DNA of 28,877 nt from Limnohabitans sp. (GCA_023260735.1 JALQUL010000262.1:1-28877), one strand, 5' to 3'; counted from the stretch's first letter, positions 1 through 28,877 are shown. Made by a program: numbers and translations. The notes: a model not told the origin generated them from the sequence alone.

Positions 1-1
1 A

Positions 2-1333
2 GCATTGCCCTTTATTATGCCTAGCTACCAATGTCTTTCGACTCCTTTTTATGGTGTTGGTCTCAAAGTTTACGACATGTTGGCTGGCAAAAGGGGCTTA
101 GGATCTACACAAATGGCCAGCAGCAGTCAAACTTTAAAAATGGCTTCTTCATTAAAAAGTGCTGGTTTAAAAGGTGGTGTGGTGTATTGGGATGGTCAAT
201 TCGATGATGCCCGTTTAGCCTTGGCATTGGCAAGAACCGCTCAGCAAAATGGGGCTTTATTACTTAATTATTGTGCAGTAGAAAATTTGCAAAGCCAAGA
301 CACACAGTCAGCCGCTTTACAATCATTAAAAGTAAAAGATCAATTCACCGGCCAAACCTTTGAAGTTCAAGCCAAATGTTTTGTCAATGCCACAGGTGTT
401 TGGGTAGATGACATTAGAAACATGGATGCCAATGCGCAATCAAGCCAAGGCAATCAGGGTGGCATTGCAAAAACAGTAGAACCTATGGTGCAGGCGAGCC
501 AGGGAATTCATTTAGTGGTTGATCGATCTTTTTGGCCACATGACCATGCTTTAATTGTGCCAAAAACCTCCGATGGTAGGGTTTTATTTGTGATTCCTTG
601 GTTAGGCAAAACCATATTGGGCACCACCGATACTGCTAGGGCAGATGCACCACTAGAGCCTAGGCCTTTAAATTCTGAAGTAGAGTTTATTTTGCATCAT
701 GCAGAAATTTATTTAAATAATGCGCCCAAAGCAAAAGATGTATTGTCAAGTTGGGTGGGGTTGCGTCCCTTAGTGAAGCCCCCTAGCACAGCCGATCAAG
801 CCACTAAGAGTGTCAGTCGTGAACACACTATTATAAAAAGTGATTCAGGTTTAGTGACGGTTACTGGTGGCAAATGGACCACCTACCGTGCCATGGCCGA
901 CGATACTTTAGCGTTTATAAGCAAACATGGTTTATTACCTTATACCCCCCTACCCAAAAATGGCTTGAGTCAAAATTTTGCTTTGGTGGGTGCACAAGGA
1001 AATACCGTTAGCACTCAAAAAATAACACAAGCACAAGGGCCCCATATTTATGGCAATGAAGCCAATTTTGTGGCGCAATTACCTGGCGCAGATATTGTGT
1101 TGCACGAAAAAATTACCGAAGCCATGGTGCGCTTTGCAGTGAGATATGAATACGCATGTACCGTTGAGGATGTACTGGCAAGGCGCTTTAGATTTTTATT
1201 TACCGATGCACAAACAGCCAAACAGTTAGCTCCTCAAGTGGCAGAAATTTTATTGCAGGAGGGAATTCAAAATCCGCAAACAGAGGCGTTTATTGAGTTG
1301 TGCAATACTTATTTAACACTTTCTCAAGCCTAA
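2..1333 (+). CDS. glpD: FAD-dependent glycerol-3-phosphate dehydrogenase/oxidase, 5'-truncated by the window edge
   Basis: Frame is open from the window start. GlpD motifs: GLKVYDMLAG, YWDGQFDDARL, VNATGVWVD, SQGIHLV, PKTSDGRVLF, GTTDT, SWVGLRPL, GGKWTTYRAMA, EDVLARR. The N-terminal FAD-binding GxGxxG lies upstream of the window. Confidence 0.92.
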   Translation, partial: ALPFIMPSYQCLSTPFYGVGLKVYDMLAGKRGLGSTQMASSSQTLKMASSLKSAGLKGGVVYWDGQFDDARLALALARTAQQNGALLLNYCAVENLQSQDTQSAALQSLKVKDQFTGQTFEVQAKCFVNATGVWVDDIRNMDANAQSSQGNQGGIAKTVEPMVQASQGIHLVVDRSFWPHDHALIVPKTSDGRVLFVIPWLGKTILGTTDTARADAPLEPRPLNSEVEFILHHAEIYLNNAPKAKDVLSSWVGLRPLVKPPSTADQATKSVSREHTIIKSDSGLVTVTGGKWTTYRAMADDTLAFISKHGLLPYTPLPKNGLSQNFALVGAQGNTVSTQKITQAQGPHIYGNEANFVAQLPGADIVLHEKITEAMVRFAVRYEYACTVEDVLARRFRFLFTDAQTAKQLAPQVAEILLQEGIQNPQTEAFIELCNTYLTLSQA

Positions 1334-1362
1334 AATACGGGCTAAAAAAAAGTTCAACCCAT

Positions 1363-1393
1363 AAAAAAGGAGCAGTCAAAAGCTCCTTTTTTT
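1363..1393. terminator. Bidirectional intrinsic terminator between convergent glpD and hemW
   Basis: aaaaaaGGAGC-agtcaaaa-GCTCCttttttt: GC-rich stem with A-tract before and T-tract after. Confidence 0.8.
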
Positions 1394-1412
1394 ATTTCGA
1401 TCCATTCAATCT

Positions 1413-2705
1413 TTATAAAAATAATTGCTGTAAATCATTTAAAAAATTAATCCCATGCGGAGTCGCTTTTATTTGATGCAAGTCATCAATTAACAAGCCT
1501 TTTTGAATGCCTTGAGCAAGGCCTTTTTGAATGCTTGAAATTGGCAACCCAGTACGTTCTAAAAATTGCACTACAGTTACCCCTTCAATTAGGCGCAGGC
1601 CATTGAGCATAAATTCAAAAGGTAAATCGGCTCTTTTAATTTCTGACTCTTGAGCAATGGCGTTTCCAGCCAAGGCTTTTTCGATGTATAGAAGGGGGTC
1701 ACGAGTTTTATTTTGCCTAATAATACGATGGGCAAAACTAATCTTGCCATGGGCTCCGGCACCAATACCTAAATAATCACCAAATTGCCAATAATTTACA
1801 TTGTGCCAACACTGATGGCCTTTGCGACTAAAGGCAGAAATCTCATAACGCTTTAACTCATGACTAGCGGTACGCTCTTCAATGAGGTCTAGCATAGAGT
1901 AGGCGGTGTCTTCATCGGGCACTACCGGCGGGTATTTTGCAAATACCGTGTTGGGCTCTAGAGTTAGTTGGTAAATTGATAAGTGAGGTGGCTGAAAACT
2001 GAGCGCTGTGTTGAGATCGGCTTCAAGTTGTTCTATGGTTTGCTGTGGCAATGCATACATTAAATCAAGATTGTAGGTCTTAAAAGTGGCCGCTGCTTCT
2101 TGTAAGGCAAGATGGGCTTGCTCTGCAGAGTGCACACGCCCTAAGGCCTGCAAATGAGCGTCATCAAAGCTCTGAACACCTACAGACAATCTCGTTACAC
2201 CAGCATTTTTAAATGCCCTAAATCGATCTTTTTCGAAAGTGCCAGGGTTTGCTTCTAGCGTTATTTCACACTCAGCGACCAAAGGCAAGAGGCTACGAAT
2301 TTGGCTTAGCAAAGACTCAATTGATTCTGGACTAAATAAGCTGGGAGTACCGCCCCCTATAAAAATACTTTGCACCGGACGTCCCCAAATGAGAGGCAGG
2401 GCCGATTGCAAATCTGCTATTAAGGCCACTATGTATTGTTGCTCTAGGGCGATGGGTAAGTGTAGATGTTGAGCAGGTGTTGTACTGCTTAAGTCAGTAT
2501 TTAAATGAGTGCTTGAACTAGTCGCATGAATGCTGGAGTGCACCTTGATTTGGCTAGGTCGGTTAATGACTTCATGCGAATTAAAATCGCAATAAGGACA
2601 TTTTTTTAAGCACCAAGGTAAATGAATATATAGCGATAAAGGGGGCAACGAAGTAAGTGATAAAGTGCCTGCCCTCATGTAATGCGTGATGTCTTGCATT
2701 GCCAT
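1413..2705 (-). CDS. hemW: Radical SAM heme chaperone HemW (HemN-like)
   Basis: YIHLPWCLKKCPYCDFNS (CxxxCxxC), IFIGGGTPS, EITLEANP, RLSVGVQSF, NLDLMYALP, and the HemW hallmark HNVNYW followed by DYLGIGAGAHG. Adjacent to rdgB, as is typical. Confidence 0.92.
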   Translation of the reverse strand: MAMQDITHYMRAGTLSLTSLPPLSLYIHLPWCLKKCPYCDFNSHEVINRPSQIKVHSSIHATSSSTHLNTDLSSTTPAQHLHLPIALEQQYIVALIADLQSALPLIWGRPVQSIFIGGGTPSLFSPESIESLLSQIRSLLPLVAECEITLEANPGTFEKDRFRAFKNAGVTRLSVGVQSFDDAHLQALGRVHSAEQAHLALQEAAATFKTYNLDLMYALPQQTIEQLEADLNTALSFQPPHLSIYQLTLEPNTVFAKYPPVVPDEDTAYSMLDLIEERTASHELKRYEISAFSRKGHQCWHNVNYWQFGDYLGIGAGAHGKISFAHRIIRQNKTRDPLLYIEKALAGNAIAQESEIKRADLPFEFMLNGLRLIEGVTVVQFLERTGLPISSIQKGLAQGIQKGLLIDDLHQIKATPHGINFLNDLQQLFL

Positions 2706-2708
2706 GTT

Positions 2709-3317
2709 TTATAACCAACGTTCTTTTAACATCGTCAGCATGAGTCGGGCGGCTTGCCCTCTGTGGCTGAGTCGATTTTTATCCTCGGGGCTCATTTGTG
2801 CAAAGGTTTTACCCTCTGACTCGATCCACATAATAGGGTCAAAACCAAAACCTCCCTCACCAATTGGAGCTGGAGTAATAACGCCAGTGGCCCTACCTAC
2901 TGCAATTAAAGGCTCTGGGTCTTGGGCATGACGAACGGCGACTAAAGTGCTAACCAAGGCAGCACGGCGATTACTAATGCCTTGCATATTGTTTAGCAAC
3001 GCAGTCACATTATTGGCGTCACCTTTGGTCATGCCAAATTGAGTGGCGTAATAAGCGGTATCAACACCAGGCAGGCCATTAAAAGCATCTACACATAAAC
3101 CAGCATCGTCGGCAATAGCGGGTAGTCCACTGGCCAAAGCGGCATGCCTGGCTTTAGCGAGGGCATTTTCTACAAAGGTAAAAAATGGTTCGGCAGCTTC
3201 GGTGATTTGAAGATCAGATTGTTTGATTAGGGTAATGCCAAGAGGTTCAAATAATTGACCCAATTCAACTAGTTTACCAGCATTATTAGAGGCTAAAACA
3301 ATTTTAGTAAGCGACAT
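2709..3317 (-). CDS. rdgB: dITP/XTP pyrophosphatase (Ham1/RdgB family)
   Basis: VLASNNAGKL, ENALAKA, ADDAGLCVDAFNGLPGV, GFGFDPI, KNRLSHRGQA. Located in the rph-rdgB-hemW cluster. Confidence 0.95.
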   Translation of the reverse strand: MSLTKIVLASNNAGKLVELGQLFEPLGITLIKQSDLQITEAAEPFFTFVENALAKARHAALASGLPAIADDAGLCVDAFNGLPGVDTAYYATQFGMTKGDANNVTALLNNMQGISNRRAALVSTLVAVRHAQDPEPLIAVGRATGVITPAPIGEGGFGFDPIMWIESEGKTFAQMSPEDKNRLSHRGQAARLMLTMLKERWL

Positions 3318-3321
3318 AATC

Positions 3322-4071
3322 TTAAGCAGAAGTGTTATGAGTAGATAAAGCTAAAGCTTGGGTTTGGAGCTGGCATAACTGGCCAATACCGGTGCTTGCT
3401 AAATCTAATAATTGATTCAGTTCTGGGCGGGTAAAAGCCAGTCCTTCTGCTGTGCCTTGTACTTCTACAAAATGGCCGCTACCAGTCATGACCACATTCA
3501 TGTCGGTGTCACAGGCGGAGTCTTCAACATATTCTAAATCTAACAAGGCTTGGCCATTTAGGATTCCAACAGAAACAGCTGCAATTGAGTCTTTAATGGG
3601 TGAGCTAGCTAATAAACCTTTCGCCATTAAAAAAGCCACCGCATCTTGAAGCGCTACATAGGCGCCTGTAATGGCTGCCGTACGAGTGCCGCCATCAGCT
3701 TGTAAAACATCACAGTCAATTGCAATTGTGCGTTCGCCTAAAGCTTTTAAATCGACAATTGCTCTTAATGAGCGACCAATTAAACGTTGAATTTCTTGGG
3801 TACGCCCACTTTGTTTGCCTTTGGCAGCTTCGCGGTCTGAGCGAGTATGAGTGGCACGGGGCAACATACCGTATTCGGCCGTTACCCAGCCCTCGCCGCT
3901 GCCGCGTTTGTGTGGCGGTACGCGTTCTTCTACAGAAGCCGTGCATAAAACTTTGGTATTACCAAAAGCAATCAGAACTGACCCTTCTGCATGAATAGTG
4001 TAGCCACGGATCATTTGAATGGGGCGTAATTGTGTAGCTAGGCGGCCTTCTGGTCGATTGGAAATAGTCAT
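3322..4071 (-). CDS. rph: Ribonuclease PH
   Basis: [88 protein letters not shown]. Confidence 0.97.
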
Positions 4072-4107
4072 ATTAATTTTAAAAATAGAAAAGGGAAAAT
4101 GGAAGTC

Positions 4108-5025
4108 TTAGTTAGAGTTGTTGGCTTTTTTAATAGAGGCATTAATAGCCGCAATAGAAGCTTCAATAGAGGATAAACTCATTTCATTCATTTCATCGGT
4201 TGGAATGAGCTTGGTGGCATCGGTAATGGTAGAGGCATATACCCCTTCTGTAAGGGTATGAGTAAAAATAGTAGTCGGGTCATCTAGGCGGTCACTTTGA
4301 TGGTCCCAACTCACTGTTAATACGGTGACATTATCGGAGTGAATACCTGCTCGGCGCAGAGCTAAATCTACCAAAATATTGGAGCTTTTTGCAATGGGTT
4401 GTTCCCATAACTCATCCACAATTTCTTCGTCGGTGACAGGACCCCATAAACCATCTGAGCATAATAAAATTTTATCGCCTTCTTGTAATTCAATGGCCTC
4501 AGAAACCGAAAATAAAGGGTCCACTGGCGAGCCTAAACAGGTAAATAAAACGTTTCTATTAATGTCTTTTTCACGCGCTTGTGGCGACAGCAAATGGGGT
4601 TGTTCGGCATAAGAGTGATCTCGGGTGCGGCTCCACAAAACACCGTTTCGAATTAAATAAAGTCGTGAGTCACCACAATGAATGGTGGTGAGCCAACCGT
4701 CCACAATGGTACAGGCTACAAATGTAGTGCGAGGGCCCACAGGCATACCTTTGTTATTGGCATAACGTAAAATTTCACGGTGTGCATATAACAAAGCTGC
4801 TTCTAAAAAATGGGTGGCCTCGGTTTGATTGCGAAGCGGTCTTTTTTGAAATAAATTAGAAGACGATTGCAAAGCAATTTGAGCTGCTACCTCGCCCTCT
4901 GGATGACCACCCATGCCGTCAGCCACTGCAAAAAATGCAGATTCACGATTAAAAGAATAACCCATTCGATCTTGATTATTAGACCGGCCACCTTTGCGAC
5001 TGAGTTGAAAAACTGAAAATTTCAT
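4108..5025 (-). CDS. PP2C/PPM-family Ser/Thr protein phosphatase
   Basis: RSNNQD, FAVADGMGGH, HCGDSRLY, TRDHS, LLCSDGLW and SDNVT metal-binding motifs. Confidence 0.92.
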   Translation of the reverse strand: MKFSVFQLSRKGGRSNNQDRMGYSFNRESAFFAVADGMGGHPEGEVAAQIALQSSSNLFQKRPLRNQTEATHFLEAALLYAHREILRYANNKGMPVGPRTTFVACTIVDGWLTTIHCGDSRLYLIRNGVLWSRTRDHSYAEQPHLLSPQAREKDINRNVLFTCLGSPVDPLFSVSEAIELQEGDKILLCSDGLWGPVTDEEIVDELWEQPIAKSSNILVDLALRRAGIHSDNVTVLTVSWDHQSDRLDDPTTIFTHTLTEGVYASTITDATKLIPTDEMNEMSLSSIEASIAAINASIKKANNSN

Positions 5026-5082
5026 AGGGTATGTGGCTGATTAAGCTTAAACAAATGAGATATAAAGAGGCCGTATTAAAAT

Positions 5083-6012
5083 TTATCGAATGGGTTGTGT
5101 GGAGTTTTTTTGATTGATATGGGCTGGAGTAGAGCCCGACATCAAATGCTTTTGAACCAAATGTACCGATTGAGGTCTCTCCATATAATCAAGCGATAAA
5201 CACCAAGCTACCAATTGCCGCATAGGTGTTGAATATTCTGATTTTAATTTCGCCAAGGCAGTAATGAGATTGTCATTCTCTTTGCGTTTAATTGCGTCTT
5301 GAGGCGGGTAACCCGTCATACAAGAAAAAATACAAGCACCAATTGCATAGATATCGGTCCAAGGGCCTAAAGAACCTAGTTTGTCGTACATTTCAGGGGC
5401 TGCAAAACCAGGTGTGTACATAGGTCTTACAAAACTACCATCTTTGTTAATGACTTCACGGGCGGCACCAAAATCAATTAAAACAGGTTTATCGTCTTCG
5501 GTAATAAAAACATTAGATGGTTTTAAATCAAGGTGCAACATTTTTTTTTGATGTACAAATCGCAGTCCAGAGAGTAAATCATCAAAAATGGCATGAATTG
5601 TAGCTTCTCGGAAAACATATCGTTTCTTAAGCCCTCTCGCGGTTAAAATAAAGTCTTGTAAGGTATTACCATGTAGGTAATCCATGACCATGTAAACCGT
5701 ACCGTTTTCCTGAAAAAAGTTTTGTACTTGAACTACACTTGGATGATGAACTTGGGCCAAAGCCCTACCTTCTTCAAAAAAACTCTTCATACCCAGCTGG
5801 TATAAGGCAGATTTACCCGCTCTAACTTGCGGTGTGAGTTGGCCCACTTGCCGGTGAACTAAAGATGCAGGCAAGTACTCTTTGAGTGCGTATTGCTTGC
5901 CTTTTGGATCCACGACCAAATAAACCGTCCCAAACCCGCCTTCAGCGAGTCTTCGTACAATCTGATAGCCGCCCACAACACAGTTAAGGGGTAGGGGAAG
6001 AGGTTTAACCAT
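5083..6012 (-). CDS. Hanks-type Ser/Thr protein kinase, soluble, kinase domain only
   Basis: LAEGGFGTVY (G-loop), ALKE, FFEEG (alphaC Glu), HLDLKPSN (catalytic loop), IDFGAA, GFAAPE, TDIYAIG, ERP. No transmembrane segment. Confidence 0.93.
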   Translation of the reverse strand: MVKPLPLPLNCVVGGYQIVRRLAEGGFGTVYLVVDPKGKQYALKEYLPASLVHRQVGQLTPQVRAGKSALYQLGMKSFFEEGRALAQVHHPSVVQVQNFFQENGTVYMVMDYLHGNTLQDFILTARGLKKRYVFREATIHAIFDDLLSGLRFVHQKKMLHLDLKPSNVFITEDDKPVLIDFGAAREVINKDGSFVRPMYTPGFAAPEMYDKLGSLGPWTDIYAIGACIFSCMTGYPPQDAIKRKENDNLITALAKLKSEYSTPMRQLVAWCLSLDYMERPQSVHLVQKHLMSGSTPAHINQKNSTQPIR

Positions 6013-6174
6013 AACGTAGTTTTAAGTTTTTTGGGTTTTTGTTTTTTTATTTGTTGCTTTAACCCATTAATTAACACAAACGAAATGAAACGCTTGCTAG
6101 GCAACCGTTTCATTAACAATACTTGAAAATTAATACAATTTAACTGAGATTTCAATTCTATAAAGAGGTAGATT

Positions 6175-7116
6175 ATGGCAGTTTATAGCATGACAGGTTA
6201 TGCCAGTGCGCAATCTGATTTGTTAAAAGTGGGGGATTTGTCACAAGAGTCACAAAATCAGGCCGTTTTAACAGGTAATAGAGTAGGAATTGAAATTAGG
6301 GCTGTTAACAGTCGATTTTTAGACCTTAATTTTAAACTACCTGAAGAATGTCGCCAAATAGAGCCTTTATTACGTGAACTTGTACAAAAACAATTAAAAC
6401 GAGGCAAAGTAGAACTTAGAGTTTGGCTAGAAGGCGAGAAAAAACAAGGACTTAAAATGCCTCCGGAGTCGGTGTTAAAGTCTTTGGTCAGCATAGAGCA
6501 ACAGTTATTAGGCCAGTTTCCAGAGGCTAAGCGTTTAAGCATTATCGATTTACTTCGTTATTCAGACGCATCTGATGCGAGTCCCATTGACTACGCTCCC
6601 ACGGTTTTAGATTTGTCAGGGCAAGTTTTAGCAGCGCTTAAACAAGCCCGAGCCCAAGAAGGGGAACGTTTAAGTAAAATGCTACAGGACCGTTGTGCCC
6701 AAATTAGGGCATGGGTGGGTACTGCCCAACCTTTGGTAGCGCAAGTTGTAAAAGCCCAAGGTGACCGATTTTTAGAGCGTTGGAAAGAGGCAATGGCCTT
6801 GACTGGGGCGCCTGCTGCTGTCATAGAAGCCAACACCCTTATTCATGAGCGTGCACTTGCAGAGGCCACTGCCTTTGCTATTAGAGTAGATATTGACGAA
6901 GAATTAACTCGTTTAAACTCACATATTGATGAAATTGAAGCTCTACTTGGCAAAGGTGGCGAATTAGGAAAACGTTTAGATTTTTTAATTCAAGAGCTGT
7001 TACGTGAGGCCAATACTTTAGGCTCTAAAGCGGCCAGCTTCGATTTAACCAAAATTGCCGTAGAGTTAAAAGTTCTAATAGAGCAAATGCGCGAACAAGT
7101 ACAAAATCTTGAGTGA
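6175..7116 (+). CDS. yicC: YicC/YloC family endoribonuclease
   Basis: N-terminal SMTGYA, EIRAVNSRFLDL, RGKVE, DIDEELTRLNSH, GKRLDFLIQELLREANTLGSK, EQMREQVQNLE. SD GAGGT upstream. Confidence 0.95.
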   Translation: MAVYSMTGYASAQSDLLKVGDLSQESQNQAVLTGNRVGIEIRAVNSRFLDLNFKLPEECRQIEPLLRELVQKQLKRGKVELRVWLEGEKKQGLKMPPESVLKSLVSIEQQLLGQFPEAKRLSIIDLLRYSDASDASPIDYAPTVLDLSGQVLAALKQARAQEGERLSKMLQDRCAQIRAWVGTAQPLVAQVVKAQGDRFLERWKEAMALTGAPAAVIEANTLIHERALAEATAFAIRVDIDEELTRLNSHIDEIEALLGKGGELGKRLDFLIQELLREANTLGSKAASFDLTKIAVELKVLIEQMREQVQNLE

Positions 7117-7305
7117 TGAGTTGGTATTCAATAACTGATTTTTGTAGCTGACTCAACGCCGAGCATAACCAATTAAAAGTGAGGTAATGCACAATGTGGG
7201 AATGTAGCAGCAAGATGCCAATAAGATTGGTATTAGCAGGTCAGAACAGTTATTAATAGCTAGCGCATTTAATGTTAGAGTTGTGTTATTTTTAGATTAA
7301 ATTTT

Positions 7306-7929
7306 ATGGACTATCCAGGAAACCTTTTTGTGATTGCAGCCCCTAGTGGTGCTGGTAAATCTAGCCTTGTTAACGCCTTAATGGAGGTCGATGGATTGGT
7401 CCAGCCTTCAGTTTCTCACACCACTAGGGCGCCTAGGGGGCAAGAGAAAAATGGCCGTGAATATCATTTTATTAGCAATGCCCAATTTGATGAAATGGTA
7501 GCTAATAATGCTTTTTTAGAATGGGCGCATGTTCATAACAACCGCTACGGCACTTCTAAAAAAGAAATTGAAGCCAAAATAGCCAATGGCACTGATTTAG
7601 TCCTAGAAATTGATTTTCAGGGGGCTATTCAGGTGAAAAAAATATTTACCAATGCCAGCTTAATCTTTATTTTGCCTCCAAGTTGGGAAGAGTTAAAGGC
7701 CAGACTAGAGCGTCGTGGCGAAGATGCCGAAGACGTGATTGAAATGCGTCTTAAAAATGCCGCTATTGAAGTTGCGCAAGCAAAAGAGTTTGATTTTGTT
7801 ATAATCAATGAATTATTTGACCGTGCGCTATTTGATCTTAAAGCTATTGTGCATGCACAACGCCTTAAATTTTTAGCCCAGCGTCGTCGTAGGGCACTCA
7901 CTTTTCAAGCGCTCAATATTGCAGACTAG
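7306..7929 (+). CDS. gmk: Guanylate kinase
   Basis: P-loop [57 protein letters not shown]. Confidence 0.97.
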
Positions 7930-8031
7930 TCGGTACTTTTTAAAGCCCAAATATTATCAATTTGAAGCTTTAAAAATTAAAAAGTACCAATACAGTCAAT
8001 TATTACAAGAACCCCAACAGGATTAATCATC

Positions 8032-8235
8032 ATGGCACGTATTACCGTAGAAGACTGCTTACAACGCATTCCTAACCGTTTCCAATTAGTTTTGTGCGCC
8101 ACTTACCGTGCTCGCATGTTAAGCCAAAACCACACACCAAAAATTGAAACCAATAACAAACCAGCAGTTACCGCCCTGCGCGAAATTGCAGCCGGTGAAA
8201 TTGGCCTAGAAATGCTTAAAAAAGTTCCAACCTAA
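8032..8235 (+). CDS. rpoZ: RNA polymerase omega subunit
   Basis: [35 protein letters not shown]. Follows gmk; AGGA SD upstream. Confidence 0.97.
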
Positions 8236-8317
8236 TTAGAAATTTAAATTTTTCCATCCAATCTCAAAAGTAACTCACTTTTTTGGGCGGGTAATTGGAT
8301 CAAGTTTTAAAATAAAC

Positions 8318-8349
8318 ATGCCTCAATATAAAAATATGAGGCATTTTTT
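8318..8349 (+). terminator. Intrinsic terminator after rpoZ
   Basis: atgcctca(a)tat-aaaa-atatgaggcat stem with a 1-nt bulge, followed by a T-run. Confidence 0.7.
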
Positions 8350-8468
8350 GTGCAGGCTTCAATAAGTAAAAATAAATGTTTATCTTTTTAAAAAGATGGG
8401 TAACACCAGCTTGCTTTACTTTTATTGTTGAACGAAAAGGTTCAGCAAGGCAGGTGATTCATTTCAAC

Positions 8469-11060
8469 TTAAGGTTTAGCTTGAACTAATAAATTGGCAA
8501 TTAAACTAGTCATACTAATTTTGCGAACAGTAGAACCAATAAAAGACAAAATGCCACTTGTTTTCGATCCAGTTTTACGCCATAAAACATCATCTTGTCC
8601 ATTACCATCATAGTCACCCACATGAGCAATCCCCACATTGGCTGCCAATTTCGCAATTAAGGTGAGGCTGACACTATTACCAAAAATACGACCTACATAA
8701 ACCCGTCCAGCAGTATTTTTAATCAATAAGTTGGTAGCAGAGTCTTTATAAAAACGACCTACACCTACCACACTTTGACCACCTGCTAAACCAATTGTGG
8801 CGGTTGCTAATTCTGCCGCACCATTCATATAGACGACACTGACCACATTGCTAGCGCTATCTTGGAAGACCAAGTCAGCTTTACCATCGCCATTAAAATC
8901 GCCAGCACCTTTATAAACAGCTGTACTTGATAAAGCTTTAACTGTATTGTATGTGAATGCACCGCTACCATTTTGGATGGAAACACTAATTTGACCGGCT
9001 ACATTTTTCAAAATAACGTCGTCTAATCCATCGCCATTAATATCAGCGGCACCTTGTACCACACTTCCAGTAGGTTGCGTACCAGTCACTGGTGTTGTCG
9101 CAATATTGGCACGGGCAACCATAAACAAGATATTAGTAATGACGCCAGAAGCATTGGTTTCTAAAATATCAGCACGTCCATCGCCATTAAAATCACCTAT
9201 GGCACTGACTTTTCTGTTGGCGTCAAAAACTAAACCACTAGTACCCAATGCATATCGTGACTTGTTAAGATAGGCAACCAATAAAGCACCGCTTTCACCA
9301 GCAATTGGCTGTTTGAATAAAATATCGCTACGACCATTGCCATCGAAATCGTTGGTGGCACGCAAGGCGGTAGAGCTTAATTGGCTAACTGCTTTAGAGG
9401 CATCTAAAATACCAGTTCCGCAACCACCGTATGAGTTGGCATCACAGCTTCCACCTGCAAAAGAGTTAACTGCTTGTTTAATGAGATTTTCTGCATCCAC
9501 AGCCCTTAAACGTGGTTTATAAGAAAGCATCAAGGCAATGGTTGCAGCAACATGGGGGGTTGCCATTGAAGTACCATTGTAACTTGAGTAAACATTGTCT
9601 TTTCCTACAGAGTTGGTACCACTGTTAAGGGTTGATACAATATCAACACCAGGTGCTGAAATGTCAACTTTATCGCCATAATTAGAGAAAGATGCACGGT
9701 TACCTGAAGAGTTAGTTGCTCCTACTGTAGTAGCGTCTGTACAATTGGCTGGAGATGAGTTATTAGCATTTTCACCTTCATTGCCAGCAGCAACCACTAC
9801 AATAGCACCGTTTGCCCTGGCTTTGGTAATAGCCCTTTGCATGAGTGGATCACATACACCATAATTATCGGCTTCACCACCTAAAGAAAGATTAATCACT
9901 TTAGCTGGAGTTTTATTGGTGGGTGCACCAGAGACTTTACCACCAGATGCCCAGACAATAGCATCTGCAATATCGTTGGTATAACCACCACAGCGTCCCA
10001 AAACCCGTACCGGTAAAATTTTGGCACCATAGGCAATACCAGAAACACCTAAGCCATTGTTGGTGTTGGCGGCAATTGTGCCTGATACATGTGTGCCATG
10101 CCAGCTATTTTCTGAGGACGAGTAGTCGCCACAAAAACCAAAAGAGTAGCCATCGCCATTATCAATAGCATTGCTATCTCGGCCATTACCGTCGTTGGCG
10201 ACTAAGCGATTATGAATAAAATCATAGCCTTTTAAAATACGACCCGACATATCTACATGGGGCCTGTAACCTGTATCAACAACCGCGACCACGACACCAT
10301 TTCCGTTAGAGTAGTTCCAAGCACTTTCCGCTTGAATACCGTATGGTGAGCTATTTTGTAAGGCCCATAAATAACCATTGGTAAAACCTGGGTCATTTGG
10401 TGTCATGCTACGATGCATACGCTTGTTAAGTGAAACATACTCGATATTAGAATCAGTGGCTTGCATTTCTGCGGCAATTTTTTTAGCTTCAGCTATGCTA
10501 ACTGATTTACCCATAGTAAATACACCTGAGTCATCATGAGTGGCCAATTGAAAAGCCATTTTTAAACCATGTTTATTGGCTACACTTGCAATCCCACTTG
10601 ATAGGCTTGAAATAGATGGTGTTACTCCATTAACATTGCTTGCTAATTTATTTGCACTGCTAGCAGTGTTGATTGAAGTGTGAGGACTTGTTAAGTCAGA
10701 ATTTATAACTAACTGACGTGCTTTGTATTTAATAATTAGCTCTTCGACTTTGTTATCGGCAACTTTATTAATAGAACCAGTCAATTCGTTTGAGCTTAAA
10801 CTACTAGCACGGCTAATAAATGTAGAGGCTGCATAGTCTGCTGAGGTGGATGATGCAACGTCAATAGTTTCCAGAGCGTTAAATTCGTTTAAGGCCGTAT
10901 TAACTTGACTAGTATCATTATTGGCTAATTCATTAATACCAGTGCTCACATTTGCACTTGTATTTGATTCTGAATTAGAGCCACCACAAGAAACTAAAAA
11001 AGCAATAGTAGCCAAGGCACTAGCTGTTTTTAGGAAAGAGTTAGAAATTAAGTGTTTCAT
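8469..11060 (-). CDS. Lipoprotein subtilisin-like (S8) serine protease with C-terminal FG-GAP/VCBS-like repeat beta-propeller
   Basis: Signal peptide with lipobox LVS-C25. Catalytic triad VVD262TG, WH321GTHVSG, GTS498MATPH; oxyanion AAGNE; INLSLGG; D(G)NGRD Ca-loop. C-terminal GDFNGDG-type repeats at about aa 571, 623, 673, 721, (769) and 816. Confidence 0.93.
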   Translation of the reverse strand: MKHLISNSFLKTASALATIAFLVSCGGSNSESNTSANVSTGINELANNDTSQVNTALNEFNALETIDVASSTSADYAASTFISRASSLSSNELTGSINKVADNKVEELIIKYKARQLVINSDLTSPHTSINTASSANKLASNVNGVTPSISSLSSGIASVANKHGLKMAFQLATHDDSGVFTMGKSVSIAEAKKIAAEMQATDSNIEYVSLNKRMHRSMTPNDPGFTNGYLWALQNSSPYGIQAESAWNYSNGNGVVVAVVDTGYRPHVDMSGRILKGYDFIHNRLVANDGNGRDSNAIDNGDGYSFGFCGDYSSSENSWHGTHVSGTIAANTNNGLGVSGIAYGAKILPVRVLGRCGGYTNDIADAIVWASGGKVSGAPTNKTPAKVINLSLGGEADNYGVCDPLMQRAITKARANGAIVVVAAGNEGENANNSSPANCTDATTVGATNSSGNRASFSNYGDKVDISAPGVDIVSTLNSGTNSVGKDNVYSSYNGTSMATPHVAATIALMLSYKPRLRAVDAENLIKQAVNSFAGGSCDANSYGGCGTGILDASKAVSQLSSTALRATNDFDGNGRSDILFKQPIAGESGALLVAYLNKSRYALGTSGLVFDANRKVSAIGDFNGDGRADILETNASGVITNILFMVARANIATTPVTGTQPTGSVVQGAADINGDGLDDVILKNVAGQISVSIQNGSGAFTYNTVKALSSTAVYKGAGDFNGDGKADLVFQDSASNVVSVVYMNGAAELATATIGLAGGQSVVGVGRFYKDSATNLLIKNTAGRVYVGRIFGNSVSLTLIAKLAANVGIAHVGDYDGNGQDDVLWRKTGSKTSGILSFIGSTVRKISMTSLIANLLVQAKP
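8472..9353 (-). repeat. Six protein-level FG-GAP/VCBS-like repeats (47-52 aa period) within the protease gene
   Basis: NDFDGNGRSDIL, GDFNGDGRADIL, ADINGDGLDDVI, GDFNGDGKADLV, GRFYKDSATNLL (degenerate), GDYDGNGQDDVL. Confidence 0.85.
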
Positions 11061-11089
11061 TGGATTGAACTAGAATTACTTTGTGATCC

Positions 11090-11119
11090 ATTATAGATTT
11101 TTATTAAAAATAAAAACAA
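11090..11119 (-). promoter_or_regulatory. Candidate sigma70 promoter of the protease gene
   Basis: Minus strand TTGTTT (11119-11114), 18-bp spacer, perfect TATAAT (11095-11090), about 30 nt upstream of the ATG. The region is very AT-rich, so a chance match is possible. Confidence 0.45.
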
Positions 11120-11284
11120 TATTTGCAAAACATATATTTTATAAATTACACATTTACTATAAAAAATACTAGTTATTTTATGAATGTTTTTCTTCTGGGT
11201 AATCGAATTAGCAAATATGAATTTTTAAATCAATAAAGATGGATACTAAAATAACGTATGTTAATGTCAATTTTTTGATAGGAT

Positions 11285-11312
11285 TTTACTGATAGGTTTT
11301 GTTTTTTACAAT
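11285..11312 (+). promoter_or_regulatory. Candidate sigma70 promoter for spoT
   Basis: TTTACT (11285-11290)-N16-TACAAT (11307-11312), with GAGGT SD at 11391-11395. Confidence 0.3.
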
Positions 11313-11398
11313 AGAGTATTTCAACAGTTCATTAAAAAAGCATCAAAAATTGAGACTTTTTTAAAGTTTCTTATTTATGTTATTTTTTTAGAGGTAAT

Positions 11399-13675
11399 AT
11401 GTTAAAAATGACTACATCTCAACCACTACCCAACTTAAAGTTAACATCGCCTCACTCTAGTGCAGCTGCCAATGCGGCTGCCGCCAGTTTTGCCGCCCTC
11501 AATGCCCAGCTCTGTTATCTTGATGATACAGACCGAGAGCGGGTGCGTTTGGCTTATCGCTTTGCCGACGCAGCCCATTTGGGTCAAATGCGTAAAAACG
11601 GTGAGCCTTATATTACCCATCCTATTGCAGTTGCGGCTTTGTGCGCCAAATGGAAACTAGATGCCAATGCGCTTATGGCGGCATTGTTGCATGACGCAAT
11701 GGAAGACTGTGGGGTCACCAAGTTGGAGCTGGTCGAAAAATTTGGTAGTACGGTTGCTGATTTGGTCGATGGTTTAACCAAGCTCGAAAAAATCAAGTTC
11801 ACTAGCCGAGAAGAAAATCAGGCGGAATCATTTCGAAAAATGCTCTTGGCGATGTCACGTGACATTAGAGTCATGTTGATTAAACTCGCTGATCGTAGCC
11901 ATAATATGCGCACTTTAGGTGATGTGCCTCGATCTAAATGGGCCAGAACCGCCACTGAAACCCTAGAAATTCATGCACCTATTGCCCATAGGTTGGGGCT
12001 TAATCAAACCTATCAAGAGTTACAAGACTTGTGCCTACGCTTTTTAAGGCCTTGGCGCTATCAGACCCTATCTAAGGCAATGGCCAAAGCTAAATTGCGC
12101 CGGGTCGATATGATTGACAAAGTTCGTTACGATGTAGAGTCTTCTTTAAAAGAAGCAGGAATCAATGCCAAAGTAGTGGGCCGAGAAAAATCTATTTTTT
12201 CTATTTATAAAAAAATGAAAGAGAAAAAAATAAGTTTTGCTCATGTCAACGATATTTACGGTTTTAGAGTTGTGGTGCCTAAAATTACCGATTGTTATAC
12301 CGCATTAGGTGTTTTGCATCAGCTCTATAAACCGGTACCTGGTCGCCTTAAAGACTATATTGCCATTCCAAAAAATAACGGCTACCAATCTTTGCACACT
12401 ACACTCGTGGGGCCAGCAAGTATTACCATTGAATTTCAAACTCGTACCGAAGAAATGGACATTGTGGCAGAGGTCGGTATTGCTGCCCACTGGTTGTACA
12501 AAGACAAACCAGTAGGCTCACATACTACAGGCACAGGTCAAGAAAAATTGGGTACGCAGTGGTTGCAGTCTTTACTTGATATTCAAAGCGAAACCCACGA
12601 TGCCTCAGAGTTTTGGGATCATGTGAAGGTCGATTTATTCCCCGATGCGGTTTATATTTTTACTCCAAAAGGTAAAATTTTGGCAATGCCTCGTGGTGCG
12701 ACCGTGCTTGATTTTGCCTATGCCATTCATAGCAGTGTGGGACATCATGCGGTAAGTGCTCGAGTAGCAGGTAAGGTGGTGCCTCTTAAAACCGAGCTTA
12801 AAACTGGCGATGCCATTGAAATTATTACCTCTGAAAGTTCAGCACCAGGCCCTATTTGGCTGACCTATGTGCGTACTGCCAGAGCCCGATCAAAAATTAG
12901 GCACCATTTAAAAACCTTGGCACAAACCCAATCGATTGAGTTGGGACAGTTGTTATTGACTCAATCATTACGATCTCAAGGTTTTGAACATTTACCTTCT
13001 TATGTTGGTCCTGATATTGCCATTTGGGATAAGGTCCTTAAGTTTACCGGTAATCGTAGTTATGAAGAGTTACTGGCCGATGTGGGTTTAGGCAAAAGAA
13101 TTGCCCCCATTGTGGCGAGTCGCTTGGTTGCACAAATGGTGGCCCGTGGCGATAAGCCCGATCCTTTACTCATGACGCTTGAGCGTTTTGATTCACAAAA
13201 CCATTTTAGTTACGGCGCAGTGTCATTAGATGGTAGTGAGGGTGGGTCGGTGCAGTATGCTAGTTGTTGTAGGCCTTTGCCTGGCGATACTATTGTGGGT
13301 TATTTAGGCCACGGTGAGGGGCTGATGGTGCATCGTACAGAATGCCAAACTGCACAACGTTTGTTAACCAAAGATCGTGAGCGTTTTATCAATGTCGATT
13401 GGGCCGAAGAAACGACTCGTTCTTTTGACACTGGCATTAGCGTAACCGTACAAAATGGTAAAGGCGTATTAGCGAAAGTGGCCTCTAGCTTAGCCAGTGC
13501 AGAGGCCGATATTTCTCATATTGATATGGGCTCTGAACATGCCCATGATATTGCAGAATTACATTTTGTAGTGGCAGTACGTGATCGTGCACATCAACAA
13601 GCTACCTTAGAGCGTCTGCGTCGCACTGCCAGTGTGATTATCGCAGTGCCCGATCAAACTGGAGTAGCAGATTAA
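11399..13675 (+). CDS. spoT: Long RelA/SpoT homolog, bifunctional (p)ppGpp synthetase/hydrolase
   Basis: HD domain (YITHPIAVA, ALLHDAMED), IKLADRSHNMRTL, synthetase GREKS, DIYGFR, RLKDY, YQSLHT, AAHWLYK, TGS domain (FTPKG...DFAYAIH) and C-terminal ACT domain. Start could be 11408. Confidence 0.96.
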   Translation: MLKMTTSQPLPNLKLTSPHSSAAANAAAASFAALNAQLCYLDDTDRERVRLAYRFADAAHLGQMRKNGEPYITHPIAVAALCAKWKLDANALMAALLHDAMEDCGVTKLELVEKFGSTVADLVDGLTKLEKIKFTSREENQAESFRKMLLAMSRDIRVMLIKLADRSHNMRTLGDVPRSKWARTATETLEIHAPIAHRLGLNQTYQELQDLCLRFLRPWRYQTLSKAMAKAKLRRVDMIDKVRYDVESSLKEAGINAKVVGREKSIFSIYKKMKEKKISFAHVNDIYGFRVVVPKITDCYTALGVLHQLYKPVPGRLKDYIAIPKNNGYQSLHTTLVGPASITIEFQTRTEEMDIVAEVGIAAHWLYKDKPVGSHTTGTGQEKLGTQWLQSLLDIQSETHDASEFWDHVKVDLFPDAVYIFTPKGKILAMPRGATVLDFAYAIHSSVGHHAVSARVAGKVVPLKTELKTGDAIEIITSESSAPGPIWLTYVRTARARSKIRHHLKTLAQTQSIELGQLLLTQSLRSQGFEHLPSYVGPDIAIWDKVLKFTGNRSYEELLADVGLGKRIAPIVASRLVAQMVARGDKPDPLLMTLERFDSQNHFSYGAVSLDGSEGGSVQYASCCRPLPGDTIVGYLGHGEGLMVHRTECQTAQRLLTKDRERFINVDWAEETTRSFDTGISVTVQNGKGVLAKVASSLASAEADISHIDMGSEHAHDIAELHFVVAVRDRAHQQATLERLRRTASVIIAVPDQTGVAD

Positions 13676-14235
13676 TTGACCGCCAGTGGTGCTGGGTAGT
13701 GGACCTCTAAAACCTCTACATCTTGCAGACCACTAGGGGTTAATAATCTTACTACATCACCTACTTGTGACTTAATTAAAGCCCTTGCAATAGGGGCTAT
13801 CCAACTGACTTGACCTAATTGGCTTTGTGCCTCATCCATGCCCATAATGGTGATGGTGCGCTCTAAGCCCGATTCTTCTTGGTAAGTAACCGTAGCACCA
13901 AAAAACACTTGGTCTTTACCATAATGCACTGATGGGTCAACAATTTCTGCCATTTCTAGGCGCTTGGTTAAAAAACGAATGCGCCGGTCAATCTCACGCA
14001 GACGTTTTTTACCATATAAATAATCGCCATTTTCTGAGCGGTCGCCATTGCTAGCGGCCCAATGCACAATTTCAACAATGCGTGGACGTTCTGAATCAAT
14101 AAGATCCATTAGCTCGGCCCGCATGGCAACATAACCTGCCCTGGTCATATAATTTTTACTGCCACTTGGCAACTGAGGCAGAGCTAACTCGTCATCATCA
14201 TCGTGATCTGATTCTTTGGTAAAGGCTTTGCTCAT
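13672..14235 (-). CDS. greB: Transcription elongation factor GreB
   Basis: WAASNGDRSENGDYLYGKKRLREIDRRIRFLTKRLE, VFFGATV, SWIAPIARAL. Stop codon overlaps the spoT stop (TTAA). Confidence 0.96.
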   Translation of the reverse strand: MSKAFTKESDHDDDDELALPQLPSGSKNYMTRAGYVAMRAELMDLIDSERPRIVEIVHWAASNGDRSENGDYLYGKKRLREIDRRIRFLTKRLEMAEIVDPSVHYGKDQVFFGATVTYQEESGLERTITIMGMDEAQSQLGQVSWIAPIARALIKSQVGDVVRLLTPSGLQDVEVLEVHYPAPLAVN

Positions 14236-14420
14236 GGGGCAGATTTTGGTGAAGAAAAAAATTGATTTTACTAGAAAGTTACTTGTGGAACTATACCGAA
14301 ATAGTAGATGTAGTAGTTGCTAGCTGGTGCTGGGGTCTATTAAATATGGTTGATTTCGACCTATTATTGGGTGTAAGCAATTAAAAGTTACTTGCTAAAT
14401 AGAAACAAACCGAGCGCACA

Positions 14421-14454
14421 AAGCAAAACACCGTTAATATTACTATTAACGGTG
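14421..14454 (-). terminator. Intrinsic terminator downstream of tRNA-Arg
   Basis: 11-bp stem caccgttaata/tattaacggtg (14429-14454) with 4-nt loop, followed on the minus strand by TTTTGCTTT. Confidence 0.7.
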
Positions 14455-14464
14455 CTTACTATTA

Positions 14465-14541
14465 TGGTGCGGCTGGCAGGAATCGAACCCACGACCCCTT
14501 GGTTCGTAGCCAAGTACTCTATCCAGCTGAGCTACAGCCGC
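14465..14541 (-). tRNA. tRNA-Arg (anticodon ACG), 77 nt, CCA encoded
   Basis: Reverse complement GCGGCTGTAGCTCAGCTGGATAGAGTACTTGGCTACGAACCAAGGGGTCGTGGGTTCGATTCCTGCCAGCCGCACCA: acceptor stem, D-arm, CTTGG/CCAAG anticodon stem with ACG, TTCGA T-loop. Confidence 0.97.
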
Positions 14542-14770
14542 TCAATACAGATATTGTATAACAGTTTTAAGCGTTTTTTAAGTTGCTCTAAAAAATTATG
14601 CAATAGAAATTAAAATTTCTAAATTGAAACCTTGAGTGTTTGGTGGTTTTATTTACTAAACACTCATAAGATTTAAATTACCTTGGTAACTAGTATAACC
14701 GTAAAAGGCATCAGTGGCATTACAATCATCGCATCATTTGAATTGCAATCTATTTTGGAACCCAAAAGTT

Positions 14771-16219
14771 ATGACTATTGTTTCAGTTGTTTTATCTGGT
14801 GGCGCTGGTACTCGTTTGTGGCCTGTTTCTCGTCAAGCCTTACCTAAGCCGTTTTTGCAATTAGGCGGCAGTCCTTTGTTAGCCCAAGCCATAGAGCGTG
14901 GGCAGGCTTGTGGTTCGGTGAAAACATTGTTAGTTACCAATCAAGATTATTTATTTTTGTCTAAAGAGTTGGTGCGTAATTTAACTACGCCGCCTACTAC
15001 ACAATATTTACTCGAGCCCAAAGGTCGCAACACTGCTCCTGCAATTGCTTTGGCTGCATTAAGTTGTCAACAAGAGCATGGTCCCGATACCGTCATGATG
15101 GTGCTACCAGCCGATCATTTAATCCCCGACACTGAAAGTTTTGTGGCCTGTGCACTGGACGCTGCCCGGTATGCAAGGCAAGGTCAATTGGTGGTGTTTG
15201 GCATTACACCAACGGCACCAGAAACAGGCTTTGGTTATGTAGAAGTCAATGCAATTTCTCGTGATGCGCAAAAGGTGTTGCGCTTTGTAGAAAAACCAGA
15301 TGCTACCACGGCTGCCCAATATTTAGCGACCGGCAGGTATTATTGGAACAGTGGTATGTTCTGTTTTACTGCTGGTACTATTTTAGATGCGTTTCAAAAA
15401 TATGCGCCTCAAGTCCTAGAGTCTGCACAAGCGGTAATGGATCAAGCACAGCATAAAAATGAGGGCTCAGAGTCGGACGGAGCAGATATTAAAGTTTCCC
15501 GTTTTGATGCTCACACCTTTGGTATGCAGCCCGATATTTCTATAGATTACGCGGTAATGGAAAGAGCTGATAACGTGATGCTCATTCCAGCACGTTTTTC
15601 TTGGAGTGATGTAGGTACTTGGCCGGCAGTGGCTACTGCTCATGTGGCTGACCCTAGTGGTAATACTTTTGAGGCAGATGTAGTGGCAGTTAATACCACT
15701 AATACCCACGTACAAGTCGATAGCTTTACGCCAAAATTGGTCGCAACTGTAGGGGTTAATAATTTAATTATTGTCGATACCCCAGATGCCTTGTTGATTG
15801 CAGATCGCTCTTGTGCACAAGACGTTAAAAAAGTAGTGGATGTTTTAAAAGAGCGTGGTCATGAAAGCACCAGTATGCCAGCCGTAGTACACAGGCCTTG
15901 GGGTACCTATGCCACTTTAAAAGAGGAAAATGGTTATAAGGTCAAGCGTATTACAGTCAAACCTGGTCAGGCTCTTAGCTTGCAATACCATCATCAACGC
16001 TCGGAGCATTGGGTGGTGGTGCAAGGCGTCGCCTTGGTGCAAATTGGTGAGAACAAACACGAAACCTTGCCTGGCCAATACCACTATATTGAAGTAGCCC
16101 AAACTCATAGGTTAACCAATATTGGCAAAGATGAATTGATATTAATTGAAGTGCAATGCGGCTCTTATTTGGGCGAAGATGATATTGTTCGCCTAGCGGA
16201 TGTGTATGGCAGAAGTTAA
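14771..16219 (+). CDS. manC: Mannose-1-phosphate guanylyltransferase / mannose-6-phosphate isomerase (type II PMI-GMP)
   Basis: LSGGAGTRLWPVSR, PKPF, EPKGRNTAPA, VLPADH, ETGFGY, FVEKP, WNSGMF, ISIDYAVME, WSDVG; C-terminal cupin RPWG, LSLQYHHQRSEHWVVV, EVQCGSYLGEDDIVR. Start placed at ATG 14771 rather than the upstream GTG at 14714. Confidence 0.95.
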   Translation: MTIVSVVLSGGAGTRLWPVSRQALPKPFLQLGGSPLLAQAIERGQACGSVKTLLVTNQDYLFLSKELVRNLTTPPTTQYLLEPKGRNTAPAIALAALSCQQEHGPDTVMMVLPADHLIPDTESFVACALDAARYARQGQLVVFGITPTAPETGFGYVEVNAISRDAQKVLRFVEKPDATTAAQYLATGRYYWNSGMFCFTAGTILDAFQKYAPQVLESAQAVMDQAQHKNEGSESDGADIKVSRFDAHTFGMQPDISIDYAVMERADNVMLIPARFSWSDVGTWPAVATAHVADPSGNTFEADVVAVNTTNTHVQVDSFTPKLVATVGVNNLIIVDTPDALLIADRSCAQDVKKVVDVLKERGHESTSMPAVVHRPWGTYATLKEENGYKVKRITVKPGQALSLQYHHQRSEHWVVVQGVALVQIGENKHETLPGQYHYIEVAQTHRLTNIGKDELILIEVQCGSYLGEDDIVRLADVYGRS

Positions 16220-16253
16220 TGAGCCAATGATGAAATAATTTCTGGCCTTAATG

Positions 16254-16292
16254 AAAAAAGCACACGACTAATTTTGTCTTGTGCTTTTTTTT
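16254..16292. terminator. Bidirectional terminator between convergent manC and gshB
   Basis: aaaaaaGCACAcgac-taatttt-gtctTGTGCtttttttt. Confidence 0.75.
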
Positions 16293-16315
16293 ATGAGGCC
16301 TTCGTAAAAAATTTA

Positions 16316-17275
16316 CTACCAGTGAGGTTGTAAATTTTCTATGGCTTTAATATACATTTCGGCCACGTTAAAACCTTTTTGCTGGGTGATTTCTTGAAAA
16401 CCAGTGGGGCTAGTCACGTTAATTTCTGTGAGGCAGTCACCAATAATATCAAGTCCTACTAACATAAGCCCACGTTTTAACAGAATGGGCGCTAAGGTTT
16501 GGGCAATTTCTAAATCGCGCGGGCTTAGTTCTTGCGCAACACCTTTTCCACCTGCGGCTAAGTTGCCTCTTACTTCGCCACCTTGAGGAATACGCGCCAA
16601 GCAAAACGGCACGACTTCGCCACCAATTAATAAGACCCGTTTATCACCATCTTTGATTTGCGGAATAAACTTTTGCACCATAACGGTTTGCTCACCGTAA
16701 CGGTTAAGGGTTTCAATAATGGCGCCTAAATTAAGCCCGTTGGCAGGAACTCTAAAAATACCAGTCCCACCCATGCCATCAAGGGGTTTTAAAATAATGT
16801 CTTGGTGCTCTTGATGAAAGTCTTTAATGTCTTGCGCATTGCGAGTAACAAGGGTGGGGCTAATAAATTGTGGAAACTCTAAAATAGCCAGTTTTTCTGG
16901 ATGCTCACGCAGCGCCTGGGCATTGTTAAAAATCTTGGCACCCTCGCGGGTGGCTTGGCTTAATAAATGAGTGGCATAAAAAAATTCGGAATCAAAGGGC
17001 GGGTCTTTACGCATTAACACAGCATCAAATTGATCGAGTGCCTGAATGTTGCCTGTGGGATTGCCTTTTACTTTGTACCAGTGTGGACCTTGAGGAGTGA
17101 GTTCTAGTGCCAGCACTTGTGCGCTGACTTTCTGGCCTTGTTTCCAATGCAGCGTATTGACTTCACAGGCAAATACCTGATGACCTCTCGCTTGGGCTTG
17201 ACTCATCATAGCAAAGGTGCTGTCTTTATAGGTTTTAAAACTGTCTAAAGGATCGGCAATAAATAATAAATTCAT
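16316..17275 (-). CDS. gshB: Glutathione synthetase
   Basis: FIADP, KDST, LMRKDPPFD, EKL, KPLDGMGG, GDKRV, RGNLAAGG, GLDIIG, EINVTSPTG. Confidence 0.96.
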   Translation of the reverse strand: MNLLFIADPLDSFKTYKDSTFAMMSQAQARGHQVFACEVNTLHWKQGQKVSAQVLALELTPQGPHWYKVKGNPTGNIQALDQFDAVLMRKDPPFDSEFFYATHLLSQATREGAKIFNNAQALREHPEKLAILEFPQFISPTLVTRNAQDIKDFHQEHQDIILKPLDGMGGTGIFRVPANGLNLGAIIETLNRYGEQTVMVQKFIPQIKDGDKRVLLIGGEVVPFCLARIPQGGEVRGNLAAGGKGVAQELSPRDLEIAQTLAPILLKRGLMLVGLDIIGDCLTEINVTSPTGFQEITQQKGFNVAEMYIKAIENLQPHW

Positions 17276-17302
17276 AAAGATTGTGCTAGGTAGGTGGATG
17301 CT

Positions 17303-19171
17303 TTAAATTTCAACTTTACTACCCATTTCTACCACAGAGTTGCTAGGTAGTTTTAAGAAGTCTGCAGCAGCACTGGCGTTAAGATGCATTTGAGCAAATA
17401 GCTTTTCACGCCATTGTGCCATACCACCACCAATAGTGGGAATTACAGAGTCACGAGAGAGGAAATAGCTGGTGCTCATTTCGTCAATTTCAAATTCTAA
17501 TTCGCGTAACTGCCTGATTGCACTGGGTACATCGGGGTCATTTTTAAAACCATAATGCAACTCGACTTGCCAGCAATGGTTGCCAAGCGTTTCTGTTTTG
17601 ATACGTTTTTCTAGATTAATCCAGGGCGTTTCATGGCTGACAACGGTAATGAATAGATTTTTTTCGTGTAGCACTTTATTGTGCTTTAGGTTGTGCAATA
17701 GGGCGCTAGGAACAGTGCCTTTTTCAGCACTTAAAAATATAGCGGTTCCATCGACACGAGTAGGCGGATGTACAAACACCATATCTAAGAAGTCTTTTAA
17801 GTTCATGGAGTGATCTCTTTGCGATTGAGCCAATAAGGCTCTGCCATCTCGCCATGTCATCATCATGATAAATATGAGCCCACCAATTGCTAATGGGAAC
17901 CAACCACCCGCAAAAAACTTGAGTAAGTTAGAGGCGAAAAAGGCTAGATCGATAATGAAGAAAATAGAAGTGGAGGCCATACATAGCCATAATGGGTATT
18001 TCCATGCATAACGAACCACAAAGAAAGTTAGTATGGTGGTGATGAGCATATCAGTGCACACTGCAATACCATAAGCGGCTGCTAAAGCACTTGAAGACCG
18101 GAACAAGGCCACCGCTAAAACAATGGCAACAAATAAGCCCCAATTGACTACCGGAATGTAAATTTGACCGGTTTCTTTGATGCTGGTGTGAATGATATTG
18201 AGGCGTGGTAAAAAGCCAAGTTGTATAACCTGTTTAGTAACGCTAAAAGCACCGGTAATGAGAGCTTGTGAAGCAATTACAGTGGCACAAGTAGCAAGTA
18301 CCACAAGTGGCACTAAAGCCCAACTAGGAGCCATTAAATAAAATGGGTTTTTAACTGCCCCTGGGTTGGCTAATAACAAAGCCCCTTGTCCAAAATAGTT
18401 AATGACTAAGGCGGGCATGACTACAAAAAACCAAGCTAATCGAATAGGCTTTTTACCAAAATGACCTAAATCGGCATATAGGGCTTCTGCTCCAGTGACG
18501 CACAATACTACCGCTCCTAAAATGATAAAAGTGGTAGAGGGGTTTTCCCAAATAAAACGCGCTGCATAAATAGGGTTAAGTGCCCATAAAATGACTGGAT
18601 TTTGCACAATATGTGACAAACCCAAAATAGTGAGTACTAAAAACCAAACCAAGGTGATGGGACCAAATAATTTACCAATACCACCAGTGCCTCGTTTTTG
18701 ACTGGCAAATAACACCATCAAAATAGTGAGTGTTAATGGCATGACCCACGCTTTAAAATTGGGTGAAACTACCTCAAGACCTTCTACTGCCGATAAGACT
18801 GAAATAGCGGGGGTAATGACCCCATCGCCGTAAAATAAGCAGGTACCAAAAATACCAATTATCAACAACCATTGTCGTAGTTGTGGCTTATCTTTGACAG
18901 CCTGAGAGGCCAGTGCCAGCATGGCAACTAAACCACCCTCACCTTTGTTGTCAGCGCGTAAAACCAAAACCACATATTTAATTGAGACAATGGCAGTTAT
19001 GGTCCAAAAAAACAAAGACAAAATACCGTAGATATTGTCTTGGGTAAATGGCACATGGCCTGAGTTAAATACCTCTTTAAGAGCATATAAAACACTGGTT
19101 CCGATGTCGCCATAGACAACACCAACGGCAGCCACCACAAGGGCTAAGGATGAGCTTTTAGATTGAGACAC
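17303..19171 (-). CDS. kup: KUP/HAK/KT potassium uptake protein
   Basis: [79 protein letters not shown]. About 12 TM segments; GTG start. Confidence 0.97.
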
Positions 19172-19436
19172 GTGTGTAGCGTAAAGTGATTAACTTAGTG
19201 AAAATTTTATTTCAAAATTAAATGGTTGAAATTGAATTATTGAAACAAAAATAAGGCATATTGGGTTAATCAATTGAAGCGCAGTTATTAAACAGACTTA
19301 AATTGTGCACCCGCAATGCGCAGCTTGTATCGGTATTGCAAAATATATTTACTTCAACTAAATATGTTGCAGTGCAACAACTATTAAATTCTACAATATT
19401 AATAGCAATAAATCTTTAAAAATCAAGAAAATTGTT

Positions 19437-20720
19437 TTATTCAAAATCTTCGCCTTGTGGGTCAGAGTCTTCAAGTTCATAGCTACCTGCTAGCATAGCC
19501 AATCGTGCTATTACCCCATACATATAAAATCGATTAGGGGAGTGTTCTCCAGGGGCCTCACCTAAGCGTGGTAAGTGAGCTTGAGGTGCAAAAGCCAGTG
19601 GTACAAAATGTGAGCCAGGTGCCGCCAACCCTTCATCGTCTCGTAGCTGCGCATGAACACGGTAGTAACCACCCACCACATATCGGTCAATCATGTGTAC
19701 GACAGGTTCAGCCACCACATCGTTAATTCGCTCGTGGGTACGTATGCCTTCTTGCAAAATCAGCTCACCTTTAAATGGAGTGGCTTGATTGCTATTGGGA
19801 ATTAAATGTAGATTTTTTAAATCTTTAGTGTCTCTAAGGGTTAAAAAGCCTCTTGCTTCGGGGCCTTGATTTGCTTTGACCACAATAAAAGGTTTTTCAT
19901 CTATGCTGTATTCACGGTATTTGCGGCGAATTTTTTGTAATAAGGCATCGACATGACCTTCTAGTGCGTCACAGTCGGCATTTTTACTTAAATCAAGTTC
20001 ACCACAAAAACTATAAAGTGGATTAATCAACCAAGGGTCAATATTAAGAAGTTTGGCGAGACGTTTGCTTAACTCATCGTAGGCCTCATAGTGCTTGTTA
20101 CGGCGTCTTAAGGCCCAGCTAGCATGTAGAGGAGGCAATAGGTATTGCTCGTGTAAGTCTTCTAAAATGCCCGGAATACCTTGACTTAAGTCGTGGTTCA
20201 ATAAAATAGTGCATGGATCGAAGTCTTTGAGCAACAAACGATGTTTGGTTCTTTGTACCGGTTCAATAGTGAGTTGCCGACCATTTTGCAAGGTAAAGTG
20301 TTGAGTTTTTTCAATGGCGGGGTCAATTGAACCCAATTTGATATTCAATCCGGCCATATTAAAAATTCGCATGAGTTGATCAAGGCCATTTAAATAAAAT
20401 GAATTATTTAAACGGTGATCATGAATCAATAACAAATTTCGTGCTTCAGGACAAATTTTCTCGATGGCGGCCATCGCACTTTGTACTGCTAAAGGCATCA
20501 TGTCAGGCGCTAGGCATGACCAAGCACCTGGGAAAAAATCAAGATCTACGGGAGACAATTTAAAACCAGAATTGCGAATGTCAACTGCACTATAGAAGGG
20601 CGGAGTGTGCTCCATCCATTCCAATCTAAACCAACGCTCAATGGCTGGCATAGAATCTAGAACACGCTGTTCAAGGTCGTCAATTGGCCCACTTAAGGCA
20701 GTAACAAGATGAGGAACCAT
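19437..20720 (-). CDS. gshA: Glutamate--cysteine ligase GshA (divergent betaproteobacterial ATP-grasp type); many conserved motifs appear substituted
   Basis: MVPHLVTAL, IERWFRLEW, TPPFY.AVDIRN.GFKL.PVD, DPWLINP, KIRRKY.EY, QEG, AEPVV, RFYMYGVIARLA. Clustered with kup and gshB. Confidence 0.88.
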   Translation of the reverse strand: MVPHLVTALSGPIDDLEQRVLDSMPAIERWFRLEWMEHTPPFYSAVDIRNSGFKLSPVDLDFFPGAWSCLAPDMMPLAVQSAMAAIEKICPEARNLLLIHDHRLNNSFYLNGLDQLMRIFNMAGLNIKLGSIDPAIEKTQHFTLQNGRQLTIEPVQRTKHRLLLKDFDPCTILLNHDLSQGIPGILEDLHEQYLLPPLHASWALRRRNKHYEAYDELSKRLAKLLNIDPWLINPLYSFCGELDLSKNADCDALEGHVDALLQKIRRKYREYSIDEKPFIVVKANQGPEARGFLTLRDTKDLKNLHLIPNSNQATPFKGELILQEGIRTHERINDVVAEPVVHMIDRYVVGGYYRVHAQLRDDEGLAAPGSHFVPLAFAPQAHLPRLGEAPGEHSPNRFYMYGVIARLAMLAGSYELEDSDPQGEDFE

Positions 20721-20827
20721 AAAAATGAGTCTGGTTGAGTTGCCTTATCTTAAAGACAAGGCATGAATTCAAAAATGGTCTTAAGGCTTGGTATTGACAT
20801 TGCTATGGCAAGATCAAATTGGGGCAC

Positions 20828-22108
20828 TTAAGTTCGGATTTCGCCTTGTCCCATGACGATGTATTTTAATGAAGTGAGTCCCTCTATACCCACAGGGCCA
20901 CGGGCATGGAATTTATCGGTGCTAATACCAATTTCGGCACCAAGACCATATTCAAAACCATCGGCAAAGCGAGTGCTGGTGTTGACCATAACGCTAGCCG
21001 AATCGACTTCTGTTAAGAAGCGTTGTGCATGACTGTGGTTTTGAGTAATGATGGCATCGGTGTGATGACTCGAATAATGGTTGATGTGATGAATCGCCTC
21101 GTCTAAACTTTGCACCACTTTAATACTAATAATGGGTGCTAGATATTCTTCAAACCAATCTTTTTCTTGAGCATTGATGAGTTTGATATAAGGAATTTGT
21201 GACAATACCGCCTTGGCTTTTGGGCAGACTCTCATTTCTACTTCTTTGGCCATGAATATTTTGCCAATAAGAGGTAAAAATTGGGCTGCTACGCTTTGGT
21301 TCACCAACAGACTTTCGGTGGCATTGCAAGGGCTATATTTTTGAGTTTTAGCGTTGTCTACTACTTTGACTGCCATGGCTAAATCGGCGGTGTCATCGAC
21401 ATACACGTGGCAATTTCCATCTAGGTGTTTAATCACCGGCACTTTGGCTTCTGCGCTAATGCGCTCAATTAAACCCTTGCCACCCCTTGGAATAATAACA
21501 TCGACGAATTGTGGCATGGTAATGAGTGCACCTACTGCCGCTCTATCGGTGGTAGGAATCAGTTGAACAGCGTTGCTAGGCAAGCCCACATCTTTTAAAG
21601 CTTGTTGCACTAATAAGGCCAGCGCTTGATTGGAGTGAATGGCTTCAGAGCCACCTCGTAATATACAGGCATTGGCACTTTTAATAGATAGGCTAGCCGC
21701 TTCAATGGTTACATTGGGACGTGACTCGTAAATCATGCCAAACACACCAATAGGCACTCGCATTTGACCCACTCTAATACCACTGGGTACTTGGCGCATA
21801 CCCTTTACTTCACCAATAATATCGGGCATATGTGCTAATTGTTCACAACCTTGAGCGACGGTCTCAAGAGCGCTGGCGCTTAACTTTAATCGATCTAGCA
21901 TAGGGCCAGTTAAACCGGCCGCTTGTGCTTTAGCTAAATCTTTGTTGTTTTCGTTGCTTAATGAACCTAAGTTTTCTCGTAGCAGGTGAGCTAAGCGGAG
22001 TAGGGCTCGTGAGCGCAGGTTAGCAGAGGATTTGGCCATTAAAGCCGAAGCCTGACGTGCTTGTTGACCCATTTGGGTCATTAATTCGGCAACTGCAGAG
22101 GTAGTCAT
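20828..22108 (-). CDS. proA: Gamma-glutamyl phosphate reductase
   Basis: [37 protein letters not shown], catalytic [33 protein letters not shown]. Confidence 0.97.
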
Positions 22109-22146
22109 GGGTAATACTTAAAAAGATTAATCAAAAACGAAATGCA

Positions 22147-23184
22147 TTATTTGGCAAGACTTCTCACCCAGTGCAATATAGCGGACCAAGGGTCAACTGG
22201 CCATTCGGGGTGAGGAAGTCCTTTAATAATGCCATCTAAAATATGGGCGGCTTGTAAGCTATGGCGTAGTTGTTCTAGGCTCCATTTGGGAATTACCTGT
22301 TGAAATAAGCGTTCTTTGGGACCCCAAACGCGCTCTTCTTTGAATACAACAGGCAAAGCTTTCCCTTTTTGCACACCTAGCTGAATACGATATAAAGCTC
22401 TTAAGTCTTCACTTAAAGTATAGTGCACTAAGACCGGCGCTACACCTTCTGAATGTAAACCCTCTAACATTCTATGAGCTTTTTCGAGCTGTCCTGACCA
22501 AACGGATTGACCTAATTTAAATACATCATAACGAGCTACATCGGTGACAGCACGTTCTAGGTTTTCAAGGCTAATAATCCCTTTTGGATAAAGTAAACTG
22601 AGTTTTTGAACTTCCTGATAGGCCGCTAATAAATTGCCCTCGACTCTTTGGGTGAGTAGTTGGATAGCTTGTTTACCTTCATCACCTTGGGGTAGTTGTT
22701 GCTGATTAACTGCAAGTCGATCGGTGATCCACTTGCCCATTTGAGCTACTTCAATATTTTGTACGGTTAAAACTACTCCAGTTTGCTCAAGCGCAGAAAA
22801 CCAACCTGATTGTTGGCTGGCTCTGTCTAGACTGGGCAGCACCACAATAAATAAAGTGCTGTCTTGCCCAGCTGCTAAATGCGCCATATTTTGTAAGTGG
22901 GCTGAGCCATCTTTGCCTGGTTTTCCACTTGGGATATGGATTTCTACTATTTGTTTATCTGCAAATAAACTTAAAGAGCCTGCTGCCTGTAAAACAGGTG
23001 ACCAATCAAAATGTGCACCTAAAGCAGTAAAAGTATGACGCTCTGTGTAATCTTTTTGGCGTGCCGCTTGCCTTAGCTCATCTAGGGCTTCTTGCACTAA
23101 AAGAATTTCGTCACCAGTAATGACATAAAGAGGTGCAAGTAGCTTTTGAATATGAACTGTCCATTGGGATAAAGACAACTGCAT
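22147..23184 (-). CDS. holA: DNA polymerase III delta subunit
   Basis: LYVITGDE.LLVQEA, SLSLFADKQ, KPGK, RVEGNLLAAYQEVQKL, VARYDVF. Start placed at MQL (23184); the ORF track start at 23217 is a less likely TTG. Located in the leuS-lptE-holA context. Confidence 0.93.
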   Translation of the reverse strand: MQLSLSQWTVHIQKLLAPLYVITGDEILLVQEALDELRQAARQKDYTERHTFTALGAHFDWSPVLQAAGSLSLFADKQIVEIHIPSGKPGKDGSAHLQNMAHLAAGQDSTLFIVVLPSLDRASQQSGWFSALEQTGVVLTVQNIEVAQMGKWITDRLAVNQQQLPQGDEGKQAIQLLTQRVEGNLLAAYQEVQKLSLLYPKGIISLENLERAVTDVARYDVFKLGQSVWSGQLEKAHRMLEGLHSEGVAPVLVHYTLSEDLRALYRIQLGVQKGKALPVVFKEERVWGPKERLFQQVIPKWSLEQLRHSLQAAHILDGIIKGLPHPEWPVDPWSAILHWVRSLAK

Positions 23185-23284
23185 AATATAAAGAAAAATT
23201 TTAGAACCAATATTCAATTGAAAACCGAATATTGGTGGTAATGAGTGAGGTCAAGGCTAACTCAACAAAGTAGATTGAGACAAT

Positions 23285-23312
23285 AAAAATAGGGGCTTAC
23301 GCCCCTGTATTT
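23285..23312 (-). terminator. Probable intrinsic terminator after lptE
   Basis: Minus strand AGGGGC-gtaa-GCCCCT followed by ATTTTT. Confidence 0.65.
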
Positions 23313-23317
23313 GATGA

Positions 23318-23845
23318 TTAAACCGCTGAGTTGAGGGATTTAATAGAGGAAAGTCTGCGCAATAATTGTTGCACCATATCGTCCTCAAGGTCGCGGTAAA
23401 GTAAGGCTTCTTCGTCTAGTTTACCTAGTGCCTGAGTTTCGCTGTAACTAAAGTCACGCTGTGCCACAATTTGAGTTTCTGGTACTACTATTTTACCGGC
23501 AGCATTTTTAACATTGTAAACCACCCTAAAACGCAGTTGAAACTCGCTGATTTGACCAGATGAGTTCAAAGCAGTGATTGATTTTTCACGGCGCTCTGAA
23601 AGCATAGTTAAAACAGCTTCGTTGTCGCTTGAGCCTTCGACAAATGCTTGATTTATTAATACTTTAACTTTGTTATCAGAGTCTAAACTGGCTTTTAGGG
23701 CACGAGAAACCACCGAGCCAGTTTCTGACAAAATTAAAATACTTTTAAAAGCAAAGTCAAAGGAGCCCCTTAGTCTAAAGCCACAAGAGCTGACTGCTAA
23801 ACTACCTAAGGCAAGTGCCATTAAAGAAAAACTGCGTCTTTTCAT
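23318..23845 (-). CDS. lptE: LPS assembly lipoprotein LptE
   Basis: Lipobox VSS-C followed by GFRLRG; RDFSYSE..ALGK..EE.LL..D..DD...QLLRRL. 4-bp ATGA overlap with leuS. Confidence 0.93.
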
Positions 23846-26502
23846 GCTATTACCACATTGACTAAGCGTCCAGGGACGACAATAACTTTTTTAACAGAGG
23901 CGCCAGTGAGCAATTTTTGTACTGCTTCTGAGGCAACTGCCACCTTTTCGATTTCATCTTTTGGCATGCTGCTAGGAACTAAAATAGATCCTCTCAATTT
24001 GCCGTTGACTTGAAGCATGAGTTCGAGTTCATCTCGAACTAAAGCAGATTCATCTACCTTAGGCCATGCAGTGTCTAATATATCACCATGCAATGCACTA
24101 TAGCCAACATCTTGCCATAAAGTATGGGCCAAATGTGGGGCAACAGGGTAAACACAGCGAATTAAAATACTCACACCCTCCGCCAAGCTGGCTTCATCGC
24201 CTACGCTACCGTCTGAATTAAACGATTCGAGGGTGTTGAGCATTTTCATGGTGCCAGACACCACCGTGTTGTATTGCATACGTTGGAAGTCGTAATCGAC
24301 TTGGCGTAACAAATTATGCATTTCCAAACGAAGAGTTTTAGCCGCTTTGCTTAAATTTTGATTAGCTACTTGAAGTTGTAAACCACGGCTTAATACAGCT
24401 TGTCTTTGCGCTGCAAACACCCAAATGCGGCGTAAAAAGCGATATGAGCCCTCTACTGCAGCATCATTCCACTCAAGGGTAGCTTCGGGAGGTGCCGTAA
24501 ACATGGTGTAAAGCCTTGCGGTATCGGCACCATATTTTTCAATGAGGTCTTGGGGGTCAACACCATTGTTTTTGCTTTTACTCATGGTACCAACGCCTTG
24601 GTAATCTACCAAAGAGCCATCAACCAATCGTTTGGCACCAATTACTTTACCAGCTTCATCTTGAATATTTTCTACTTCGTGAGGCCAGAAATATTCGATT
24701 GCACCTTTATCGGTTTTACGTGAATAGATATGGTTAAGCACCATGCCTTGAGTGAGCAATTTAGAAAAAGGCTCATCTACCTTAATAAGGTCAAGGTCAC
24801 GCATGACTTTAGTCCAGAAACGGGCATATAACAAATGCAAAATAGCATGTTCAATACCACCAATGTATTGATCCATTGGCATCCAATAGTTGGCACCATC
24901 GGCAACCATTGCATCATTGTTGTGTGGATCACAATAACGCATGAAGTACCAAGATGAATCGACAAAGGTATCCATGGTGTCGGTTTCACGGCGAGCTACT
25001 TTACCGCAAATCGGGCAGGTAACGCCGTGATGGAAGGCTTCTGATTTGATCAGTGGGTTAGCCGCGCCATCTGGAACCAAATCTTGTGGTAATACCACTG
25101 GCAAATCTTTTTCTGGCACAGGAACTGCACCATGTTCTTCGCAATGAATAATTGGAATAGGAGTACCCCAATAACGTTGGCGACTCACACCCCAGTCACG
25201 TAACCGCCAAGTGGTTTTTTTCTCGCCAATTTGTTGATCTTGTAAGGTTTTGGCGACGGCTTCAAAACACTCTTTAAAAGCAAGGCCGTCATAAACACCA
25301 GAATTCACTGCAAAACCATTGCCTTTTTCAGCATACCAGTCTTGCCATTGTTGGTCGTTAAAAACCAAATCTAGGCCTTTGTTATCTTTAACCCCCACTA
25401 CCTGTTTGCGTTCAATTTTGTATTTGGTGGCAAATTCCCAATCACGTGCATCGTGAGCAGGGACACCCATTACCGCGCCATCGCCGTATGACATTAACAC
25501 ATAATTACCAACCCAAACTGGAATAGCCAAGCCAGTAATAGGGTGGGTCACAGAAAGGCCAGTAAACATACCAACTTTTTCTTTGATAGCCATTTCTGCT
25601 TCAGTGGTGCCACCTTTTTGGCATTCTTGAATAAAGCCCACTAATTCTGGATTGTTTTGTGCGGCAACCGTAGCAATTGGATGCTCTGGTGCAACTGCAC
25701 AGAATGTAACGCCCATAATAGTGTCGGGGCGAGTGGTGAACACGTACATTTTGCCTTGGTCAATTAACTCACCATTGTTAGCTTTAATGTCGTGTGAAAA
25801 AGCAAAGCGTACACCTTCACTTTTACCAATCCAGTTTTCTTGCATGAGGCGAACGCGTTCAGGCCAACCTGGCAATTGATCTTGCACATGGCCTAATAAT
25901 TCTTCTGCGTAATCGGTGATTTTGAGGTAATAACCTGGAATTTCACGCTTTTCGACTACCGCACCAGTACGCCAGCCTTTGCCATCAATGACTTGTTCAT
26001 TAGCCAAAACAGTTTGATCGACTGGGTCCCAGTTCACTACCTGCGTTTTACGATAAGCCACGCCTTTTTCAAGCATTTTTAAGAACAACCATTGATTCCA
26101 CTTGTAATAAGCGGGGTCACAGGTAGCCACTTCACGGCTCCAGTCAATAGCAAGGCCCATAGCTTGCATTTGTTTTTTCATATAGGCGATATTGTCGTAA
26201 GTCCATTTGGCAGGAGGCACGCCATTTTTAATCGCGGCATTTTCGGCTGGCAAACCAAAAGCATCCCAACCCATAGGCATAAGCACGTTATAACCCTTCA
26301 TGCGTAAACTACGAGTTAACATGTCGTTGATGGTGTAGTTACGCACATGGCCCATATGCAACTTACCGCTTGGATAAGGCAACATAGAACAAGCATAAAA
26401 TTTTTCACGACTGGTGTCTTCAGTTACGCGATAAGCGTCTTTAGAGTCCCAGTATTGTTGCGCAGCGCGCTCGATTTCGGTGTGTTGGTAATTTTCTTGC
26501 AT
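23842..26502 (-). CDS. leuS: Leucine--tRNA ligase
   Basis: [13 protein letters not shown] (HIGH), [78 protein letters not shown]. Confidence 0.98.
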
Positions 26503-26596
26503 GTCGAATTAAAGATGCGGTCAGGGCACCGCTTGATAGGTTGATTTTAAGAGGCTTTTAACTAGATCGAAGATAAGTTCTAGTTTTAAGCTAATT

Positions 26597-27040
26597 TTAT
26601 GGTTTTGTAGGCGGATTAAGCGGGCTTGTTATAGATTGAGTTACAAAACCAATTCGACTCAGTTTGGTTTTTTGCGCTAGCGCTAATAATTCTGCTACTT
26701 TTCCATAAGGCACAGTTTGATCGGCAGCTATCTGGACTTCAGTTTGAGTGTTTTTTAGATAAGCTTCATTAAACTTGGTTTCAAGCGCCGCAAGGTCAAT
26801 GGGCTGGTCGTTGAGGTGAACAACACCATTGGCTTGAATACCCACCTTTAAAGGCTCAAAGGCAGGAATAGCTTTGCTTGTTTCTACTTTGGGTAGGTCC
26901 ATTTTTAGCCGGCTCGCCATCAACGGGGCAGTCACAATTAAGATGACCACCAATACTAACATCACATCTACTAAAGGTGTGACATTAATATCATTAAAGG
27001 GCGTTTGACCCGATTGGCTTGGAAACTTACCGAAGCTCAT
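26597..27040 (-). CDS. exbD: ExbD/TolR family biopolymer transport protein
   Basis: INVTPLVDVMLVLVVILIVTAP (TM Asp), AAD..VPYG.V. Confidence 0.9.
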   Translation of the reverse strand: MSFGKFPSQSGQTPFNDINVTPLVDVMLVLVVILIVTAPLMASRLKMDLPKVETSKAIPAFEPLKVGIQANGVVHLNDQPIDLAALETKFNEAYLKNTQTEVQIAADQTVPYGKVAELLALAQKTKLSRIGFVTQSITSPLNPPTKP

Positions 27041-27074
27041 AAATAAATTGAAAGAAGGTTAATTAGAAAAATAG

Positions 27075-27710
27075 TTAACTATTTTTTTCTAGGATAGAGC
27101 GCAAGTCGTATGTGAAACCTTGTAGAGCCTCAGAAATTTGACCAATTTGCCTACCAAAAATATTATAGGCGAGTACCGCTGGCAGTGCTACTGCCAAACC
27201 CGCCGCAGTCATAATGAGTGCCTCACCTACTGGGCCAGATACTTGGTCTAGGGTTAATGCGCCCACGCCAGCCATACCCACTAAAGCGTGATAAATACCC
27301 CATACTGTACCTAACAAACCAACAAATGGTGAAATAGAGCCGACAGTCGCTAGTGCCACTTGGCCCCATTCAAAAGGTTTTAAGCACACTTGTAAACTAT
27401 CGCGCAAAACTCGGGTAACTCTTGCCTCTACAGGGAGTTCAAGGCTAAGGCGATCGGGAGTGGTGTTTTTTACTGTATCAAGTAAAGGATTTAAAAAGCC
27501 TTTTTTGTCAAAGGCCACACTAGCCTGGCAAGCTGATTCTAGATCGGGCGCTTGCCAAAAGGCTGCAATGGCTTGAGGGATTTGTTTTTTGGCTTGAATT
27601 AATAACCAAGATTTAACAATAATAACCACCCAAGAAGTAATTGACATTAGCAATAAAACTAAAGCAACTGTGATACTAACAAAGTCAGCATTTTCAATAA
27701 AGTGGTTCAT
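27075..27710 (-). CDS. exbB: MotA/TolQ/ExbB proton channel family protein
   Basis: Three TM segments; LATVGSISPFVGLLGTVWGIYHAL, GEALIMTAAGLAVALPAVLAYN. Confidence 0.9.
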   Translation of the reverse strand: MNHFIENADFVSITVALVLLLMSITSWVVIIVKSWLLIQAKKQIPQAIAAFWQAPDLESACQASVAFDKKGFLNPLLDTVKNTTPDRLSLELPVEARVTRVLRDSLQVCLKPFEWGQVALATVGSISPFVGLLGTVWGIYHALVGMAGVGALTLDQVSGPVGEALIMTAAGLAVALPAVLAYNIFGRQIGQISEALQGFTYDLRSILEKNS

Positions 27711-27746
27711 AGGAATGAAAGTTAAGTCAAACTGGCATTAAAGATA

Positions 27747-27800
27747 GAGATTAATTATTATTGCAAATTTGATGATAAAAGAAAACTAATTTTGATTCAA
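27747..27800 (-). promoter_or_regulatory. Candidate sigma70 promoter of exbBD with a Fur-box-like sequence near +1
   Basis: TTGAAT (27800-27795)-N17-TATCAT (27777-27772); then TGCAATAATAATTAATCTC (27765-27747), 12/19 matches to GATAATGATAATCATTATC. Confidence 0.45.
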
Positions 27801-27846
27801 GTAACTGAACTGAATTCAGTTGTCATGTGGTTTTTACTTGCTCAAC

Positions 27847-28671
27847 TCAGCGTAGTTCTAAAACATCAAACATATCAAATAAGCCACTAGGATGTTGATT
27901 TAAAAATCGACATGCTTTTAAACTTCCTTGAGCGTAAGATTCACGACTTGAGGCTTTGTGAGTAATTTCAATACGTTCGCCCGTACCGGCAAATAAAACT
28001 GTATGGTCACCCACAATATCACCACCCCTAATAGTGGCAAAACCAATAGAGGAAGGATCGCGTTCACCAGTGACACCGTAGCGCTCGAACACGCCACATT
28101 CTTTGAGGTCACGACCTAGCGCTTGTGCTAATACTTCACCCATTTTAAGAGCAGTACCACTTGGTGCATCTATTTTATGACGATGATGAGCTTCAATGAC
28201 CTCAATATCATAACCAGTTGATAATGCTTTTGCAGCCATAGACAACAACTTGAGCATGACGTTAACGCCAACACCCATATTGGGGGCCATTACAATGGCA
28301 GTAGAGGCTGCATATTTTTCGATTAAATTTTTTTCTGTTTCGGAAAAACCAGTAGTGCCAATTACACACTTCACATCTAATTGTTGACACACTTGTAGAT
28401 GATGTAGGGTGCCTTCTGGTCTAGTAAAGTCGATTAAAAACTCGGCATCTTTAAGCCCAATAGCCACATCGGATTGAATTAGCACACCGCTCATATGTCC
28501 CAAAAAACCAGTGGCATCATGGCCAATAAATGGTGAGCTAGCTAAATCAAGGGCTCCCACTAACTGGCAGTCTGGGGCTTTGTGAATTGCTTCAATTAAC
28601 ATGCGGCCCATGCGACCTGAAGCACCTGCTACTGCAATTTTAAGGGGCGCATTAGAGATGTGGAGTGTCAT
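27847..28671 (-). CDS. dapB: 4-hydroxy-tetrahydrodipicolinate reductase
   Basis: [63 protein letters not shown]. Confidence 0.97.
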
Positions 28672-28760
28672 AAATTTACAATTTTATAAAAACAAAATGC
28701 CAACCCAAGAAAATGCCAAATTCGAGGGAAGGCTTTAGAGTTTGGCAAACAAAAACGAAT

Positions 28761-28877
28761 TTATTGTTTGACAGGATATTTTTGAATTTCTGAGTCGCTG
28801 AGCTCCAGCTTAGGAACAGAGCCAAAACGCAATTTTTTGCTGATGTTATCCACAAACTCGGCTTCGCTAGGCATAGT
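28761..28877 (-). CDS. bamE: C-terminal 38 aa of outer membrane protein assembly factor BamE, truncated by the window edge
   Basis: Open frame TMPSEAEFVDNISKKLRFGSVPKLELSDSEIQKYPVKQ*. MPSE.EFV....VP.LE resembles the Burkholderiales BamE C-tail, and bamE commonly precedes dapB. Too short for the ORF track. Confidence 0.7.
   Translation of the reverse strand, partial: TMPSEAEFVDNISKKLRFGSVPKLELSDSEIQKYPVKQ

Follow-up and report, generated by a model that had tools for sequence, protein, structure and literature searches.

A divergent ATP-grasp GshA with rewritten signature loops in a Limnohabitans-like genome that also encodes an E. coli-type GshA

Introduction

What does a glutamate-cysteine ligase gene still encode when it keeps the length, the invariant residues and the neighbours of its family but has changed the motifs by which that family is recognised? 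The question is raised by a gshA gene in the window, the whole 28,877-nucleotide stretch of Limnohabitans sp. DNA analysed here (GCA_023260735.1 JALQUL010000262.1:1-28877). A first-pass annotation had described this gene as a full-length, unbroken frame with eroded signature motifs and as a possible pseudo-ligase, the pattern of change being ascribed to lost or altered catalysis and not to neutral decay. The founding member of the family, gshA from Acidithiobacillus ferrooxidans, complements an E. coli gshA mutant (Powles et al. 1996, as cited in 10.1101/2021.06.29.450459). A literature search on the ATP-grasp GshA family and on two gshA genes in Comamonadaceae returned no paper on such erosion or on its link with a second gshA.

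Family Assignment and Genomic Context

The variant ATP-grasp-type gshA lies on the minus strand (19437..20720) and encodes, in an uninterrupted frame of 427 residues, the protein P0001, so that the reading of an intact full-length gene holds. In profile searches P0001 scores 475.6 bits with PF08886 and 418.7 bits with TIGR02049 (cutoff 293.9), the latter over profile positions 1-402 of 403; TIGR02049 is the NCBIfam equivalog 'gshA_ferroox' and PF08886 the Pfam family GshA. The match covers the whole family profile at a score below that of canonical members, which range from 550 to 615 bits, the query and its variant relatives falling at 328-425 bits. The GC content of the window is about 42%, and the host assembly is 76.5% complete in 481 contigs. 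Upstream of the gene, positions 20721-20760 contain no clear Shine-Dalgarno sequence before the ATG, the upstream stretch reading ...ccagactcattttt ATG; family members share the N-terminus MVPHL, so the start codon is right.

Downstream of gshA and on the same strand lie (i) kup (17303..19171, minus strand), a K+ uptake transporter gene matching NF008015 at 736 bits and TIGR00794 at 570 bits, and (ii) gshB (16316..17275, minus strand), the glutathione synthetase gene, whose product matches PF02955, PF02951 and, at 429.9 bits against a cutoff of 272, NF003573. This score agrees with the earlier description of gshB as intact, kup separating it from gshA. Upstream lie proA (20828..22108, minus strand), which serves below as a reference for selection, holA, lptE and leuS. 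The order gshB-kup-gshA-proA-holA-lptE is the same in the relative G001, and the linkage to gshB, with gshA, kup and gshB on one strand, recurs there and in other genomes of the family. In G011 the gap between gshA and gshB would hold about one kup gene, and the two genes are directly adjacent in other families of the order. An apparent deletion of gshB in G002 proved to be a run of 100 N and no real deletion.

Profile, fold, invariant residues and synteny all place the protein in the ATP-grasp GshA family, and its gene is the positional ortholog of ATP-grasp GshA in a Limnohabitans-like Comamonadaceae genome of low GC content. We class it as a divergent variant of the family, for which the equivalog annotation is to be treated with caution.

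Changes in the Signature Motifs

The consensus given in the first-pass annotation is correct, fitting both the canonical relatives (118 close homologs) and PDB 3k1t, the solved member of the family from Methylobacillus flagellatus, and each of the motif changes quoted there is found at the residues of P0001 to which it was assigned. The query departs from all the family signature motifs searched for, namely VDTNLFPGGFNNL, PENHTRN, NNDLS, KADxGTYGMG, LNRKxRNKM and ENLN. A family alignment was built from 92 full-length cluster representatives (clustered at 50% identity), the most distant at about 28% identity. Conservation of at least 80% holds for 67 of its columns, and the query departs from 22 of these, by 21 substitutions and the deletion of one lid residue; for the median representative the count is 4. 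Among the 118 close homologs, 258 columns are at least 95% conserved, and 37 of them are changed in the query. The motif changes are real and well above the family background, and they fall in four loops, at residues 58-70 and 100-106, in the lid (284-316) and at 364-366.

The D-x-N strand of the N-domain and its following loop (aa 58-70; 20511..20549, minus strand), canonically VDTNLFPGG[FW]NNL, read VDLDFFPGAWSCL in the query, with the substitutions T60L, N61D, L62F, G66A, N68S and N69C; columns 61, 68 and 69 are hypervariable among eroded lineages. The canonical PENHTRN becomes HDHRLNN (aa 100-106; 20403..20423, minus strand), and columns 103-106, near-invariant in canonical lineages, reach entropies of 1.6-2.9 bits in eroded ones. 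The substitution P100H (codon 100, 20421-20423) is found in the genome of the window only, the proline, 99% conserved among close homologs, being kept in G002, whose sequence is 99% identical, and in P0003. NNDLS becomes NHDLS (aa 175-179; 20184..20198, minus strand), where N175 and D177 are kept and N176H is common to G001, G002, P0003, P0004 and P0103.

Among the most changed parts are the Gly-rich loop and the basic segment of the stretch that comprises the ATP-grasp lysine strand and a minimal lid (aa 282-316; 19773..19877, minus strand). The Gly-rich loop, canonically KADNGTYGMG, reads KANQGPEARG at aa 282-291 (nt 19848-19877), retaining K282, G286 and G291 and carrying D284N, N285Q, T287P, Y288E and G289A, so that GTYGMG is replaced by GPEARG with the loss of G289. 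Further along the lid, the basic segment LNRKxRNKM becomes LHLIPNSNQ and its basic residues are gone. The fourth loop changes from DENLN to DEGLA (aa 362-366; 19623..19637, minus strand): both asparagines of ENLN are lost, L365 and G369 are retained, and N366 is hypervariable in eroded lineages. The many replacements of asparagine, by D, H, S, C, G or A, do not look like simple AT drift, since asparagine codons are AT-rich and the genome is GC-poor.

Conserved and Variable Columns in Eroded Lineages

When 25 eroded genomes are compared, the 67 conserved columns split cleanly into those that are still invariant or nearly so and those that have become hypervariable. The first group comprises W30, Y43, D47, R49, G52, K54, D59 (likewise fixed across eroded lineages), P64, L70, Y109, N175, D177, P196, W202, R205, H210, D228, W230, K282, Q323-E324-G325, E338, P339, G350, R354, L365, G369 and E415. 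The second group, at 1.5-2.9 bits, comprises N61, N68, N69, H103-N106, T287, Y288, N305, R309, a lid lysine and N366; G201 (1.4 bits) and G286 (1.2 bits) also vary. These hypervariable columns form four loops, following the D-x-N strand, at PENHTRN, in the small lid between K282 and the hinge, where deletions are frequent in eroded lineages, and at ENLN. Averaged over the 67 columns, entropy is 0.68 bits in eroded and 0.08 bits in canonical lineages, whereas the remaining columns are alike in the two (0.88 and 0.91 bits, respectively).

Within the clade of the window (G000, the genome of the window, with G001, G002, P0003, P0004 and P0103), the states L60-D61, D101-H102-R103, H176 and K-A-N-Q-G are held in common, even at 55-68% identity. 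Wide sharing of the variants among family members had been named in advance as an argument against the first-pass reading. This applies in part: the same states recur within this small clade and erosion is family-wide, but the substitutions themselves are lineage-specific. The gene of the window thus fits a pattern seen throughout the family and is no isolated case. Four database representatives of the family (P0138, P0163, P0170 and P0189) contain stretches that look frameshifted or garbled, with Arg/Pro-rich or Cys/Val-rich runs; they make degenerate members seem more numerous than they are and are unfit for building a consensus.

Predicted Fold and Retained Core

In a family alignment of 61 sequences 14 columns are invariant, and the query keeps every one of them (R49, K54, Y109, N175, P196, R205, K282, Q323, E324, E338, G350, R354, G369 and E415). 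An AlphaFold2 model computed from this alignment reaches a pLDDT of 91.2 and a pTM of 0.91, with dips only in the lid at about 300-320 (block means of 60 and 77, and values below 50 at 308-310) and at about 380-395. Its top Foldseek match is 3k1t (TM 0.86, E-value 4e-49), followed by YgiC/YjfC, eukaryotic glutathione synthetase and glutathionylspermidine synthetase, all of them ATP-grasp ligases of glutathione metabolism. On the strength of this confident model, which agrees with 3k1t, the variant protein is predicted to keep the fold of ATP-grasp GshA.

The lysine strand, the hinge Q/E pair and the acidic residue after the hinge, as expected for an ATP-grasp enzyme, are present as K282, Q323/E324 and E338. 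Profile alignment with GshB gave nothing in the global mode of hhalign and a probability of only 12.5% in the local mode, in which K282 falls on the ATP-binding lysine strand and the GTYGMG loop on the Gly-rich loop of GshB, both within the GshB segment LKPLDGMGGTG, Q323 on the adenine hinge (VQKFI in GshB) and the ENLN loop on 'RGNLAAGG' of GshB. The roles given to these residues are tentative, since this alignment is weak and the remainder draws on general knowledge of ATP-grasp enzymes. The Gly-rich loop and basic lid of such enzymes usually clamp the phosphates of ATP, and changes as heavy as those observed there could mean that catalysis has been lost.

Selection and Evolutionary Rate

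Between G000 and G002, gshA shows 71 synonymous and 8 nonsynonymous differences, giving a dS of 0.31, a dN of 0.008 and a dN/dS of 0.026; this value, which for the clade of the window comes from this one pair, G000-G001 being saturated at synonymous sites, is in the range of the neighbours compared with G002 (proA 0.016, leuS 0.031 and kup 0.038). The claim that the changes are not neutral decay is borne out by this comparison. Because purifying selection on the variant gshA is as strong as on housekeeping genes, the gene appears to do something useful. Across eight close pairs of eroded genomes the median dN/dS is 0.040, and across 374 canonical pairs it is 0.068.

The frame is intact in G000, G001 and G002, despite an identity of about 57% between G000 and G001, and no indel was reported inside it in four environmental metagenome or metatranscriptome runs, three of them RNA libraries. 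Contigs from the RNA libraries cover gshA, one of 1299 nt spanning nearly all of the gene with 45 substitutions; they give a weak hint of expression, DNA carry-over being possible. The ratio of GshA to GshB distance is 1.15 in G000 and 1.64 in G001, compared with 0.45-0.84 in canonical genomes, so the GshA lineage of the window has evolved about twice as fast as GshB predicts.

A Second, E. coli-Type gshA in the Same Genome

A search of the genome for a second gshA, proposed in the first-pass annotation, found one of the non-homologous group-1 type (PF04262) outside the window, on contig C245 (G000:C245:10628-12145; L014:1468-2988). The encoded protein is intact, with 506 residues and a TIGR01434 score of 501.5 bits against a cutoff of 393.3; the GC content of the gene, 41-42%, matches that of the window, and orthologs are present in G002 (97% identity) and G001 (61%), as expected of a gene native to the genome. 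The gene adjoins a CoA-transferase-like gene. Its product was considered as a GshF and rejected at 243.7 bits with the bifunctional model (cutoff 425), and a search of the genome, 76.5% complete, for YbdK/GCS2 (PF04107) gave no match. Across the family, PF04262 scores form two bands, at about 440-477 and 500-545 bits, which suggests two group-1 lineages, possibly of separate origin.

Co-occurrence of the Two Enzymes across the Family

Both enzymes were searched for in 401 genomes of the family, of which 252 carry PF04262 and 149 lack it. In 135 of the 401 genomes the score of the ATP-grasp GshA is reduced, as defined by a best E-value above 1e-165 and calibrated to roughly at least 9 differences. 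PF04262 is present in 122 of these (122/252), a figure that includes some gene fragments, G216 being one, and about 75 cases in assemblies of at most 100 contigs. The 13 reduced scores in genomes without PF04262 comprise (i) ten that on inspection are contig-end fragments with canonical motifs, (ii) G220 and G427, presumed to be fragments from their E-values of about 1e-50 and highly fragmented assemblies, and (iii) G105, the sole full-length case among the 149, which is mild (530.7 bits; 6 of 67 differences, all in the lid) and comes from a genome that is 94% complete. Fisher's test of the association between PF04262 and erosion gives a P value of 1e-29, which is raw and ignores phylogeny: in a tree of 84 GshA sequences the eroded copies belong mostly to a single clade and can be explained by about five changes of state, and an independent-pairs test on this tree has 3-6 usable pairs and no power. 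G213 is tallied as canonical and PF04262-negative, and its removal changes nothing.

Closer comparison of 36 relatives gives the same picture at the level of residues. In the 16 without PF04262 the count of differences over the 67 columns is 0-3, also in copies that are only 45-50% identical to the query, and in 11 of the 20 with PF04262, the genome of the window included, it is 8-27; a further sample of 50 genomes behaves in the same way. Within single genera, full-length copies of g48 score 598 bits without PF04262 and 443 and 364 bits with it, and in g102 the values are about 614-621 bits without and 534 bits with PF04262. Some erosion is seen in about 30% of the sampled family genomes, and about half of the genomes with canonical copies are without PF04262. 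Redundancy by itself does not compel divergence, since in many genomes the two enzymes occur together and the motifs are canonical.

Four genomes with PF04262 have no match to ATP-grasp GshA (G139, which is 97% complete, G147, G256 and G357) and would represent complete displacement of the ATP-grasp enzyme. In the complete genome G008, the group-1 gshA match (G008:C1:1775589-1777081) is split over two frames of 510 and 169 aa and the ATP-grasp GshA is canonical (2 of 67 differences), which may be the reciprocal outcome, decay of the group-1 enzyme.

Comparison with Known Systems

The variant resembles the ATP-grasp GshA family in length, fold (TM 0.86), invariant residues and position near kup and gshB, and differs from canonical members in having 22 of 67 columns changed in four loops, a score lower by about 190 bits, and a genome in which it is not the only gshA. 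With group-1 GshA (PF04262, TIGR01434) it shares the nominal reaction, but not the fold, that of group-1 GshA being glutamine-synthetase-like; the group-1 enzyme is the likely source of redundancy and no relative.

Among the Foldseek matches, GSS22 and GSS30 from Globodera pallida (PDB 5oeu and 5oet) are likewise ATP-grasp ligases of the glutathione pathway, and we take them to have been duplicated or redundant and then to have diversified in the active site with the fold kept. They are, however, eukaryotic secreted paralogs of the second enzyme of the pathway, and the resemblance would be one of evolutionary mode, with no homology of function. The next-best structures after 3k1t, YgiC/YjfC and glutathionylspermidine synthetase (PDB 7uk8, 7uk6 and 2io8; TM about 0.42), are ATP-grasp carboxylate-amine ligases acting on glutathione-related substrates, but their sequence identity to the variant is only 8-14%, and the likeness observed is one of structure.

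Discussion

The reading that we favour, with a probability of roughly 0.55, is that the gene is a released positional ortholog of ATP-grasp GshA, kept for an altered, probably ATP-dependent ligase activity; it is favoured because a nucleotide- and metal-binding core has been kept under constraint like that on housekeeping genes. The group-1 GshA would make the γ-glutamylcysteine that the cell supplies to GshB, and the constraint so lifted would have allowed the four surface loops of the ATP-grasp enzyme to be rewritten while its ATP- and metal-binding core and its fold stayed fixed. The likeliest present job would be ATP-dependent carboxylate-amine ligation with an altered substrate preference or altered kinetics, the variant presumably no longer supplying γ-Glu-Cys and, judging by the residues retained, probably still being catalytic. 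The comparative pattern points to signature loops that are indispensable where ATP-grasp GshA is the only route to γ-Glu-Cys and free to change where group-1 GshA is present; that eroded copies are almost never found without PF04262 suggests that they cannot carry glutathione synthesis alone. A bolder extension, which we consider rather doubtful, is that the clade of the window makes a different γ-glutamyl or related small peptide or thiol in place of γ-Glu-Cys, and that in dozens of Comamonadaceae genera ATP-grasp GshA has been the starting point for new ligases wherever a group-1 GshA takes care of glutathione synthesis.

The protein might instead be a working γ-glutamylcysteine ligase, a second isozyme in which the loop changes are tolerated or compensated and only regulation is altered, for example feedback inhibition or affinity. 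We regard this as unlikely, though it is the best placed of the alternatives. A score above the curated TIGR02049 equivalog cutoff, the retention of every invariant residue and of the gshA-kup-gshB arrangement, and strong purifying selection would all be natural for such an enzyme, as would N61D, by which a metal-binding side chain is preserved. Against it stands the distribution of the eroded copies: the full-length copies examined in genomes without PF04262 carry only 0-3 changes in the 67 columns, also where identity is down to 45-50%; erosion without PF04262 amounts to one mild case in 149 genomes; and about half of the genomes with canonical copies do without PF04262, which suggests that it is the eroded copies that are insufficient on their own.

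Less probable still is a pseudo-ligase that has lost catalysis and is retained because its role is structural, regulatory or ligand-sensing. The lid, which normally closes over the ATP phosphates, is degraded more than any other part of the protein, and this is the strongest argument for lost catalysis, to which the GPEARG loop, the missing basic residues of LNRKxRNKM and the loss of both ENLN asparagines belong; selection is strong nevertheless, as a non-catalytic role would allow. The ATP-grasp lysine, the hinge Q-E pair, E338, R354, D47, R49, D59 and E415 are, however, fixed across eroded lineages, K282, Q323-E324, E338, R354 and E415 among them forming the strongest argument against lost catalysis, since nucleotide or metal chemistry is hardly dispensable where such core residues stay fixed. 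The label of pseudo-ligase goes further than the data for a protein that keeps 14 of 14 invariant residues, including the ATP-grasp lysine, hinge Q-E, E338, R354 and E415. The wider proposal, of altered or lost catalysis and no decay, agrees with the dN/dS of 0.026, the second gshA and an erosion seen essentially only alongside PF04262; by the pattern of retained residues, an active ligase with changed substrates or kinetics would be at least as likely as a dead enzyme.

Neutral decay after redundancy, in an unrecognised pseudogene, would fit the presence of a group-1 gshA, the acceleration relative to GshB and the lack of a clear Shine-Dalgarno sequence before the ATG, but is highly improbable, being contradicted by a dN/dS of 0.026 at a dS of 0.31, by frames intact in G000, G001 and G002 at about 57% G000-G001 identity and free of reported indels in four environmental runs, and by a confidently predicted fold.

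A released ATP-grasp GshA with altered ligase activity, as favoured here, bears on annotation as well as on biology. Automatic annotation calls such genes glutamate-cysteine ligase by way of the equivalog cutoff, and for Comamonadaceae many such assignments may be incorrect or tell only part of the story. The family amounts to a natural experiment: unrelated enzymes of two kinds occur side by side for a single step, and in one of the two the signature loops have been lost again and again under strong selection, so that the residues determining γ-Glu-Cys formation in the barely studied ATP-grasp GshA family become directly testable. The eroded lineages may also hold new ligase activities in abundant freshwater bacteria.
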